Source of the DNA: Flavobacteriales bacterium
GTDB lineage: Bacteria; Bacteroidota; Bacteroidia; UBA10329
NCBI GenBank assembly: GCA_044356305.1
Contig: JBIKWM010000001.1
Span: 259,509-323,508, forward strand
Length of the DNA: 64,000 nt
Direction of reading: 5' to 3'
Part shown: piece after piece, positions 1 to 64,000 of the stretch
How positions within the stretch are numbered: position 1 is the stretch's first letter
Layout of the letters: each line of letters begins with the position of its first letter
Notes under the pieces: generated by a model
Told to the model about the DNA's origin: nothing
Databases searched by the model: none
The model's input: only the letters and a program-made list of their open reading frames with translations
Made by a program: the position numbers and the translations under genes

Positions 1-206
1 ATTTGCGGCACACGCGCAGAGCGCAGCGCCACTGCGGCACGGGTGCCATCGGTGCTCATGCCGTCCATCACCAGCACCTCAAGGTCGCTGATGGGGTGCT
101 GCTGTGCTATCAGGTCATCGAGCAGTCGCCCGATGTACCCTTCCTCGTTGCGGCAAGGAATGATGAGGGTGGCAGAGCACGATGCCATTTCGCTATGACC
201 GTTCAT
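1..206 (-). CDS. glycosyltransferase family 2, N-terminal fragment (gene continues past the left edge)
   Basis: Reverse translation from ATG at 206 gives MNGHSEMASCSATLIIPCRNEEGYIGRLLDDLIAQQHPISDLEVLVMDGMSTDGT. This is a typical GT2 N-terminus (IIPxxNE ... DxxSxDGT). It is absent from the ORF track because there is no stop inside the window. Confidence 0.5.
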   Translation of the reverse strand, partial: MNGHSEMASCSATLIIPCRNEEGYIGRLLDDLIAQQHPISDLEVLVMDGMSTDGTRAAVALRSARVPQ

Positions 207-284
207 GATGCGTGCCCCGCCTCTGATCTTTTATCAATCCAACAATCATCATCTCATCACAGTAAAATAGATCAGGTACCGATT

Positions 285-1685
285 TCAGATGTGTTTCCCA
301 ACATGCAATCTGAAACCATGCTCCAAATGTCGGTTCATGCTGTACTCAAAACGGATCACCACATCGTAGTACGTCACCATGTCCAGCCCCAGCCCACCGC
401 CCATGAGCCACGTGTTGCTGAGGCGCGCCTTAGGGCTTATCTGGCTGTCGATGCTGTAGGCGGCATCAAAGTTCAGATTCATGTAAAAGGTGAATGGGAT
501 GAGGCCGAACTTGTTTGATTTGAGGAACTTGAGATTGAGGACACGGGTGGGGAATGCAGTCCATTTCAACGAGCTCTTGAAGAGCACATAATGCTGGGCA
601 TCGACCACGTATAGCTCGTAACCGCGCACAAAATCATTATCGTATCCCAATCCGTATTGGAGGTAATAGGACTGCCGCGCCACACTCGATGCCTTGATGC
701 TGGTGCCATGTACAAAATGCCACCTGCGGTGCAGGGGCCAGTATTTGTTGAATGTGACATAGGCCGAGAATTGATCAATGTCTGAACCTACTATGCCCAG
801 ACCGTCTTTCCGTAGAATGAATTCGAACAGATATCCTTTGAGCGGATAGGAATTGTAATCGCGCAGGTCGCGCCTCAGATTGTATTCAATGGACATGAAC
901 CGCACATGGTCCTTGCCGTTGGCCAGATAGTAGGGATTGAGCTGTGCCACCTCTGGGGCGGTCCATATCTCGCTATAGCCTATGAGGAGCTTGTGCACGT
1001 TGTATAGCTGAGGCCTGAACGAGGGCTCTATATAGGCTTCGATGTACTGCTGTGCATGATCGCCCGACCCGCTATAGAGTAGACGCTTGTTATCGGCCGA
1101 TGAGTATGTCACCTCGCGGTTGCGGGCATATTCGGCCCCGACATTGAGCCCGAATCGCTGCCTGCGGTCGAGGTATGGGAAGCTGTACTCGAACCCGAAC
1201 TTCCAGTTGTAGCCGAACCGCGCTTCAATCTCAAGGATCTCGCGCCTGCCCCTGAAATTGTTCCAGACCAGGTGGAGCCCATAGTCAAGGCGGTCCAGCT
1301 TCCATCCTTTGTCTATCCACTCCGGGATGTTGCGATCGGCCACTTTGAAAATGGGGATGGGGAACACGTACCAGCGCTCCTGCATGCGTATCACCACATC
1401 AATGGTGCTGTCAATCGGATTGATGCAGGTGTCTATCTCCACAAAGTTGAAGAGGTTCACATTGCGCAGATTGCTGCGCGACCGCTCCATGTGGTAACGC
1501 AGCGAGTCGAGGTTGAGCCTATCGCCCGGATGGACTGTCAGCTCGCGGTTGATGATCCTGGGCCGGGTTATCCTGTTGCCCTGCATCTCAACCGTATTGA
1601 TCCTATACTGATGCTGCGCCAACAGTGTGGCAGGTGCAATCAGCATGGCGGCCATGGCCAGCCGCTTCAGGGCAGTATGGCGCAC
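285..1685 (-). CDS. BamA/ShlB-type outer membrane protein (one POTRA domain plus beta-barrel)
   Basis: 466 aa with a signal peptide (MRHTALKRLAMAAMLIAPATLLAQ). A POTRA-like INTVEMQGNRITRPRIINRELTVHPGD segment is followed by a Tyr/Gly/Phe-rich barrel ending in an aromatic residue. Confidence 0.75.
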   Translation of the reverse strand: MRHTALKRLAMAAMLIAPATLLAQHQYRINTVEMQGNRITRPRIINRELTVHPGDRLNLDSLRYHMERSRSNLRNVNLFNFVEIDTCINPIDSTIDVVIRMQERWYVFPIPIFKVADRNIPEWIDKGWKLDRLDYGLHLVWNNFRGRREILEIEARFGYNWKFGFEYSFPYLDRRQRFGLNVGAEYARNREVTYSSADNKRLLYSGSGDHAQQYIEAYIEPSFRPQLYNVHKLLIGYSEIWTAPEVAQLNPYYLANGKDHVRFMSIEYNLRRDLRDYNSYPLKGYLFEFILRKDGLGIVGSDIDQFSAYVTFNKYWPLHRRWHFVHGTSIKASSVARQSYYLQYGLGYDNDFVRGYELYVVDAQHYVLFKSSLKWTAFPTRVLNLKFLKSNKFGLIPFTFYMNLNFDAAYSIDSQISPKARLSNTWLMGGGLGLDMVTYYDVVIRFEYSMNRHLEHGFRLHVGKHI

Positions 1686-1698
1686 ATGCCTCAGCTTA

Positions 1699-2361
1699 TC
1701 AGATGTTGATGTAGCGCATCAGGGCATCGTAGCGGTCCTTGATCTCGCCTGTGTCCTCGCTATCGTGAAAACTGCCTGCCACCCTATATCCATATCGCTC
1801 CAACCCTTGAATCACGGAGGTCTGGTCCTCACGGTCAATCTTAAGGGTGAGTTCCATCTTGTCGCTATCAGGCCTATGGAAAATATACGAACTGAGTATT
1901 CGCGCCCCGTTCGACTCCACAATGTGAGCCACCTGGGCCAAGGAGTAATCGCGCATGTCCATTTCAACCACAAGTATCCCACCGGGCTGGTTCACAACAG
2001 CCAGCTCATCGAATTTGGTGAGCAGATCGGGCATCGTGATGCAACCTATGTATGTGCCGCCAGCATCCACCACCGGCATGATGCTCAGGTCGTGGCCAGA
2101 GAGGGTGCGGATCACATCATAGATGTGCTGATCGGGCGCTACATGGGTGTCAACCAGATCGGCCACGTAGTGCGAGATAGGCAGGTCGAGGTTGTTCTCG
2201 TCCACCACCATATCCTCGCTTATGATGCCCACGAATCGGGTGCCATCGGCCACCGCAAGGTGAGACACCTTGAATTCTTCCATCCATTCCAGTGCCACAT
2301 GCCCGTTCTCAACGGGCCGTATGGGCGGAACGGTCTTGGATATGAGGTGACGTGCTATCAT
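1699..2361 (-). CDS. CBS-pair domain protein (AcuB-like)
   Basis: 220 aa containing two CBS-like modules (HLAVADGTRFVGIISEDM; IMPVVDAGGTYIGCITMPDL) and a C-terminal ACT-like tail. Confidence 0.75.
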   Translation of the reverse strand: MIARHLISKTVPPIRPVENGHVALEWMEEFKVSHLAVADGTRFVGIISEDMVVDENNLDLPISHYVADLVDTHVAPDQHIYDVIRTLSGHDLSIMPVVDAGGTYIGCITMPDLLTKFDELAVVNQPGGILVVEMDMRDYSLAQVAHIVESNGARILSSYIFHRPDSDKMELTLKIDREDQTSVIQGLERYGYRVAGSFHDSEDTGEIKDRYDALMRYINI

Positions 2362-2420
2362 GAGGCGCGCAAAGTAAACGCGCCCTGTCCTATAATGTTG
2401 TTATCAGATCAGCCCAAGGC

Positions 2421-3389
2421 TCAGCTCTTCATCACCTGCCGCTTGAGCTTCTTCTCCTGGCGCTTCTTGGCCGCCTTGTTGCGGTCGTAAACGCTGAACA
2501 CGCGGCTAATACTGAACCCGAAATGCACATCGCCTTTCCACCACAGGCCATTGGTCTCAGTAAGAAAGGCCTTTTCAATTATCCCTCTCGAATTGGAGAA
2601 ATAGACCTGAAAAACGTGTCCACCGGTCTCAATGTCGAGTCCGATGCTCAGGGCATCCTGCACCTGTTCGCCATTGTAGAGCGAGTTGATCTGCCCGCGA
2701 GGCACCCAGCAGTATTCAAGGTTAAGGGCCAGGCTGCCAGTGAGTTTGGCGCGGCCACCGGCCATAAGTGCGAACACTGTGTTGCGGTCATTCTTGGCAG
2801 CAACGAGGTTGCGGTGCACAATGGTAGGTGTGATCTGTAGCGAGAACCGATCGGAGAATTTGCGGGCAATCAGGATCTGGTAAGTGTAGAAAAGGCGCGA
2901 GCTGAAATAATTCTCGCGGGTCTCATCAGGCCATTTCAAGGTCTTTATGGCGATGCTTGTGAAAAGGGTCACGCTCAGCGGCATCTTGCGCTTGCCCTTG
3001 CTCTGGCGCAGCAGCTTATACTTGAGGTAACCATCGTAGGTCTTCTCGAACGAGCTGCGGCCGATACCGATGTCGAAACGGTCGGTCACACCATATTCGA
3101 AACCGAATCGGATGTTGGCATTGTCAAGTCCGAAATACTCGTACGGGCCGCCTGTGAGCCGCCCGAAGCGGTGACTGATGAGGAATAATAGCACGCCTTC
3201 GCCATTGGTCTCAATGGAGTGCCCGTTAATCAGGCGGGTGGTCTTGAATGTGGCCGAGGCAAAGTCAATCTTGTCCTCCTTCTTCTCCATCTGGTCCAGC
3301 TCGCCCAAAAGGTCGTCTTGGGCAATAGAGACCAGCGGCAGCCAAAGGGCCACCACAATAAAGGCTGCTACAATTCTTCTCATGTTCAC
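2421..3389 (-). CDS. secreted beta-barrel-like protein (DUF5777-like)
   Basis: 322 aa with a signal peptide ending SIAQ and alternating beta-strand composition. Its start overlaps the yceI-like stop by 4 nt. The family assignment is from memory only. Confidence 0.55.
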   Translation of the reverse strand: MNMRRIVAAFIVVALWLPLVSIAQDDLLGELDQMEKKEDKIDFASATFKTTRLINGHSIETNGEGVLLFLISHRFGRLTGGPYEYFGLDNANIRFGFEYGVTDRFDIGIGRSSFEKTYDGYLKYKLLRQSKGKRKMPLSVTLFTSIAIKTLKWPDETRENYFSSRLFYTYQILIARKFSDRFSLQITPTIVHRNLVAAKNDRNTVFALMAGGRAKLTGSLALNLEYCWVPRGQINSLYNGEQVQDALSIGLDIETGGHVFQVYFSNSRGIIEKAFLTETNGLWWKGDVHFGFSISRVFSVYDRNKAAKKRQEKKLKRQVMKS

Positions 3390-3931
3390 TTGGTCATGGG
3401 TTTGTAGTCCATGTCAACAGTAACCTCTACCACCGGTGCGATCTTATCTTTCACAGGGCTGGGTATCTCAATGTTATGGTCGGCCAAGGTTATCTTGAAC
3501 TTGCAGGTCCCTTTCACCCCATTATCGCTCACCACCAGAGTGCCCTTGCCCGTGTAGTTCTTTTTCACACCGTGCATATCGAGTTCACCCACCACTGTGG
3601 CAGCATAGGTGCCAGGCTTGGTGAGGTCCAGATTTTCCTGGATCTTACCATTGAATTTGGCATTCGGATACTTGTCAGAATGCACATACTTCTCGTTGAA
3701 GTGTTCCTGCATAAGGGCTTTCTCAAACTCGAAACTCTTCATCAGAACGCTGAAGGCGATGCTCTTTGTACCGATGTCCAGAATACTGGTCACCTGATGG
3801 TTATTGGCCTCAATGTTCTCCAATGGTGCCTCGGAGAAGAAGCGGATGTAACCCGAACGGGTGCTGAGTTTCTGCGCCTGCGCAGTGATGCTCACGGTCA
3901 GGATCGCTAGTGCAAAAAGGGTCTTTTTCAT
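3386..3931 (-). CDS. YceI family periplasmic protein
   Basis: 181 aa with a signal peptide and YceI-like strands (GYIRFFSEAPLENIEA ... FEFEKALMQEHFNEKY). Confidence 0.75.
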   Translation of the reverse strand: MKKTLFALAILTVSITAQAQKLSTRSGYIRFFSEAPLENIEANNHQVTSILDIGTKSIAFSVLMKSFEFEKALMQEHFNEKYVHSDKYPNAKFNGKIQENLDLTKPGTYAATVVGELDMHGVKKNYTGKGTLVVSDNGVKGTCKFKITLADHNIEIPSPVKDKIAPVVEVTVDMDYKPMTK

Positions 3932-4013
3932 GATTTTGTTGGTTTATGTGCCTGCGGTAGCCAATTACCGTGCCTCACAGACACCGATGAGTTCTTTTTC
4001 TTCGGTCAATGAA

Positions 4014-4379
4014 TCAATTGTCCTGTGCGCCTTTGGCTATCCAGCTCTGAATGAGCAGTTTTTGACACTGATTCAGTTCGGTGTTGCCAGCTGGTGGCAT
4101 GTCCTGATTGATGAGCAGACGCAGGTTGAGTGATCCATTGTCCACTTTGGCTTTCACATTGGCATAATTCTCCAATGGAAAACCACCCGAGCCTGGATGG
4201 CAGCCCGCGCAATTGCCCTGGATGATGGGCAGTATGTCGGCCGAGAAACTGACGTTGGCCGTGTCGCAGGCATTTGGGTCGGTGGGGTACAGTTCCTCTT
4301 CGTTGTCGTAATAGCAGCCCACTGTGGTGCTCAGCGCGAGCAACAGAAGGGAAGCTATGGCAAGGGTGTGTCGTTTCAT
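4014..4379 (-). CDS. small lipoprotein with one CxxCH heme c motif
   Basis: The lipoprotein signal MKRHTLAIASLLLLALSTTVGC starts at an internal ATG (4379). It carries the motif CAGCH and a C-terminal module shared with the upstream gene (LIQSWIAKGAQDN versus MIYDWIAQGAHNN). Confidence 0.6.
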   Translation of the reverse strand: MKRHTLAIASLLLLALSTTVGCYYDNEEELYPTDPNACDTANVSFSADILPIIQGNCAGCHPGSGGFPLENYANVKAKVDNGSLNLRLLINQDMPPAGNTELNQCQKLLIQSWIAKGAQDN

Positions 4380-4383
4380 TGTA

Positions 4384-5094
4384 TCAATTGTTCGGTGCTC
4401 CGGCATTCACCCATTTTGCAATCTTGGCCCGCAAACAGGTATCGAGCTGAGCCTGCCCTTGAGGCATGGCCGAATAGGGCGAGTCGTGGTTGAGTGCGCC
4501 CATGAGGCGCCCATCGAGAGCCACGGCCGAGGCGCCCGAATGTGCACTCAGGTCTATACTGCCACTGGGGAATGCTCCAGAATGGCAGCCAAGGCAATAC
4601 GTTGAGAATATGGGGGCCACGGTGCCGCTAAAGGTCACATTTACAGTATCGCAACCACTGCCGCTATCAATACACTGGTTGTTGTGTGCCCCTTGGGCTA
4701 TCCAATCATAGATCATGTCAATCTGAGCCTGTGTCAGTGTGATGCCTGATGAGGGCGGTGGCATCTGGTCGTCAGGATCAGAGTCGGTGATCCGCTCAAA
4801 TATCTTGCTGCTGCCCGGGTCACCTGCATCAATGCCGTCCATGATCCCTTCATACGAATCGAGCGTGAAACCCTCTGTATGTGTGGCAGCATCGTGGCAG
4901 CCATACATGGCGCAGCTGCTTACAAAAAGCGGAAGGATGTCATTGACAAAATACACCGTGTTGGTGTCGCACACCGAGTCGGTGGTGAGTTCTTCACTCG
5001 GTGTGGGGATCTCGTGTTTGCAGCTTGCAGTTCCAAAGGCCACGGCCAGTATGAGTAGGAAAGCGGGGTATATCAGTTTCTGTCTCATGTTCAT
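4384..5094 (-). CDS. lipoprotein with two heme-binding-like modules (CX4CH and CxxCH)
   Basis: 236 aa with a lipobox (GTASC). It is an internal duplication of the module seen in 4014..4379. Motifs are CAMYGCH and CLGCH, and both halves end in WI/WV..GA.NN. Confidence 0.6.
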   Translation of the reverse strand: MNMRQKLIYPAFLLILAVAFGTASCKHEIPTPSEELTTDSVCDTNTVYFVNDILPLFVSSCAMYGCHDAATHTEGFTLDSYEGIMDGIDAGDPGSSKIFERITDSDPDDQMPPPSSGITLTQAQIDMIYDWIAQGAHNNQCIDSGSGCDTVNVTFSGTVAPIFSTYCLGCHSGAFPSGSIDLSAHSGASAVALDGRLMGALNHDSPYSAMPQGQAQLDTCLRAKIAKWVNAGAPNN

Positions 5095-5522
5095 TGCAGA
5101 ATAAGGCAGTCCATCATCACAACGCTCCCAAAGAGGTCGTCAACCCCTGTGCAGCGACACTTTAGGCGGGCAGAGGCTCCGACCGGGGCCTTGGCTGCAT
5201 CCTGCCCTGCCTTGAGGCTGGCCTGCACGCCACCGCCCATGCTGCCCTCGGCTGCAAGTATGACCATGGTGGTGGTGTCGCTCGTTGCTTCTGCCGATTC
5301 GACCATGCCGCGCACCTCAAGCACCTTGCCCAGGTACTCACGGTTGGCTTTGGCCGTGTCCGTGCTAAAAACGGTGTACACCTCGTCAGAGGTCACCGTG
5401 GCCGTGGCCTCCAGTTCAGCTATATCGACATTGGTGCGGTTGTACTCGTTATAGGCGTAATACCCGCCACCGACCCCGGCAATGACCAGGACCACGAGCA
5501 TGGCGATCAGTTTGTTACTCAA
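5091..5522 (-). CDS. membrane-anchored OB-fold-like protein (tRNA_anti-like family)
   Basis: 143 aa with an N-terminal TM helix, then YLGKVLEVRGMV typical of this family. Its stop overlaps the next gene's start (ATGA). Confidence 0.45.
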   Translation of the reverse strand: MSNKLIAMLVVLVIAGVGGGYYAYNEYNRTNVDIAELEATATVTSDEVYTVFSTDTAKANREYLGKVLEVRGMVESAEATSDTTTMVILAAEGSMGGGVQASLKAGQDAAKAPVGASARLKCRCTGVDDLFGSVVMMDCLILQ

Positions 5523-5560
5523 AATGATGGATGGTTAGGCATTAATGGGCCCAAATGTAA

Positions 5561-5588
5561 ACGGGCACCGACTTTAACCGGTGCCCGT
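5561..5588 (-). terminator. hairpin downstream of the DUF2795 gene
   Basis: ACGGGCACCG / CGGTGCCCGT forms a 10-bp stem. On the minus strand it is followed by TTTACATTT, which is only a partial T-tract. Confidence 0.4.
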
Positions 5589-5622
5589 CACTAAATCGTG
5601 CTATTCTATCCAAAAATTTCGG

Positions 5623-5844
5623 TCAATACTCATCTTCATTGAAGAAGAAATCCTCTTTGGAAGGATAATCAGGCCAGATGTCTTCAATGGTCTCATACAC
5701 TTCGCCCTCGTCCTCTATCTCTTGCAGGTTCTCAATCACCTCCATGGGTGCACCGGAGCGCATGGCAAAATCAATCAGCTCGTCCTTGGTAGCGGGCCAT
5801 GGGGCATCTTCGAGGTGCTTGGCGAGTTCGAGGGTCCAATACAT
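5623..5844 (-). CDS. DUF2795 domain protein
   Basis: 73 aa with WPATKDELIDFAMRSGAPMEVIENLQ, which matches the DUF2795 pattern. Confidence 0.75.
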   Translation of the reverse strand: MYWTLELAKHLEDAPWPATKDELIDFAMRSGAPMEVIENLQEIEDEGEVYETIEDIWPDYPSKEDFFFNEDEY

Positions 5845-5980
5845 GGTTCGTGCCTTTTATCTGTTTGTTCAAAGAGAGAAGTCTAACTGAGCCCTCTGCG
5901 TTTCGATGCGCGAAAGTAAAATTTTGGGCACAACATGCACCTTTTGCCAAAAATATCTTGAAATCAAAGTAATGGGACCC

Positions 5981-6529
5981 TTAACCTCTTGGTCGCCAAG
6001 CTGTTTCAGCTATTCCGTTTCGGTGTCCTACATATCGGGCCAATACGAACAGATGGTCAGACAGGCGGTTGAGGTAATGAATCACCTCCTGTGGGACGGG
6101 TTCGATCGAGTGCAGATGAACGGCCAACCGCTCGGCCCTTCGGCACACACATCGGGCCATGTGTATGAACGCCACAGTATCATCGCCACCCGGAAGTATG
6201 AAGTTGCGCAGTTCGGGCAGGCTCTCGTTCATCCGGTCTATTTCAGCCTCCAACAGTTGCGTATCGGTGGGCAGCAGGTCAGGTGTCTTCACGTTGTCCT
6301 TGCCCGGTTGGGTGGCCAGGAGGGCCCCAACGGTGAAGAGTCGGTCCTGTACCTCCGCAAGTGTCTGCTGCGCTTTGGTTCCAATATCCCTGAATCGCAC
6401 CAGCCCGACAATCGCATTCAGCTCATCGACTGTTCCATATGCCTCGATGCGCACGTGATGCTTCGGCACACGCGCACCGCCCAGCAGGGCCGTGGTGCCA
6501 TCGTCTCCGGTGCGGGTATAAATCTTCAT
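5981..6529 (-). CDS. pduO: PduO-type ATP:cob(I)alamin adenosyltransferase
   Basis: 182 aa with the signature N-terminus [18 protein letters not shown]. Confidence 0.85.
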
Positions 6530-7245
6530 TGGGCCAGTGCCTGAGCGTAGGTGCGCACGTTGGGGTTGGGGCTGTCGCTCTCTATCAGACCATCGCGCAG
6601 GCGGATGATCCTGTGTGCGTGCTGTGCTATGTCCTCCTCGTGAGTCACAAGGATCACCGAGTTTCCGTTGCGGTGAATCTCCTCAAACAGCCCCATGATC
6701 TCGATGCTGGTCTTGGTGTCGAGGTTTCCGGTAGGTTCATCGGCCAAGATGATGGACGGATGGTTTACCAATGCGCGGGCCACAGCCACGCGCTGGCGCT
6801 GACCGCCCGAAAGTTCGTTGGGGCGGTGCATCATGCGGTCGGCCAGGCCAACTTGCCCCAATACCTCTTTGCCTCGCTTTTCGCGGTCGGCCTTGCTCAG
6901 GCCTGCGTAGATCAACGGCAGGCATACATTGTCCAGAGCGGTGTAGCGCGGCAGCAGGTTGAAGGTCTGGAACACGAACCCTATCTCCTTGTTGCGCACC
7001 TCAGCCAGCTCGTTGTCGGTCATCCGGCTCACATCCTTGCTGTTAAGCACATAGGTGCCTGTGGTGGGCGAATCGAGGCAACCGATGATGTTCATCAGGG
7101 TGGACTTACCCGAACCTGAAGGCCCCATAAGCGCCACATACTCGTTGCGGCCTATGTTCATGGTAATGTCTCGTAGGGCATGTACCGTCTCGCTTCCCAT
7201 CTGGTAAACCTTCGATAGGTGTTCGGTGCTGATAACGGGATGCAT
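6526..7245 (-). CDS. ABC transporter ATP-binding protein (MacB/LolD-like)
   Basis: Walker [13 protein letters not shown] signature [15 protein letters not shown] and Walker [12 protein letters not shown]. Confidence 0.9.
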
Positions 7246-7262
7246 GGCCGCAATTTAGGGGT

Positions 7263-8051
7263 TCAGTACCTGACAGTGAAGTGTTCCTTTGCCTGCCCGG
7301 AGCGGAATGAAACAATGCCGATCTGAAAAAGATCGATGGTCACGCTCACTTTCGGATGCGCCTTGATGTTCTCCCATGCCTGTGTCATGTCGGGAGTCCA
7401 ATAGATGTCGTCAAACACAAGGATGGTACCGGGGTGGGCGTGCTCCAGAAACCATTCAAAGTAGCGAAGGGTGGGCTCCGAGCGGTGATTGCCATCAACA
7501 AAGGCCCAATCTAAACGACCGATCGCGCTGAGGATATCCGGAAGCACATCATCGAACGGACCGGTGTGCTGAATGATGTTTCCGGTGCCGGCATTTTGCA
7601 GATACTCTGCGGCTTTTGCGGCAGTATTGGGGCACCCTTCTATGGTGATCAATCTTCCGTTCTCATTTCCTGTGGCCTGATATAGTGCGCTAACTCCCAA
7701 TGAGGTGCCCAGTTCAACCATGTTAGCAGGTCTGAAATGTGCCACAAGCCTATGCAACAACTCACCATACCGAGGCTGTTTGGCGCTGCCACGGGCCAAT
7801 TGGGCTACGGTGCGGCTCTTGTGCGGGTCAATGAGCGAACCGGCACCGAGGTCGGTTATCTGCACAAGACTGGTGTCTTTTTCCAATTCGGACCTGTATG
7901 CCTTCACCCGCGCATAGGCCGGACGGTCGATCCGGTCATAGATCACCTTATCAATCAGCTCATAGACAAATGGCGAGTGCACCCCGTGCCTCGTCTTGGC
8001 CCGCCACATGTACCGCGCAAACTGCTGTGCTCTATATAGTGCCGGGTGCAT
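7263..8051 (-). CDS. class I SAM-dependent O-methyltransferase-like protein
   Basis: VELGTSLGVSALY (SAM-binding glycine loop) and FVDGNH. The start is taken at the internal ATG 8051 (MHPALYRAQQF...). Confidence 0.65.
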   Translation of the reverse strand: MHPALYRAQQFARYMWRAKTRHGVHSPFVYELIDKVIYDRIDRPAYARVKAYRSELEKDTSLVQITDLGAGSLIDPHKSRTVAQLARGSAKQPRYGELLHRLVAHFRPANMVELGTSLGVSALYQATGNENGRLITIEGCPNTAAKAAEYLQNAGTGNIIQHTGPFDDVLPDILSAIGRLDWAFVDGNHRSEPTLRYFEWFLEHAHPGTILVFDDIYWTPDMTQAWENIKAHPKVSVTIDLFQIGIVSFRSGQAKEHFTVRY

Positions 8052-8123
8052 GGCGGGCAAAAGTAGGCCCGGCCACCGCGAGGCGACCGGGCCTTGAAGC
8101 AAAGCTATTCAGATAGTGACCGG

Positions 8124-9242
8124 TCAGTTCCGGATCAGGTGACCGTTGGCGGCAGGTGTGCCATCGGCCTTTGCAAGGCGGTAGATGTAGGTGCCTGCGC
8201 GCAGGTCGCTGATGTCGATGCGTTCGCCATCAACGTTGACAGCCGTGGTAAGCACGGTACGACCGCTCAGGTCAGAAACGGTGAGCATCAGTTGGTCGCC
8301 ACCGGTGCGTACACTGATGAATTCGGTGGCAGGGTTCGGGTACACCAGCACATTTCCGCTATTGATCAGCTCTTCTACGCCTGTGCAGCACTCCGATGGA
8401 TCGCTCAGAAACAGGGCACTGATGGGGGCATTGGTCACCTGATCAACCTCTATCTCGGTAACGATGTAGCCCATGCTCTTGCTAAGGAAGCGCATCAGGC
8501 GCTTATCGCTCACGTTCGGGTTGGCTATCACACCTGGAATGTTGGGAACAATGGTCCAAGTACCGTTAACGAGTCCCCAAGCGGTATCGATGCTCACCTC
8601 GTGGGTGTTCATGCGCAGAACCTGATGGGAATTTCCCAACACATCGGTAAGTGTGCCGAACGCATCGATGGTGGCTGTGCTGGTGATGTTGCGCTTGAAA
8701 CGGATGCTGTCCGGATTGAAGATCAGGTTGTAGGGAGAAGGAACCAGACCTACAGAGTAGATGGCAGTGTCGAACATGGCCACATCGCTGAAGCTGGTGT
8801 TGTACGTGGCCGGGAACTGGAAGATCTTCCAGGGGTCATCGGCCGTTACACCCATGCTCAGGGGAATCGGGCCCGACCCACCCCCAAAATCCACACTGAT
8901 GCCGATGATGGTCACATCGCCACCGGCCAGATCAGCGAAAGCGTATCCGCCACCCTGATTAAAGGCTATATCGGAGGTAGGGAACAGCGCACCGAACGGA
9001 ACCACGCTGCCAGGAGTCGTGAAACTGAGGCTGTAAAGCGTGTCGGTCTCCAGGTTTGAGAAGTCCCAGGTCTGGGCGGTGGCACTGGCGGTGCCTACGT
9101 TGGTTCCCACGGGCACTTCGGCATCGCTGCCCATGAAGAATGACTCGCCCGCTACAGGGAAATCGGCCTGGTCAATTATTACTTGGGCATTGAGGCCAAG
9201 TGTGGCAAGCACAGATGCGACAAGGGTAAAGGTCTTTTTCAT
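8124..9242 (-). CDS. secreted protein with T9SS C-terminal sorting domain
   Basis: Signal peptide, and a C-terminus VLVYPNPATEFISV...GTYIYRLAKADG typical of the T9SS sorting domain (CTD). Confidence 0.8.
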   Translation of the reverse strand: MKKTFTLVASVLATLGLNAQVIIDQADFPVAGESFFMGSDAEVPVGTNVGTASATAQTWDFSNLETDTLYSLSFTTPGSVVPFGALFPTSDIAFNQGGGYAFADLAGGDVTIIGISVDFGGGSGPIPLSMGVTADDPWKIFQFPATYNTSFSDVAMFDTAIYSVGLVPSPYNLIFNPDSIRFKRNITSTATIDAFGTLTDVLGNSHQVLRMNTHEVSIDTAWGLVNGTWTIVPNIPGVIANPNVSDKRLMRFLSKSMGYIVTEIEVDQVTNAPISALFLSDPSECCTGVEELINSGNVLVYPNPATEFISVRTGGDQLMLTVSDLSGRTVLTTAVNVDGERIDISDLRAGTYIYRLAKADGTPAANGHLIRN

Positions 9243-9269
9243 TGAATGTCAGGGGTGTGGTTAATGGTG

Positions 9270-9277
9270 CAAATCTA
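9270..9277 (-). promoter_or_regulatory. Bacteroidota -7 box candidate (TAGATTTG)
   Basis: The minus strand reads TAGATTTG, matching TAnnTTTG, about 28 nt upstream of the ATG at 9242. No clear -33 TTG is present. Confidence 0.3.
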
Positions 9278-9299
9278 CTAAGTCTTGATCAGGAAATTA

Positions 9300-10349
9300 T
9301 CAGAGCCTCACTTTCAGCACAACAGGCTGGTGGTCGCTGAATGCGAATCCCAAATCGATGGTGTTCAGCTCCAGCAGTTCCACACTTGGAGAGAGAAGGA
9401 ACAGGTCGATCAGGAAGGTGGGGGTGTCTCCCGCCCTGTAAGGCGCCTTGAGGCTGCGGTTGGTGGGGTGTATGGTGCCATAGGCCCAGTGCCAGCCGGG
9501 CAGCAGCGATTCGGGCAGGTTGGTATTGGGCCCGGGCTGGCCCTTCCCCCCATTGAAAAGATCCGGATGGATGCCGGGAGGGGTCTGGTTCCAGTCTCCG
9601 CCCACAATCACGGCATTGCCGGCCTTCTCCTCGGCCGACAGCAGGCCGCGCAGGTGGTCCAGTTCCGCCTTCTTCAGTTCGCCCGTGTCGTCATAGGCCG
9701 AGTTATGGGTATTTATCACCACCAACTGCCTCCCATCTGCCATGGGTATCCGCTGCAACAGGGCACATCTGTCTAAAAAGTAGATGCTCGTGGGCCACGA
9801 GAAACTGCTTGGATACTGGTGGCGCACCGCCTCACTCGACCTGAACCTCGACAGGCTGACCAGCCCGGCCGTCACATCGCGCATGGGCTCGGTGTATGGC
9901 ACGGGCACAAAGCCGACCTTATAATTGGTTGCGAATGTGGCCGAATGGGTGCCCTTGAGCGCCTCGCGGATCTCCGCAAGTTCATTGAAATGATACGAAC
10001 GGTGGGCTTGGGTGTCCACCTCCTGCAGCAGAATCAGGTCTATGCTGTCATTGGCCTGAAGAAAGCTGATGATGCCGTCAAGGTTCTTGCGCGTATTGGC
10101 CTCTGTCGTGCGCATGGATGTGCCGCCATCGTAAAAGAAATCGCTCTCCTGCCCCAGGCCCGCGTAGCCTATGTTCCAGATCATTACGGTCACGATACTG
10201 TCGGGCAAGGCCTGCTGTGCGTTGGTCTCCACAGCCACTTCGGTGGCGGCAGGGGTGTAGTCGGTAAGGGTGCCATAGAGCAGGTTGCCCCCTATCCAAA
10301 GGGCTGGAAGTGCAATGATTGCAGCAAGCGGGTAGAATACTTTTTTCAT
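9300..10349 (-). CDS. endonuclease/exonuclease/phosphatase (EEP) family protein
   Basis: VMIWNIGYAG, LLQEVD, GGDWN and the terminal SDHQPV motif. The start is taken at MKKVFYPLAAI (10349). Confidence 0.8.
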   Translation of the reverse strand: MKKVFYPLAAIIALPALWIGGNLLYGTLTDYTPAATEVAVETNAQQALPDSIVTVMIWNIGYAGLGQESDFFYDGGTSMRTTEANTRKNLDGIISFLQANDSIDLILLQEVDTQAHRSYHFNELAEIREALKGTHSATFATNYKVGFVPVPYTEPMRDVTAGLVSLSRFRSSEAVRHQYPSSFSWPTSIYFLDRCALLQRIPMADGRQLVVINTHNSAYDDTGELKKAELDHLRGLLSAEEKAGNAVIVGGDWNQTPPGIHPDLFNGGKGQPGPNTNLPESLLPGWHWAYGTIHPTNRSLKAPYRAGDTPTFLIDLFLLSPSVELLELNTIDLGFAFSDHQPVVLKVRL

Positions 10350-10459
10350 GGGTCGATGATGGCAGTTCGCCCTGCGAAGATGACCCATCTGCACCGTCTT
10401 TTTATTTTATGACCTCGGTAACGGAAAATTCCGTCTATTCGCATCACAATTCCTTAACA

Positions 10460-12997
10460 ATGAAGAAGCTCTACGCATTCCTTTTCGTCTTGGTCCCCAC
10501 TGCCTCCATGGCTCAGGTGGTGGTCAACGAATTCTCAGCCTCCAACCTTTCGCAGTTCACCGACAACTACAGCAAGCACGAGGACTGGATTGAGCTGTAC
10601 AACACCAGTGGTGCCACTGTGAGCCTGGCCGGGTGGTACATGAGCGACACAGAGAACAATCCAACCAAGTGGCCCTTTCCGGCCAATGCCAGCATACCGG
10701 CCAACGGCTACCTGCGCGTGTGGTGCGATGGCCGCGATGAGTTCTCGGGCGGCATGTTCCACACCAGCTTCAAGCTCAATCAGACCCGGGGCAACGATGA
10801 GATAGTGCTCACCGACCCCACTGCCACCATAGTGGAGAACATCGTGATGGGCATTACCCATGAGGGCCACTCCAAGTGCCGCAGCGTAAACGGGGCAGGA
10901 ACGTGGATGGTGACCACCAACCCCACCCCCAACGCCAGCAACACGGCTGCGCCCATGTACACAGGCTATGCCCAGAAGCCTGAGGTGAACTTCACCGGTG
11001 GGTTTTATCCTGGCACCTTGGTGGTGGCCATGACCAACACGCCCGCCAACGCCACCGTGCGCTACACCACAGACGGTAACCTGCCCACTGCGGCCAGCCC
11101 GGTGTTCAACGGCACCACCATCAGTTCCACCACTGTGCTCAAGCTCAGAGCATTCAGCAGCGACCCTAATGTGCTGCCCAGCCTGGTCGAGTTCAACACC
11201 TATTTGATTAACGAGAGCATCACATTGCCGGTGTTCAGCGTGGCTGCAGATCAGCTTACCACATTGGCCAATGGCAACGGCAATATCATCCCCAAGGGGA
11301 GCATAGAGTATTTCAATGAGAACGGGGTTCGCACGGCTATCTCATATGGTGAGCTCAACCGCCACGGGCAGGACTCGTGGGTCAACTTTCAGCGCAGCTT
11401 GGATTGGATATCGCGAGATGAGATGGGCTACACCGAGAGCATACGCGACACCCTTTTCCATTATAGCGACCGCGATGAGTACCAGCGATTCATTTTCCGA
11501 GCCAGTGGCGATGACAATTATCCGGCCAACAACGTGCCGCCAAACCCCAACAATTCGCACGATGGTGGCTGCCACATACGAGATGAGTACGTGCAGACCT
11601 TGGCCCACAATGGAGGCATGAAGCTCGACCGCAGGGCCCAGGAACGCGTGGTGGTGTTCCTCAACGGCCAGTATTGGGGCGTTTATGCCATACGCGAGAA
11701 ACCTGAGGACCACGACTACACCGATTACTACTATGATCAGGGCAAGTACGACCTGCAGTGGTTGCAGACATGGGGAGGCACCTGGGCCGAGTACGGGGGT
11801 AATCAAGCATTCACCGACTGGGAGGTGACTCGCGATTTCGCCATGAACAGCGACATGTCGGTGCAGGCAAACTACGATGCCCTTTTAGAGGATTACAACG
11901 CCACGAGCCTCATTGACTACATGACTATTAACCTGATGGTGGTGGCCAGCGACTGGCTCAACTACAATACAGGTTGGTGGCGCGGACTCGATACCACGGG
12001 CGACCACAAAAAGTGGGGCTACTCGCTCTGGGACCTCGATGCCACTTTCGACTATTACATCAACTACAGCGGAGTGCCCAACACCGACCCCGATGCGCTG
12101 CCCTGCGACATAGAGGACATAGCCGATTACATCGATGACTGGTTCAATGGCGATGACGTGGGCCAGCACGAGCAGATATTCCTGAAGCTGCTCAACGAGA
12201 GCCCCGATTTTCAGCAGCTATACTATAGCCGCTATGCCGACCATGTGAACACCATATTCAGCTGCGACAACATGTTGTCCACTTTCGACAGCATGGTGGG
12301 CATCATAGCGCCAGAGATGCCGCGCCACATAACCCGCTGGGGTGGCAGCATGAACGAGTGGAACGGCAACATACAGGAGATGCGCGACTTTATTGAGGCA
12401 CGCTGCGCAGTGGCCGCGTCAAATCTGGTGGACTGTTACAGCCCGGCCGTGAGCGGCCCCTACAACCTGGTGCTGCGTTGCGAGCCTCAGGGACTGGGCC
12501 AGATCAGGCTCAATACACTCACCCACGCCACGCTGCCATGGCAAGGGGTGTATTACGGCAGTATGGATAATCTGATAGAGGCCATACCCAACGACCCGCT
12601 CTTTGTGTTCGACCACTGGGAGCGCAGCAGCGGGGGCGCCATCAGCCCGCATCAGGACAGCATCAATGTCAGCATTGTACTCACCGCACCCGACACCCTC
12701 ACGGCCGTGTTCACCAACACCACCGATGTGGCCCAGCATGTGGTTGACAATGTGCACCTGAGCGCTTGGCCCAACCCCGCCACCGACCGTATTCTGATAG
12801 ATGCCCTACTCCCGTACGAAGGTGCGGCCACCGTACGGCTCTTCTCGGCCCAAGGGGCGCTGGTTTACAGCCGTCAGGTTTCGGGTCCCGCTGTGCGCCT
12901 CACGCTGCCCACCGATGGCCTCGCTCCCGGTATGTACGTGCTGAGTCTTGACACCAAGGGCGGCTCGGTGCAGAGGAAGATGAGCATAGTGAGGTAA
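10460..12997 (+). CDS. CotH family protein with lamin-tail domain and T9SS CTD
   Basis: Start at MKKLYAFLFVLVPTASMAQ (10460, in frame with the ORF-track entry). Lamin-tail domain (LTD) motif VVNEFSASN...DWIELYN, a CHB_HEX_C-like ATVRYTTDGNLPT segment, and a CTD (WPNPATDRILI...GMYVLSL). Confidence 0.8.
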   Translation: MKKLYAFLFVLVPTASMAQVVVNEFSASNLSQFTDNYSKHEDWIELYNTSGATVSLAGWYMSDTENNPTKWPFPANASIPANGYLRVWCDGRDEFSGGMFHTSFKLNQTRGNDEIVLTDPTATIVENIVMGITHEGHSKCRSVNGAGTWMVTTNPTPNASNTAAPMYTGYAQKPEVNFTGGFYPGTLVVAMTNTPANATVRYTTDGNLPTAASPVFNGTTISSTTVLKLRAFSSDPNVLPSLVEFNTYLINESITLPVFSVAADQLTTLANGNGNIIPKGSIEYFNENGVRTAISYGELNRHGQDSWVNFQRSLDWISRDEMGYTESIRDTLFHYSDRDEYQRFIFRASGDDNYPANNVPPNPNNSHDGGCHIRDEYVQTLAHNGGMKLDRRAQERVVVFLNGQYWGVYAIREKPEDHDYTDYYYDQGKYDLQWLQTWGGTWAEYGGNQAFTDWEVTRDFAMNSDMSVQANYDALLEDYNATSLIDYMTINLMVVASDWLNYNTGWWRGLDTTGDHKKWGYSLWDLDATFDYYINYSGVPNTDPDALPCDIEDIADYIDDWFNGDDVGQHEQIFLKLLNESPDFQQLYYSRYADHVNTIFSCDNMLSTFDSMVGIIAPEMPRHITRWGGSMNEWNGNIQEMRDFIEARCAVAASNLVDCYSPAVSGPYNLVLRCEPQGLGQIRLNTLTHATLPWQGVYYGSMDNLIEAIPNDPLFVFDHWERSSGGAISPHQDSINVSIVLTAPDTLTAVFTNTTDVAQHVVDNVHLSAWPNPATDRILIDALLPYEGAATVRLFSAQGALVYSRQVSGPAVRLTLPTDGLAPGMYVLSLDTKGGSVQRKMSIVR

Positions 12998-13049
12998 GGC
13001 ACAATTCGAAATGGATTGTTGAAGTAGAAAGCCTCTATTGGGTCTTGAG

Positions 13050-13083
13050 GAACCCGGGCCGATTCGGTCCGGGTTCTTTTTTT
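13050..13083 (+). terminator. rho-independent terminator after the CotH gene
   Basis: GAACCCGG...CCGGGTTC stem followed by T7. Confidence 0.7.
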
Positions 13084-13186
13084 GGGCGAGAGTCATATGG
13101 CCCCCGGCACATCAGATCCTGCAATCGCAGATTTTGAGGTGCGGGCCTTGCCGGGTCCCTTCTTCATGGGCAGACCGACATAATAT

Positions 13187-13795
13187 TCACAGAACCGTTA
13201 CCTCTTGCTTCGGCCCGGTGACAATGTATGCTGCCACCGCATCGGTGAGCCGGAGGGCACTAAGGCGGTAGGTGCGCACATGCCCCGCATGGATCAGCTC
13301 GGCCGTAAAACCATCGGCTGCCCAGATGTCGCCCCGAACCTGTATGCCGTCTCTGAATGGAAGGCCCGCCATCACTGCGGCCTTGTACACGGCCTCTTTG
13401 GCGCACCACAGTGCCGTAGCGGCATCGAGCCCACCGTTCAGGGCCATGTGCTGTTCCTCCTCATCAAGGTAGCGGTCGAGCATGGTTAGCAGCTTGGGGC
13501 GCACGGTCTGCACGTCCACCCCGGCCACTGTGCGGCTGACCATGGCGGCCACGTGGGTCTGGGTGTGCGACAGGCTAATATGCAGCTGCGACCCCACTAT
13601 ACAGGGCCTACCATCGGGGTGGGCGGCCAGCTCCACCTTGCGGCCCAGCGCGGTGGTGAGCGCCAGTCGGGCAGACATGCGTTGCAGCGCGGTGCGCGGA
13701 TACACCAGCAGCGCATCGGTGGCCTCGTCACCGAACCGTGCACGGAAGGGCCCCTCGGGTTCAGGGTTCAACGGACAGATGTGTACGCGCTCCAC
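13187..13795 (-). CDS. 4'-phosphopantetheinyl transferase (Sfp-type)
   Basis: GVDVQ and WCAKEAVYKA motifs. No carrier-protein, PKS or NRPS gene is in the window. Confidence 0.75.
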   Translation of the reverse strand: MERVHICPLNPEPEGPFRARFGDEATDALLVYPRTALQRMSARLALTTALGRKVELAAHPDGRPCIVGSQLHISLSHTQTHVAAMVSRTVAGVDVQTVRPKLLTMLDRYLDEEEQHMALNGGLDAATALWCAKEAVYKAAVMAGLPFRDGIQVRGDIWAADGFTAELIHAGHVRTYRLSALRLTDAVAAYIVTGPKQEVTVL

Positions 13796-13969
13796 AGGCC
13801 CAAAGTAAGGAACGGCAGCGATAGCGGGCGTACCGGCCTATGTCGTGCCGCGTGTTCTTATCACCGGGGTTCCTAGCGCTGTTGGAAATGGGATGATGGC
13901 CTGCTGACAAAGGCCAGTGAGTGGCACTTCCCAGAATCTCAGAAACCCGCTCTGGCAGGGCAGTTGCGG

Positions 13970-14200
13970 AGGCGCGCCTGACCTTCCGCATGGCGCATCT
14001 GACCTTCCGCATGGCGCATCTGACCTTCCGTGTGGCGCAACGCACCTTCCGCGTGGCGCAATATATCTTCTGCATGGCGTAAATGACCAGCGTTGTGGCG
14101 CTACTGAATCATGGTGTGGCGCATCGGATAAGCGTTGTGGCGCAACGGATGTATGATGTGGCGCAACAGATATGCCAGATGGCGTAACTTGTCAGGGGTC
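13970..14200. repeat. 11 phased 21-bp direct repeats (TGGCGCA + 14 variable nt)
   Basis: The TGGCG(C/T)(A/T) core recurs at 13991, 14012, 14033, 14054, 14075, 14096, 14117, 14138, 14159 and 14180, with a degenerate copy at 13970. The period is exactly 21 nt. Confidence 0.9.
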
Positions 14201-14287
14201 GGGTGCGCAGTATCTCACGCGCCCATAGACCTGCTCACCTCCAACTGTCCATGGCCCCATGCACCGGGGACGAGGCTGCCTTGGCCC

Positions 14288-16111
14288 TCATTTCACGAAG
14301 TACATCCCCAGCTTTCCCTTGCCCTTGGCCTCTATCTCGCCCCGGTAGGTGCAGGCAAAGTGGTCCTTCACGAGTTGATAGGTCGCTTCGCTGATGTTCA
14401 CCTTGCTCGGTTCGCTGCTGCTCTCCATGCGGCTGGCGGTGTTCACCGTATCGCCCCAGATGTCGTACTGGAATTTCCGTATGCCCACTATGCCCGCCAC
14501 CACCGGCCCGCTGTGCAGCCCAATCCTTATCTGTAGCGATGCTGTGGCCTCATTTCCCTCGTCCCTTCTCACCATGAAATCGCGCATCTCCAAGGCGGCC
14601 CGCACCGCCCTCTGGGCATGGTCGGCACAGGGGGTGGGCAGCCCGCACGCGGCCATGTAGCTGTCTCCGATGGTCTTTATCTTCTCCAGCCCGTGCCGCT
14701 CGCAGATGCGGTCAAAGGCGCTGAAGCACTCGTTTATCTCGGCCACAAGTTCCTCAGGTCTCAGTCGTTCGCTCAGTTCTGTGAATCCCTTGAAATCGGT
14801 GAACAGAACCGTCACATCGTCAAAGCGTCTGGCAGCGGCCTTGCCGGTCTCCTTCAGTTCAGTGGCGGTCTGCTCGGGCAGGATATTGAGCAGCAGTTCC
14901 TCGCTCCGGGCCTTCTCTCGCTCGATGCGTCTGCGTTGGAACAGAAACACCCCGGCAAAAAGCAGCATCACTGCGAATCCGGCCAGCGACCCGTTGCGCA
15001 CCAGCCTGTGCCTGCGCAGTTCGGCTGCGCTCAGGGCCTCCTTCTTCTCCTGTTCGGCCCGCAGTTCGGCCTCCTTCAGGGCATACTGGTCTTTGAACTT
15101 CGAGCCTAAGGCGGCTGCCTGATAATCGATCTGCAACAGGCTGTCGCGCAATGCGATGTAGAGGTCGTTCATTTCCAGGGCCTTTTGATGGTTGCCTTTT
15201 TGGCGATAGATGTGAGAGAGCAGTTCGGCAGCATCGCGCGTCTCGGGAAGGTAGTTGATCTGTCGTGCCAGCCTCAGGGCCTCCACCCCGTCCTTCTCAG
15301 CCTCGTCCGTTCGGCCCACCTTGAGTTGTGCACGGCCACGTACCGTCAGCGCAGCGGCCTGGCCCCGTGGGTCGTCCACATCGCGGAACATGAAATAGGC
15401 CTCGTTGGCGTGCATCAGAGCACTGTCGGGCAGGCCGCGTTCCATGTCCACAGAGGCCATGTACCGCAGTGCGTGGGCCATGCCGTAAGGGTCTTTTCCC
15501 TGCTGATAAAATCTGTATGCCTCGCGGTATTCGATTGCGGCACGCTTGTAATCCATCTGCTCGCGGTACACCGACCCCATATTGGAACGGGCTGTTCCCA
15601 TCACCCCGAGATCTCCCTCCCCCTCGGCCAGTTTCAGCGCTCTTTCAATGTTGGCCCTGGCCTGAGGGTAGTCCTTCATCATCCGGTGCACACCGGCCAT
15701 GTTCAATAAGGTGATGGCCAACCCCTCATTGTCTTTCACCCGGGTGTATATGTCCACCGCCAGATCATAGTGCTCCACTGCCTCGGCAATGCGGCCAGAA
15801 TCGAAGCTGAGCAGACCCATGTTGTTGTGCGATGTGGCCATGCCCACCGAGTCGGCCATGGCCGTGCGGATCTGCAATGCCTGCATGTGCATGGTGAGTG
15901 CGCTGTCGAGCAGCCCAAGGTCCTTATAGATGGCAGCCAGGTTGTTCAGAATGGTGGCGGTGCCTTTGCGGTCGTTCACTGCGATGCACACGTCAAGCGC
16001 CCTGCGGTAATGGGCGGTGGCCTCAGCGCGTCCGCCACGCTCCTCGGCCAGATAGCCCAGCCAACCCTCCACCTCGCCCACATCGGCCGGGCGGCCTGTG
16101 CGAGGGGCCAA
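14288..16111 (-). CDS. TPR-repeat, single-TM class III adenylate/guanylate cyclase (N-terminus cut off by an in-frame TAG)
   Basis: Cyclase motifs are VLFTDFKGFT, IKTIGDSYMAACGLP and YDIWGDTVNTASRMES. The reading frame continues upstream through a TAG at 16166-16168 to an ATG at 16321, encoding a signal peptide (MRKTTSILVCCVLLPFLGWTQ). Confidence 0.85.
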   Translation of the reverse strand: MAPRTGRPADVGEVEGWLGYLAEERGGRAEATAHYRRALDVCIAVNDRKGTATILNNLAAIYKDLGLLDSALTMHMQALQIRTAMADSVGMATSHNNMGLLSFDSGRIAEAVEHYDLAVDIYTRVKDNEGLAITLLNMAGVHRMMKDYPQARANIERALKLAEGEGDLGVMGTARSNMGSVYREQMDYKRAAIEYREAYRFYQQGKDPYGMAHALRYMASVDMERGLPDSALMHANEAYFMFRDVDDPRGQAAALTVRGRAQLKVGRTDEAEKDGVEALRLARQINYLPETRDAAELLSHIYRQKGNHQKALEMNDLYIALRDSLLQIDYQAAALGSKFKDQYALKEAELRAEQEKKEALSAAELRRHRLVRNGSLAGFAVMLLFAGVFLFQRRRIEREKARSEELLLNILPEQTATELKETGKAAARRFDDVTVLFTDFKGFTELSERLRPEELVAEINECFSAFDRICERHGLEKIKTIGDSYMAACGLPTPCADHAQRAVRAALEMRDFMVRRDEGNEATASLQIRIGLHSGPVVAGIVGIRKFQYDIWGDTVNTASRMESSSEPSKVNISEATYQLVKDHFACTYRGEIEAKGKGKLGMYFVK

Positions 16112-16528
16112 TATCCGGGCCTGTTCGCAATAGAAAGTAGCCGAATCGGCATGGCTGCCCAGGTGCTATGCGGCTATGCGCAACAACAGGCGGAACCTGC
16201 TGCTATCGGGCATCTCTGTGGCATTTTGCGCCCACAGACTCTTCAGGGCGTCCATGTCCTGCGTCCACCCGAGGAAGGGTAGCAGCACGCAGCAAACGAG
16301 TATGCTGGTGGTTTTGCGCATGGTCACCGCTAAGTTGACCACAGGAAGGCCTTCATGCTTTACAGTAACTGGGAGATTTATTACAGGATATGTACGGTTG
16401 GTGGCATATCGCTTTACAGTAATGCTGCCGAGAGCTGCCCACCACCCCGGCCCCTACTTTTTACGCTCATTAACGTATTCCGCCCATCTGTAGGTAGGCA
16501 GATGTTTGACTTCCCAATTCCATCCACC

Positions 16529-17581
16529 ATGAGACTCCCTTTCCAATTCTCAATCTTAGCTCTAGTAATGGCCTTGAACGCCAGCGCACAGGACTGTCCT
16601 CTTCAGCTCAGGGACGGTATGAAGGTCAAGCTGAAGGTGCGTAACTACACCAATGCACTGGTGTACGACCCCAAGTTCCAGAAAGAGAAGAAGGAGGAGA
16701 AGAAAGACGAATTGATCATGGCCTACAACCGGGGAATTGAGTCGGGCGAGACCAAGCCATCGGGCGTGACCGACCTGACCTACACGGCCAAGGGCGGTAA
16801 AGCCACAGACGGCAACCTGGCCTTCTCGATGACCACCACCATCAACGGCACCGAATACAGCAGCTATGTGGTATGCGATGCCGACACCATGTACCTGATG
16901 CGCAATGTTGGCCCCATCGAGGTGCCCGATGGCAAGGGTGGCATATACGGTTATTCTATTCAGGCCGCGCAGAAACTGCCCCTGCGGCTCAAGGTGGGCG
17001 ATGTGCTGCCCAGCTATTCCGACATCATGGTCATTCTGCCCACCACCATGGACATAAAAGTGAAGAAGCAGGTGTTCTCGCACAATTCCACCAGCACCAC
17101 CCGCGAGTTCGGCTTTTACACCGAGACCGGCAGCGGCCAGCAGGGGTTCGGCAACTATACCAAGACCACCACCCGCGCGGTGTACAGGAGCATAGATGTG
17201 GATGTGCGCAAGACCACCTCAGGCTCGGGCCACTGCGTCAACTACGCCTATGCTCAGGTGACGGGCGAGGAGGACCTGATGGTGAACGGACAGAAGCACC
17301 ATGCATACATCATCGATTCGGAGAAATGGTTCAAGATGACCATGACCGAGGATTTCGAGTCGGCCGATGAGCGCGTGGCCCAGGAGCAGAAGGCCCAGAG
17401 CGAGAAGATAAAGGTCAAGATGGGCAAGTTCATGGTCAAGAAAGGGTTCACCAACCCGCAGGGCTACCTCGTGTCATACATCCGCGAATACTTTGTGCCC
17501 GCCCTCGGTGTGGTGAAGATGGTGGCCTACGACACATGGGGTGGCATAGCCAGCGAGACAGTGCTTGAGGGGCTGGAATAA
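16529..17581 (+). CDS. secreted hypothetical protein
   Basis: The internal ATG at 16529 gives the signal peptide MRLPFQFSILALVMALNASAQ. I recognised no family. Confidence 0.6.
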   Translation: MRLPFQFSILALVMALNASAQDCPLQLRDGMKVKLKVRNYTNALVYDPKFQKEKKEEKKDELIMAYNRGIESGETKPSGVTDLTYTAKGGKATDGNLAFSMTTTINGTEYSSYVVCDADTMYLMRNVGPIEVPDGKGGIYGYSIQAAQKLPLRLKVGDVLPSYSDIMVILPTTMDIKVKKQVFSHNSTSTTREFGFYTETGSGQQGFGNYTKTTTRAVYRSIDVDVRKTTSGSGHCVNYAYAQVTGEEDLMVNGQKHHAYIIDSEKWFKMTMTEDFESADERVAQEQKAQSEKIKVKMGKFMVKKGFTNPQGYLVSYIREYFVPALGVVKMVAYDTWGGIASETVLEGLE

Positions 17582-17677
17582 ACCGCATCCGCCTGCTGGT
17601 TGTGTCCATCAAAATGCGGCCTATACCCCTGAGTAGCAGATGACCTCCTACATTTACGAGCATCAAGCACCATCCAC

Positions 17678-19843
17678 ATGCGCCAGTTGCTCACCTTAAT
17701 TGCCCTGTGTCTTTTGCAATCGGGCCTCAGGGCCTATACCGTAACCGACTTCATCAAGGTCAATCAGATCGGCTATAGGCCCGATGATGTGAAAGTGGCC
17801 GTGATCAGCGACCCGCAGGCTGGGTTCAATGCCGCACAGGCCTTTGTGCCCGGCAATATGTACGAGCTGCGCGATGCCGCCACCGATGCGGTGGTGTACA
17901 GCGGCACCCCTACCGCCTGGAACAGCGGTGCGACACACGCTCAAAGTGGTGACCGCGCATGGTGGTTCGACTTCTCCGCCTTCAGCGCCCCGGGTAGCTA
18001 TTATGTCTACGATGTGGCCAATGCCGTAGGGTCATATCCGTTCGATATCAATGACTGCGTATATGCCGATGTGCTGCGGCATGCCGTGCGCATGTTCTAC
18101 TACCAGAGCTGCGGACGGCCCAAACATGCCGCCTTCTCCGGTCCTGAATGGGCCGATGTCACATGCCACGCAGGCGACCAGCAGGACCTCGACTGCCGGT
18201 TGTACAGCAACCCCGATTTCAGCACATCGCGCAATCTGAGCGGGGGCTGGCACGATGCGGGCGACCACAACAAGTATGTCAACTTCACCTTCGGAACCCT
18301 CATCGACCTGCTGCTGGCCTATGAAGAGAATCCTACAGTGTGGACAGACGACTATGGATTGCCGGGCAGTGGCAATGGGCGTGCAGACCTGCTGGACGAG
18401 GTGATGTACGAGCTCGATTGGATACTGAAGATGCAGAACGATGACGGTTCGGTGCTGAGCATGGTGGGCGCCCCATCCTATGGGGCCGGCAGCCCGCCCA
18501 GCGCAGACGGGCTTCAACGCAGATACGGCCCTGCCACCACCTCGGCCAGTTTCACAGCCGCTGCCGTGCTGGCCCTGGCCTCTTTGCAATACGATGCGCC
18601 TTACTCCAACACCCTGCGCGATGCCGCCATACAGGCCTACGCATGGGCCGAGGCCAACCCCGGAGTGACCTTCTACAACAGCGGTATCATCGTCTCGGGC
18701 GAACAGGAGCCCGATGCCTATGGCACATTCTCAAGGCAGATGGCCGCGGCTGTTTTTCTCTATGCCGCCACTGGCAACACAGCATACCGCTCGTATGTCG
18801 ATGCCAACCACGGCCAGGTCCACCTCATGGAATGGGGCTACGCCTATCCGTTTGAGAATGCTCAGCAGGATGCCCTGCTCTACTACGCCTCCCTGCCTGG
18901 CGCTACCCCGTCAGTGGCCGATGCCATCAGGGCTGCATTTGCCGCAAGCATGGAGAACCTCAATGCCGATAATCTGCCCAACTATCTGAACGGGACCGAT
19001 GCCTACCGGGCCTATGTATCTGACCAGAACTATACTTGGAACAGCAATCAGACCAAGAGCAACCAGGGCAACATGTTCCTGGCCATGGGTGTGCATGGGC
19101 TCAACAGTGCCAATGCCGATGCGTACCAGGCCGCTGCGCATGGGTTCCTTGATTACTTCCTTGGATTGAACCCTTTGGCCAAGGTGTATCTGAGCAACCT
19201 TTCGGCTGCCGGTGCCGAGAATCCGGTCCGTTCGTTCTATCACAGTTGGTTCACAGATGGCAGCCCGTTGTGGGACGAGCTTGGGGTGTCGCAGTACGGG
19301 CCTCCACCGGGTTACATCCCCGGAGGCCCCAATCCCACCTACGCCCTCGACCCGTGTTGCCCAAGCGGCTGCGGAAGCACCGCAAACAACGCCATGTGCC
19401 AAATGCCTGTGTTGCCACCGCTGGGCCAACCCGCGCAGAAATCGTATGCCGACATCAACACTGGTTGGCCCCTCAACTCGTGGACCGTCACCGAGGCCGG
19501 CATCTACACCAATGCCGCCTTTGTGCGCATGGCAAGCAAGTTTGCGCAGACGGGGTGCCTCGTCACGGGTAATAGCGCGCCTACCGATGGCCGCATGGCA
19601 CGCCTGCTCCTTTATCCTGATCCGGCCAGAGACGAAGTCACTCTTTCATTCAGTGGAATGAACGGGAACCTGCTCCAAGTAGAACTGCTCGATATGGGCG
19701 GACGGGTGCTTCAGGCCTCGTCCTTCAGTCTGGCAGATGGGCAGAACCGCCAAACCCTGAGCCTGCATCTGGCCCCGGGCACCTATGTGGTGCGGGCCAC
19801 CGGGCACAGTCAGGTGGCCGTAAGCAGGCTGGTGGTGCACTGA
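17678..19843 (+). CDS. glycoside hydrolase family 9 endoglucanase with T9SS CTD
   Basis: GH9 signature GGWHDAGDHNKY, an Ig-like N-domain, and a C-terminal LLLYPDPARDEVTL...GTYVVRA. Confidence 0.85.
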   Translation: MRQLLTLIALCLLQSGLRAYTVTDFIKVNQIGYRPDDVKVAVISDPQAGFNAAQAFVPGNMYELRDAATDAVVYSGTPTAWNSGATHAQSGDRAWWFDFSAFSAPGSYYVYDVANAVGSYPFDINDCVYADVLRHAVRMFYYQSCGRPKHAAFSGPEWADVTCHAGDQQDLDCRLYSNPDFSTSRNLSGGWHDAGDHNKYVNFTFGTLIDLLLAYEENPTVWTDDYGLPGSGNGRADLLDEVMYELDWILKMQNDDGSVLSMVGAPSYGAGSPPSADGLQRRYGPATTSASFTAAAVLALASLQYDAPYSNTLRDAAIQAYAWAEANPGVTFYNSGIIVSGEQEPDAYGTFSRQMAAAVFLYAATGNTAYRSYVDANHGQVHLMEWGYAYPFENAQQDALLYYASLPGATPSVADAIRAAFAASMENLNADNLPNYLNGTDAYRAYVSDQNYTWNSNQTKSNQGNMFLAMGVHGLNSANADAYQAAAHGFLDYFLGLNPLAKVYLSNLSAAGAENPVRSFYHSWFTDGSPLWDELGVSQYGPPPGYIPGGPNPTYALDPCCPSGCGSTANNAMCQMPVLPPLGQPAQKSYADINTGWPLNSWTVTEAGIYTNAAFVRMASKFAQTGCLVTGNSAPTDGRMARLLLYPDPARDEVTLSFSGMNGNLLQVELLDMGGRVLQASSFSLADGQNRQTLSLHLAPGTYVVRATGHSQVAVSRLVVH

Positions 19844-19847
19844 GGCC

Positions 19848-22013
19848 TCACACCCGCACCGCCATCACGCAGATGTCATCCGTCTGGTCGTGGTCGCCTT
19901 TCCAGTTCCTGTGCTCCTTTAGCAGCATCTCGCGCTGGCGCTGTATGGGCTGCTTCGATATGGTCAGTAGCAGGTCGCGGTATCGCTTGGTCATGAACTT
20001 CTTGTTCTCGGGGCCGCCATATTGGTCCTGATACCCATCGGAGTGGAGGTAGATGATGTCGCCCTTCTCCAGTTGAACGGTCTCTTGGCCAAATGCCACC
20101 TCTATCTCATAGAAACCAACGGGGCGCTTGTTGGGCCTGAGCTGAATCACCTCCTCCCCCCTGATGATCCAGAGGGGATTGTTGGCCCCGCAGTAGGTCA
20201 ACATCAGCGTTTCTGTGTCAAGGGCGCACAGGGCTATGTCCATGCCATCGCGCACGGTGCTCTCGTTGTGCTCAAAGGCGTCTTTCAGGTCTTTGGTAAG
20301 TTGCGTGAGCAGGTCTTTGGGTTCGATAAGGTGCAGCTCGTTCAGGGCGCGGTTCAACCCGTTCAGGCCCATCACACTCAGCATGGCGCCCGGCACCCCG
20401 TGACCCGTGCAGTCGCCCACCGCGAAGTAGCTGATGGAGCCCTGCTCCCCTCCTGGCAAGGAGGGCTTGGGGGAGGTTTTTGATTCCATCCAATAGAAAT
20501 CGCCCGACACGATGTCGCGGGGCAGGTAGAGCAGGAACGAATCGCTGAAAAAGTCCTTCACCACCTTGGGCGGGGGCAACACGGCCTCTTGCAGCTTGCG
20601 GGCGTATGCAATACTCTCCAATATCTCGGCATTGCGCCTCTCCACCTCCGTCTTCTGCTGATGTATCAGCGCGTTCTGCGCCTCCACTTCCCTGTTCTTG
20701 GCCCATATCAGGGCGTTGTCGCGTTTCTTTATGGCGTAGCTCCTGTAGCTCACACCGGCCAGCCCGAGCGTCAGCAGCACCCCCACCAACAGCGCGTTGC
20801 GCTGCTGGCTCCTCTGCTTCAGCTGCTCGGCCGCTATCGCATCCTTTTTCTCCTGTTCCACCTTGTTCAGGGCCTCTTGCCGCTCAAATTCATACTTGGT
20901 CTGCTGCTTTATCAGTCCGCGCTGATTCTCGGTGCTCATCAGGCTGTCGCGCATCTCAATGTGCAGCTTGTAGGTCTCCAGCGCCTGCTTGTATCTGCCC
21001 ATGGCCTCGTAGGTCAGGAATAGGTCGTAGCTGATGTTCTTCAGCCTGTTCACCGACCCCGCGTCCTTTACCAGTTCCAGCGCCCGCTCGCCCAGTTCCA
21101 GCGCCTTGGGCAGGTTCCCCTTCATGCGGTATATCACCCCCATGCTGCTCAGGGTCTGGCCCAGCCCCTTCTTGCTGCCCACGCCCTCATACAGCGGCAC
21201 CGCCTGTTCCATGTAGCGCATGGCCCCGTCCAGGTCGCCCTTGTCCTGCAGCACCAGCCCGATGTTCGATAGCGACCCGGCCATGCCGTGGCGGTCGTCC
21301 ACCTCGGTCTGCATCGCCAGCGACTTCTCGTACGTGTGTATCGCCCCGTCCAGGTCGTTCCAGTTGTGCAGTATGTTGCCTATGTTCATGTACGTTATCC
21401 CCAACCTGAACTTGTCATCGGTCTTCTCCAATATCCGCAGCGCCTTGTTGTAGCTGTCATAGGCGGCCGAGTCGTCCTTTTGGGTCAGGTGCATGTTGCC
21501 TATGTTCACAAACCCCGATGCCACCCCTATCAGGTTGCCCGCCTTTTCGCATATCTCCATGCTGCGGGTCATAAAGTCAATGGCCTTGGTGTGGTCGCCC
21601 TGCGTCTGGTATATGTTGCCTATCGATGTCAGCGAGGCCGATATGTCATCGCTGTTGCCCAGCTTCTCGCGTATTGCCAGTCCCGCCTCGTGCGCCTTCA
21701 GGGCCTCGGCCGTGCGGTTCAGCTTGCTCAGGGCCTCGCCCTTGCCATACAGCAATATGCCCCGCCTGCGTTCCATGTCCTGCTTGCCCATCATCTCCAG
21801 GCCCAGCTGCGCATAGTGCAGCGCACTGTCGGGCCGGTTCCTCAGGTGCACATACAGGCACAGGTGACTGGCCGCCCGTATCCGCGTGGAGTCTGGCAAT
21901 CTGCTGTCCTTAAGTACCGCCAGCAGCGAGTCCCCGTTCATCTGCTGGCCTACGGCCCCGCCCACAGGCATCAGGAGCGTCAGCGTGAGCAAAAGGCGGG
22001 CAGGGAGTCGCAT
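19848..22013 (-). CDS. TPR-repeat, single-TM PP2C/SpoIIE-type phosphatase (paralog 1)
   Basis: SGDFYW, VGDCTGHGVPGAMLS, DGMDIALC, SDGYQDQ and DDICVMAVRV. The signal peptide starts at ATG 22013. Confidence 0.85.
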   Translation of the reverse strand: MRLPARLLLTLTLLMPVGGAVGQQMNGDSLLAVLKDSRLPDSTRIRAASHLCLYVHLRNRPDSALHYAQLGLEMMGKQDMERRRGILLYGKGEALSKLNRTAEALKAHEAGLAIREKLGNSDDISASLTSIGNIYQTQGDHTKAIDFMTRSMEICEKAGNLIGVASGFVNIGNMHLTQKDDSAAYDSYNKALRILEKTDDKFRLGITYMNIGNILHNWNDLDGAIHTYEKSLAMQTEVDDRHGMAGSLSNIGLVLQDKGDLDGAMRYMEQAVPLYEGVGSKKGLGQTLSSMGVIYRMKGNLPKALELGERALELVKDAGSVNRLKNISYDLFLTYEAMGRYKQALETYKLHIEMRDSLMSTENQRGLIKQQTKYEFERQEALNKVEQEKKDAIAAEQLKQRSQQRNALLVGVLLTLGLAGVSYRSYAIKKRDNALIWAKNREVEAQNALIHQQKTEVERRNAEILESIAYARKLQEAVLPPPKVVKDFFSDSFLLYLPRDIVSGDFYWMESKTSPKPSLPGGEQGSISYFAVGDCTGHGVPGAMLSVMGLNGLNRALNELHLIEPKDLLTQLTKDLKDAFEHNESTVRDGMDIALCALDTETLMLTYCGANNPLWIIRGEEVIQLRPNKRPVGFYEIEVAFGQETVQLEKGDIIYLHSDGYQDQYGGPENKKFMTKRYRDLLLTISKQPIQRQREMLLKEHRNWKGDHDQTDDICVMAVRV

Positions 22014-22059
22014 GCGGATCAGTATCTGGTTGCAATTAACGGAAAAAGACGGCACGTCA

Positions 22060-24246
22060 TCAGGACACCCTCACCGCCATCACGCACATATCGTCTGTCT
22101 GCTGCCCTTCTCCTTTCCAGGCATTGTGTATGGCCAGCAGGCGGTTGCGCTGTTCGGGCATGGGCAGGTGGGCTATCTCCAGCAGCAGCTCCCTGAATTT
22201 TCTGCGCATCAGTTTCTTGCCCTCGGGGCCACCCATCTGGTCGGCATAGCCGTCACTGAACAGATATACCACATCTCCGGGTTCCAGCGTCATGCGCTGT
22301 TGCGTGAACGCCACCAGGGCGCCATCGTTGTGGCCCACCGCCTTGCGGTCGGCCTTCAGCAGCAGCATCTCCTTTCCGCGGGCCACCCACAGGGGGCTGT
22401 TGGCCCCGGCATACACCAGTTCGCGGGTGTTCAGGTCAAGCGTACAGAGGGCTATGTCCATGCCATCGCGCACCGTGGCATCGCTCCGCTCAAAAGCCGA
22501 TTGGAACTCAATGGTCAGGTGCATCAGCAGGTCGCGCGGTTGGGCAATGTTCAGGTCGTTCAGACCACGGTTCAGGCCGTTCAGCCCTATCACGCTCAGC
22601 ATGGCGCCAGGCACCCCGTGGCCGGTGCAGTCGCCCACCGCAAAGTAGCTCTTACCGTTGCGGCTCTCCATCCAATAGAAGTCTCCGCTCACAATGTCGC
22701 GCGGCAGGTAGAACAGAAACGAGTCGGTGAAGAACTCGCGCACCAGCTTGGGCGGGGGCAGTACCGCCTCCTGTAGCCTGCGGGCATATATAATGCTCTC
22801 CATCACCTCGTGGTTCTTCTTCTCCACCAGTTCCTTCTGTCGGGTGATGAGGGCGTTCTTCTTGCGGTTCCGGTCCAAGCTGTAATAGATGCCTCCCACC
22901 AGCGCCAGTGCCAGTATGAATCCGCCCACAAACACATTCTTGATGATCTTCTGCCGGCCCAGCTCCTTTTCGTTCAGCTCCTTGTCAAGGCTGAGCAGCT
23001 TTATCTCGCTGGTCTTCTTCTCGGCCTCGTAGCGCTGCTCCATCTCGGCTATGGCATTAACGTTCTGCTCGTTTATCAGGCTGTCGCGGTAATCAAGATA
23101 ATAGAGCAGGTAATCGAACGCGGCCCGGTAGTCGCCCTTGCGCTCGGCCGCAAATGCCAGCGAGTTGTACGCCTCGCTCAGGAACAGCGTGCGCTTGTAG
23201 TTCGATTGTTCCGAAAGGCGCAGGGCCTCGTTCAGCAGCTCAAAGGCCTTGTCGTGTTCGCCCTTTTTCGAGTGCAGGTTGCCCAGTAGGCGCGTCAGGA
23301 ATATCTCGCTGCTGCGGTCACCGGTGCGCAGCATGATGCTCTGGGCCCTGTAGGCTAGGGCGATGGCCTTGGTGTAGTCCTTCCGGTTCTTCCAGTGGTG
23401 CGCAGCGTTGCATATCACCTGTATCTGTAGGTCGCTGCTACCATTGGCCTCGGCCAGGGCCACGGCCTGTTCCAGATATTCCTGCGCCTTCAGGGGCTGG
23501 CCCAGGTGTTCGTACACATCAGAGGCCAGGTCGTATGCCTCGCACATCACCACAGTGTCGTTCAGGCTCCGGCCCAGTGCCAGCATTTCCTCGTAGTAGC
23601 CAAGGGCACGGCTGTCGTTGTTGGTGCGTTTGAACACCGACCCGATGTAATGCAGCAGGTGCGCGTAGTCGGCATTGCGTATACCGGCCCCGTCAAAATC
23701 CTTCTGCGCACCCAGGTACCAGTCCATGGCCGCCTTGTAGTCGCCCTGCTCATATACGGCCCGGCCGCGGTCGCGCTTTAGTAGACCCGATATGGCCGGT
23801 GAAGGACCGCCCAGGGCGTTAAGGCCCGAGTCGAGGTGCGCCACCATGATGGTGCGCTGGCCGCGGTCGGCCGCGTAGGATGCCAGAATATGATGAAAGC
23901 GGGCCTCCCAGTCATCAGCCTTCAGCGTCCGGGCCAGGATCAGACCGAGCCTTGCGGCACGCACCTTGGTGCCGTTGACTCTGCTGCCCGATGTGGCAAG
24001 GGCGTGGAACATGCGCAGCTTGAAGCGGTCATCGGGCAGGGGTCCAAGCGTGGTAAGCAGGCGCTCCTGAGCCGTTGCAGAACGCACCGTATCGTTCCGC
24101 GGCAGGGCCCTCATCTCGGCAACCAGGGCAAGAACCGAAGTGCTATCGGGAGCGGTGTCGTCCGCAGCGGCCATGGCAAGGGGGATCCACATCACCATGA
24201 ATGCCCCCACGACAAAAGCAGAGATGCGCGTAGTGATGAGGTTCAT
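22060..24246 (-). CDS. TPR-repeat, single-TM PP2C/SpoIIE-type phosphatase (paralog 2)
   Basis: Same architecture and motifs as paralog 1 (SGDFYW, VGDCTGHGVPGAMLS, DDMCVMAVRV). The start could be 24246 or 24273. Confidence 0.85.
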   Translation of the reverse strand: MNLITTRISAFVVGAFMVMWIPLAMAAADDTAPDSTSVLALVAEMRALPRNDTVRSATAQERLLTTLGPLPDDRFKLRMFHALATSGSRVNGTKVRAARLGLILARTLKADDWEARFHHILASYAADRGQRTIMVAHLDSGLNALGGPSPAISGLLKRDRGRAVYEQGDYKAAMDWYLGAQKDFDGAGIRNADYAHLLHYIGSVFKRTNNDSRALGYYEEMLALGRSLNDTVVMCEAYDLASDVYEHLGQPLKAQEYLEQAVALAEANGSSDLQIQVICNAAHHWKNRKDYTKAIALAYRAQSIMLRTGDRSSEIFLTRLLGNLHSKKGEHDKAFELLNEALRLSEQSNYKRTLFLSEAYNSLAFAAERKGDYRAAFDYLLYYLDYRDSLINEQNVNAIAEMEQRYEAEKKTSEIKLLSLDKELNEKELGRQKIIKNVFVGGFILALALVGGIYYSLDRNRKKNALITRQKELVEKKNHEVMESIIYARRLQEAVLPPPKLVREFFTDSFLFYLPRDIVSGDFYWMESRNGKSYFAVGDCTGHGVPGAMLSVIGLNGLNRGLNDLNIAQPRDLLMHLTIEFQSAFERSDATVRDGMDIALCTLDLNTRELVYAGANSPLWVARGKEMLLLKADRKAVGHNDGALVAFTQQRMTLEPGDVVYLFSDGYADQMGGPEGKKLMRRKFRELLLEIAHLPMPEQRNRLLAIHNAWKGEGQQTDDMCVMAVRVS

Positions 24247-24330
24247 GGGTTCGGTGGCGCTAAGGCCCGTCAAAGAAAAGTAGCCGGGCCCATGAAATAT
24301 GCATTGATCGTTGAATGACGCCCCACCGGC

Positions 24331-26568
24331 TCACACCCTCACCCCCACGATGCACACATCATCGGTCTGGTCAAAGTCGCCTTTCCAGCGGCTGAACTCG
24401 TGGAGGAGGAAATCGCGCTGCTCGTGCATGGACTTTTCAGAAAGGGTCACGATGAGGTCGCGCAGGCGTTTGGTGAGGTATTTCTTGCCCTGTGTGCCGC
24501 CCTGCTGGTCGGGGTAACCATCGCTCATAAGGTAGATGCGGTCTCCAGCAAGTAGGGCGAACTCTTCTTGCGCGAAGGCTACATCGCCCTCGTGGTGACC
24601 AACGGGCCTGCGTGCCGGACGAAGAACGTGCGCCTCACCGCTGCGCACCACCAGGGCCGCGCTGTTGGCCCCGGCATAGGTGAGGGTCATGCTGTGGCGG
24701 TCAATGCGGCACAGCGCCATGTCCATGCCATCGCGCACGGTGTGGGCCGAGCCCTCGAAGGCCACGAGCAGATCGAGGGTCATCTGTTGCAGCACATCCT
24801 TGGGACGGGTCAGACCCATGTCATTCACGCAGCGGTTCAGGCTGTTTAGGCCCATCACGCTGAGCATGGCACCCGGCACCCCGTGGCCGGTGCAGTCACC
24901 AACGGCCAGCCAGGTGGCACCGCTTTGCTGCGCGGTCCAGTGGAAATCTCCGCTCACCACATCGCGTGGCAGGTAGATGAGGAACGACTCGGGGAATGCC
25001 GCAGCCAGGGCCCCCGAGGGCGGCAGCACAGCCTCCTGCAGCCTGCGGGCATACTCGAAGCTGTGCATGATGTCGGTGTTGCGGGCGTCCACCACGGCCT
25101 TCTGCCGCTCTACCTCCTGTTTCTGTGCGGTGATTATGGCGTTGTCCCTGCGCTTGATGCGGTAGCTGTTGAACCCCAGGCCCGCCAGCCCGAGCATGAG
25201 CACCAGGCCTATGATCAGGCCGTTGCGCTCCTGCTGCCTGCCTTTGAGCTGCTCGGCCGCCAGGGCGTCCTTTTTATCCTGTTCGGCTGCAAGGAGGGCC
25301 TCTTTCTTGTCAAAGTCATATTGGAACTGCTGGCGCATCACCTCCTGCTGGCTTTCCACACTCTCCAGGCTGTCAGTCATCTGGCGCTGAAGTTGGAACA
25401 TCTCCAGGGCCATGCGGTGATTGCCACTGGCCGCATAGGTCTCGTACAGCATGTTCGCCACATCTTTCTGCAGGCCCACATTGCCCACCTCGCGGGCCAC
25501 GGCCATGGCGCGATTGCCGTACTCGATGGCTTTGGGGTACTCTTTGCGTAGCAGATGGTAGTTGCCCATGTTGTTCCACACCGCCCCGAGGCCAAGGCGG
25601 TCATTTATTGCCTCGCGAATGGCCATCGACCGCTCGAAGCAGATGCGGGCAGAGTCGAGCTTGCCCATATCGGCATAGATGCTGCCCACACTGTTGAGGC
25701 TCATGGCCAGGCCCTGACGGTCGTTCATGGCCGAGTCGAGGGCCATGCTCTGCCGCAGCATGGCCAGTCCGCGGGGATAGTCGCCCATATCGGCATAGAT
25801 GTTCCCCTGATTGCCAATGCCGTTGCTCATTGAGCGGGTGTCGCCTGCCTCGCGGGCCGCCTGCACAGCCTTGGCGTAATACTCGAGGGCCTTCGGCAGG
25901 TCGTTCTGCCAATAGTAGATGTTGCCGATGTTGGTGAGGCACGAGGCCATGCCTTTTTTATGTCCCGACTGCTCCCGTAGCCGCAAGCTGCGGGTAAAGA
26001 CTTCAATGGCCACAGGGAAATTGCCCTGCTCGAAGTGAAACGTGCCGAGGTTGTTAAGCGCTCCGGCCTCATTGTCCTTATTGCCCAACTGCCTGAATAT
26101 GTCGATGGCCACATTGTAGTGCTTGGCGGCCTCGGTAAGGTTGCCATGATCATGGTAGGCCATGCCCAGGTTGTTGTGGGCTTTTCCTTCCCCGGCCCGG
26201 TCGCCCAGTGCCTTGCGCATGTTGATGCATTCAGTGAATGCCCGCACGGCCCCATCCAGGTCGCCATTGCCGTTGAGCACCGATCCGCGTGTGCGCAGGG
26301 CATCGGCCATCACCGCGCGGTTGCCGGTCTTCTTAGCCAGGTCATACTGTAACTGGCACAGCTGCAGGGCGGTGTCGGGGCTGGTGTACTGATAGGCCTC
26401 CCAGGCGAGGGTCTCAGCCGCCTGTAACCGAAGAGTGTCGTGCAGACGGGTGTTGCGCCATGCGCGCCAGAGCGAATCAGTGGTGGGGCGGGGCAGTTCG
26501 CTCTGGGCGCATGCGCCCGTGCCGAGCCATGAAAGAGCCACGATAAGTATGCCCGATAGGTGACGCAT
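24331..26568 (-). CDS. TPR-repeat, single-TM PP2C/SpoIIE-type phosphatase (paralog 3)
   Basis: Same architecture (SGDFHW, VGDCTGHGVPGAMLS, DDVCIVGVRV). Confidence 0.85.
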   Translation of the reverse strand: MRHLSGILIVALSWLGTGACAQSELPRPTTDSLWRAWRNTRLHDTLRLQAAETLAWEAYQYTSPDTALQLCQLQYDLAKKTGNRAVMADALRTRGSVLNGNGDLDGAVRAFTECINMRKALGDRAGEGKAHNNLGMAYHDHGNLTEAAKHYNVAIDIFRQLGNKDNEAGALNNLGTFHFEQGNFPVAIEVFTRSLRLREQSGHKKGMASCLTNIGNIYYWQNDLPKALEYYAKAVQAAREAGDTRSMSNGIGNQGNIYADMGDYPRGLAMLRQSMALDSAMNDRQGLAMSLNSVGSIYADMGKLDSARICFERSMAIREAINDRLGLGAVWNNMGNYHLLRKEYPKAIEYGNRAMAVAREVGNVGLQKDVANMLYETYAASGNHRMALEMFQLQRQMTDSLESVESQQEVMRQQFQYDFDKKEALLAAEQDKKDALAAEQLKGRQQERNGLIIGLVLMLGLAGLGFNSYRIKRRDNAIITAQKQEVERQKAVVDARNTDIMHSFEYARRLQEAVLPPSGALAAAFPESFLIYLPRDVVSGDFHWTAQQSGATWLAVGDCTGHGVPGAMLSVMGLNSLNRCVNDMGLTRPKDVLQQMTLDLLVAFEGSAHTVRDGMDMALCRIDRHSMTLTYAGANSAALVVRSGEAHVLRPARRPVGHHEGDVAFAQEEFALLAGDRIYLMSDGYPDQQGGTQGKKYLTKRLRDLIVTLSEKSMHEQRDFLLHEFSRWKGDFDQTDDVCIVGVRV

Positions 26569-26595
26569 GGGCCGCCAAGGTAAGGGCGGAGAGTC

Positions 26596-26631
26596 AAAGG
26601 GTCGGGGGCTCAGGAGGGCGAACGACCCTTT
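26596..26631 (-). terminator. hairpin downstream of the AI-2E transporter gene
   Basis: AAAGGGTCG / CGACCCTTT forms a 9-bp stem with an 18-nt loop. The T-tract is weak. Confidence 0.3.
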
Positions 26632-26725
26632 AGTGATTAATCTGTTTTGGTTAATAGAACTCGACTGGGGTGACAGCGACTCAGTATATCCTGCCGTCCG
26701 TAAGAATTGACCTTCTCTTTGGATA

Positions 26726-27808
26726 TCAATGCTCCGGTTCTACGTTCCCTCTCACTACAGGCCCGAACTCGCTGATGAGAATGCGCAGGGTGCCATAGAC
26801 AGGTATGCCCACGATCATGCCCGAAAGCCCGGCAAGGTTACCCGCAATGAGAATGACGAGGAACACCTCCAATGGGTGGGCCTGCACGCTGCGTGCATAG
26901 ATCAGCGGCTGTAGGATCATGTTGTCGATGAACTGTGAGATGCCATATACCGAACCGACTTTGATCAGCATCCATATGAGCTGATCAGGGGTGGCCAAAC
27001 CGGGCGAAGTGAAAGCCACGGCCAGGCCGAGTGCAGCGGCCATGAGCGGGCCGACATAAGGGATGATGTTAAGCACACCGGCTATGAACCCCAGCAGAAG
27101 CCAGCCATCAATTCCCATAATGGCCAACCCGAGGCTGACGAGTAGCATGACGATGAATGCTTCGGCCAGCAGACCCATCACATACCTCCTCTGCAGTTCA
27201 ACGGCATGAGTCAGACTGTTGCGGATGGGTGCATGATACATGTCAGGGATAATGGACAGCACCGCCTGCCGCACGAGGTGACCATCGCGGATAAGAAAGA
27301 AAGCTATGAAGGTGATAGAGAACGCCCCGATGGCGATTCCACCCGTGAGGCCCAGTAAGGCACCGATGCCCGTGGTGATGCTGCCCACGTTGAGCAGCCC
27401 CTGCAGGTGCGCCATGCCTCGGGCCTCCAAGCTGTGCAGGTCGATGGGCATGTTGTAGCGCTGAGCGAGTTCCCGAAGCTGGTCGAGCGGACCGCGCAGG
27501 AGGTCGACAGAGCGGTCGAGGTCGATATGAGCCAAGGCCTGTGCCTGTGCGAACACCGCTGGTATGATGAGGGCCACCACCACACTGAACGTCAGGTAAA
27601 CACTGAGCAATGCTATGGCGGCACAGGCCCCTGCGGGCAGCTTGCGTCCTTTGACATTGAACTGCGCCACAGCCCGCGAAACGGGCCGGGCCAGCAATGT
27701 GACCATGGCCGCGAGCAGCACATAGGCCACCACATCGGGCAGGAACCAGATGGCGAGACCGACAAGGCCCGCCCCCACTGCCACTCCTACCCAAGGGTTC
27801 TGTCTCAT
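26726..27808 (-). CDS. AI-2E family transporter (PerM-like permease)
   Basis: 360 aa polytopic membrane protein. The conserved NIIPYVGP motif is present. Confidence 0.8.
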   Translation of the reverse strand: MRQNPWVGVAVGAGLVGLAIWFLPDVVAYVLLAAMVTLLARPVSRAVAQFNVKGRKLPAGACAAIALLSVYLTFSVVVALIIPAVFAQAQALAHIDLDRSVDLLRGPLDQLRELAQRYNMPIDLHSLEARGMAHLQGLLNVGSITTGIGALLGLTGGIAIGAFSITFIAFFLIRDGHLVRQAVLSIIPDMYHAPIRNSLTHAVELQRRYVMGLLAEAFIVMLLVSLGLAIMGIDGWLLLGFIAGVLNIIPYVGPLMAAALGLAVAFTSPGLATPDQLIWMLIKVGSVYGISQFIDNMILQPLIYARSVQAHPLEVFLVILIAGNLAGLSGMIVGIPVYGTLRILISEFGPVVRGNVEPEH

Positions 27809-27847
27809 GTCCTGGGCAGGGCTTTTGCCACTGATACGTTATACCCG

Positions 27848-28813
<966 letters not shown>

Positions 28814-28843
28814 GCTCGGTCGTTCCTTTGGTAGCCTGTCGGC

Positions 28844-30193
28844 TCAGTTTATCCAGCGGTTATTAAAATCACAGTCCTTGAACTCATCATCAATACGGAT
28901 AAAGGTCTTGGCGGCTTTCTCGCCCACCCATTCGCCCACCTGACGGTTCTGCTTGTCCATCTCGGCCACTTTCTGAATACGCTGGTAGTCGTCTTTCAAG
29001 TTGGCCCTGTGTGGCTCGGTGCGAGACCGTAGCATGAACAGGCTATACGACTCCTTGTTGTCTGGCGATGTGGTGAGAACGGGCCTCGACAGTTCGCCCA
29101 CTTTCATCCTATCAATAGTGAAAATGAGCTTCTTATCAATATAGCTTAGCAGGTCGGTCTCAAACTTCGTGGTGTTGGTCTGGGGATTGAACATAAGGCC
29201 ACCATTCTGTTTGCTGTTCTCATCGTCACTGAATTTCTCGGCCGCCTTCTCGAAGGTCATTTTTCCTGTGCTGATCAGCTCGTAAACGCTGTCGAGCAGC
29301 AACCTTGAGCGCTCCAGGTCCTCGGCCGAGAGTTTGGCCTGAATCAGAATGTGGCGCACGTTTATCTGGTCGCCCCTGCGCTCAATGAGCTGCATGAAGT
29401 GGAAGCCGTATTCGGTCTCGAACACTTCTGACACCGTATCGCCCCTCAGTTTGAATGCCACCGCATCAAACTCCGGCACCATCATCCCCCGTTCAAAAAA
29501 ACCCAGCTCACCGCCCTTTTTCGCACTTCCGGGGTCAAGAGAGTACATCACTGCGAGGGTCTTGAAACTCTCACCTGCAATCACCCGCCTGCGCAGTTCC
29601 TCGCATTGCTGCCAGGCCTCATCCTTTTGTGCCTTTGTCAGTTGTGGCATCTTCATGATGCGGCCCAGTTCCACCTCTGAGTTGATGTAGGGCAGACTGT
29701 CAGGCGGGATACTCCGGAAATAGGCCCGAACCTCGGATGGGGTCACTTTCACATCGCCCGATACCTTGGCCTCCATCTTCTGGCTCAGGAGTTGGTTCTT
29801 GATCAATGTGCGGAACTCGTCCTTGATCTCCAAGATCGATTTGTCGTAGTATTCCTCCAGTTTCTCGGGGCTGCCCAGCTGATTCACGAAATACTGGATC
29901 CTGCGGTTCATCTCCTCTTCCACCTCGCCCTCGCCCACTTCTACGCTATCCACCTGTGCCTGATGCAAAAGCAGTTTCTGATACATGAGCTGCTCAAACA
30001 CCTCGCAACGGCTACGGTCGCTGGGTGTGTAGCCCTGCGCCAGCATCTGCATGTACTGGTTCTCGAGCTCGCTCTGCATGGCGATGTTGGCCCCCACAAC
30101 GGCAATCACCCTGTCTATGGGTTTGCCTTCCTGAGCCTGTGCGGCAGTGGCAGTGAGAAAGATCAGAAGTAGGATGTTGCGCACTTTGCTCAT
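28844..30193 (-). CDS. SurA-like peptidyl-prolyl isomerase (parvulin domain)
   Basis: Signal peptide, SurA N-domain-like helices, and a parvulin core (VRHILIQ...GGELGFF...GFHFMQL). Confidence 0.8.
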   Translation of the reverse strand: MSKVRNILLLIFLTATAAQAQEGKPIDRVIAVVGANIAMQSELENQYMQMLAQGYTPSDRSRCEVFEQLMYQKLLLHQAQVDSVEVGEGEVEEEMNRRIQYFVNQLGSPEKLEEYYDKSILEIKDEFRTLIKNQLLSQKMEAKVSGDVKVTPSEVRAYFRSIPPDSLPYINSEVELGRIMKMPQLTKAQKDEAWQQCEELRRRVIAGESFKTLAVMYSLDPGSAKKGGELGFFERGMMVPEFDAVAFKLRGDTVSEVFETEYGFHFMQLIERRGDQINVRHILIQAKLSAEDLERSRLLLDSVYELISTGKMTFEKAAEKFSDDENSKQNGGLMFNPQTNTTKFETDLLSYIDKKLIFTIDRMKVGELSRPVLTTSPDNKESYSLFMLRSRTEPHRANLKDDYQRIQKVAEMDKQNRQVGEWVGEKAAKTFIRIDDEFKDCDFNNRWIN

Positions 30194-31047
30194 TGCGGTA
30201 TGATCTCAAACTTGTTCTTGGCCACGGCCTCGTCAAAGATGCCCTTCTCCAATTGCCTGATGAGTTCGAGTTTGCGTTTGTTAAGGATTATGTGGCGGAT
30301 ATTGTCCCGTTCAAATTCAAGTGGGGCCACACTCTTTCCGTACTTGGCCTCGAGCACCTCAATCAGCAGCACTCCGTCCTCCATCTCCAACGCGCTTGAG
30401 CGGTGGGTGTTCAGATATTCGGCATCCAACTGCGGCAGCTTCGGCAACTTGCCCAACAGCTCGTCAACTTTGAGCCATGTCTGGTCATCGAGGTGCATCA
30501 TGAGGGCGCGCTGATTGCACAGGTCTATGAGCATCTGCCGCTCGCCCTCATCGGTGCTGCGCATCCACTTGCGCACCTTATCTGTGTCCCGGTCCTTTTT
30601 GGGCCACTTTATCATGATGGCCCTTACAATGTTCTCGCTCAGTTCAAAGTTCTGGCTGTTCTCCTTGTAATACCGTTCAATGAGGGTGTCGGGCACAATG
30701 GTGTCGAGCTTCTGCCGCACCAGTTCCTCCTGATATGCATAGGTGATCAGAGACCTTCGGTACTCCTCGAGCCTGCGCTCCACATCAAGGGCCTCCTCGC
30801 TCAGGTTGAGCTCAGCCTTTTCCAGCATCAGGTTCTGCACCACCCAGTTGCGGATAATGGCCTGTGCCATGGTGGCACTGTCCTGTGCCGAAGCGGTGGC
30901 GGGGATCATGGCATCGACATCGGCAGCGGCCAGTGTACGGTCGCCCATGCGGGCCACAATGGGCCCACCATCGTGGCCCGACCTGGTGCCACAGGCGGTC
31001 AAAAATGACAAGGCTATGAGGGCCGCCACGGCCCGAGGTGCGGTCAT
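30190..31047 (-). CDS. lipoprotein resembling a SurA N-terminal chaperone domain (no clear parvulin motif)
   Basis: Lipobox LTAC and helical content. It is translationally coupled on both sides within the PPIase gene cluster. Confidence 0.55.
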   Translation of the reverse strand: MTAPRAVAALIALSFLTACGTRSGHDGGPIVARMGDRTLAAADVDAMIPATASAQDSATMAQAIIRNWVVQNLMLEKAELNLSEEALDVERRLEEYRRSLITYAYQEELVRQKLDTIVPDTLIERYYKENSQNFELSENIVRAIMIKWPKKDRDTDKVRKWMRSTDEGERQMLIDLCNQRALMMHLDDQTWLKVDELLGKLPKLPQLDAEYLNTHRSSALEMEDGVLLIEVLEAKYGKSVAPLEFERDNIRHIILNKRKLELIRQLEKGIFDEAVAKNKFEIIPQ

Positions 31048-33005
31048 TTCACCAGATCGAGGTGTTCAGGGTGCGCCTCCACCTTGTATTTGCCGCGAAG
31101 CTCCTTGATCCACTCGCGCTCCAGGTAGGTCTGGTACTCGGCTGTGACAAGGCCCTTGGCCTCTTTCAGGGTCTTAGGTTGCGGGGGCAGTATCTCTTTG
31201 ATGAGGATATAGACCTTGTTATTGCTGTCTTCAATGGGCCCGTACAGCCCCTTGGCCCACTGGGCCTTGCTCAGTATATCCTCCTCGTCTTTCTCATACT
31301 TCTTGCCCTCAGCACGTAGATTGAGCTGCGAATCGGTGTTGAACTGCTTGATGATGTCCTCACGGCTGGGCTCACCTTTCTTGAGTTTCTTCTCCAGGAT
31401 GGGCTTTAGGGGTGCCACGATACTGTCTTTCATGCAATGGTATATCTCAGCATCGGCCCTGTCTTTCCACATGAACTGCTGCTTGTTGCCGTTGTAGTAT
31501 TTCTCGAGGCCGACAGTGTCTTTCACGGCCTTGGTCCAAACCTTCTGGTCGGTGAGGTCGAACAGCAGGATGCCATCGCGGTACTCCTTCAGCAAGGCGC
31601 GGTACTCCGGATATTTCTGCTCAAGCCTCGCTTCTTCATAGTTCAATAGGCTCTCTTTCACATATTGCGAATAGAAACCATTCAATACCACGGCCAGGGT
31701 GTCTTTGGTCCTGCGCACCTGGCTGCGGCCCATGTAGTCGGCCAGATCGCGTTGCGTATAATTCTGGGTGCCGATGCTGAACACGGTCTTGGTCATGTTC
31801 TTGGCCACCGAGGGGTCCCACTTCCCTTCAAGGATGCTGTCGGTGAGCAAGGGCAATAGTTCATTGACCGCGGCAGTGTTCTCTTTGAAACCGTACTCCT
31901 TGCGTATACGGGCCAGCACGCTCTCCTCGCTCTTCTGCGAGCGGCTGTCCTTGGCCACTTTGGCACGCAGGTCCTTTTCAATCTCGGCAAAAGCCTGCAC
32001 ACCTCTACGGTCAATCCGCTTGATGATGTGCCAGCCGTACGAGGTTTCAATCGGTTCGCTCACATCGCCATTGTTGGCCAAAGCGAATGCTGCATTCTCA
32101 AAGGCAGGAACCATACGGCCTGCACCGAACCAGGGCAACTGTCCACCGTTGCGGGCCGAACCCTTGTCCTCGCTGTACTTCACGGCCAGGTCCTCGAACT
32201 TGGCATTGTTGGCCATCATGCCCTTCACCTCCATTATCTTATCCTTGGCGGCCTTATTCTGCTCATCGGTGGCCTCGGCCCCTGTCTTTATCATGATGTG
32301 GGCAGCCAACACTTCGCCCTGAGCGGGTCTGCGGTCATTCACCTTGATCAGGTGGTAACCGAAACGTGTGCGCACCGGCATGCTCATTTTGCCCACAGGG
32401 GTGCTGTATGCGGCATTTTCAAACGGGTACACCATTCGCAATGACGTGAAATACCCCAGATCGCCACTGTTCTCCTTGGCCGATGGGTCCTCACTGTATT
32501 TCTTGGCCAGGTCCTCAAACTTGGCTCCTTTCTCCACCTGTTTGCGCAGGTCCATCACCTTGTTGTAAGCCGTCAAAGTGTCTTTTGGCAGCGCATCGGG
32601 CGATACTTTGATCAGGATGTGGCTTGCCCGCACATCCTCTTTCATGCGGTCGTATGCCTCTTTTACCAACGCCTCAGTGACTTCCTTGTCAGTTAGATAC
32701 GGCTTGGCTAGTTGCTTCTGATAGCCTTTCAGCTCATCGCGGAACTTTTTCACAGTGTCCATGCCCAAGGCCTCGGCCTCACGCACTTTCAGTTTGAAGT
32801 TGATGTACAGGTCGAGGTAATTCTCAAGGTCGGCCCTGTCAATGGGCGCATCCTTGTTGTTCTTCTTGTATACGGTCGAGAACTCGCTGACCCGCACATC
32901 CTGCTTGTCTACGGTGAGCAGCACGGGGTCGTTCTGGGCCGAGGCACAGAGGGCGCTCATGGTGCAGGCCGCGGCCAGAGTGAGGTGTAAACGCATGGGT
33001 CGCAT
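31044..33005 (-). CDS. PpiD/SurA-like peptidyl-prolyl isomerase with two parvulin domains
   Basis: ASHILIKV...GDLGYF...GYHLIKV and AAHIMIKT...GGQLPWF...GWHIIKR. Confidence 0.8.
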   Translation of the reverse strand: MRPMRLHLTLAAACTMSALCASAQNDPVLLTVDKQDVRVSEFSTVYKKNNKDAPIDRADLENYLDLYINFKLKVREAEALGMDTVKKFRDELKGYQKQLAKPYLTDKEVTEALVKEAYDRMKEDVRASHILIKVSPDALPKDTLTAYNKVMDLRKQVEKGAKFEDLAKKYSEDPSAKENSGDLGYFTSLRMVYPFENAAYSTPVGKMSMPVRTRFGYHLIKVNDRRPAQGEVLAAHIMIKTGAEATDEQNKAAKDKIMEVKGMMANNAKFEDLAVKYSEDKGSARNGGQLPWFGAGRMVPAFENAAFALANNGDVSEPIETSYGWHIIKRIDRRGVQAFAEIEKDLRAKVAKDSRSQKSEESVLARIRKEYGFKENTAAVNELLPLLTDSILEGKWDPSVAKNMTKTVFSIGTQNYTQRDLADYMGRSQVRRTKDTLAVVLNGFYSQYVKESLLNYEEARLEQKYPEYRALLKEYRDGILLFDLTDQKVWTKAVKDTVGLEKYYNGNKQQFMWKDRADAEIYHCMKDSIVAPLKPILEKKLKKGEPSREDIIKQFNTDSQLNLRAEGKKYEKDEEDILSKAQWAKGLYGPIEDSNNKVYILIKEILPPQPKTLKEAKGLVTAEYQTYLEREWIKELRGKYKVEAHPEHLDLVK

Positions 33006-33042
33006 GACGGTCAGATTGTTAATGGTTTTTCAATAAGGGTCG

Positions 33043-33050
33043 CAAAGCTA
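33043..33050 (-). promoter_or_regulatory. Bacteroidota -7 box candidate (TAGCTTTG)
   Basis: The minus strand reads TAGCTTTG, 38 nt upstream of the ATG at 33005. No clear -33 element is present. Confidence 0.3.
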
Positions 33051-33089
33051 ATGATATAGGGGAATGAGCCGAAGGGCTGTGAACAGGCC

Positions 33090-33923
33090 TCAGAACCACC
33101 TTTTCACCCGCTCTTTCAGGGTCGGTGTGAGAGCCGTATCGGGCAGTGGCCCCATGTAGGGCTGTCCGCTTTGCAGCACCTCGCGCACAAACCGGGAGGC
33201 ACTGATGCCCCACTTATGGAGAAACTGCCTTCGGCCATCGTTCATGGTCACACGGCCTGTGCTCTTGCGCATGAAGTGATACACCAGGCTGTCGCCCACC
33301 CCCATGAACTCGCGCACCCCGGCCTGCCACAGTTTCATGCTCAGGTCGGGGTCAGAATATAGGCCAGGGCTGAACTCCTCGCTGTAGCCGCCCACCATGG
33401 CCCACATGCTGCGGTGCATGACGCTCGGGGGCCATGTGCTGCCGCTCCAATGGGGCCGCACAAGTCGCGGTGCGGCCTGCAACAGGGCCGAGGGGTCAAA
33501 GTCTGCCGTACCTGTGCCGAAGGGCTCAGGGGCCACCACACACGCATTGCCGGTGCCCACGGGTTCTATCATGGTGGCCGAGAGGTAGAAGCGGGCATGA
33601 CCGATGCGCCCTATCTGACGTGTGAGCGCCACATCCCAGCCGGGCACGGGCCACATGTCATCGTTGAAGTAGCAGATGTATTCCGTTTCGGCCAAAGGGA
33701 AAAGGCCATTGAGGGCGCGGCATATGCCGATGTTGCTATCAGAACGGAGGTGAGTGATGCCCTCAGCGGCAAGCCACTGGGCCGTTCCATCGGTGCTGCC
33801 GTTATCATGCACCAGCAGCTGGTGGTCAATGGCTGAATGGGCCCTCAGTCCACTCACCAGCAGTTGCAGATGGGGCAGGTTGTCCCACGTGGGCACCAGT
33901 ATGCTGAACCGCATGGCGCTCAT
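33090..33923 (-). CDS. glycosyltransferase family 2
   Basis: FSILVPTWDN...VHDNGSTDGT...FNDDMW (DxD-like). Confidence 0.75.
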   Translation of the reverse strand: MSAMRFSILVPTWDNLPHLQLLVSGLRAHSAIDHQLLVHDNGSTDGTAQWLAAEGITHLRSDSNIGICRALNGLFPLAETEYICYFNDDMWPVPGWDVALTRQIGRIGHARFYLSATMIEPVGTGNACVVAPEPFGTGTADFDPSALLQAAPRLVRPHWSGSTWPPSVMHRSMWAMVGGYSEEFSPGLYSDPDLSMKLWQAGVREFMGVGDSLVYHFMRKSTGRVTMNDGRRQFLHKWGISASRFVREVLQSGQPYMGPLPDTALTPTLKERVKRWF

Positions 33924-34663
33924 CGGCCCTGACCCATAAGATGTTTGGCATGTTTGAGAAAACTGCCGTAGGCCGACATCACCGACACAATGAGCCCCGC
34001 CCTACCATCAAGGAAACCCAGACGGATGAAATAGAACCGGATGAACATCCAGAAAGGACTAAAGACCAGACGCAGGACACTCGGCCGACTGCCACGCTCC
34101 AGGAGCGCCCTGGCCCCTAGTGTGGTGTAGCGGTCAAGGCGCTGTGCGTGTTCACTCACCGAGCTGTAGCTGTGATGCAGGATGTCGCCCCGTAGCAATG
34201 GGGCATGTGGCGGCTCGGGCACGATCACCTCGTGCACCAGCCCGTCCCAGTGAAATTCCCTGCGGTCGAACAACCGCAGCTTCACATCGGGGTACCAGCC
34301 GGTGTGGTGTATCCAATGCCCGCAGTAGTTGGTGAGGCGCGCCATGCGGAAAGCCTTTCCCTGCTGCGACCTTGCCTCGCGTATGGAAGCGGCCAGTTCT
34401 GGCGACAGGGCCTCATCGGCATCCATGCTCAGAATCAGGTCGTACCTGGCCAATTGGTTGGCGGCATTCTTCGTCCCGCTGTATCCCTTCCACTCCATCT
34501 GCACCACGGTGGCGCCCATGTGGCGGCATATCTCGGCCGTGCGGTCGGTGCTGCCGCTGTCGGCCACCAGCACCTCGTCAGCCACGTCTCTCAGGCTTTC
34601 GAGACAGCGGGCAATGTTCCGCTCCTCGTTCAGGGTGATGATGACGGCCGAGATGGGTCGCAT
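33920..34663 (-). CDS. glycosyltransferase family 2 (LPS-core type)
   Basis: AVIITLNEERNI...VADSGSTDRT...SMDADE. The start is taken at ATG 34663, overlapping the upstream stop by 1 nt. Confidence 0.75.
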   Translation of the reverse strand: MRPISAVIITLNEERNIARCLESLRDVADEVLVADSGSTDRTAEICRHMGATVVQMEWKGYSGTKNAANQLARYDLILSMDADEALSPELAASIREARSQQGKAFRMARLTNYCGHWIHHTGWYPDVKLRLFDRREFHWDGLVHEVIVPEPPHAPLLRGDILHHSYSSVSEHAQRLDRYTTLGARALLERGSRPSVLRLVFSPFWMFIRFYFIRLGFLDGRAGLIVSVMSAYGSFLKHAKHLMGQGR

Positions 34664-35103
34664 CAGTGCTTGAACGAAATGCCCGAACTGACCATATTCT
34701 GGGTGCACCGGGCCACAAGCTTGCCATCGGGCGCCAGCAGCGAGGAGTTGAGGTACACCACTGTGCGCCCCTTACGCACCACCTCTGCCCGCGCATGCAG
34801 CACCTGTCCAGCAAAGGCCGGGCGCTGAAAATCGACCGTGATGTTGAGGGCTACGAAATGGTGGTCGAGCCCCAGGGTTGCGGTCATCATGCCCATCACC
34901 TCGTCCAGAATGGCGGCCTGCACTCCACCATGTAGGCTGCCTGCCGGGTTGCACATGTCCTCGCGCACTGGAACGGCTATGGTCATGGTGTCATCGGTCA
35001 TGTCAATGAGCTCGGCCCTTAGCCAGCCACTGAACCCCGGAAGCCCATCCATCGGGCCCTTGCCGAGGATAGACCTGAAATGCTCTTTGATCGGATTGTC
35101 CAT
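34663..35103 (-). CDS. PaaI-family hotdog-fold thioesterase
   Basis: 146 aa with NPAGSLHGGVQAAILDEVMG, typical of PaaI/4HBT-III. Confidence 0.8.
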   Translation of the reverse strand: MDNPIKEHFRSILGKGPMDGLPGFSGWLRAELIDMTDDTMTIAVPVREDMCNPAGSLHGGVQAAILDEVMGMMTATLGLDHHFVALNITVDFQRPAFAGQVLHARAEVVRKGRTVVYLNSSLLAPDGKLVARCTQNMVSSGISFKH

Positions 35104-35260
35104 TTACGGTTTGAATGGGGCGAAGGTCGGTGATCAGCCCATATCGGTGCCCCGGTCACATTTCACATTCGTTGGCAGGCTCGGTGCAGACGGCCTTGGC
35201 CCAGATAGCGGGTGCCGTTTAGCTTAGTGGCCCCCATTATCATCCCCCTAGAGTGCAAGT

Positions 35261-38200
35261 ATGAGAGCCTTTTTTCTCTTGATCCCGCTTGTGGCCCTGT
35301 CGCCAATGTGGGCTGCAGGCCAGCAGACCTTCCCAGTGAACGGGGTGGCCGACACCGACCATCTGCACCGTGCCCTGGTGGGCGCCACGGTGCACACCAC
35401 CTCGCGTGACAGCGTGAACGATGCCACTGTTATCATCCGCGATGGGCGCATCGTGGCCGTTGGCACCGGCATCGCCATTCCGACCGATGCGGTGGTGCAT
35501 GACGTGAAGGGCCGGCACATCTATCCGACCTTCATTGACCTGCTGAGCGATTACGGCATGCCCGATGTCAAAAAGGGAGAGGGCCGCCATGGCGGTCGCG
35601 GCCCGCAATACGACCCTGCAAGGCCGGGCGCCTACACCTGGAATGATGCTCTGCACCCCGACCGCCAGGCGGCAGCCCTTTTCACTGTGAACGAGAAGCA
35701 GTCAGAGGCATTGCGGAAAGCCGGGTTTGGGGCCGTGGTGACGCATGTACAGGACGGTATTGCCCGCGGCACCGGGGCCTTTGTGCTCTTGGCCGATGGT
35801 AGGGCCAATGAAAACCTGCTGCGCGAGCGGGCAGCCACCTTCTTCAGCTTTGACAAGGGCACCTCGCAGCAGGCCTATCCTTCGTCACAGATGGGGGCCA
35901 TTGCCCTGCTGCGCCAGAGCTGGATAGATGCCGAGTGGTACCAGCGCCAGCCGGCCGCCAGACGCGATGCCAACCTGGGCCTCGGGGCCTGGGCCGAGAA
36001 CAGGGGCATACCCTCCATCTTCATCACCACAGACCTGTACAGCATGTTGCGGGCCGACCGGGTGGGCGATGAGTTCAAGGTGCAGCACATTCTGCGCGGC
36101 AACGGCAGCGAGTATCAGCGCATTGACGAGGTGAAGGCCACCGGGGCCACGGTGATCGTACCGCTCAGTTTCCCCAAGGCATTTGATGTGGAGGACCCGT
36201 ACGATGCCATGCTTGTTCCATACGCTGACCTTCTGCACTGGGAAATGGCCCCGGCCAATGCAGCGAGCCTGGAAAAAGCCGGGGTCCCGATCATATTTAC
36301 CGCCAATGGGCTGGACAAACCCACTGATCTGTTGCCCGCCCTGCGCACGGCTGTCCGCATGGGGCTGAGCCGGCAGAAGGCCTTGGAAGGGCTCACTTCC
36401 GGCCCTGCAAGGCTGGTGGGCATGGCCGATCAGATTGGCGAGCTGAAGCCGGGCATGTTGGCCAATCTCATCGTCACATCAAAATCGATATTTGAAGATA
36501 AAAGCGAGCTCAATGAGAGCTGGGTGAAAGGGAAACGGATGGAATTGAAGCCTTTGCCACGGCACGACCTGCGTGGCGAATATGAGGTGCGGGTGAATGA
36601 ATCGGTTTTTAAGATTGTGATAGCGGGCGAAGTGGATAAGCTGAAGGCCCATGTGCAACTGACCGACACGGTGAAGGCCGATGCCGAGGTGACCTTCAGT
36701 TACCCGATGGTGACGGTGACCATGACCACAGCCAAGGATGCCAAAGAGCGCATAAGGCTGAGCGGGAGCTTAGGCGGGCGCGACTTTGCCGGCAATGGGC
36801 AATTACAGGATGGCCGCTGGGTGCCCTTCAGCGCCAAGTACATCGGTCCATTAAAAGAGAAGGAGAAAGACAAGAAAGGGGGCGATGATAAGGGCAAGGA
36901 CGACTGGAAACGCCCTTTGCCACAGGGCAAGGTGCTCTATCCTTTTGTCGGGATGGGCCATGCTGAGCAGCCCAAGGCCGAGACGGTGTTCATTCAGAAG
37001 GCCACTGTATGGACCAACGAGCAGACAGGTGTGCTCACCGAGGCCGACCTGATCATGCGCGATGGCCGCATCGCGGAGGTGGGCCGCGGCCTGAGTGTGC
37101 CCCCAGGGGCCACCGTAGTGGATGGCAAAGGCAGGCACCTTACGGCAGGGATCATAGATGAGCACTCGCACATAGCCATCAGTGCCGGAGTGAATGAGGG
37201 CACACAGAGCGTGACATCGGAGGTGCGGATAGGCGATGTGGTGAACCCCACCGACATCAACATCTACCGGCAACTGGCGGGTGGGGTGACAGCCGCCCAA
37301 CTGCTGCATGGCTCGGCCAATGCCATAGGCGGACAGAGCGCCCTGATCAAGCTGCGCTGGGGCCAAGGGGCCGAGGCCATGAAGGTCCAAGGGGCCGATG
37401 GGTTCATCAAGTTCGCTCTGGGCGAGAATGTGAAACAGAGCAACTGGGGCGACAACAGCACCACGCGCTACCCGCAGACCCGCATGGGCGTGGAACAGGT
37501 GTTTTACGATGCCTTCATCCGTGCAGGGGAATATCAGAAGGCACTGGCATCGAAGGAACCACCACGAAGGGACCTTGAGCTGGAGGCCCTTGCCGAGATA
37601 CTGGACAGCCGCAGGTTCATCACCTGCCACAGCTATGTGCAGAGCGAGGTGAACATGCTCATGCACGTGGCCGATAGCATGGGTTTCAAGGTGAACACCT
37701 TCACGCACATCCTGGAGGGATATAAGGTGGCCGACAAGATGCGCGAGCACGGGGTGAGCGGATCCACATTCTCAGACTGGTGGGCCTATAAATACGAGGT
37801 GGCCGATGCCATACCCCACAACGCCAGCCTGATGCACAGGGCCGGGGTCAATGTGGGCATCAACTCAGACGATGCCGAGATGGGCCGCAGGCTGAACCAA
37901 GAGGCTGCCAAAGCCGTGAAATATGGGGGCATGAGCGAGGAGGACGCCCTGAAACTGGTAACCCTCAACCCCGCCAAGATGCTGCACCTCGACAACCGCA
38001 TGGGCAGCCTGCGGGCCGGAAAGGATGCCGATGTGGTACTGTGGAACGGCCATCCGCTCAGCGTGTACAGTACCCCAGAGATGACCTGGGTGGACGGTGT
38101 CCGCCTGTTTGACCGCCAGCGCGATGCCCAGATTCGCGATGCCTTGGCCAAGGAGCGCAACCGGATCATTCAGCTGATGCTCGAGGCCAAGAAGCACGGA

Positions 38201-38266
38201 GAGCCCGTGCGCAAGGCCGAGAAGAAGGAAGAGAGACTTTATCACTGCGAGACCTTGGAACCATGA
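35261..38266 (+). CDS. large amidohydrolase-family protein
   Basis: 1001 aa with a signal peptide. It has a metal-binding GIIDEHSHIAI (HxH) motif and NSDD near the C-terminus. Confidence 0.8.
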   Translation: MRAFFLLIPLVALSPMWAAGQQTFPVNGVADTDHLHRALVGATVHTTSRDSVNDATVIIRDGRIVAVGTGIAIPTDAVVHDVKGRHIYPTFIDLLSDYGMPDVKKGEGRHGGRGPQYDPARPGAYTWNDALHPDRQAAALFTVNEKQSEALRKAGFGAVVTHVQDGIARGTGAFVLLADGRANENLLRERAATFFSFDKGTSQQAYPSSQMGAIALLRQSWIDAEWYQRQPAARRDANLGLGAWAENRGIPSIFITTDLYSMLRADRVGDEFKVQHILRGNGSEYQRIDEVKATGATVIVPLSFPKAFDVEDPYDAMLVPYADLLHWEMAPANAASLEKAGVPIIFTANGLDKPTDLLPALRTAVRMGLSRQKALEGLTSGPARLVGMADQIGELKPGMLANLIVTSKSIFEDKSELNESWVKGKRMELKPLPRHDLRGEYEVRVNESVFKIVIAGEVDKLKAHVQLTDTVKADAEVTFSYPMVTVTMTTAKDAKERIRLSGSLGGRDFAGNGQLQDGRWVPFSAKYIGPLKEKEKDKKGGDDKGKDDWKRPLPQGKVLYPFVGMGHAEQPKAETVFIQKATVWTNEQTGVLTEADLIMRDGRIAEVGRGLSVPPGATVVDGKGRHLTAGIIDEHSHIAISAGVNEGTQSVTSEVRIGDVVNPTDINIYRQLAGGVTAAQLLHGSANAIGGQSALIKLRWGQGAEAMKVQGADGFIKFALGENVKQSNWGDNSTTRYPQTRMGVEQVFYDAFIRAGEYQKALASKEPPRRDLELEALAEILDSRRFITCHSYVQSEVNMLMHVADSMGFKVNTFTHILEGYKVADKMREHGVSGSTFSDWWAYKYEVADAIPHNASLMHRAGVNVGINSDDAEMGRRLNQEAAKAVKYGGMSEEDALKLVTLNPAKMLHLDNRMGSLRAGKDADVVLWNGHPLSVYSTPEMTWVDGVRLFDRQRDAQIRDALAKERNRIIQLMLEAKKHGEPVRKAEKKEERLYHCETLEP

Positions 38267-39549
38267 GGATCATCCTATCCACACTTTCAGTTCTTACCGC
38301 CCTTTGGGCAACTGCCCAGGTGCCGGCACCCGGCCCGGCCCAGAAAAAGACCATGGTCATAGTGGGCGGCACGCTGCATGTGGGCGATGGCACGGTGCGC
38401 GAGAACGTGGCCATCGGCATCGAAGGGGGCAAGATCACCTTTGTGCACGATGCGGCCACTGTGCGCCTCAACCCGAATGATGCCGACATCATCAAGGCAG
38501 AGGGCAAGCACATCTACCCGGGGTTCATTTTGCCCAATACCACCCTCGGCCTGACAGAGATAGAGGCGGTGCGCGCCACCAACGACTTTCGCGAAGTGGG
38601 CGGAATCAATCCCAACGTGCGAAGCATCATAGCATATAACACCGATAGCAAGGTGGTGCCCACAGTGCGCTGCAACGGGGTTCTGGCGGCACAGATCACC
38701 CCGCGCGGGGGTCTTGTGAGCGGCCTGAGCAGCATAGTGCAGCTCGATGCTTGGAACTGGGAAGATGCCGCGGTAAGCACCGATGACGGGCTGCATGTCA
38801 ACTGGCCATCGCGCCACAACCGCAGCGGCTGGTGGGCCGAACCCGGAGGCACCACGCCCAACGACAAGTACGCAGAACAGGTGAACGAGCTGCGCGACCT
38901 TTTACTTAAGGCCAAGGCATATGCTGTATCGCAGCCGAAAGAGCAGAACCTGCGCCTAGCCGCCTGTGCCGGACTTTTCAACGGATCGCGTAGGCTTTTT
39001 GTGCATGTGGACGATGCACGGTCCATCACCGAGAGCATTTTGCTTCTGAAAGAATGGGGCATAAAGCTGCCTGTGATAGTGGGAGGGGCTGAGGCCCCGC
39101 GCGTGGCCGATTTCCTTAAGCAGCACGATGTACCAGTGGTGCTGAGGCGCGTGCACGACCTGCCCCTTCAAGAGGATGACGCGTATGACCGGCCTTACAG
39201 TCTGGCGGCCATGCTCCACAGGGCAGGGGTCCGTTTCTGCCTGAGCTACGAAGGCGACATGGAGGCCATGGGCGCACGCAACCTACCGTTCACAGCAGGC
39301 ACAGCGGTGGCCTTCGAGCTGCCCCAAGAGGAGGCGGTGAAGGCCATCTGCCTCTCGGCCGCTCAGATACTGGGCATAGATGACCGCATGGGCACGGTTG
39401 CACCGGGCAAGGACGCCACCTTGTTCATATCGACCGGTGATGCCCTCGACATGCGTACCAACAACCTGGAACTGGCCCTGATACAGGGGCGCAGGCTGGA
39501 TCTGGGCAACCATCAGGCCGACCTGTACCGCAAGTTCGGAGGGAAGTGA
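38263..39549 (+). CDS. amidohydrolase-family protein
   Basis: 428 aa with a signal peptide. It is coupled to the upstream amidohydrolase by an ATGA overlap and shares its fold-type motifs (GKHIYPGFI, GKDATLF). Confidence 0.75.
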   Translation: MRIILSTLSVLTALWATAQVPAPGPAQKKTMVIVGGTLHVGDGTVRENVAIGIEGGKITFVHDAATVRLNPNDADIIKAEGKHIYPGFILPNTTLGLTEIEAVRATNDFREVGGINPNVRSIIAYNTDSKVVPTVRCNGVLAAQITPRGGLVSGLSSIVQLDAWNWEDAAVSTDDGLHVNWPSRHNRSGWWAEPGGTTPNDKYAEQVNELRDLLLKAKAYAVSQPKEQNLRLAACAGLFNGSRRLFVHVDDARSITESILLLKEWGIKLPVIVGGAEAPRVADFLKQHDVPVVLRRVHDLPLQEDDAYDRPYSLAAMLHRAGVRFCLSYEGDMEAMGARNLPFTAGTAVAFELPQEEAVKAICLSAAQILGIDDRMGTVAPGKDATLFISTGDALDMRTNNLELALIQGRRLDLGNHQADLYRKFGGK

Positions 39550-39581
39550 CAGGGGGTCATTGAATCGCTAATTTCGCGGCC

Positions 39582-40130
39582 ATGTTCAGGGGGGCCATCT
39601 TTCTTCTTTTGGGGCTGATGGGCTCAATGCCTACCATGGCTCAGAAAACCGATGGCGGCAAAGCCCTCCCTGCGCCCAAACTCGGCCAGAACGGACTGTT
39701 CTATCTGCAGCGAAATAAGAACACGAACACCGTTGTGTACGATGCCCGCCTGCGCAAGGATGGAACCATTGACCCCGAGGAGCCCATCGATGCCTATTGG
39801 TTAGGGTTTGAGGAGAACGGAGGGAAGCGCGAGGACCTTTCGTTCTTCGAGAACATGAGCGTTTATGGCGTAGATGCCGAGGCGATAAAAGGCCGCAAGG
39901 ATGAGTATGTGCTGCGCCTCAAGGCTTTCAAGGAGCGCAGCGTCACGCTGGCCAGGGATAAGGTGGGCCATGTGGTGGGCAAGATGAAGATCGCGGGCAA
40001 AGAGGCCCGACTCACGCGCATTTATATTCAGGCCAAGGAGGGCGGCCTGCGCCCCGATGTGCTGCACATCGACCTGTTCGGAGAGGACCTGATCACCGGA
40101 GAGAAACTATATGAGCGGCTCAAGCCCTGA
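39582..40130 (+). CDS. DUF4833-like secreted protein
   Basis: 182 aa with a signal peptide and LFYLQRNKNTNTVVYDA. The family assignment is from memory. Confidence 0.55.
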   Translation: MFRGAIFLLLGLMGSMPTMAQKTDGGKALPAPKLGQNGLFYLQRNKNTNTVVYDARLRKDGTIDPEEPIDAYWLGFEENGGKREDLSFFENMSVYGVDAEAIKGRKDEYVLRLKAFKERSVTLARDKVGHVVGKMKIAGKEARLTRIYIQAKEGGLRPDVLHIDLFGEDLITGEKLYERLKP

Positions 40131-40872
40131 TCTGGGCGAGCCTGTAAAGGTCTCGGCCGTATCGTACATAAACAGTTATCCGTTCATTCACGGCCTCCGC
40201 AGCAGCGGTCTGGCCCCGGCCATTGACCTGAGCCTTGTTGTGCCGTCCGAATGTGCCCGCAAGGTGGTTCAGGGCGAGGCCCATGTGGGTCTGATGCCTG
40301 TGGCCGAACTGCCACAGGTGGAAGGGGGACATGTGATAACGGATATGTGCATCGGTGCCGATGGCCCGGTAGAGACGGTGTGCCTGTACAGCGAGGTGCC
40401 TTTGAAGGATGTGCGCACGGTGCTGCTCGACCCAGAGTCGCGCACATCGGTGCGGCTGGTACAGTTGCTGGCCAGGTACCATTGGCACATCAGGCCACAA
40501 TGGAACACGGCAGAGGCGGGCTTCGAGGGACGCATACATGGCACCACGGCCGGGGTGGTGATAGGTGACCGTGCATTTGCCCTCAACAACCAACATTCCC
40601 ACGTCTTCGATCTGGCCCACGAATGGAGGGTCTGGACAGGGCTGCCCTTTGTGTTTGCTGCCTGGGTGGCCAATAGGCCGTTGGAGCCAGATTTCACAGA
40701 GCGGTTCGCTGCAGCCCTGCGGTGGGGCGTTGATCACCGCTCGCAGGCGGTGCGGGCCATGTTGCCACCCGCCATCGATCCCATACCCAAGATGCTGTAT
40801 GTGCAGCGCAGCATCAGTTACGAACTGGATCATGCCAAACAGGAGGCCATGCGGCTTTTCCTGAGGCTGTGA
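40111..40872 (+). CDS. mqnA: chorismate dehydratase (futalosine-pathway menaquinone biosynthesis)
   Basis: VSAVSYINSYPFIHGL at the N-terminus and the periplasmic-binding-like fold pattern typical of MqnA. Confidence 0.7.
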   Translation: MSGSSPDLGEPVKVSAVSYINSYPFIHGLRSSGLAPAIDLSLVVPSECARKVVQGEAHVGLMPVAELPQVEGGHVITDMCIGADGPVETVCLYSEVPLKDVRTVLLDPESRTSVRLVQLLARYHWHIRPQWNTAEAGFEGRIHGTTAGVVIGDRAFALNNQHSHVFDLAHEWRVWTGLPFVFAAWVANRPLEPDFTERFAAALRWGVDHRSQAVRAMLPPAIDPIPKMLYVQRSISYELDHAKQEAMRLFLRL

Positions 40873-40926
40873 CCCACCTTGGCGGCACCTACTTTTGCCG
40901 CCCTCATCAACAACCCGAAAAAGAAA

Positions 40927-41613
40927 GTGAAGAATCTGAGCCTGATTATGAATGCCGTGCTGGCCGTGGCCGTTGCCGTACTATTCTACCTGCACTTCAG
41001 CAAACCTTCTGACGATGCGCCCAAGAGCACCGTTGACATGGCAGCGGTTGACAGCGTGAGCAGCAGGTTGCGCATCGCATATATCGACATCGACACCGTG
41101 CTGGCCAACTACGGGTTCATCCTCGAGAAGAACGAGGAGATGAAGAAGAAACAGACCGATGCCGGCAAGAAGGTGGAAGGACGCGCCCGCACCCTAGAGG
41201 CCCAGTTTGGCAGCATGATGCAGGAACTGCAGACTAAGGCCCAGCAGTTTGAGAAGGATGCCGAGGGCATGAGTGAGCTGGTGCGCAACACCAAGATGAA
41301 AGAGCTTCAGGACATGGAGATGAACCTGCGGCAGTTTCAGGCCAAGGCCGATGAGGAGGTGAGTGATCTGGAGGAGAATCTGAGCAATGCACTTGTTGAG
41401 GAAAATCTTGAATACACTAAGCATGTGCGCGATGAGATTGATGCATATCTCAAGGAATACAATGCCGATGGCCGTTTCACCTATGTGCTGAGCAGCGGCA
41501 CAGGTATGAACATTTTGCAGGCCGACCCGGCCCTGAACATCACGCAGGATGTGCTGAACGGCCTGAATGCCCGCTACGAGGCCAAGAACGCAGCCGAGGC
41601 TGACAAGAAGTGA
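40927..41613 (+). CDS. OmpH/Skp-like periplasmic chaperone
   Basis: N-terminal anchor (KNLSLIMNAVLAVAVAVLFYL) and a long coiled-coil region. The start is uncertain: GTG 40927, ATG 40948 or TTG 40879. Confidence 0.65.
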   Translation: MKNLSLIMNAVLAVAVAVLFYLHFSKPSDDAPKSTVDMAAVDSVSSRLRIAYIDIDTVLANYGFILEKNEEMKKKQTDAGKKVEGRARTLEAQFGSMMQELQTKAQQFEKDAEGMSELVRNTKMKELQDMEMNLRQFQAKADEEVSDLEENLSNALVEENLEYTKHVRDEIDAYLKEYNADGRFTYVLSSGTGMNILQADPALNITQDVLNGLNARYEAKNAAEADKK

Positions 41614-42521
41614 TGAAGGCCCTCTGGCTGCTGCGCCTGGCACGTCCAGCCAACGTGCTGATGCTGGGCCTTATCCATTACCTGCTGTATGCATATGTGG
41701 TGCAGCCCGTGTCGCTGGTGGTCGATATGCACGCGTGCCTCACGCCCGATGAGTGGCTGTGGATGAGTCTCGCCTGCATGTTGGTGGCCGCAGGCGGCAA
41801 TGTGCTCAACGACCTCTGCGATCAGGACACCGATGTCTACAACCGGCCGGAAAAAGTCATTGTGGGCGAGCATGTCTCTGAACGGGCCGCATGGATGCTT
41901 TATGGGGCTCTCACTGTTTTGGGCATCGGCCTTGCACTGTGGGGCAGTGTGCGCCTAGGCCGATGGCAGTTGGCATCGGTGTATGTGCTGAGTGCCGGGG
42001 CGCTGTGGTTCTATTCCAAGGCGTATAAGCGGATGCTGATAGTCGGCAATCTGGTGGTGGCGTTCCTCGCTTTCATGGCCGTCATCCTGCCCAGCATCAT
42101 TGAGCAGGCGTGCACTGCGTTCAGGCCCGATGCCATGCCATGGACCATGTTCATTTCGGGCTATGCCATCTTCGCATTTCTCACCACCCTGGTAAGGGAG
42201 GTGATCAAGGACCTTGAGGATGCCTATGGCGATGGCATGACCGGCTGCCGCACCCTGCCCGTGGTGTATGGTGCCAATGTGGCCAAGGGCGTGGCCGTAG
42301 GCATCACGTTGCTGATCATGGGCCTGCTATGGCCGGTGATGAACTACCCCGAAGGGTATGACTGGTACTGGTATCTCATGCTGGCCGTGCAGGTGCCATC
42401 GGTGGGTCTTATCTGGCTCATCATCAAAGCCCAGGAACCCAAGGACTACAACCGCGCGAGCCTGCTCTCAAAGGTCATCATGCTCATGGGCGTGCTGAGT
42501 ATGCTGGTGCTTTCCATGTAA
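41613..42521 (+). CDS. UbiA-family prenyltransferase
   Basis: Polytopic membrane protein with NDLCDQDTD (NDxxDxxxD). The ATG at 41613 overlaps the upstream stop (TGATG). Confidence 0.8.
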   Translation: MKALWLLRLARPANVLMLGLIHYLLYAYVVQPVSLVVDMHACLTPDEWLWMSLACMLVAAGGNVLNDLCDQDTDVYNRPEKVIVGEHVSERAAWMLYGALTVLGIGLALWGSVRLGRWQLASVYVLSAGALWFYSKAYKRMLIVGNLVVAFLAFMAVILPSIIEQACTAFRPDAMPWTMFISGYAIFAFLTTLVREVIKDLEDAYGDGMTGCRTLPVVYGANVAKGVAVGITLLIMGLLWPVMNYPEGYDWYWYLMLAVQVPSVGLIWLIIKAQEPKDYNRASLLSKVIMLMGVLSMLVLSM

Positions 42522-42549
42522 TTCAGGCCATACAGGAAATTGTGCCCAT

Positions 42550-43134
42550 ATGATTGATCTGAAGCACCACCGCCTCACCCTCGCCTCGGCCTCTCCGCGC
42601 AGGAAGTGGCTGATGTCTGAACTGGGCCTTCCCTTTGATGTGGAGGTGCGCAGCGTGGACGAGGTGTTCCCTCCCGGACTGCAGCGCGAGCAGATCCCCC
42701 TGCATCTGGCCGCTCTGAAGTCGGCCGCGTTCGCTGACGATGAGCTGCAGGGCCGTATCCTCCTCACGGCCGACACCATAGTGTGGCACAATGGCCGCGA
42801 GCTGGGCAAGCCCCGCGACCTTGACCATGCCCGCGAGATGTTGTTCGAACTCTCGGGCAGCACGCACGAGGTGTATACCGCCATCAGGCTCAGATCAGCG
42901 GGCCACACGGTAGATGACTCGGACCTGAGCCGTGTGACATTCCGCCCGTTGAGCCATGACGAGGTGGAGCATTACGTGACCCATTACCGACCGTTGGACA
43001 AGGCCGGGTCCTACGGCATTCAGGAGTGGATAGGCTACGTGGGCATTGAGCGGATAGAAGGATGCTATTTCAATGTGATGGGCCTGCCTCTGCGCAAAGT
43101 GTGGGGTGGTATTAAAGTTCTATTGAATGGCTGA
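42550..43134 (+). CDS. maf: Maf-family nucleoside triphosphate pyrophosphatase
   Basis: LASASPRRKWLM, DTIV and KAGSYGIQ motifs. Confidence 0.85.
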   Translation: MIDLKHHRLTLASASPRRKWLMSELGLPFDVEVRSVDEVFPPGLQREQIPLHLAALKSAAFADDELQGRILLTADTIVWHNGRELGKPRDLDHAREMLFELSGSTHEVYTAIRLRSAGHTVDDSDLSRVTFRPLSHDEVEHYVTHYRPLDKAGSYGIQEWIGYVGIERIEGCYFNVMGLPLRKVWGGIKVLLNG

Positions 43135-43152
43135 AAACTCAGACTAATTTAA

Positions 43153-43183
43153 TTGAAGGCCCGTTAGCGGTCGGGTAATTTTG
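43153..43183 (+). promoter_or_regulatory. Bacteroidota-type promoter candidate (TTG-N20-TAATTTTG)
   Basis: TTG lies at 43153-43155 and TAATTTTG at 43176-43183, just upstream of the OmpA-like gene. Confidence 0.4.
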
Positions 43184-43194
43184 CCGCAACTAAA

Positions 43195-44055
43195 ATGACA
43201 GAGCAAATGAAGAAGCTGATGTTGATGGCCCTGCCCGTGGCCATTTCACTGACCTCCTGTGTATCGTCAAAAAAGTTCAAGGGGCTGGAGGGTGAGTTCA
43301 ATGCCATGAAGGACCGGGCCGAGAAGTGCGATTTTGACCTGGCCCGCGCACAGCGCGAGCTCGATGCCTGCCAGCGCGACCTGAAGAAGAACAACGATGA
43401 GCTGACCTACCTCCGCTCGCAGAACGACCGCCTGGTCGATAATCTGGGCAAGATGGCCACCCTCTCGCACAAGGAGGCCGTTAATCTGGAGAAGAGCCTT
43501 GAGAGCATCAAGGAAAAGGAAATGCGCATAACATCGCTGCAGCAGGCCATGAACCGCAAGGACTCAATCACCTTCGCCCTGGTGAGCAGCCTCAAGGGCG
43601 CCATAGGTAACATGGCCGATGAGGACATCCAGATCAGTGTCGATAAGGGCGTTGTCTTTGTCAATCTGAGCGACAAGTTCCTGTTCCGCAGCGGCAGTTA
43701 CGAGATAAACGCCAAGGCCAACGAGGTGCTGGGCAAGGTGGCCAAGATCGTGGAGGCCAAGCCCGACTTTGAGGTGCTGGTGGAGGGCCACACCGACAAT
43801 GTGCCTTACGCCAACGGATTGCTTGTCGATAACTGGGACCTGAGCGTGAAACGTGCCACCGCCCTGGTGCGCACCCTGCAAAAGGAATACAACATTGCCC
43901 CATCGCGCATGACCGCGGCCGGCCGTGGCGAGTATGTGCCGGTTGACGACAACAGCAATCCTGCGGGCCGCGCGGCCAACCGCAGGACCCGCATCCTCAT
44001 CATGCCCAAGCTCGATCAGTTCTTCGGAATGATTGAGGCTGAGCTGAAGAAGTGA
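43195..44055 (+). CDS. OmpA/MotB-domain lipoprotein with coiled-coil region
   Basis: Lipobox LTSC and an OmpA-like C-terminus (VEGHTDNVPY...NWDLSVKRA...NRRTRI). The start may be ATG 43207. Confidence 0.85.
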   Translation: MTEQMKKLMLMALPVAISLTSCVSSKKFKGLEGEFNAMKDRAEKCDFDLARAQRELDACQRDLKKNNDELTYLRSQNDRLVDNLGKMATLSHKEAVNLEKSLESIKEKEMRITSLQQAMNRKDSITFALVSSLKGAIGNMADEDIQISVDKGVVFVNLSDKFLFRSGSYEINAKANEVLGKVAKIVEAKPDFEVLVEGHTDNVPYANGLLVDNWDLSVKRATALVRTLQKEYNIAPSRMTAAGRGEYVPVDDNSNPAGRAANRRTRILIMPKLDQFFGMIEAELKK

Positions 44056-44088
44056 CAGCGTTCTGCGTCAACGCTAAAGCGATAAGGA

Positions 44089-44121
44089 GACCCCGGCCAT
44101 TTCGGTCGGGGTCTTTTTTTT
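44089..44121 (+). terminator. rho-independent terminator
   Basis: GACCCCG...CGGGGTC stem followed by T8. Confidence 0.75.
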
Positions 44122-44190
44122 GGTCAATACTGAACCGAAGACGCTGGCAATGGATTCACTTACCGTCTCAGTTGGACATTCAGACGGCCA

Positions 44191-45129
44191 TCACATGGTG
44201 CCCACCTGCACCACCACCCCGCGGTGATCGGAGCCCGGGATGTGGAACGACCCGAAACCGCACGACCGAAGCTGGGTGGTGGCGATATGGTCGATGGGGA
44301 TGAGCGGCAGGCGCAGATCGAGCGGGTAGGTGGGATGGAAACCGTTCCGGGTGTCGGTCAACTTGGATCTTGATAGGAAACGCTGATACGTGGGGTCCCA
44401 CGGCACAATGTTCAGGTCGCCCAGCACAATGACAGGATAGAGCTCGTTGCGGATGCTCACGGCCAGCGAGTCGAGCATCTGGTCGCGCTGAGCGGTCTCG
44501 TCCGGGAACACCGGGGGCCTTGTGTGCACCGAATAGACCACCACCTTACCGATGGGCGTCACGGCCACGGCCCGCAGCGTGGGAGCATCGCCCCAGTGAT
44601 AGACCTCGGCCGATTGCAGCCGGTGCCTTGACCAGATGCCAAGGCCGTAGCAGCACGTATCGTCAGACAGCACATGGCTGAAGGGCCATGCCGAATCCAA
44701 GAGGCTGTCGGCCACGTGCATCCAGGCCGAGTTGAGCTCCTGAACAGAGAGGAAATCGGCATCGGCCCTGGCGAGCAGGGCGACCGCCTCTGGCCATTCG
44801 GGGTTGTCGTGCCAGAGGTTGGCCTGCACGGCCGTGAGCTGCGGCCCAGTGGGGCACACCGACTCATCGGCCTGAAAAGGCATGAACCGCACCTGCTGCT
44901 GCCCATGCCACGCCACGGGCACTATGAGCAGCGCGGCCCACACCCAATGGGTGTACCAGAAGGCCACCACCACCAGCAGCAGGGCCAGGCCCATCCACTG
45001 CACCAGCAGGGCGCGGGCCAGCTCGAGCAGGTAAGGCAGGTCGGGGATCAGGAACAGCCAGAGCAGACCGGTAAGGGCCACGCAGGCCGCACGTACAACG
45101 GTCTCAGCATCGAATCGGAGGGTGGGCAT
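44191..45129 (-). CDS. membrane-anchored endonuclease/exonuclease/phosphatase family protein
   Basis: N-terminal TM helices, LSVQELN, GDLN and the terminal GSDHRGV. The start could be 45129 or 45186. Confidence 0.75.
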   Translation of the reverse strand: MPTLRFDAETVVRAACVALTGLLWLFLIPDLPYLLELARALLVQWMGLALLLVVVAFWYTHWVWAALLIVPVAWHGQQQVRFMPFQADESVCPTGPQLTAVQANLWHDNPEWPEAVALLARADADFLSVQELNSAWMHVADSLLDSAWPFSHVLSDDTCCYGLGIWSRHRLQSAEVYHWGDAPTLRAVAVTPIGKVVVYSVHTRPPVFPDETAQRDQMLDSLAVSIRNELYPVIVLGDLNIVPWDPTYQRFLSRSKLTDTRNGFHPTYPLDLRLPLIPIDHIATTQLRSCGFGSFHIPGSDHRGVVVQVGTM

Positions 45130-45209
45130 GAGCGTGGGCGCGAAGGTATCGGTACCCGATGCACCGATGGAGTGCCCGACTATCACAACCTGCCCCCGTC
45201 CTTTGCACC

Positions 45210-46151
45210 ATGCATCTGGCCGCTGACCACCGCATTGAGCACGCCCGCCTTATCAAGGCCGAGGCCGCACGGCTCGGGTTCCTGTTCTGTGGCATATCGG
45301 AGGCCGGTTTCCTGGAAGAGGAGGCCCCGAGGCTTGAACGGTGGCTGAAAGGGCAGATGCACGGCCAGATGGGCTACATGGCCGACCACTTTGACAAGCG
45401 CCTCGACCCGCGCCTGCTGGTGCCGGGGGCCAAGAGCATCATCACGGTACTGCTCAACTATTACCCCGAAAAGACCCAGACCGACCCTGGGGCCCCGCGC
45501 ATATCGAAGTATGCCTATGGCGAGGATTACCATTTTGTGATAAAGGACAGGCTGCGCGAGCTGGCGGATTTTATCAGGCAGAACATAGGCGCGGTGGACG
45601 GCCGTGCCTTTGTGGACAGCGCCCCCGTGATGGACAAGGCCTGGGCCGTGCGCAGCGGGGCGGGGTGGATGGGCAAGAACACCAACCTCATCCGGCCGAG
45701 GGTGGGTTCGTTCTTTTTTATCGGTGAATTGATACTCGACCTGCCCCTTGCGCCCGATGGCCCCATGGCCGACCACTGCGGCACCTGCACCGCCTGCATC
45801 GATGCCTGCCCCACCGAGGCCATAACCGAGCCGTATGTGGTGGACGGATCGAAGTGCATCTCGTACTTCACCATTGAGCTGAAGGGCAGCATACCCGAAG
45901 GGAATGAGAAGAGATTCGGTGACTGGGCCTTCGGGTGCGACATATGCCAGGACGTGTGCCCGTGGAACCGATTTGCCACCCCGCATGCCGAGCCCCGATT
46001 CAACCCGCATGCGAAACTGCTGGACATGAAGGAGGCCGATTGGCGCGACATCAGCGAGGAGGTTTTCCGCGAGGTGTTCAGGCGCAGCGCGGTGAAACGG
46101 ACCAGGTACGAGGGCCTGAGGCGGAATCTGAGATACATCGGCAAGGCGTGA
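45210..46151 (+). CDS. queG: epoxyqueuosine reductase
   Basis: Two 4Fe-4S motifs ([12 protein letters not shown] and [11 protein letters not shown]) and the QueG-type N-terminus. The start is taken at the internal ATG 45210. Confidence 0.85.
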
Positions 46152-47149
46152 ATGCCGCTGTGGACGTGCTGCTGCCATTCCATGCCGAATGCCCCGGCCT
46201 GGATGCGGCCATTGCCAGCATCGTGGGGCAGACGTATGCCGACTGGCGCCTGATACTGATAGACAACAATGCCGCACCCACGGCCAATAAGGTGGCCGTC
46301 AGGTGGGCCCATGCCGATGCCCGCATACACCTCATCCATGAGCAGGAACAGGGCATAGCCCACGCCCTGAACGCGGGTCTGCGTAATGTGACAGCCCCGC
46401 TGGTGGCGCGCATGGACAGCGATGACCTGTGCCACCCCGAGCGGTTCGCGCAACAGGTGGCGCTGCTCGGTGCCGATGCTACCCTGGGCGCGGTGGCCTG
46501 CCGCGTAGGGCTCACATCCACCCTGCCCGACCACTCGGGCCTGCGCCATTTTGTAGATTGGCAGAACAGTGTGATCAGCCCAGAGCAACATGCCCTGAGC
46601 CGCTTCATCGAGTCGCCCGTGGCGCATCCTGCGGTGATGTTCAGGGCCGGGCTGATACACCACCATGGGCCCTATAGCACCACAGCGGTGCCCGAGGACT
46701 ACGAGCTGTGGCTGCGCTGGATGGATGCCGGGGTGCGCATGGCCAAGGTGGACGAGGTGCTGCTGACGTGGCACGACAGCCCCGGCCGACTCACCCGCAC
46801 CCATCCCCATTATGCGCCCGCCCGTTTCCTGGATGTGAAGGGCCAGTACCTGAGCCGGTGGATGGACCGCTATGTGCCCACGCACAGAAAGGTGACGGTG
46901 TGCGGCACCTCCAAATGGGGTGTGGAGCGGGCCAGGCACCTGCAAGGCCAAGGGCTGCGCATAGATGCGTGCACCGATATACAGGGCCCGAGACAGGCCC
47001 CATTTCCATATGTACATCCTGATGATGCAGTAAGGCGCGGTGACTTCCTCCTGGGCCTTGTGGCCAAGCGCGGGGTGCGCCAAGCCATGCGCATGCACTT
47101 TGTGGCGCAGGGCCTGATAGAGGGAATTGACTTCCTGATGGCGGCCTGA
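46148..47149 (+). CDS. glycosyltransferase family 2
   Basis: [10 protein letters not shown]...LILIDNNA...RMDSDD. The likely GTG start at 46148 overlaps the queG stop. Confidence 0.7.
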
Positions 47150-47176
47150 GCGGGGTGGGTCAGGGCCGAATGCCTT

Positions 47177-48724
47177 TTATTCGATGCCCAACAGCCTATG
47201 GTGGGCCTTCTCCAAGTACAGGTCGAACATGGGACGGCCAGTGCACCTGTGCAGCAGCCACAGACAGTACTCATCGGTGCCGGGCACTCCCCTGTGTGTG
47301 CGTGCCCATTCGGCAAGTTCGGTCTGGGCCAGATGCAACTGTTGCTCCTTTTCGGCCCCGCGGGCATGTTCAGCCAATTGGGGCAACTGTGCCATGACCA
47401 GTGCGGTGAGGGCATCAGCCTTGGGGTACTGGGCCAGTTTTTTGCGCAACCGCTTCATATCCTCTGACTCCATCAGGCCCTTGTCGAAATCCATAAGTGC
47501 GATGACCAGCGTGGCCATGTACATGGCCTCTGGCCGTGACAGGCGGTGCGGCCCGTCCATGACATCGAGCAGTATGCGCCTGGCAGTGCGCCTGTCGTCC
47601 ATGAGCCATGCGTGCATACCCAGGTTGCTCTTCATGGCCATGATAAAGCTGGGGGGCAGGTGTTTCTCGAAACGTTCCAGTTCCCTCAGAAGCCGCGGCC
47701 TGTCGGCAGTGATGCCATCAAAGTCGTTGGTTTTCAACCTGTGCAGCAGGTAAGTCCTCTCGATGGCGCGGAACATATCCGCTTTCAGAGCCCCTGTATT
47801 GAGCGCTTTGTGATCGAAACGGGGCCGAAGCTCAGACCACTTCTCAGAATGGCCTAAGGTCAAGTAATAGGAGAGGGCATTGCTGACCGCACTTACATAC
47901 ACCTGTGGCATGTGCTGCACCATCTCAGGGTGGAGGTCCCATAGGCGAATGTGCTGCTCGGAGAACTTTAAGGCCAACGGCACATTGCCCAACCAGCGAT
48001 GATACATTGAAAGGAAGGTCAACCTGTATGACCGGGCCTTGAAGCTCATGTCGGTCCTTTCATCGTTGAGCAGCCGATGCTCTGACATCTCTTTGGCCCT
48101 GACCATGGCCGGGGTGCCCTCAATGGGCTGGCCGCCACGACTTATACTGAGCATCTCATCCGCCAGCATGCGCAACTCAGCCACCGCGCTCAAAGTACCT
48201 AGTGCCGCCCTGATGGCTGACCGGTTGTCCTCCTGTTCCTTCTGTGTGCCCGCTATGTCTTTCAGTACAATGCGCTCCATGTCCAAGCACTCCAGTACTA
48301 ACGTGTGGTCGCACGCATCGGTGGCCCTGCGTTGAGCCTTGTGGAACCAGTCCAGGCTCTGATGCAAATGTCCACAATGCCTAAGGAGCAAGGCTATCTC
48401 GAGTTCTCTGCGCAGTCCCCGGCCGATGGTACTCGGGTCCTCAGCCTCAATGAGCGCATCGCAAACCATTTTGAAGAGCTGATGTCGGTTCTGTGGCAAG
48501 CGCGCCCGGTATGCAAGACTCAGCCCATCGCATTGGTCTATCTGATCAGGGCCGCATCTGTACAGGTGGGATAAGAGTCTGAAATGGTCAGGGCTTGGAA
48601 CAGGCCTCTTGGTGCGCAGGGCCTTTACCATCTTGGCGTAAGTATCAGAATTGAGGCCTGATACCAGTTCGTACAAAAAAGTTGGGTCTCTGCGCATCGA
48701 ACAACGGGCCGCTATTATACGCAT
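47177..48724 (-). CDS. hypothetical all-alpha (TPR-like) protein, no NTPase or DNA-binding motif seen
   Basis: About 515 aa, helical and rich in Leu/Arg/Glu. No Walker motifs. It is the first gene of the accessory island and is divergent from the 140-aa gene. Confidence 0.6.
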   Translation of the reverse strand: MRIIAARCSMRRDPTFLYELVSGLNSDTYAKMVKALRTKRPVPSPDHFRLLSHLYRCGPDQIDQCDGLSLAYRARLPQNRHQLFKMVCDALIEAEDPSTIGRGLRRELEIALLLRHCGHLHQSLDWFHKAQRRATDACDHTLVLECLDMERIVLKDIAGTQKEQEDNRSAIRAALGTLSAVAELRMLADEMLSISRGGQPIEGTPAMVRAKEMSEHRLLNDERTDMSFKARSYRLTFLSMYHRWLGNVPLALKFSEQHIRLWDLHPEMVQHMPQVYVSAVSNALSYYLTLGHSEKWSELRPRFDHKALNTGALKADMFRAIERTYLLHRLKTNDFDGITADRPRLLRELERFEKHLPPSFIMAMKSNLGMHAWLMDDRRTARRILLDVMDGPHRLSRPEAMYMATLVIALMDFDKGLMESEDMKRLRKKLAQYPKADALTALVMAQLPQLAEHARGAEKEQQLHLAQTELAEWARTHRGVPGTDEYCLWLLHRCTGRPMFDLYLEKAHHRLLGIE

Positions 48725-48860
48725 CAATGTGCTGCTAAACAATGACTTGAAGTGAGGTGTGTAGCGAATGCAGCAGTTTTTTCATCGAACAACGGAGAAA
48801 AATTGATTTGTTCATCAATGGGCAATGTGGGACGTTTGACCTCGAAACCGAGTAACCACC

Positions 48861-49283
48861 ATGTACACATTCACAGCCACTCACAGCTACAGCCTCAGCG
48901 GGCACGTAATCTCATTTGATAAGAGCGGGATAACCGTAAAGACCACCGGGGGCACGGTGGTGGACTCGCGGACGTACGGCTCAATCTTCAACATCAAGGT
49001 GATCGGTTCCGACTTCTGTTTCGGCACCCTCACGCTCGATGCCAACATCTTCGTAAAACGGATGAACTGGGCGAAGGCCTCAACAGCCGCCTCTTTTAAC
49101 ACCTCAACAACCACCTTCATCTGGCTTGATGAAGATGATGCAGGCGGCATCGTCAGCCACACCTACAACATCAGCAGCTGCCCGCTGCGGTTCACCGCGC
49201 CTGCGAAGAACAAAGTGGATATCACCTGCCCGTGCACCACCGGCTCACCGCCCTGTGGCAACACTTGCTACGCTGCAAGCTGA
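48861..49283 (+). CDS. hypothetical beta-rich protein with Cys-rich C-terminus
   Basis: 140 aa with no signal peptide. The C-terminus is SSCPLRFTAPAKNKVDITCPCTTGSPPCGNTCYAAS. Confidence 0.55.
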   Translation: MYTFTATHSYSLSGHVISFDKSGITVKTTGGTVVDSRTYGSIFNIKVIGSDFCFGTLTLDANIFVKRMNWAKASTAASFNTSTTTFIWLDEDDAGGIVSHTYNISSCPLRFTAPAKNKVDITCPCTTGSPPCGNTCYAAS

Positions 49284-49303
49284 TACCTGACCCACGGCCC
49301 AAA

Positions 49304-49379
49304 CCCCCGCCCCGTTGACTGCCATAGACCAAATAATGGTCATATCATCCGGGACAAACAACTGCACGAGGGGCGGGGG
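49304..49379. repeat. 10-bp all-GC inverted repeat enclosing a 56-nt loop
   Basis: CCCCCGCCCC (49304-49313) pairs with GGGGCGGGGG (49370-49379). The loop holds an inner palindrome GACCAAATAATGGTC. Confidence 0.7.
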
Positions 49380-49391
49380 ACGGGCAAGTGG

Positions 49392-49489
49392 GATTGACGA
49401 TTGCTGATTGCGGATTGCGGATTGACGAGGGATGATAGCTGATTGCTCGTTGACGATTGCGGATTGACGATTGCTGATGGATGATTGAG
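49392..49489. repeat. heptanucleotide tandem array, 14 units, consensus GATTGCN
   Basis: Units stay in exact 7-nt phase from 49392: gattgac gattgct gattgcg gattgcg gattgac gagggat gatagct gattgct cgttgac gattgcg gattgac gattgct gatggat gattgag. Confidence 0.9.
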
Positions 49490-49535
49490 ACGGCAGAGGG
49501 TGAGGCAGGAGGAAAGGGCCTTTAATAGAGACGAA

Positions 49536-49564
49536 CCATACCCCGCAAGTGCGGGGATGAACAG
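49536..49564 (+). repeat. solitary type I-E-like CRISPR repeat
   Basis: CCATACCCCGCAAGTGCGGGGATGAACAG. The stem CCCCGC/GCGGGG and the 3' ATGAAC-G tail match recalled I-E repeats (E. coli GAGTTCCCCGCGCCAGCGGGGATAAACCG, and the P. aeruginosa I-E ending ...GGGGATGAACCG). No second copy occurs at CRISPR spacing. Confidence 0.5.
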
Positions 49565-49748
49565 CGGAAGCCGAAAAGCTGGGAGAGAGTAGGCGGGGAA
49601 TAAATTCAACTATTTCATGAAACTCTCAAGATTGCTTCATTCACAAGGCTATGATCTCATTGACGGTCCGGTTCGGGGCCATAAGCTATAGGCAGTCTGG
49701 CGAAAAAAGGAGACTGATGAGATTGAATACTTTGAGCACCTGACCAAA

Positions 49749-50318
49749 ATGTTCAACTCGGTTGCAAGTGCACCAGTGAGCGATAAGTCTATTGCCCTTG
49801 ATGTGAACGCCTCAAGTGTCGAGGAGTACGGTTTTGAGGTTGGAGTGACTGTGCTGGAAGGCCTGCTGAGCAGCCTGAACCTTGGAGAGCTTGGCATTAA
49901 AGCGAAGATTGGCTCGTTCAAATCTATGAGCACCAGCTATTCGAAAGCTACGGTGGATGAAGTGCCGGCAGCACGCAGTATTCAATATCTCATGCAAGCT
50001 GATCTGGCGGCATATCCACCAGCAATCCGAACTCAGCTCAACAATGACCGCTTCATCCTGATATCGGGTATTATGTATGGTGAGGGTCTTAAGGTCTCCA
50101 TTGAAACAAAGGTGGACATTAGTGCAGAGGTGATTGTTGAGCTCAATCAAATTGCTGAAGGGAAATTGAATTTCACCATGAGCACTGCAAGGAGCCTAAC
50201 CATGAATGCTGAACCTGACCAGATTGTCCCGATTGCGGTCAAGGCCCACCGCATGTTATTCAATCGAAATGAACTCAGAGACTTAAGGTTAGTCACTGAT
50301 AACAGAAATTTCTTTTAA
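49749..50318 (+). CDS. gasdermin-like (bGSDM-like) protein; frame extends upstream to ATG 49617 through an in-frame TAG at 49689
   Basis: The 189-aa ORF plus its in-frame upstream 24 codons (MKLSRLLHSQGYDLIDGPVRGHKL-TAG-AVWRKKETDEIEYFEHLTK) gives 233 codons. The N-terminal GYDLIxxP motif and the beta-rich pattern (DRFILISGIMYGEGLKVSIE; IVPIAVKAHRMLF) resemble bacterial gasdermins as I recall them. This gene is AT-richer than the patatin gene. Confidence 0.5.
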   Translation: MFNSVASAPVSDKSIALDVNASSVEEYGFEVGVTVLEGLLSSLNLGELGIKAKIGSFKSMSTSYSKATVDEVPAARSIQYLMQADLAAYPPAIRTQLNNDRFILISGIMYGEGLKVSIETKVDISAEVIVELNQIAEGKLNFTMSTARSLTMNAEPDQIVPIAVKAHRMLFNRNELRDLRLVTDNRNFF

Positions 50319-50333
50319 TCAGCTGACCCCCCC

Positions 50334-51335
50334 ATGCCCAAGATCAGAATCCTTTCCATTGACGGTGGCGGCATACGCGGCATCATACCCGGCACCATAC
50401 TGGCCGAGGTGGAGGCACGCATTCAGGCCAAGATGGGCAAGGATGCCCGTCTGGCCGACCATGTGGACCTGGTGGCGGGCACGAGCACAGGGGGCATCAT
50501 AACGTGTGGCATGTTGCTGCCGGGGGCCCAAGGCAGGGCCCGCTACAGCATGCAGGAGGTGGTGAACCTGTATCACGAACGGGGCGCGGACATCTTCAAC
50601 CGGTCGGCCATGCACAAGCTGCGCACGCTGGGCGGCATTGCCGATGAGAAGTACCAGGCCGATGGGCTGGAGCGGGCGCTGGAGGACAAGTTCGGTGACA
50701 TCCGCCTGAACGAGCTGCTGCGGCCCTGCATCATAACGGCCTACGACATTGAGAGGCGCGAAACGGTGTTCTTCGGGCAGCACAAGGCCGCCACCGACCC
50801 TGCCCGCAACTATCTGGTGCGCAGGGTGGCAAGGGCCACCTCGGCCGCGCCCACCTATTTTGAGGCGGCCCTCACGGCCTCTATCACCGGGGCTGCGCGG
50901 CCACTGATAGACGGTGGTGTGTTTGCCAACAACCCCGCCATGTGCGCCTATGCCGAGGCACGGTCGCTGGCAGCGTTGGGCCACCCCACCTCAAAGGACA
51001 TGTTCATGCTGAGCATCGGCACGGGCAGTGTGAAGAAGAGCTACCCTTATAAGGAGGCCAAGGACTACGGCCAGCTGGAGTGGGTGAAGCCGGTGATTGA
51101 CATCATGATGAGCGGCAACAGCGAGACGGTGCACTACCAGCTCACCAAGCTGTTCGGGGCACAGGGCAACGATGACGGATATGTGCGCATGGAGCCTGCC
51201 CTGCTGCCCAAGGCCACATCGGACATGGACGATGTGAGCCCCAAGAACCTCCGCGACCTGAAAAAGGCCGCCCGCAACTACATCGATGCCAACTCCGCGC
51301 TGATAGACCGCGTGGTGAATGAACTGACCAATTGA
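50334..51335 (+). CDS. patatin-like phospholipase
   Basis: Oxyanion DGGGIRG, nucleophile GTSTGG (GxSxG) and catalytic Asp DGGVFANNP. It starts 15 nt after the gasdermin-like stop, and a C7 tract abuts the ATG. Confidence 0.9.
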   Translation: MPKIRILSIDGGGIRGIIPGTILAEVEARIQAKMGKDARLADHVDLVAGTSTGGIITCGMLLPGAQGRARYSMQEVVNLYHERGADIFNRSAMHKLRTLGGIADEKYQADGLERALEDKFGDIRLNELLRPCIITAYDIERRETVFFGQHKAATDPARNYLVRRVARATSAAPTYFEAALTASITGAARPLIDGGVFANNPAMCAYAEARSLAALGHPTSKDMFMLSIGTGSVKKSYPYKEAKDYGQLEWVKPVIDIMMSGNSETVHYQLTKLFGAQGNDDGYVRMEPALLPKATSDMDDVSPKNLRDLKKAARNYIDANSALIDRVVNELTN

Positions 51336-51338
51336 CCC

Positions 51339-51387
51339 CCATTCCTAATTCTTAATTCCCAATTCTTAATTCCTAATTTTTAATTCT
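51339..51387. repeat. heptanucleotide tandem array, 7 units, consensus TAATTCY
   Basis: ccattcc taattct taattcc caattct taattcc taatttt taattct, beginning 4 nt after the patatin stop. Confidence 0.85.
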
Positions 51388-51394
51388 CTGCCCC

Positions 51395-51571
51395 ATGCGC
51401 TCCAAACGCCCCTCGCCCCACGATGACCTCCGCCCGCAGCCCAGCCTGTGGCTCTATGACGATGACCTCGCCCACCCCTACCACGATGAGGCCCCGTCAG
51501 GCATGGGCACCGTGCGTGTGCACAGCCCACCCGCCCCGCGCAGCACCGCCCGGCCCAAAAACAGCCGCTGA
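51395..51571 (+). CDS. possible small Pro/Asp-rich ORF (58 aa)
   Basis: MRSKRPSPHDDLRPQPSLWLYDDDLAHPYHDEAPSGMGTVRVHSPPAPRSTARPKNSR has strong GC3 bias like host genes. Its last 16 codons lie in the 60-nt repeat that recurs at 52982. Confidence 0.3.
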   Translation: MRSKRPSPHDDLRPQPSLWLYDDDLAHPYHDEAPSGMGTVRVHSPPAPRSTARPKNSR

Positions 51572-51580
51572 GCGCCACCC
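51521..51580. repeat. 60-nt direct repeat, copy 1
   Basis: CACAGCCCACCCGCCCCGCGCAGCACCGCCCGGCCCAAAAACAGCCGCTGAGCGCCACCC is identical to 52982..53041 except for one base. Confidence 0.9.
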
Positions 51581-51620
51581 TTTCACTCTCACAATCACTT
51601 TCACTCTCACTTTCACTCAC
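51581..51620. repeat. hexanucleotide array (NNTCAC x6.5)
   Basis: tttcac tctcac aatcac tttcac tctcac tttcac tcac. Confidence 0.8.
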
Positions 51621-51637
51621 TACCAGACCCCACCCCC

Positions 51638-51820
51638 ATGCTCTCACCCTTTGGCATACTGTTGTGCATGTTCGCGCTCCTGCTGCCGCAGGTGGCCATG
51701 TGCCAGACGGTAGCCAAGAAGGGCTCTATTCACTTGTCAGGCTCCGCTGCGGGTATTTACCTCCTCAGAGCGGTCATGGGTAATGGCCATACCCAAACCT
51801 TCAAGTTCGCCAAGCCATGA
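51638..51820 (+). CDS. small ORF resembling the last strands of a T9SS C-terminal sorting domain (possible gene remnant)
   Basis: The GSIHLSGSAAGIYLLRAVMGNGHTQTFKFAK tail looks like the end of a T9SS CTD. Its stop overlaps the next ATG (ATGA). Confidence 0.35.
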   Translation: MLSPFGILLCMFALLLPQVAMCQTVAKKGSIHLSGSAAGIYLLRAVMGNGHTQTFKFAKP

Positions 51821-52332
51821 ATCATTTACCCCATTTGCTGTTCCTAGCGTCCGTCTTAGTTGGAATGGCATCATGTGAGCCCGACCCTATAATTCCTGAG
51901 CCTACGCCTAAGGTATGGGAGAAATTTATAGGGACTTACAACGTAACTAAAATGGATAATGGTGAAACATATTATATGAGCATCACACATCTGGGAATGG
52001 ACACCTTAGACAATGGCGCTATAATTGATTCATTATTAATAATGAACTATGGTGATTTGTTTGAAGAAGTGATTTATTTTAGTTCAAACGGAGGATATTC
52101 GGATAATAGGATAATAAAATTTCCTACTAATTGGCCTACCATTGATAAGTTCGGGTATCGATGGGCCTTCTGGGTAAATTCTCAGGACACCCTCACACCA
52201 GAGTTGGAGAATACGCTCGTCAACGACACCCTTTTACTTTATTTCACTTTGAACAACATCGCTTTCTACTTCGAGGATGGAGTACCTTATTATGAGTGTC
52301 AATGCAAGCATTTAGCAGTGAAAGTGCAATGA
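51817..52332 (+). CDS. hypothetical lipoprotein (paralog A), AT-rich
   Basis: Lipobox GMASC. It shares QDTLTPE.ENTLVNDT..NIAFYFEDGVPYY.C.CKH.AVKVQ with the next gene. Confidence 0.7.
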   Translation: MNHLPHLLFLASVLVGMASCEPDPIIPEPTPKVWEKFIGTYNVTKMDNGETYYMSITHLGMDTLDNGAIIDSLLIMNYGDLFEEVIYFSSNGGYSDNRIIKFPTNWPTIDKFGYRWAFWVNSQDTLTPELENTLVNDTLLLYFTLNNIAFYFEDGVPYYECQCKHLAVKVQ

Positions 52333-52408
52333 GCAGTATAAAGCGAAAGGGGCTCCTTGGAACTAACTTTATTGTTAGTCATTCCCAAAGCCTGAAATTC
52401 ATTAAAGC

Positions 52409-52918
52409 ATGAAACGATCTAACCACATTTATATCATTGGGTTCCTGTCGCTATTTACTGCCTGCGAACCAGACGTGCCTGAGCCAACTCCCATCATCCC
52501 GGAATGGAAGAGATTTGAAGGGGTGTATAATGTTACCAAGCTGGAGAATGGTGACACGTACCAATTAGAAATAAGTTTTGACTCATTGATATCTGAACTT
52601 AGTGGAGAAAGGAAACTTCATATTATTTATAGTAATTTGGATAATTCATTTGACACACTTTCAGCAGTATACTACCCAAACACTGACACCAACAGGATTC
52701 GGTCATTTAATGCCGATTTTCCTGAGTTCGATAATAGTGGGCATCGATGGTCAATATTTGAAATAGGGCAGGACACACTGACCCCTGAACCAGAAAACAC
52801 CTTGGTGAACGACACCATTCTGTTCTACTTCCGGAAAAGCAACATCGCTTTTTACTTTGAAGATGGTGTGCCTTACTACGACTGCTATTGTAAGCACAGG
52901 GCGGTGAAGGTGCAGTGA
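52409..52918 (+). CDS. hypothetical lipoprotein (paralog B), AT-rich
   Basis: Lipobox LFTAC. It is a tandem paralog of 51817..52332. Confidence 0.7.
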   Translation: MKRSNHIYIIGFLSLFTACEPDVPEPTPIIPEWKRFEGVYNVTKLENGDTYQLEISFDSLISELSGERKLHIIYSNLDNSFDTLSAVYYPNTDTNRIRSFNADFPEFDNSGHRWSIFEIGQDTLTPEPENTLVNDTILFYFRKSNIAFYFEDGVPYYDCYCKHRAVKVQ

Positions 52919-52981
52919 ATAATGTGAAGCCATAGGGACATAAATGACCGCACCATGCACACCCCCGCCACACCCCACAAC

Positions 52982-53041
52982 CACAGCCCACCCGCCCCGC
53001 GCAGCACCGCCCGGCACAAAAACAGCCGCTGAGCGCCACCC
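52982..53041. repeat. 60-nt direct repeat, copy 2
   Basis: 59/60 identical to 51521..51580. It is preceded by a short ATG (52955) that would give MHTPATPHNHSPPAPRSTARHKNSR. Confidence 0.9.
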
Positions 53042-53121
53042 GACATATCCCTTTTCATTTTCACTCAACCCCGCACAAGGCGGGTTTCGCTGAACAATCA
53101 ACAATTCAATAAACCAACATC

Positions 53122-53631
53122 ATGGCTAACATAACAGACAACCGACTTAACCTGGTAATGACCGACCCCGAACTGGCCTCGGCCGTACAGCACTTCACTG
53201 ACCTGAAGACTCAGATGCCCTTTCTGGTGGGGCTGGCCTTGGGCGAGAAAAAAGAGATGCAGGGTATCAATGTGAGCAACAAGGCATGGGTAGAGGACTG
53301 CATTATTGAGATGGAGCAGGATCCGTCCATTCTGCCCGGGTTCCTTACTCCGGCCATGGTGACCCGCGACCTAAAGCTGTTCGAGCAGCTTGATGTTGTA
53401 CGGGTCAACGCAGCCGATTTTGCTGCGAAGGTCTCTGACACACAGTTTCTGGCCGGTGCCGAGGCCTACGCGGTATGCCTTATCTACTACAAGATTCTAG
53501 AGGCAGCTGCTAAGGCAGGAATTGCTGGGGCAGCAGAGCGATACAACCGCCTCAAGGCCAGATTTGAGAATCAGGGAGGCACGGGTACCCCGACCACCCC
53601 ACCTTCTGATGGCGAACCACCCGTGGCCTGA
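53122..53631 (+). CDS. hypothetical protein
   Basis: 169 aa and helical, with a Gly/Pro/Thr-rich tail. I recognised no family. Confidence 0.6.
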   Translation: MANITDNRLNLVMTDPELASAVQHFTDLKTQMPFLVGLALGEKKEMQGINVSNKAWVEDCIIEMEQDPSILPGFLTPAMVTRDLKLFEQLDVVRVNAADFAAKVSDTQFLAGAEAYAVCLIYYKILEAAAKAGIAGAAERYNRLKARFENQGGTGTPTTPPSDGEPPVA

Positions 53632-53633
53632 TG

Positions 53634-53885
53634 CCGAAACGGTTCGATTTCAGGCCAAGCCCGTTCAGTCCGGAACCGAACCCGTTCGGTTCCGGACCGA
53701 GTTCGGTCGACCCGGCATTGAACGCGGTCGGCTCAGCGTTGAGCTCGGTCAGTTTTAAACCGAACTCGGCCGACCAGAAATTGAACCCAGTTCGGTTTTT
53801 TACCGAACGCGGTCAATTTGAAACCGAAGTGAGTTCGGTCTTTGGCCGAAGTAGGTTCAATTCAAACCCGAATGCACTTCGGTTT
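53634..53885. repeat. cluster of TTCGG/CCGAA palindromes and hairpins
   Basis: Includes a perfect 13-bp inverted repeat TCCGGAACCGAAC-CC-GTTCGGTTCCGGA (53669-53696) and GACCGA-GT-TCGGTC (53695-53708). Further hairpins are GTTCGGT-T5-ACCGAAC (53790-53808), ACCGAA-gtgag-TTCGGT (53823-53839) and CCGAAGT...ACTTCGG (53845-53882). Confidence 0.85.
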
Positions 53886-53948
53886 TGCACCCCCCTAGTT
53901 CGGTTCTGCACCCCCCTTGTTCGGTTTTCGACCCCCTCTATTCGGTTT
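53886..53948. repeat. three 21-bp tandem repeats (TGCACCCCCCTnGTTCGGTTY), followed by a G10 tract
   Basis: Units are 53886-53906, 53907-53927 and 53928-53948. The G10 lies at 53957-53966 and is complementary to the C-runs. Confidence 0.85.
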
Positions 53949-53995
53949 TGGAGGGTGGGGGGGGGGTCAAACACCCCCCTCTCGAACCGCAAAGT

Positions 53996-54316
53996 ATGCG
54001 ACATTCTGACACACCACCACCAACCACCACAGCCATGACACCCGAAGAGCAGGAGGCCTTTGAGCGCATGAAGGCCAACATCGAACAGTTGAGTCAGCTC
54101 ATCACGCGCGTTGACACCCTGCACCCGCGCACCACACCCACCGAGGCGACCCGGGCCAGCAACCTCACCGATGAGATGCAGCGCTCCATCACCGCTATGA
54201 AGTTCCAGCTCGAGTACATCAGCATCGTGACCCGTCACCTCAACCTACAGGAACAGTTCTTTCCCGCGCCCGGCAGCCCCGTCAAAGCTGCGCACTTTAA
54301 GGTGGGGGAGAATTGA
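53996..54316 (+). CDS. hypothetical small helical protein
   Basis: MRHSDTPPPTTTAMTPEEQEAFERMKANIEQLSQLI... The start could be 53996 or 54035. The ORF-track start at 53885 lies inside the repeats and is unlikely. Confidence 0.5.
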   Translation: MRHSDTPPPTTTAMTPEEQEAFERMKANIEQLSQLITRVDTLHPRTTPTEATRASNLTDEMQRSITAMKFQLEYISIVTRHLNLQEQFFPAPGSPVKAAHFKVGEN

Positions 54317-54452
54317 ATCTTTGACCATCTTTGGAAACACAGACCATTATAGGCGCTAGGGCTTTCTCTTCTTTTAGTGCTGTTGCGAACAGCGAGAAAC
54401 TACTCCCGAACAAGTGGTCCTTCGGAACACTTGCTCGGGCGGGGGGGGTAAC

Positions 54453-55781
54453 ATGGTCATGACTGAATCGGAGCATATAATTCAACAATTCATCAGTCGA
54501 GAATTCCCCTCATTGGCAAAGCGCTACTATGATGAATTTGCCGTAGAGTCAACATATTTATATAAACCTTTAGGAACTGTTATTCAAAACGGTATCAGAT
54601 ACAGTACGTTTGAATTTATAGAACAGTTGGTAAGACTTGAATTCGGCATTCCCTTTGAATTATCTAAATACTTTGATTTTCATGCGCAAGCAATTTTTCG
54701 ATCGCAGCCTATTGACTTCGGATTCACAGCTGTCAACCAATATCCAACTTCCTTTCAAAATCAACAAACACTCGAAGCTCCCTTCAATCTGATCAACTTC
54801 CACCTCTTTGGAGGCCATCCATTTGAAGGTTTATCTGGTCTTTCTTCAAACATCATCAAAGAAAAAGTTAAACAAGACCAAGATTTATACTTCGAGTATA
54901 TTCGACTTCAACTCAAATCACATCTAAAGCGATTTTTTCTATATGGCAGAGTGGAATGGAGATGGGTCATCTTGGACCAATTGGTCCATCACGGAATAGA
55001 TAGGTTTCCAGACTGCCTAAATGGTGAGTTCGATTCTCTAAAATACAGTATGGATTTCTTCTTCCGTTGCGGAAATCTCGGCATCCATAATTCGGGTGTT
55101 CCATACAAGGAAACAGATTGCTACAAATTGGAACTTGAGTTCTATGATAAACTAAAAAGAAAACCTGTTTCAGAGTACACATACACTGATGTCCTAAAAC
55201 AGTACAATCTTAAATGGCAAATATCAAAGTCCCGATCCTCATTAGACAATTCAGGTGTATCGGCCAAATGCGAGGCCTTAGGTGAAGTTCTTCTTGTAGA
55301 TGCCAAGTCGATTCCAACGTGGAACATTTCACCAAGATTTAGCATTGACCTAACCGATGTATTTTACGACCACTCAAGAATTCAGGAAATTTTAGCGACA
55401 TACAACGAACCAGAGAATGCATTGCGACAAATGTTCAATCTTCCCAAAATTGGGGAGGGCTGGATTTCCGAAACCAATTTATACTATCAAATCAAGGAAC
55501 ATTTTAACTCAGAAGTAATCATACAACATGGTAAACCCAATTGGTTGGGTAAACAGCATTTAGATATATGGTTCCCGAAACGCAACATAGGCATTGAATA
55601 TCAGGGCGACCAACATTATTACCCTGTTGCATTTTTCGGTGGCGAAGCCTCTCTTGAAAAGAACAAGGCGCGCGACCAAAGAAAAAAGGAGCTTTGTAAA
55701 GAATTTGGCTGTAGACTAATCTACGTTCTCCCTGATTATGACCTCAATATAGTCATAGGTCAAATCGAGAAATTAATTTGA
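54453..55781 (+). CDS. hypothetical protein, AT-rich, with C-terminal Vsr/DUF559-like (PD-(D/E)xK-type) nuclease-like domain
   Basis: The C-terminus is GKQHLDIWFPKRNIGIEYQGDQHY...KARDQRKKELCKEFGCRLIYV. This pattern (D ... E.xG..H ... D..R...L...G) recalls DUF559/Vsr-type endonuclease domains. I did not recognise the N-terminal ~330 aa. A G8 tract lies 4 nt upstream of ATG 54453. Confidence 0.55.
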   Translation: MVMTESEHIIQQFISREFPSLAKRYYDEFAVESTYLYKPLGTVIQNGIRYSTFEFIEQLVRLEFGIPFELSKYFDFHAQAIFRSQPIDFGFTAVNQYPTSFQNQQTLEAPFNLINFHLFGGHPFEGLSGLSSNIIKEKVKQDQDLYFEYIRLQLKSHLKRFFLYGRVEWRWVILDQLVHHGIDRFPDCLNGEFDSLKYSMDFFFRCGNLGIHNSGVPYKETDCYKLELEFYDKLKRKPVSEYTYTDVLKQYNLKWQISKSRSSLDNSGVSAKCEALGEVLLVDAKSIPTWNISPRFSIDLTDVFYDHSRIQEILATYNEPENALRQMFNLPKIGEGWISETNLYYQIKEHFNSEVIIQHGKPNWLGKQHLDIWFPKRNIGIEYQGDQHYYPVAFFGGEASLEKNKARDQRKKELCKEFGCRLIYVLPDYDLNIVIGQIEKLI

Positions 55782-55782
55782 T

Positions 55783-55949
55783 ACTCCCCTCTCCCGCTCG
55801 CGTGTTTTGTTCGCTCGCGTCCCGCGAGTGAGGATCACTCTGCCTCCCGCATCCTAATAAACACCCCCCTCCCCCGCTCGCGTGCTTTTTTCGCTCGCGT
55901 CTCGCGAGTGAGGATTACTCTGCCTCCGGCATCCTAATAAACACTCCCC
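55783..55949. repeat. 80-nt tandem repeat, two copies plus a partial third
   Basis: CCGCTCGCGTG recurs at 55794 and 55874. Each unit contains the hairpin TCGCTCGCG-n3-CGCGAGTGA and ends in ATCCTAATAAACA. Confidence 0.85.
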
Positions 55950-56044
55950 TTAACCCCCTCAATTGATCATTGCTCATTGTAAAATGCCCCCCCACCCCCT
56001 CTCGCATTCCTCAGTATTCCCCCGTTTCCATTTCCTTTGGGGCA

Positions 56045-56161
56045 ATGAGAACACCACTCTTCGGCCTGATGCTGCTGCTGGGCATCGGGTCGTGCACCGC
56101 ACCGGCCATGGACAGGGAGGCGGCCGTGGCACCCAAAGAACCCTCCCCGTACTCATCGTAG
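56045..56161 (+). CDS. possible 38-aa lipoprotein ORF ending in TAG
   Basis: MRTPLFGLMLLLGIGSCTAPAMDREAAVAPKEPSPYSS has a good lipoprotein signal and moderate GC3 bias. It is the only TAG-terminated candidate and is in frame with the MMPL gene. Confidence 0.3.
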   Translation: MRTPLFGLMLLLGIGSCTAPAMDREAAVAPKEPSPYSS

Positions 56162-56230
56162 TGCGCTCTTAGCGCCCAGCCTGCCCCTGCCTACATTCGC
56201 GCCCGCCCGAAAAGGCCTTATCCCGGCACA

Positions 56231-58591
56231 TTGACACGCAACCTCTGGCGCAGCATGGGGCACCTGGTGCTCAGGCACCGATGGGCGGTGCTGGGGGTGC
56301 TGCTGGCGCTCACGGCCTTCATGGCCTACCATGCCGTGCAGGTGCGCATCCGCTACGATTTTGCCAGCATGCTGCCCTATGACGACAGCACGCTGGTGCG
56401 CTACCGCGACTTCAAGGCCCGCTTCGGTGAGGACGGCAATGTGCTGGTGATAGGCATGCGGCACGACAGCCTCTACACGCCCCAAATGTATGGCCGCTGG
56501 CACCGGTTGGGCGAGGAGATACGCGCACTGGAGGGTATAGAGGAGGTGGTGAGTGTGGCGCGGTGCGCCACACTGGTGCGCGACACGGTGCAGCGCAGGT
56601 TTGTGCTTACCAAGGTGCCGGGCGATGCCCCGTTGGACCGCCCCACGGTGGACAGCCTGGGCCGGCTGATGGCCGGTCTGCCCTTCTATCAGGGCATACT
56701 GATGAATGAGCAGACCGGGGCCACGCTGATGGCCGTGACCATGAACCGCGATTTCCTTGACAGCCGCAGGCGGGTGGGCCTTACGCAGCAGATCATAGCG
56801 CTGGCCGATGGTTTTGCCCGCGACACAGGCACACCGGTGCACCTGGGCGGCATGCCCTACATACGCAGTGTGCTGGCGGGCATGGTGGCGCAGGAGCTAC
56901 GCATGTTCCTGGCCCTGGCGGGGGTGGTGGCGGCAGTGCTGCTCTATGTGTTCTTCCGCTCGGCCAAGGTGGTGCTGGTGAGCGTGACGGTGGTGGGCGT
57001 GGCGGTGGTGTGGTGCTTCGGGTTCATGCACCTGCTGGGGTACGACATCACCATACTTACGGGCATCATCCCCCCGTTGCTCATCATTATTGGGGTGGCG
57101 AACTGCATCTTCCTGCTCACCAAGTTTCAGCAGGGTGTGCGGGCCCATGGCAACCGGGCGCTGGCCCTGGCCCGTATGGTGGAGCGCATCGGCTTTGCCA
57201 CCATGTTCACCAACCTGACCACGGCCGTGGGGTTTGCCACATTTGCCGTGCTGCGCAGCGAGGTGATGCGCGAGTTCGGCATCGTGGCCTCGCTGAGCAT
57301 AGCGGGGGTCTTCATCATCTCGCTGGTGCTGGTGCCGGTGATGTTCAGCTTCTTCACCCTGCCGCGGCAGCGCCACCTGCGCCATCTGGAGCACGGGCCG
57401 GGCTACCATTTCATAGGCCATGTGGTGGACCTTGTGCTGTCGAACCGATGGGCCACCTACATGGTGTGCGGGGTGCTGACGGTGCTGTCGGTGGCCGGCA
57501 CCCTGCGGCTGCACACCACAGGCAATCTGGTTGACGACCTGCCGGCTGACCACCGCGTGATGGCCGATCTGCGTTTCTTCGAGTCGAACTTCAAGGGCAT
57601 CATGCCCTTTGAGGTGGAGATAGACGCCCTGGGCCCGGGCAAGGCCCTGAGCCCGGCCACCACGGCCCGCATAGAGCGGTTGCAGGAGCTTTTTGGGCAA
57701 TATCCTGAGTTTGCACGGCCCCTGTCGGTGAATGAGGTGCTGAAATTTGCCCGTCAGGCCTACTACAACGGCCTGCCCGACATGTACCGCCTGCCCTCGG
57801 GCAGCGAGCGGGCCTTTATACTGAGCCATTCGGGGGGGATGGAGAAGGGCAACATGCTCCACTCGTTCATCGACAGCACCCGGCAGCGCACCCGTGTAAG
57901 TGTGCAGATGAAGGACGTGGGCACCCTGCAGCTCGACACCTTGATGACCGAACTGGTGCCCCGGATTGATAGCATTTTCAACCCCGAGCAGTACAGAGTG
58001 ACCCTCACTGGCACCTCGGTGGTGTTTCTGCGCGGCACCGAGTACATGGTGCGCAACCTGCTGTCGAGCCTGGCCATGGCCATAGGGCTCATAGCCCTGT
58101 GCATGGTATATCTGTTCCGCTCGTGGCGCATGGTGGCGGTGTCGCTGGTGCCCAACGTGCTGCCGCTCATGGTCACGGCCGGGCTCATGGGCTGGTTGGG
58201 CATCGCCATCAAGCCGAGCACCATCCTGGTGTTCAGCATCGCCTTCGGCATATCGGTCGATGACACCATCCATTACCTCACCAAGTACCGGCAGGAGCTG
58301 GAGCATCAGGGCTGGAACATCAGGCGCAGCGTGATAGCCAGCCTGCGCGAGGCAGGCCTGAGCATGATGTACACCTCGGTGGTGCTGTTCTGCGGTTTCA
58401 GCATCTTCATGGGCAGCGAGTTCGGGGGCACCAAGGCCCTGGGGCTGCTCATATCGGTCACCCTGCTGGTGGCCATGTTCTCTAACCTCATATTGCTGCC
58501 CAGCCTGCTGCTGACATTTGAGCGGTCGCTCACCACCAAAGAGTTCGGTACCGCGGCCGTAGAACTGGAAGACGACCCCGATGGGCACTGA
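56231..58591 (+). CDS. MMPL/RND-superfamily transporter (HpnN-like, 12 TM)
   Basis: 786 aa with two six-TM bundles separated by soluble loops, plus GISVDDTIHY. The start is TTG 56231 or ATG 56255. Confidence 0.8.
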   Translation: MTRNLWRSMGHLVLRHRWAVLGVLLALTAFMAYHAVQVRIRYDFASMLPYDDSTLVRYRDFKARFGEDGNVLVIGMRHDSLYTPQMYGRWHRLGEEIRALEGIEEVVSVARCATLVRDTVQRRFVLTKVPGDAPLDRPTVDSLGRLMAGLPFYQGILMNEQTGATLMAVTMNRDFLDSRRRVGLTQQIIALADGFARDTGTPVHLGGMPYIRSVLAGMVAQELRMFLALAGVVAAVLLYVFFRSAKVVLVSVTVVGVAVVWCFGFMHLLGYDITILTGIIPPLLIIIGVANCIFLLTKFQQGVRAHGNRALALARMVERIGFATMFTNLTTAVGFATFAVLRSEVMREFGIVASLSIAGVFIISLVLVPVMFSFFTLPRQRHLRHLEHGPGYHFIGHVVDLVLSNRWATYMVCGVLTVLSVAGTLRLHTTGNLVDDLPADHRVMADLRFFESNFKGIMPFEVEIDALGPGKALSPATTARIERLQELFGQYPEFARPLSVNEVLKFARQAYYNGLPDMYRLPSGSERAFILSHSGGMEKGNMLHSFIDSTRQRTRVSVQMKDVGTLQLDTLMTELVPRIDSIFNPEQYRVTLTGTSVVFLRGTEYMVRNLLSSLAMAIGLIALCMVYLFRSWRMVAVSLVPNVLPLMVTAGLMGWLGIAIKPSTILVFSIAFGISVDDTIHYLTKYRQELEHQGWNIRRSVIASLREAGLSMMYTSVVLFCGFSIFMGSEFGGTKALGLLISVTLLVAMFSNLILLPSLLLTFERSLTTKEFGTAAVELEDDPDGH

Positions 58592-58627
58592 CCTTCAGCA
58601 ACGACTTTCAATCTTCACCTTTGCGCA

Positions 58628-59494
58628 ATGAAAGGGATCATACTCGCAGGCGGATCAGGCACCAGGCTGCACCCCCTCACCCTGGCGGTGAGCAAACAGC
58701 TGATGCCCATCTATGACAAGCCCATGGTGTATTACCCGCTCAGCATCCTCATGCTGGCGGGCATCAGGGAGATACTGATAATCAGCACCCCGCACGACCT
58801 GCCCAACTTTGAGAAACTGCTGGGCACAGGCGAGGCGCTGGGCTGCAGATTCAGCTACAAGGTGCAGGAGGTGCCCAACGGACTGGCTCAGGCCTTTGTG
58901 CTGGGCGAGGAGTTCATAGGCAACGACAAGGTGGCGCTCATATTGGGCGACAACATCTTTTACGGCCACGGCATGGACCGCCTGCTGAAGGAATGTGCCG
59001 ACCCCGAGGGCGGCATGGTGTTCGCCTACCACGTGAGCGACCCCGAACGGTACGGGGTGGTAGAGTTCGATGAGCAGAAGCGCGCCATCTCCATAGAAGA
59101 GAAGCCCAAGGAGCCGAAATCGAACTATGCGGTGCCGGGCCTTTACTTCTATGACAACAGTGTGGTGCGCATAGCCAAGGAACTGAAGCCGAGTGCCCGT
59201 GGCGAGTACGAGATAACGGATGTGAACAGGCACTACCTCAACGAGGGCAGACTGAAAGTGGGTGTGCTGGGCCGCGGCACGGCCTGGTTGGACACGGGCA
59301 CCTTTGCCTCGCTGATGCAGGCAGGACAGTTTGTGCAGGTGATAGAGGAACGGCAGGGACTGAAGGTGGGCTGCATAGAGGAGGTGGCCTACCGCATGGG
59401 ATTCATTGACGAGGCCCAGCTGAGGGCCGTGGCCGCCCCGCTGGAGAAGAGCGGTTATGGCACATATTTGCTCAACCTGCTCAAGAAACGCTGA
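58628..59494 (+). CDS. rfbA: glucose-1-phosphate thymidylyltransferase
   Basis: [18 protein letters not shown] ... LGDNIFYG ... [12 protein letters not shown]. Confidence 0.9.
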
Positions 59495-59505
59495 CAACAG
59501 GCCGC

Positions 59506-60447
59506 ATGAGAAAGATACTGGTGACCGGAGGGGCCGGATTTGTGGGCAGCGGCATGGCCGAGCGCCTGGCCCGCGACCCTGAGAACTACGTGGTGATAGT
59601 GGACAATTTCCTGACGGGTGAGCCGAGGAAGATTCCTACATCGGTGCACGACAACATCCGCTTCATCAAGTGCGATGTGAACGACTTCCGCGACATATCG
59701 AGCGTGTTCTACGCCTACACCTTCGACTACGTGTTCCATTACGCGGCACTGGTGGGTGTTAAGCGCACGCTGCGCCACCCGGTGATGGTGCTGCGCGACA
59801 TAACGGGCATCGACAACATTCTCAACCTGAGCAAGAACACAGGGGTGCGCAGGGTGTATTACAGCAGCTCGTCAGAGGTGTATGGCGAGCCGGTCGAGTT
59901 CCCTCAGAACGAGCATACCACCCCACTCAACTCGCGCCTGCCCTACGCCATAGTGAAGAACGTGGGCGAGGCCTACCTCCGCTCCTATCACAAGGAATAT
60001 GGATTGGAATTCACCATTTTCCGATTCTTCAATACCTACGGGCCCAAGCAGAGCAAGGACTTTGTGATGTCGCGCTTCATCAACCTGGCATTGACCCACG
60101 AGGACATCACGGTGTATGGCGATGGCAGCCAGACCCGCACCTTCTGCTTCATGGACGACAACGTGGATGCCTGCGCCACCGCATTCTATGAGGATCTTTT
60201 TGTGAATGATGTGGTGAACATAGGTGGCGATAGGGAGGTGAGCATCCTGGAACTGGCACAGACCATCATCCGCGTCACCGGCTCGCGGTCGCGCATCATT
60301 CATACCCCGCCCCTTGAGGAAGGCGACATGACGCGCAGGCTGCCCGATGTGAGCAAGATGCGGTCGTTGCTGCGCAGAGAGCCGCTGAGCCTTGAAGAGG
60401 GCATAAGGCGGGTGGTAGAGAACGGGCAGTTCGTCTCGGTTGGCTGA
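59506..60447 (+). CDS. NAD-dependent epimerase/dehydratase (UDP-sugar decarboxylase/epimerase type)
   Basis: VTGGAGFVGS Rossmann motif, SSSEVYG and YAIVK (YxxxK). Confidence 0.85.
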   Translation: MRKILVTGGAGFVGSGMAERLARDPENYVVIVDNFLTGEPRKIPTSVHDNIRFIKCDVNDFRDISSVFYAYTFDYVFHYAALVGVKRTLRHPVMVLRDITGIDNILNLSKNTGVRRVYYSSSSEVYGEPVEFPQNEHTTPLNSRLPYAIVKNVGEAYLRSYHKEYGLEFTIFRFFNTYGPKQSKDFVMSRFINLALTHEDITVYGDGSQTRTFCFMDDNVDACATAFYEDLFVNDVVNIGGDREVSILELAQTIIRVTGSRSRIIHTPPLEEGDMTRRLPDVSKMRSLLRREPLSLEEGIRRVVENGQFVSVG

Positions 60448-61423
60448 TCTGGAGCTCATACAGCAGCTCATGGCACGGGCCGGCCGTGCCATTGAGTCGT
60501 TCAGCGTGCCTGCCCGCCCGGAGAATCTGTATGCCCCTGTGATCTACGCCCTGGAGGGCGGTGGCAAGCGGATGCGCCCTGCGGCCGTTTTCATGGGCTG
60601 CGCGGTGTATGGCGACAACCTCGATGATGCCATTGCACCGGCTGTGGCCGTGGAGGTGTTCCACAATTTCACCCTGCTGCATGACGATGTGATGGACGAT
60701 GCGCCCCTGCGCAGAGGCCGCCCCACCGTATGGAAGCAATACGGCCTGAACACCGCCATATTGAGCGGTGATGTGATGCTGGTGCGCTGCTATGCCGAAC
60801 TGGCCAAGTGCCACCGCGATGTGCTGCCCGAACTGCTTGAGATATTCAACCGCACGGCCACCGAGGTGTGCGAGGGTCAGCAGTTGGACATGGACTTTGA
60901 GGGCCGTGGCGATGTGACCCTCGAGGCCTATATGCACATGATAACCCTGAAGACGGCCGTGCTGCTGGGCGCCAGCCTGCAGATGGGCGCGCTGGTGGGC
61001 GGTGCCACGCAGGACGAGGCCGCGCACCTGTACCAGTTCGGGAAGTTGTGCGGGGTGGCGTTCCAACTGCAGGACGACATACTGGATGTGTATGGCGACA
61101 GCACCAAAGTGGGCAAACAGGTGGGGGGCGACATCCTATCGAACAAGAAGACCTTCCTGCTGCTGAAGGCCCTTGAAGTGGCCGACCCCGACCGCAGGGC
61201 CGAACTGGGCTACTGGATAGGCCCTGGCCCGCACGACCCCGAGAAGAAAGTGAAGGCTGTGACCCATATCTATGATGAGCTGGGGATACCCACTCTTGCC
61301 CGTGAAATGAAGGAGCGCGTCTATCAGGGGGCGCGAGAGCATCTGGAGCGTGCCGGTGGCCGTGTGCTGACTCGCCAACAGATAGCGGCCTATTTCGACC
61401 GCCTCCTGCACCGTGACCACTGA
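60440..61423 (+). CDS. polyprenyl diphosphate synthase
   Basis: First Asp-rich motif LLHDDVMDD and second Asp-rich motif QLQDDILD. The start is uncertain (TTG 60440 or ATG 60470). Confidence 0.85.
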   Translation: MADLELIQQLMARAGRAIESFSVPARPENLYAPVIYALEGGGKRMRPAAVFMGCAVYGDNLDDAIAPAVAVEVFHNFTLLHDDVMDDAPLRRGRPTVWKQYGLNTAILSGDVMLVRCYAELAKCHRDVLPELLEIFNRTATEVCEGQQLDMDFEGRGDVTLEAYMHMITLKTAVLLGASLQMGALVGGATQDEAAHLYQFGKLCGVAFQLQDDILDVYGDSTKVGKQVGGDILSNKKTFLLLKALEVADPDRRAELGYWIGPGPHDPEKKVKAVTHIYDELGIPTLAREMKERVYQGAREHLERAGGRVLTRQQIAAYFDRLLHRDH

Positions 61424-61763
61424 CCCCGCCCCCGAACTGTGGCCCTCGCTGACACAGGACCCCACCCTGCTGCCCGACACGCTTGCCCAGTTGGCCAAGG
61501 ACATGCGCAGCAACGGCCTCGAACCATCGTGGGGGGCTGACACGTCCATAGAGGCTGTTCTTCCCCGACTTGAAGCTGACATCGTCTCTTTCAGCCAGCG
61601 CGAGTCAGGCCGATTCAGTTCCTTGCTCTACACCGTGGACGTGCCAGAGGGCCGCATACAGGCAGCCTATTCTGCGGCCGAGCCTTACCGCACCATAGCT
61701 GAGTTACTACTCATGCGCTGCCTGCAGAAGGTGGTGCTGAGGCGGAGGTTCTCAGGCCATTGA
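61413..61763 (+). CDS. hypothetical protein
   Basis: 116 aa, overlaps the upstream gene by 11 nt. I recognised no family. Confidence 0.5.
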   Translation: MTTDPAPELWPSLTQDPTLLPDTLAQLAKDMRSNGLEPSWGADTSIEAVLPRLEADIVSFSQRESGRFSSLLYTVDVPEGRIQAAYSAAEPYRTIAELLLMRCLQKVVLRRRFSGH

Positions 61764-61840
61764 CTTTTACAGATTCCACATTGTTGCCGTGCCCACGGTG
61801 GCTCGGGCCGTAGCCAGAAGAATCCTCCGGGCCGGAAATG

Positions 61841-61866
61841 AGAAAGGGCCCCGGAAGGCCCTTTCT
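61841..61866. terminator. bidirectional hairpin between convergent genes
   Basis: AGAAAGGGCC-ccggaa-GGCCCTTTCT forms a perfect 10-bp stem. Confidence 0.6.
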
Positions 61867-61887
61867 AATGAGACGATACTACCCAGA

Positions 61888-62748
61888 TCAGCGCACCACG
61901 CTCAACTTGCGGGTGGCGAGCAGTTGGCCGTTCTCATCAGCAAGGCGGTACACGTAGGTGCCGGCCACCAGGCTGCTCACATCTGCCTTTGGATAGTGCC
62001 CTGCAAGGCCTGTGCGCATCACGCGGGCACCCAACATGTCGAACACCTCCAAAGTGGCTTTTTCGCGCTTGCCGAGGTTGAATACCACTTCGGTGGTTGC
62101 AGGGTTCGGGAAATGGCTGTTCAGCTCCACTAGGCTCATGTCCTCAATGCCCACAGCGGTGCCATCAACCACCACCACGGCATATTGATCAAAAACAATA
62201 GGCCCCCCGCCCAGGTTAGCCGGGACAGCACTGAGCCATGAACCATTGGCGATGATGAAGCTGATATCGGGGTTAGAGGAAGAGATCTGTGCATCGACCA
62301 GAATGGTCAGAGGATATATTCCGTCCGAATTAGGTCCGCCTCCAAGAGCCGATATCCATGTGGCCTCAGTTCCGCTCACATATACGCATCCATTAGCTGG
62401 GGTAAGGTTGGGCGCAGTGCCACCATTGTTCCATTGGCCCATGCCATTGGGCCCGGCACCCAGATCGGTGCCGTATGTGGTGCCAGCTGGGTTGCCCTCC
62501 ACCGAGAGCACTTTCATGGCATTGAAGTACAGTGTGGTGGTTATAGGACCTGCAGCCACCAAAGTGTCTGTGACCGTTACGATGCTCACCGACCGCGTTG
62601 CATCGCCACAGCCCGTGCAGGCCTGTACGGGGGCAAGAGTTCCATAGATTCCCGCGCCATTGCCCGCATACTGGCTATCGAAAGTGCATTGGGCCAGCAC
62701 GGGGGCGGCCATCATCAGAGCTAATGCAGGGAGTACAAGTTTCTTCAT
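61888..62748 (-). CDS. secreted protein with T9SS C-terminal sorting domain
   Basis: The signal peptide MKKLVLPALALMMAAPVLAQ starts at the internal ATG 62748. The CTD is FPNPATTEVVF...GTYVYRLADENG. Confidence 0.8.
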   Translation of the reverse strand: MKKLVLPALALMMAAPVLAQCTFDSQYAGNGAGIYGTLAPVQACTGCGDATRSVSIVTVTDTLVAAGPITTTLYFNAMKVLSVEGNPAGTTYGTDLGAGPNGMGQWNNGGTAPNLTPANGCVYVSGTEATWISALGGGPNSDGIYPLTILVDAQISSSNPDISFIIANGSWLSAVPANLGGGPIVFDQYAVVVVDGTAVGIEDMSLVELNSHFPNPATTEVVFNLGKREKATLEVFDMLGARVMRTGLAGHYPKADVSSLVAGTYVYRLADENGQLLATRKLSVVR

Positions 62749-62782
62749 CGGGTTGATTATTAGGTTGATGGCAAATGTACGG

Positions 62783-63460
62783 TCAATTGGGGGCCCCCTC
62801 GACCACCACAACGAACTCCCCTCGGGGCTCGTTGGCTGTGAAATGTGCCACCAGTTGGCTCAGGGGCCCACGCACGGTCTCTTCGTGGAGTTTGGATATC
62901 TCGCGCACCACAGCGGCCCTGCGGTCATGGCCACAGGCCTCGGCCAGCTCAGCAAGGCAGCGCACCATGCGGTGGGGCGACTCGTACAGCACAAACGTCA
63001 CCTCTAACGCAGCCAGATAGTGCAGGCGTGTCTGTCGCCCCTTTTTCTGCGGCAGAAAACCCTCGTAATGGAACTTGTCGCACGGCAGGCCGCTGTTGAC
63101 CAGCGCGGGCACAAAGGCCGTGGGCCCGGGCAATGTCTCGACTGCCACGCCTGCCTCGGCACAGGCCCGCACCAGCAGGAACCCGGGGTCTGAGATGCCC
63201 GGTGTGCCCGCATCGGTGACCATTGCTATGCGCCTGCCGCCCTGCAGGTCAGCCACTATGCGGGCCACGGCCCGGTGCTCGTTGTGCATGTGGAATGCCT
63301 GCATGGGCACAGCCACCTCGTAGTGCCGCAGCAGCTTGGAGGTCTGGCGGGTGTCCTCGGCCAGTATCACATCGGCCTCGCGCAGCACACGCAGCGCCCG
63401 CAGGGTGATATCCTCTAGGTTGCCGATGGGCGTTGGCACCAGTGTGAGCCGGCCGCTCAT
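62783..63460 (-). CDS. rsmI: 16S rRNA (cytidine1402-2'-O)-methyltransferase
   Basis: LTLVPTPIGNLEDITLRALRVLREADVILAEDTR at the N-terminus. Confidence 0.9.
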   Translation of the reverse strand: MSGRLTLVPTPIGNLEDITLRALRVLREADVILAEDTRQTSKLLRHYEVAVPMQAFHMHNEHRAVARIVADLQGGRRIAMVTDAGTPGISDPGFLLVRACAEAGVAVETLPGPTAFVPALVNSGLPCDKFHYEGFLPQKKGRQTRLHYLAALEVTFVLYESPHRMVRCLAELAEACGHDRRAAVVREISKLHEETVRGPLSQLVAHFTANEPRGEFVVVVEGAPN

Positions 63461-64000
63461 GGCAGTTGGGTCATGAAGCGTGAAATCAACCTGTAAATGC
63501 CCTCATACCCTGCAAAGGTGAGTGTGCCGGGCACATCGTCCACATCGTGGTATGCCTTGCGGGGCCCCATGGCGTAAATGAAGAATGCGGGCACTCCCAT
63601 CTCTGAGAAAGGGTAATGGTCAGAGTTGGCCGCCTTGCCACGCGCCTTTACCTGCGGCACCAGGCCGTACTCAGCGTTGATCTCTTTGAGCAGGTCAAAC
63701 TCGCGCGCATGCACCGAACCGTTCACCACTGTTATGCCCTCCTCGCCCGTGCCCAGCAGGTCAAGATTTACAAGGAAGCGGATGTCGCTGAGCGGGAACA
63801 AAGGACTCTGAACATAGAATGATGATCCCAGCAGGCCCGCCTCCTCGCCCGCAAAGGCCATGAACACCATGGAGCGGTCGGGCCGGTTCTCGTCCTTTGC
63901 ATAATGGCGGGCCATATCGAGCAGCATGGCCGTGCCGCTCGCGTTGTCATTGGCCCCGGGGAATATGGTCTCCTTGCCCATGCGCCCAAGGTGGTCGTAA
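63457..64000 (-). CDS. M28-family metallopeptidase (partial, continues past the right edge)
   Basis: YDHLG...FPGANDNASGTAMLLDMAR and FMAFAGEEAGLLGS. The frame is open to the window end. Confidence 0.8.
   Translation of the reverse strand, partial: YDHLGRMGKETIFPGANDNASGTAMLLDMARHYAKDENRPDRSMVFMAFAGEEAGLLGSSFYVQSPLFPLSDIRFLVNLDLLGTGEEGITVVNGSVHAREFDLLKEINAEYGLVPQVKARGKAANSDHYPFSEMGVPAFFIYAMGPRKAYHDVDDVPGTLTFAGYEGIYRLISRFMTQLP

Follow-up and report, generated by a model that had tools for sequence, protein, structure and literature searches.

A stop-disrupted, stand-alone gasdermin gene probably inserted by chance upstream of a resident patatin-like lipase gene in an uncultured Bacteroidota member

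We analyzed a 64 kb stretch of DNA (64,000 nucleotides, hereafter the window) from a Flavobacteriales bacterium, in which a gasdermin-like frame and a patatin-like phospholipase gene follow each other on the forward strand. As predicted, the upstream frame (49617-50318, forward strand) comprises 233 sense-or-TAG codons followed by TAA, with a single in-frame TAG at codon 25. When the TAG was translated as Gln, the product matched the PADLOC bGSDM profile (E 1.7e-23; residues 3-227 aligned to positions 6-229 of the 257 in the profile) and scored 105.3 bits against NCBIfam NF051890 (prok_gasdermin), thereby passing the curated cut-off of 100, while Pfam PF26164 (Bact_GSDM) was recorded for the residual 189-aa ORF and for all homologues. 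The N-terminal GYDLIxxP motif that had been noticed in the sequence is present as GYDLIDGP, a portion of the nearly invariant family motif GYDLI[DE]GPVR. An AlphaFold2 model of the frame was beta-rich (pLDDT 85, pTM 0.80), and the three bacterial gasdermin structures that had been suggested for comparison, 7n51, 7n50 and 7n52, were its top Foldseek matches (E 5e-13 to 2e-10); the match to 7n51 (E 5e-13, TM 0.72) indicates a gasdermin N-terminal-domain fold. We conclude that the frame is a true homologue of bacterial gasdermins with the long beta-rich body first described for it, although the tail past the last predicted strand measures around 7 residues in the model, not 17.

Upstream of this gene lies a DUF805b RNA motif (Rfam RF02914, clan CL00115; 49561-49595, forward strand), which is made up of a 4-bp stem, the loop GGAAGCCGAAAA and then AGAGUAGG, and ends 21 nt 5' of the gasdermin ATG. 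It matches the full-length model with 43.4 bits against a gathering score of 35.6 (E 3.5e-11) and is the only Rfam match in the window. Directly 5' of it we predicted a GC-rich single-copy hairpin with a CCCCGC/GCGGGG stem (49537-49559, forward strand), corresponding to an element at 49541-49562 that the original prediction had taken for a solitary CRISPR-like repeat. Solitary it is, with no second copy of the 22-nt element in the window at up to 3 mismatches, but its CRISPR nature was ruled out by the single copy and by TRF, which found no array; it is a lone hairpin beside the DUF805b motif. Using a hand-made nhmmer profile together with Rfam models, we also found CL00115 motifs directly upstream of gasdermin homologues at six other loci (L008, L012, L022, L007, L041 and L024), so that a DUF805/DUF805b-clan leader precedes the gasdermin gene at seven of about 47 loci, the window included. 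The hairpin of the DUF805-clan leader covaries. In metagenomes, genes of very diverse kinds lie downstream of the DUF805-type motif, so that it resembles a general leader or a regulon signal. The DUF805 motifs reportedly originate from a 2017 paper, the main text of which makes no mention of them.

The TAG (49689-49691, forward strand) falls within the conserved HKPLQLW block, at an alignment column where 88% of the family have Leu. A sequencing error was ruled out, as the same TAG occurs in L001, L057 and a JGI contig (3300059473), and every assembly seen carries it. Reassignment of TAG and a suppressor tRNA were ruled out as well: the real genes of the window end in TGA (40), TAA (7) or TAG (1), none of them needs TAG read-through, and no tRNA gene was found within the 64 kb. 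With this codon-25 nonsense mutation fixed in the population, the window copy is, judged by the integrity of its ORF, a pseudogene. What gene callers report in its place is a residual 189-aa ORF from Met45 (49749-50318, forward strand), which is devoid of the conserved N-terminal 44 residues.

The gasdermin might nevertheless still function on its own, either by re-initiation at Met45 or by occasional read-through of the TAG. The frame stays open past the TAG, the near-invariant C-terminal LVTDNRNFF is kept exactly and the DUF805b leader upstream is intact; with the other 208 codons open and this C-terminus preserved, either any decay is of recent date or a shortened product may still be synthesized. 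We consider continued function unlikely, since the missing 44 residues include the stretch that the family conserves most strongly (GYDLI[DE]GPVRNH..QLW) and align to Vitiosangium residues 11 onward, TAG shows no sign of recoding, and invariant residues are substituted. The window gasdermin is in fact the most divergent member of its family, with 25 of 76 conserved columns changed (family median 3), invariant Q26 and G101 among them. As a few intact members are nearly as divergent (24 and 22 mismatches), however, divergence alone is no proof of relaxed selection.

The downstream gene (50334-51335, forward strand) begins 15 nt past the gasdermin stop in the same orientation and encodes an intact, resident patatin-like phospholipase of the solitary, CapV-like kind. 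Its original assignment as a CapV-type patatin with GGGxRG, GxSxG and DGG motifs was supported by the motifs themselves (DGGGIRG, GTSTG and DGG) and by matches to Pfam Patatin (E 1.7e-23) and the PADLOC CBASS phospholipase effector (E 5.6e-73), while its score for NCBIfam CBASS_lipase NF041079, 193.2 bits, lay just under the cut-off of 200; the catalytic Ser-Asp dyad is intact. Chromosomal patatins of this solitary kind form a very large family in Bacteroidota (>7,700 matches at E <1e-30), of which the gene is a member. Its homologues stand alone in housekeeping contexts, with the gasdermin absent from all four contexts examined, and those in Indibacter and Draconibacterium adjoin an aldo/keto reductase and no CD-NTase.

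Heptamer arrays flank the pair, as had been noted. One (GATTGNN, 49392-49488; TRF period 7, 13.9 copies, around 14 units) lies upstream of the gasdermin cassette, and the other (ATTCNTA, 51341-51387; 6.7 units) follows right after the patatin, both having been located by TRF and repeat search. Further upstream are two hypervariable neighbours without family matches (47177-49283), namely a 521-aa helical-repeat protein (47177-48742, reverse strand) and a 140-aa protein (48861-49283, forward strand), which in tblastn comparisons share 22% and 29% amino-acid identity, respectively, with the proteins found at the same positions in the sister strain L058.

In L058 the patatin is 99% identical at the amino-acid level and the gasdermin is absent. 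Positions 9809-9945 of L058 correspond to 49289-49424 of the window, and 9996-11039 to 50329-51366 (blastn), these flanks sharing 94–99% nucleotide identity. Homology breaks inside the upstream heptamer array, where the blastn match stops at 49424, and a window-specific segment of 904 nt (49425-50328, forward strand; 47.6% GC) stands against 50 nt of heptamer array in L058, where the ATTCNTA array is found two genes further downstream. With its clean junctions, this segment spans no more than about 0.9 kb. Its foreign portion is probably around 49489-50323, comprising the leader and the gasdermin gene. The difference in base composition between the two genes that the original prediction had remarked on was borne out, with 46% GC and a GC3 of 0.50 for the gasdermin compared with 62% and 0.82 for the patatin and around 60% GC for the flanks, and its suggestion that the pairing could be recent is supported as well. 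The pairing is confined to this strain lineage.

With base composition as the sole basis, we infer that the event was an insertion rather than a loss. The flanking heptamer arrays could promote a deletion no less than an insertion, and the pair could in principle be ancestral, with L058 having lost the gasdermin by a deletion between them. This is improbable, given that the gasdermin segment is foreign in composition by the GC3 values above and that all of its relatives, none of them above 44% identity, come from Bacteroidota of low GC content; even if it were true, the pairing would be conserved nowhere else.

We then consider the gene neighbourhood. Scans with Pfam, PADLOC and NCBIfam retrieved neither a protease nor a CD-NTase among the genes from around 43 to 63 kb of the window, in agreement with the original observation that the pair has no protease partner and no cyclase beside it; the sole peptidase near the locus, at 63.5 kb, is a fragment of the M28 type. 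The genomes carrying gasdermin homologues gave the same picture. A patatin was found near the homologue at none of 49 genome loci (blastp), no partner gene was conserved across these 49 genomes, and no adjacent protease was seen in the individually annotated contexts. Among 135 neighbouring genes from 46 genomes, surveyed with crude ORF calls and summarized as families occurring in two or more loci, no protease or patatin family was common to at least two loci. A survey of patatin versus protease co-occurrence, as proposed with the original prediction, has therefore found neither to be recurrent beside the homologues.

These comparisons bear on the central proposal of the original prediction, that gasdermin and patatin together form an undescribed membrane-attack module, acting in defence or abortive infection without a protease or cyclic-nucleotide trigger. 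The genes are co-oriented and only 15 nt apart, both families are membrane-acting, and the locus is hypervariable across strains, as defence hotspots are. Yet the pairing is missing in L058, in 49 of 49 gasdermin-homologue loci and in the four patatin-homologue contexts examined, where the patatins are solitary, the gasdermin carries a fixed nonsense codon, and the compositional origins of the two genes differ. The module appears already largely refuted by these comparative data, and we regard it as very improbable. The original prediction had further envisaged that homologues never beside patatins and always with proteases nearby would point to a decayed remnant of a canonical gasdermin–protease defence operon; the former is what we observed, the latter is not, and although the protease is absent and the gasdermin disrupted, loss of a protease from such an operon is hardly credible, because the homologues have no proteases nearby, the whole clade being without adjacent proteases and without the C-terminal inhibitory peptide that proteases remove, and because the insert is so short and cleanly bounded.

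In our view, it is quite likely that a foreign gasdermin cassette was inserted by chance before the resident patatin gene, that the window copy is a stop-broken stand-alone gasdermin and that the pair is no module. In a Bacteroidota host that is uncultured and of high GC content, a foreign cassette of around 0.85–0.9 kb would have entered an intergenic spacer of heptamer repeats, a few bases 5' of the point where the coding sequence of the patatin-like lipase, a resident chromosomal gene, begins. This cassette would have been made up of a 5' leader of the DUF805b type and a stand-alone gasdermin gene from a clade of 233-aa proteins specific to Bacteroidota, and the gasdermin copy would have acquired the codon-25 nonsense mutation later, or have arrived with it. 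The 15-nt spacing to the patatin would then be a by-product of the insertion point and not a sign of functional coupling. Inactivation may have been selected, as a gasdermin without an inhibitory tail would be toxic when misregulated. On this reading, the juxtaposition of gasdermin and patatin would be an accident of this strain in which one of the genes is dead, and no new module of defence.

The clade from which the cassette would derive is sizeable and well conserved, its members falling into at least 67 clusters when grouped at 50% identity and around 100 at 90%. Nearly all members are exactly 233 aa long and share an almost invariant LVTDNRNFF at the C-terminus. Cysteines are almost absent from these proteins, and none of 102 members has one within the first 15 residues, so that the N-terminal palmitoylation-site cysteine is missing. 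They end near the cleavage position of characterised bacterial gasdermins (family position 219 is equivalent to residue 226 in Vitiosangium), whereas the canonical matches carry 24–34 additional C-terminal residues. Since they end at about the canonical cleavage site, the clade proteins lack the inhibitory tail of 24–34 aa, and the conserved 7–9-residue tail LVTDNRNFF is all that remains of the C-terminal peptide region; it may act as a minimal latch.

Several roles for the clade were considered and rejected. A phage-borne, holin-like role found no support in viral contigs of IMG/VR, which held no relatives, or in PHROG, which gave no match. Peptidoglycan hydrolases adjoin the gasdermin in two cases (Amidase_2 in Epilithonimonas and GH25 in Flavobacterium aestivum) and were not recurrent among the 135 neighbours. 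Defence-island enrichment around the homologues was likewise discarded, with scattered single matches only (for example DpdF, PDC-S01/S02 and mads).

It is conceivable, if somewhat short of probable, that the members of this clade are naturally 'pre-cleaved' gasdermins whose pore activity is controlled through expression or a minimal FF latch, and that the window copy was silenced after horizontal transfer. Control at the level of expression could be exerted by, for example, a DUF805/DUF805b-type leader; alternatively, a minimal FF latch could be freed by some factor that is not a protease dedicated to it. The window copy would be a clade gene silenced post transfer in a host unable to regulate it. 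We found no description in a literature search of a gasdermin paired with a patatin, of protease-less bacterial gasdermins, or of a gasdermin together with a holin or endolysin, that covers the clade. Were its members active pore formers, they would imply protease-independent control of gasdermins in bacteria, and the clade would offer a handle on the role of the orphan DUF805-type RNA motif.

With respect to known systems, the window patatin has in common with CBASS CapV a strong effector-profile match and the catalytic Ser-Asp dyad, but it falls just under the NCBIfam equivalog cut-off (193.2 versus 200 bits). CBASS effectors lie beside a CD-NTase cyclase, and none was found among the scanned neighbours in the window or at the patatin-homologue loci. 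As with other DUF805/DUF805b motifs (RF03081/RF02914), the motif in the window is full-length and scores above the gathering score, but the gene downstream encodes a gasdermin and not a DUF805 protein.

To our knowledge, all experimentally characterised bacterial gasdermins are kept inactive via a C-terminal peptide and freed by a neighbouring protease. The canonical systems of Runella, Bradyrhizobium, Vitiosangium and Lysobacter (PDB 7N50-7N52) share with the window gasdermin the fold and the sequence family, including the N-terminal G-Y-x-L/V-x-x-x-P motif and the twisted beta-sheet core. They differ in having an adjacent caspase-like, CHAT, trypsin or subtilisin protease, which neither the window gasdermin nor its clade homologues have, an inhibitory C-terminal peptide, at about whose cleavage site the clade proteins end, and an N-terminal palmitoylated cysteine, seen in 0 of 102 clade members; the window copy differs further in being a pseudogene. 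An adjacent protease was present for 43 of 50 bacterial gasdermins, and the toxic Vitiosangium delta-CTD construct comprised residues 1-237 (Johnson et al. 2021/2022, bioRxiv 10.1101/2021.06.07.447441).

Among eukaryotic gasdermins, the Trichoplax GSDM and Neurospora RCD-1 (8JYV, 8JYY and 8JYZ) appeared at Foldseek ranks 9, 13 and 17–20, although as weak matches (TM 0.25–0.45). Disulfide reduction and heteromeric allorecognition activate these proteins, and the bacterial clade differs from them in its near lack of cysteines. Like the clade proteins, they are short and have neither a large inhibitory domain nor a dedicated protease, and the clade, if its members do form pores, would parallel these cleavage-independent gasdermins of early eukaryotes.

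The gasdermin gene is a forward-strand frame of 233 codons (49617-50318) that ends in TAA and carries an in-frame TAG at codon 25 (49689-49691). With the TAG translated as Gln, the frame matched the PADLOC bacterial gasdermin (bGSDM) profile, its residues 3-227 aligning to positions 6-229 of the 257 in the model (E 1.7e-23), and the NCBIfam equivalog NF051890 'prok_gasdermin' (105.3 bits, cut-off 100), while Pfam PF26164 (Bact_GSDM) is on record for the residual 189-aa ORF and every homolog, in agreement with the original prediction of a bacterial gasdermin. The AlphaFold2 model (alignment of 25 sequences; pLDDT 85, pTM 0.80) found its best PDB matches in 7n51 (E 5e-13, TM 0.72), then 7n50 and 7n52, the three bacterial gasdermin crystal structures that had been proposed beforehand for comparison; the Vitiosangium pore and eukaryotic gasdermins ranked lower. 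As AlphaFold usually returns an inactive-like fold with or without the C-terminal inhibitory peptide (PMC10153256), the model is uninformative on activation state.

The patatin ORF (333 codons, 50334-51335, forward strand) begins 15 nt past the gasdermin TAA and is intact, as predicted. It matched Pfam (E 1.7e-23), the PADLOC CBASS phospholipase effector (E 5.6e-73) and NCBIfam CBASS_lipase (193 bits, slightly below the cut-off of 200), and has >7,700 relatives at E below 1e-30. Homologs in Indibacter and Draconibacterium adjoin an aldo/keto reductase amid housekeeping genes, and one in a Flavobacteriales MAG shares its operon with a GH19 enzyme gene; neither a CD-NTase nor a gasdermin was found at these loci.

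The close spacing of the two genes had suggested a functional two-gene module operating without a protease or CD-NTase, a reading that we consider less likely. When a single genome from each GTDB species was scanned with two peptide patterns, which may miss divergent relatives, 49 loci with gasdermin relatives emerged, all labelled Bacteroidota save one Glaciecola record; they included Flavobacterium, Psychroflexus, Epilithonimonas, Fluviicola, Pontibacter, Ancylomarina and Flammeovirga, and MAGs of Bacteroidales, Chitinophagaceae and Sphingobacteriaceae. Blastp detected no patatin within 6 kb on either side of any of the 49, and no neighbour was conserved across them except through local synteny in Flavobacterium. 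Among the -1, +1 and +2 neighbours of 46 loci (135 proteins from crude calls of ATG-initiated ORFs of ≥70 aa, selected greedily), the Pfam families common to at least two loci were Mpo1-like, DUF4494, DUF3754, DUF2199 and miscellaneous housekeeping families; none was a peptidase C14, CHAT, trypsin, subtilase or patatin. PADLOC found only scattered single defence genes in the same set, and individually annotated contexts agreed. Homologs never adjacent to patatins had been named as evidence against the module and were found; proteases always nearby, named with them, were not, as no protease family recurred. Moreover, the sister-strain JGI contig L058 carries an ortholog of the patatin (P0103, 99% identical) and lacks the gasdermin. 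Since neither gene family supports a module, the juxtaposition is, on this comparative evidence, accidental and strain-specific, set by where a cassette landed. Peptidoglycan hydrolases lie directly upstream of two solo gasdermins, an Amidase_2 with SH3_3 in Epilithonimonas (L002, 7119-7943) and a GH25 in Flavobacterium aestivum (L007, 6978-7874), an arrangement suggestive of a lysis pair; it did not recur among the remaining loci.

The TAG is real and acts as a stop. It recurs within 100% identical DNA in a Logan assembly (L001) and on a JGI contig (L057), and the same 189-aa ORF was called on a third JGI contig. Plausible window genes of ≥150 aa end in TGA (40), TAA (7) or TAG (1), no real gene in the window requires TAG read-through, and a search across the window found no tRNA genes. 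The site aligns with a column in which 88% of family members have Leu, within the protein's most conserved block, GYDLI[DE]GPVRNHKPLQLW. Furthermore, the window copy is the most divergent family member, with mismatches at 25 of the 76 columns of ≥85% conservation (other members: median 3, maximum 24), and is altered at Q26 and G101, both invariant in all other members. All 208 codons after the TAG remain open, and the protein keeps an unaltered C-terminal LVTDNRNFF, which makes the inactivation look recent. A truncated or read-through product that still functions is, in our view, less likely. A Draconibacterium MAG (L054, 6001-6634) matches the clade of 233-aa solo gasdermins over residues 1-233 with an open ORF of only 152 aa; this disrupted copy indicates that pseudogenisation of solo gasdermins is not confined to the window.

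Comparison with L058 pointed to an insertion. The two sequences are collinear at 94-99% nucleotide identity over VitK2-OmpH-UbiA-Maf-OmpA-Exo_endo_phos-QueG-GT2, and collinearity resumes over the patatin. Between the heptamer array and the patatin ATG, L058 has 50 nt more of heptamers running directly into 'TGACCCCCATG'; at the same site the window has 904 nt (49425-50328) containing the gasdermin gene preceded by a hairpin and an RNA motif, then 'TGACCCCCCCATG'. As predicted, base composition differs between the gasdermin (46% GC, GC3 0.50) and the patatin (62% GC, GC3 0.82; flanks ~60% GC). All gasdermin relatives are ≤44% identical to the window protein, and those with a taxonomic label are Bacteroidota, mostly of low-GC lineages such as Flavobacterium. 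The difference could also reflect loss of the gasdermin from the sister strain; the low GC and GC3 of the segment argue instead for a gain in the window lineage, making loss the less likely course.

The patatin locus is, judged from these two strains, a general hotspot: the products of the gene pair preceding the patatin are only 22% and 29% identical, and the genes downstream of it are wholly different. This upstream pair, a helical-repeat protein of 521 aa and a Cys-rich one of 140 aa (window 47177-49283, L058 7727-9807), is hypervariable beside a conserved patatin and might constitute a diversifying locus for sensing or immunity. Heptamer arrays flank the gasdermin and patatin (49392-49488 upstream, 51341-51387 downstream), as had been noted. 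Tandem heptamer or hexamer arrays (GATTGNN, ATTCNTA, CTTTCA), also at 51580-51621 and at 9913-9990 and 12428-12457 in L058, sit exactly where gene content diverges, and look like boundaries or recombination substrates in cassette swapping in this uncultured Bacteroidota lineage. The island also holds a second compositionally foreign gene, a 455-aa ORF of 39% GC (54414-55781) whose C-terminal domain resembles an HNH or homing endonuclease (PHROG matches), several 21-nt tandem repeats (53660-53950) inside small ORFs at 53631-54316, and, at its right edge, an 80-nt tandem repeat (55786-55950; 2.1 copies, 91% match).

The element before the pair, taken originally for a solitary CRISPR-like repeat, is indeed a single 22-nt copy in the window (49541-49562), yet it folds as a GC-rich hairpin and stands beside an RNA leader. 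Immediately 3' of it Rfam placed a DUF805b RNA (RF02914, clan CL00115; 49561-49595), a full-model match (43.4 bits, gathering score 35.6), the sole Rfam match in the entire window, ending 21 nt before the gasdermin ATG. Motifs of this clan immediately precede gasdermin homologs at six further loci, as DUF805 in L008 (5917-5985, 84.3 bits), L012 (5917-5986, 77.7 bits) and L022 (5924-5990, 48.4 bits) and as DUF805b in L007 (7951-7985, 34.0 bits), L041 (5945-5979, 31.9 bits) and L024 (5942-5976, 26.2 bits). The motif is a hairpin with loop G[GT]AAGCCGAAAA, then AGAGUAGG, and a hand-built nhmmer profile placed it 16-26 nt before the start codon of the gasdermin in those loci. Its only other significant matches in the 787 kb searched were two sites (4727-4755 and 8919-8949) at L059, the Flavobacteriales locus that carries a patatin homolog, and their duplicates in L060. 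In L059 (JAIPBM010000013.1, 4776-8822), a DUF805b-like leader like that upstream of the window gasdermin heads an apparent operon encoding 86 aa, 289 aa, a patatin 63% identical to that of the window, a GH19 with a PG-binding domain and 210 aa; next to it are an AIPR gene and a DUF4407 gene that has the leader in front of it as well. One strict pattern recovered at least 120 metagenomic loci. Among the matches listed, an ATG-initiated ORF followed within 90 nt in 114 of 125 instances, mostly at 20-25 nt, the downstream proteins were extremely diverse (83 clusters, none a gasdermin), and the 4-bp stem covaried strongly, with every pair formed in 80 of 122 instances, against 11% after stem partners were shuffled as a control, and 48 different stem combinations. 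GG-leader bacteriocin-like peptides and secreted proteins also lie downstream. With such diverse genes and a covarying stem, the motif resembles a leader or regulon signal widespread in Bacteroidota and carried by a subset of solo gasdermins.

Taken together, these data make it probable that a cassette of leader and gasdermin arrived horizontally, inserting at the junction of a heptamer array just ahead of the resident patatin, and was then silenced by a nonsense mutation. Silencing may have been selected, as a gasdermin without an inhibitory tail would be dangerous if misregulated.

The gene belongs to a distinct, stand-alone clade, with 89 of 102 sequences exactly 233 aa long. Against 1.84 billion cluster representatives, HMMER returned 375 matches in two groups. 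The strong group (67 matches, E ≤1e-30; non-fragments ~231-240 aa, two of ~262 aa) aligns to the last residue; the weaker group (E ~1e-14 to 1e-9; most full-length members ~250-286 aa), in which the profile ends 24-34 residues before the C-terminus, is assigned to the canonical bGSDMs. No clade relatives were found in IMG/VR viral contigs, and our literature search found no description of a protease-less bGSDM clade. Cysteines are almost absent from the 102 sequences, and none has an N-terminal cysteine. The last nine residues, LVTDNRNFF (window 50292-50315), are identical in 49 of the 102 and end in Phe in 100, a conservation far above that of the remaining protein (mean pairwise identity ~37-66%), and may form a minimal latch, degron or recognition motif. 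Adjacent proteases were reported for 43 of 50 bGSDMs, together with toxicity upon truncation of the C-terminal peptide (Johnson et al., bioRxiv 10.1101/2021.06.07.447441); decay of such a canonical operon is a less likely origin for the window locus. Profile positions 6-219 correspond to residues 11-226 of 266 in Vitiosangium bGSDM (PDB sequences), of which the toxic construct lacking the C-terminal peptide spans 1-237 (PMC10153256). By this alignment, the clade proteins end near the point at which characterised bGSDMs are cleaved, and lack the autoinhibitory peptide of ~20-40 aa that the same paper describes.

Follow-up and report, generated by a model that had tools for sequence, protein, structure and literature searches.

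The stretch of DNA analysed here (the window) comprises 64,000 nucleotides of a Flavobacteriales genome. It encodes two marks of the Bacteroidota, namely a T9SS sorting domain and a DUF4833 domain, and the best relatives of one of its housekeeping genes are by title all from Bacteroidota except for two, which bears out the host phylum implied in the first-pass annotation. An island populated mostly by ORFs of unknown function (approximately positions 47.2-56 kb) is bounded in the window by the genes for a glycosyltransferase and an MMPL transporter. Within this island a conserved RNA motif is followed on the forward strand by a gasdermin-like gene that is interrupted by an in-frame amber codon, and then by an intact gene for a patatin-like phospholipase. 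Short tandem repeat arrays flank this cassette on either side (Table 1).

Table 1. Coordinates of the gasdermin-patatin locus in the window, and of further copies of its leader motif in the same genome (G000)
Feature	Position	Strand	Basis
14-bp tandem repeat array (GATTGACGATTGCT-like), 5' of the cassette	49392..49487	.	TRF, 6.9 copies
DUF805b RNA motif (Rfam RF02914), candidate cis-regulatory element	49561..49595	+	cmscan; 21 nt before the gasdermin start
Gasdermin codons 1-24, native start ATG 49617	49617..49688	+	Met1 alignment with the 233-aa family; within the single PADLOC bGSDM match
In-frame amber, codon 25, Leu column of the family	49689..49691	+	Sequence; contigs of 4 runs
Gasdermin codons 26-233 and TAA	49692..50318	+	Translation, alignment; without a second stop or frameshift
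189-aa ORF from Met45, gene-caller product, possible re-initiation product	49749..50318	+	ORF list; P0002 in the protein collection
Patatin-like phospholipase, intact	50334..51335	+	Pfam Patatin 1.7e-23; starts 15 nt past the gasdermin stop
7-bp tandem repeat array (ATTCTTA-like), just past the patatin gene	51341..51387	.	TRF, 6.7 copies
Other DUF805b sites in genome G000	C78:8965-8999, C82:60088-60122, C72:2335-2367	-	Motif search

Translation of the region confirmed the arrangement described in the first-pass annotation, in which a frame opened by an ATG meets a TAG and continues into a 189-aa ORF: the ATG (49617-49619), the TAG (49689-49691) and the closing TAA (50316-50318) all lie in the same frame of the forward strand. 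The ORF listing of the region contains only the 189-aa ORF (49749-50318). With the TAG written as X, the translation reads MKLSRLLHSQGYDLIDGPVRGHKL-X-AVWRKKETDEIEYFEHLTKMFNS... and comprises 233 residues with a single internal stop. The two sides of the stop had been claimed to be parts of one protein, and indeed the PADLOC bGSDM profile matches residues 3-227 of the read-through translation without a break (8.9e-24), ending at model position 229 of 257. The NCBIfam model NF051890 (prok_gasdermin) likewise matches residues 7-207, with the X at the stop (106.1 bits against a cut-off of 100), and a search of the genome contigs with this model returned the same match with "1 TAG" inside it. The local copy of Pfam was silent on this protein, as it was on the intact relatives P0003 and P0018, so family membership was taken from PADLOC and NCBIfam; the precomputed label in the protein collection is PF26164.

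The large protein collection contains 101 non-self relatives of the read-through protein, all of them 231-240 aa in length and 88 of exactly 233 aa. The read-through length is therefore that of the family, as expected if the TAG sits inside the gasdermin-like gene. The named relatives are from Bacteroidota, and the sole short entry is the 189-aa ORF of the window itself. As the relatives align from their first methionine, the family start lies at the ATG at 49617, which makes the TAG the 25th of 233 codons. Apart from the TAG, the 233 codons contain neither a second stop nor a frameshift, and no further decay was found. The read-through protein retains all 19 invariant columns of the family alignment (A1), and ahead of the TAG it agrees with the consensus at 16 of 24 codons, as counted by hand from the alignment. 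At the same time, this is the most divergent member of the family (mean identity 0.375 against a family median of 0.592; best identity in the protein collection 44%). Of 57 conserved columns it departs from 15, and the next members in this ranking, both intact, from 14 and 11. Exact-peptide scans for close relatives in genome and metagenome contigs returned either nothing or only a single locus (L054) at 36%.

An AlphaFold2 model computed from the family alignment (pLDDT 84.5, pTM 0.79) has the solved bacterial gasdermins 7n51, 7n52 and 7n50 as its top structural matches, and thus adopts the fold of the gasdermin N-terminal domain. The Vitiosangium structure 7n51 matches the model with a Foldseek E-value of 6e-13 (TMq 0.74), and in VIA with a Z-score of 17.9 over 226 aligned residues (rmsd 3.4). 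The family profile also matches 7n51 at the sequence level (7.6e-12); here the sequence alignment ends around residue 225 of 266, and the structural alignment spans residues 6..262 of the chain. In bGSDMs a short autoinhibitory peptide at the C-terminus is removed by cleavage; in the window protein, of only 233 aa, any counterpart of it would be putative. The C-terminus of the family is strongly conserved, with the signature LVTDNRNFF. The members of this 233-aa Bacteroidota subfamily, which share a common sequence family and fold with the bGSDMs of Vitiosangium, Runella and Bradyrhizobium, are predicted to be membrane pore formers.

The window gene differs from the described bGSDMs in several respects. 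It is interrupted by a stop codon. Operons that pair a bGSDM gene with a protease gene have been described, whereas the window gasdermin and 49 homologous loci lack a protease neighbour: none of the 143 nearest neighbours in these 49 loci contains a caspase-like, CHAT, trypsin or subtilase domain, and profile searches recovered no activating protease in the island of the window. Clustering of neighbours over 50 homolog loci likewise found no conserved partner gene outside one Flavobacterium lineage, the adjacent genes being mostly of the housekeeping type (ArgRS, RecQ, NusA, GlnA and others). The standalone arrangement prompts the question of what restrains these gasdermins. Further, the available portions of a study of solved bGSDMs report that a palmitoylated cysteine in the N-terminal region is needed for cell death and that the N-terminal α1 "thumb" reorients on activation (10.1101/2023.04.20.537723), whereas the window protein has no cysteine in any of its 233 residues. 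According to the portion available of a 2021 preprint, the bGSDM of Gillisia also lacks the N-terminal cysteine, so this residue is not universal. One family member (L011) was encountered outside the Bacteroidota, its record bearing the title Glaciecola amylolytica (Gammaproteobacteria). The genes around it recur in two Fluviicola loci (L027, L048), suggesting either an inter-phylum transfer or a mislabelled record.

The amber codon itself is genuine. Position 49689 is covered by contigs from four metagenome runs (X1-X4), representing four samples from four studies (2020, 2020, 2023 and 2024), of which X1 is possibly the source sample. These contigs show no differing letter over the site, with the proviso that contigs hide minor alleles. 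In X1 the site lies on a 1988-nt contig at a depth of 11.4, and in X2, X3 and X4 on contigs of 151-167 nt at depths of 2.1-3.4. Many lake-water metagenome runs contain the stretch, none of those listed being an RNA data set. Since four separately assembled runs are letter-identical over the site, and nothing was found in its favour, the sequencing or assembly error that the first-pass annotation had raised as a concern was rejected as the source of the TAG, its chance being negligible. Recovery of the same allele from 2020 to 2024 further implies that it is at least not being purged. A related alternative is that the TAG is a segregating null allele that coexists with an intact copy, and that it was by chance the null that entered the assembled consensus. 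Genes for suicide or defence functions are often polymorphic, contig data drop rare variants, and the depth at the site in X2-X4 is low, all of which would be compatible with such a situation. However, the TAG is present in all four runs with no alternative contig across the site, and the protein collection contains the 189-aa product on three contigs with no near-identical full-length protein, making a hidden intact allele improbable.

We then compared the site with its counterparts in relatives. A pattern scan using one genome per species yielded 50 homologous loci (L004-L053), of which 47 are complete and free of in-frame stops, two are cut by contig ends and one is frameshifted. Apart from the gene in the window, damage was seen only in the last of these (L051, 6001-6631), a Draconibacterium MAG locus with a frameshift or deletion. 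No stop occurs at the aligned site in any of 48 genomic homologs or 101 proteins, and none of the 101 protein clusters shows an early stop or a 5' truncation. G003, a genome from the host's own taxonomic family, carries an intact homolog (41% identity). Among 401 genomes sampled evenly across the phylum, four have an NF051890 gasdermin, and the three besides the present one are free of stops. Among the 101 proteins the residue in the TAG column is Leu in 89 (T in 7, F in 2, and M, N and S in one each), and the codons at this position in the 48 genomic homologs are TTA in 15, TTG in 12, CTN in 15 and others in 6. Given the leucine column and the use of TTG in a quarter of the homologs (12/48), a single T-to-A change from TTG to TAG is the simplest origin of the stop, and the ancestral codon at position 25 was most simply TTG, to judge from this comparison. 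A family HMM built without the window protein scores the translation at 229.9 bits with Leu at this position, 227.9 with X and 227.7 with Gln, and aligns without gaps throughout. An alternative gapped placement of the TAG on the nearly invariant Gln26 was accordingly rejected, as the HMM alignment stays ungapped and Gln falls 2.2 bits below Leu.

The host reads TAG as a stop. Its genome, which is 97.3% complete, encodes RF1 (prfA; 471.3 bits against a cut-off of 423.25), none of its 45 tRNAs has a stop anticodon (CUA, UUA or UCA), and TAG terminates 301 of the 2132 stop-to-stop frames of at least 300 codons. On the strength of RF1, the tRNA set and this stop usage we rejected an altered code, a suppressor tRNA, Pyl machinery and loss of RF1 in the host. 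A rough genome scan for stops at which a frame with coding-like GC3 runs on in the same phase on both sides recovered 45 such continuations for TGA, 18 for TAG and 8 for TAA. When at least 100 open codons were required on both sides, 40, 6 and 4 were left, respectively. The 6 TAG and 40 TGA cases each amount to about 2% of the long-frame stops of the respective codon, and TAG shows no excess among the long-sided continuations. The 121 nt from the stop onwards also show no significant stimulatory RNA fold (z -1.04; 33 of 200 shuffles do as well).

The gasdermin gene is foreign in composition (GC 0.463, GC3 0.504) when compared with the patatin gene next to it (GC3 0.823) and with two of the window's housekeeping genes (GC3 0.768 and 0.856). 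By eye, the low-GC stretch starts just past the DUF805b motif and ends at the gasdermin stop. There is no synteny either with the G004 genome, which holds a relative of the patatin, or with G003, which holds a relative of the gasdermin; in each case only the one gene aligns. With its foreign GC3 and lack of synteny, the gasdermin gene looks like a recent horizontal import that has yet to reach host composition. Phages or a donor that uses TAG as a sense codon were also considered as a source and rejected, as no relative was found in IMG/VR (searched with family patterns), among the INPHARED phages or among the PLSDB plasmids.

Taken together, these observations favour the simplest of the options put forward in the first-pass annotation: the TAG is real, the host stops at it and the relatives are intact, and the gene is probably a nonsense pseudogene of recent origin, derived from a protease-less gasdermin gene that was acquired horizontally. 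Under this interpretation, the gasdermin gene would have arrived by horizontal transfer between the DUF805b leader motif of the host and a host-like patatin gene, after which a single base change (most simply TTG to TAG) would have turned codon 25 into a stop. With termination by RF1 and no suppressor tRNA, translation would release a 24-residue peptide and the cell would lack a functional gasdermin. The lesion may have been neutral, or may have been favoured because it silenced a costly and potentially self-lethal import; an imported pore former that lacks a restraining partner is a plausible target for inactivation. Two features go against decay, namely the otherwise undamaged gene with all its invariant columns kept, and a DUF805b motif that is letter-identical to two other copies in the genome. 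An undamaged frame with an identical leader fits a very recent lesion, and it also fits a gene that is still under selection. The combination of a single stop, an otherwise intact foreign accessory gene and a standard-code host is shared with other nonsense pseudogenes in acquired genes, from which this case stands apart only in that the gene encodes a pore former that could be lethal to its own cell. As found, then, the lesion matters little, as a further instance of an accessory gene put out of action by a point mutation. It does have a practical consequence for annotation, in that gene callers report a 189-aa "gasdermin" that lacks the most conserved segment of the family.

This 189-aa product could alternatively be real, with ribosomes restarting at ATG 49749 to make a protein without residues 1-44, as the first-pass annotation had also considered. 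The ATG at 49749 is the first in-frame ATG, GTG or TTG past the TAG, the frame beyond the TAG is intact, as is the patatin gene that follows, and the methionine at position 45 is specific to this lineage, 46 of 49 aligned genes having an alanine there. This methionine is moreover preceded by an A-rich CCAAAATG context (CCAAA before Met45) resembling the starts of many homologs, and the two features could hint at selected re-initiation. However, with 15 of 57 conserved columns altered in this protein in any case, one new methionine is weak evidence. Nine of the 19 invariant columns, and nine of the 28 nearly invariant ones, fall within residues 1-44, which make up the most conserved fifth of the protein and form a helix (3-9) and two strands (27-30, 36-40) in the AlphaFold2 model. 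The corresponding N-terminal region is functionally important in solved bGSDMs, according to the available part of the study cited above (10.1101/2023.04.20.537723), and no form of the 189-aa type occurs among the 101 relatives. With these 44 residues missing, a working gasdermin is unlikely to result. Variants of this alternative are that the short protein may have taken on a new role, e.g. modulating or partnering the patatin lipase, or that its translation may only shield the operon mRNA and so keep the patatin expressed. We consider the truncated product doubtful.

The most speculative option of the first-pass annotation was that the TAG is a lock kept on a gasdermin that has no protease switch, such that the full-length pore former is made only under TAG suppression. 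The trigger could be, e.g., the suppressor tRNA of a TAG-recoded phage, whereupon the infected cell would die, amounting to a form of abortive infection that senses the genetic code. The phage side of this proposal agrees with the literature: the accessible parts of published reports describe crAss-like and Lak phages of Bacteroidetes that use code 15 (TAG-to-Gln), carry suppressor tRNAs and infect standard-code hosts (10.1101/2021.08.26.457843; PMC9523058). Such phages have hosts in the same phylum and would supply the suppressor that a lock of this kind needs. As the subfamily lacks a protease partner, expression alone might be the trigger. Position 25 tolerates polar residues (the T, N and S variants above), Gln costs only the 2.2 bits noted for the family HMM, and neither the frame nor the leader motif shows any other damage. 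On the other hand, an early stop is absent from all other members of the family, the viral, phage and plasmid collections contain no protein relatives, the sequence past the TAG has no significant RNA structure, and the genome shows neither a suppressor tRNA nor an excess of long-sided TAG continuations. The genomes of the code-15 phages, going by those same parts of the reports, have many in-frame TAGs and come from gut samples, whereas the present case is a lone TAG in a chromosomal gene from a lake-water bacterium. One allele without replication, in a gene only lately imported, has the look of a plain knockout. The amber guard is thus physically possible, and, resting as it does on one allele without comparative support, very unlikely, more so than either the truncated product or the segregating null. 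No published account of a defence gene gated by an amber codon turned up in our literature searches; were it true, the guard would represent a new principle of phage sensing, namely the detection of a changed genetic code.

The RNA motif upstream of the gasdermin gene matches the full DUF805b model (RF02914; positions 1-35 of 35) with 43.4 bits against a gathering threshold of 35.6. The genome contains three identical copies, that of the window included, and one more below threshold, and the other copies precede unrelated genes. To judge from the family name, the DUF805 RNA motifs are called after DUF805 genes. In the window, and in two loci from Bacteroidales MAGs (L006 and L009), motifs of this clan (RF02914 and RF03081; CL00115) precede a gasdermin gene rather than a gene for a DUF805 protein; in the two MAG loci a DUF805 motif (RF03081; 5917-5986) lies directly before the gasdermin, scoring 77.7 and 84.3 bits, respectively. 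The Rfam scan covered 11 loci that had been picked for motif-like sequence in a pattern search, and in none of these besides L006 and L009 did a motif of the DUF805 clan reach the gathering threshold. L016 and L031 have looser matches to the pattern ahead of their gasdermin genes, and G004 has one ahead of its patatin operon (L056, position 227). As a lead rather than a result, a DUF805-clan leader may be a recurring control element of standalone gasdermins. The occurrence of such motifs 5' of three gasdermin genes makes them candidates for control at the RNA level, and would add a new class of genes to those associated with this orphan motif.

The patatin gene downstream is probably co-transcribed with the gasdermin gene. 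Its product matches the PADLOC CBASS-type phospholipase effector over nearly its full length (5.6e-73), scores 193.2 bits against NCBIfam CBASS_lipase, below the cut-off of 200, and has visible GGGxRG and GTSTG motifs; its closest known counterparts are the cGAMP-activated, CapV-type patatin phospholipases of CBASS. A CBASS system around it was considered and rejected, as no match to the SMODS cyclase (PF18144) was found in the genome, at the completeness given above. We also rejected a conserved gasdermin-patatin pair: no patatin relative lies within about 6 kb of the gasdermin in the 50 homolog loci or in L002, and the genomes with patatin relatives (G004, G006 and G014) gave no gasdermin match. 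Going by titles and the opening lines of abstracts, none of the papers listed in a literature search describes a gasdermin-patatin operon. The closest relative of the patatin (64% identity; L056, G004:C35:41849-45853) lies in a different operon, in which a DUF805b-like pattern is followed by an 86-aa ORF, a 289-aa ORF, the patatin gene and a gene for a protein combining PG-binding and glycoside hydrolase 19 domains. The 289-aa ORF was considered as a candidate gasdermin and rejected, not being gasdermin-like (hhalign probability 0.2).

The tandem repeats on either side of the gasdermin-patatin pair coincide with a raised summed contig depth in all four runs, and similar short tandem repeats lie beside another DUF805b copy of the genome (contig C78, near 8964). 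Farther downstream, where the island is low in GC (0.45-0.49 at 52-56 kb), are two adjoining ORFs of 171 and 169 aa (51817-52332 and 52409-52918), paralogues of each other with 45% identity and no family match. These are followed by a 455-aa ORF (54414-55781), whose C-terminal region (approximately residues 331-447) matches PHROGs of phage HNH and homing endonucleases. An 80-bp tandem repeat (55786-55950; 2.1 copies with 91% matches) comes directly after this ORF.
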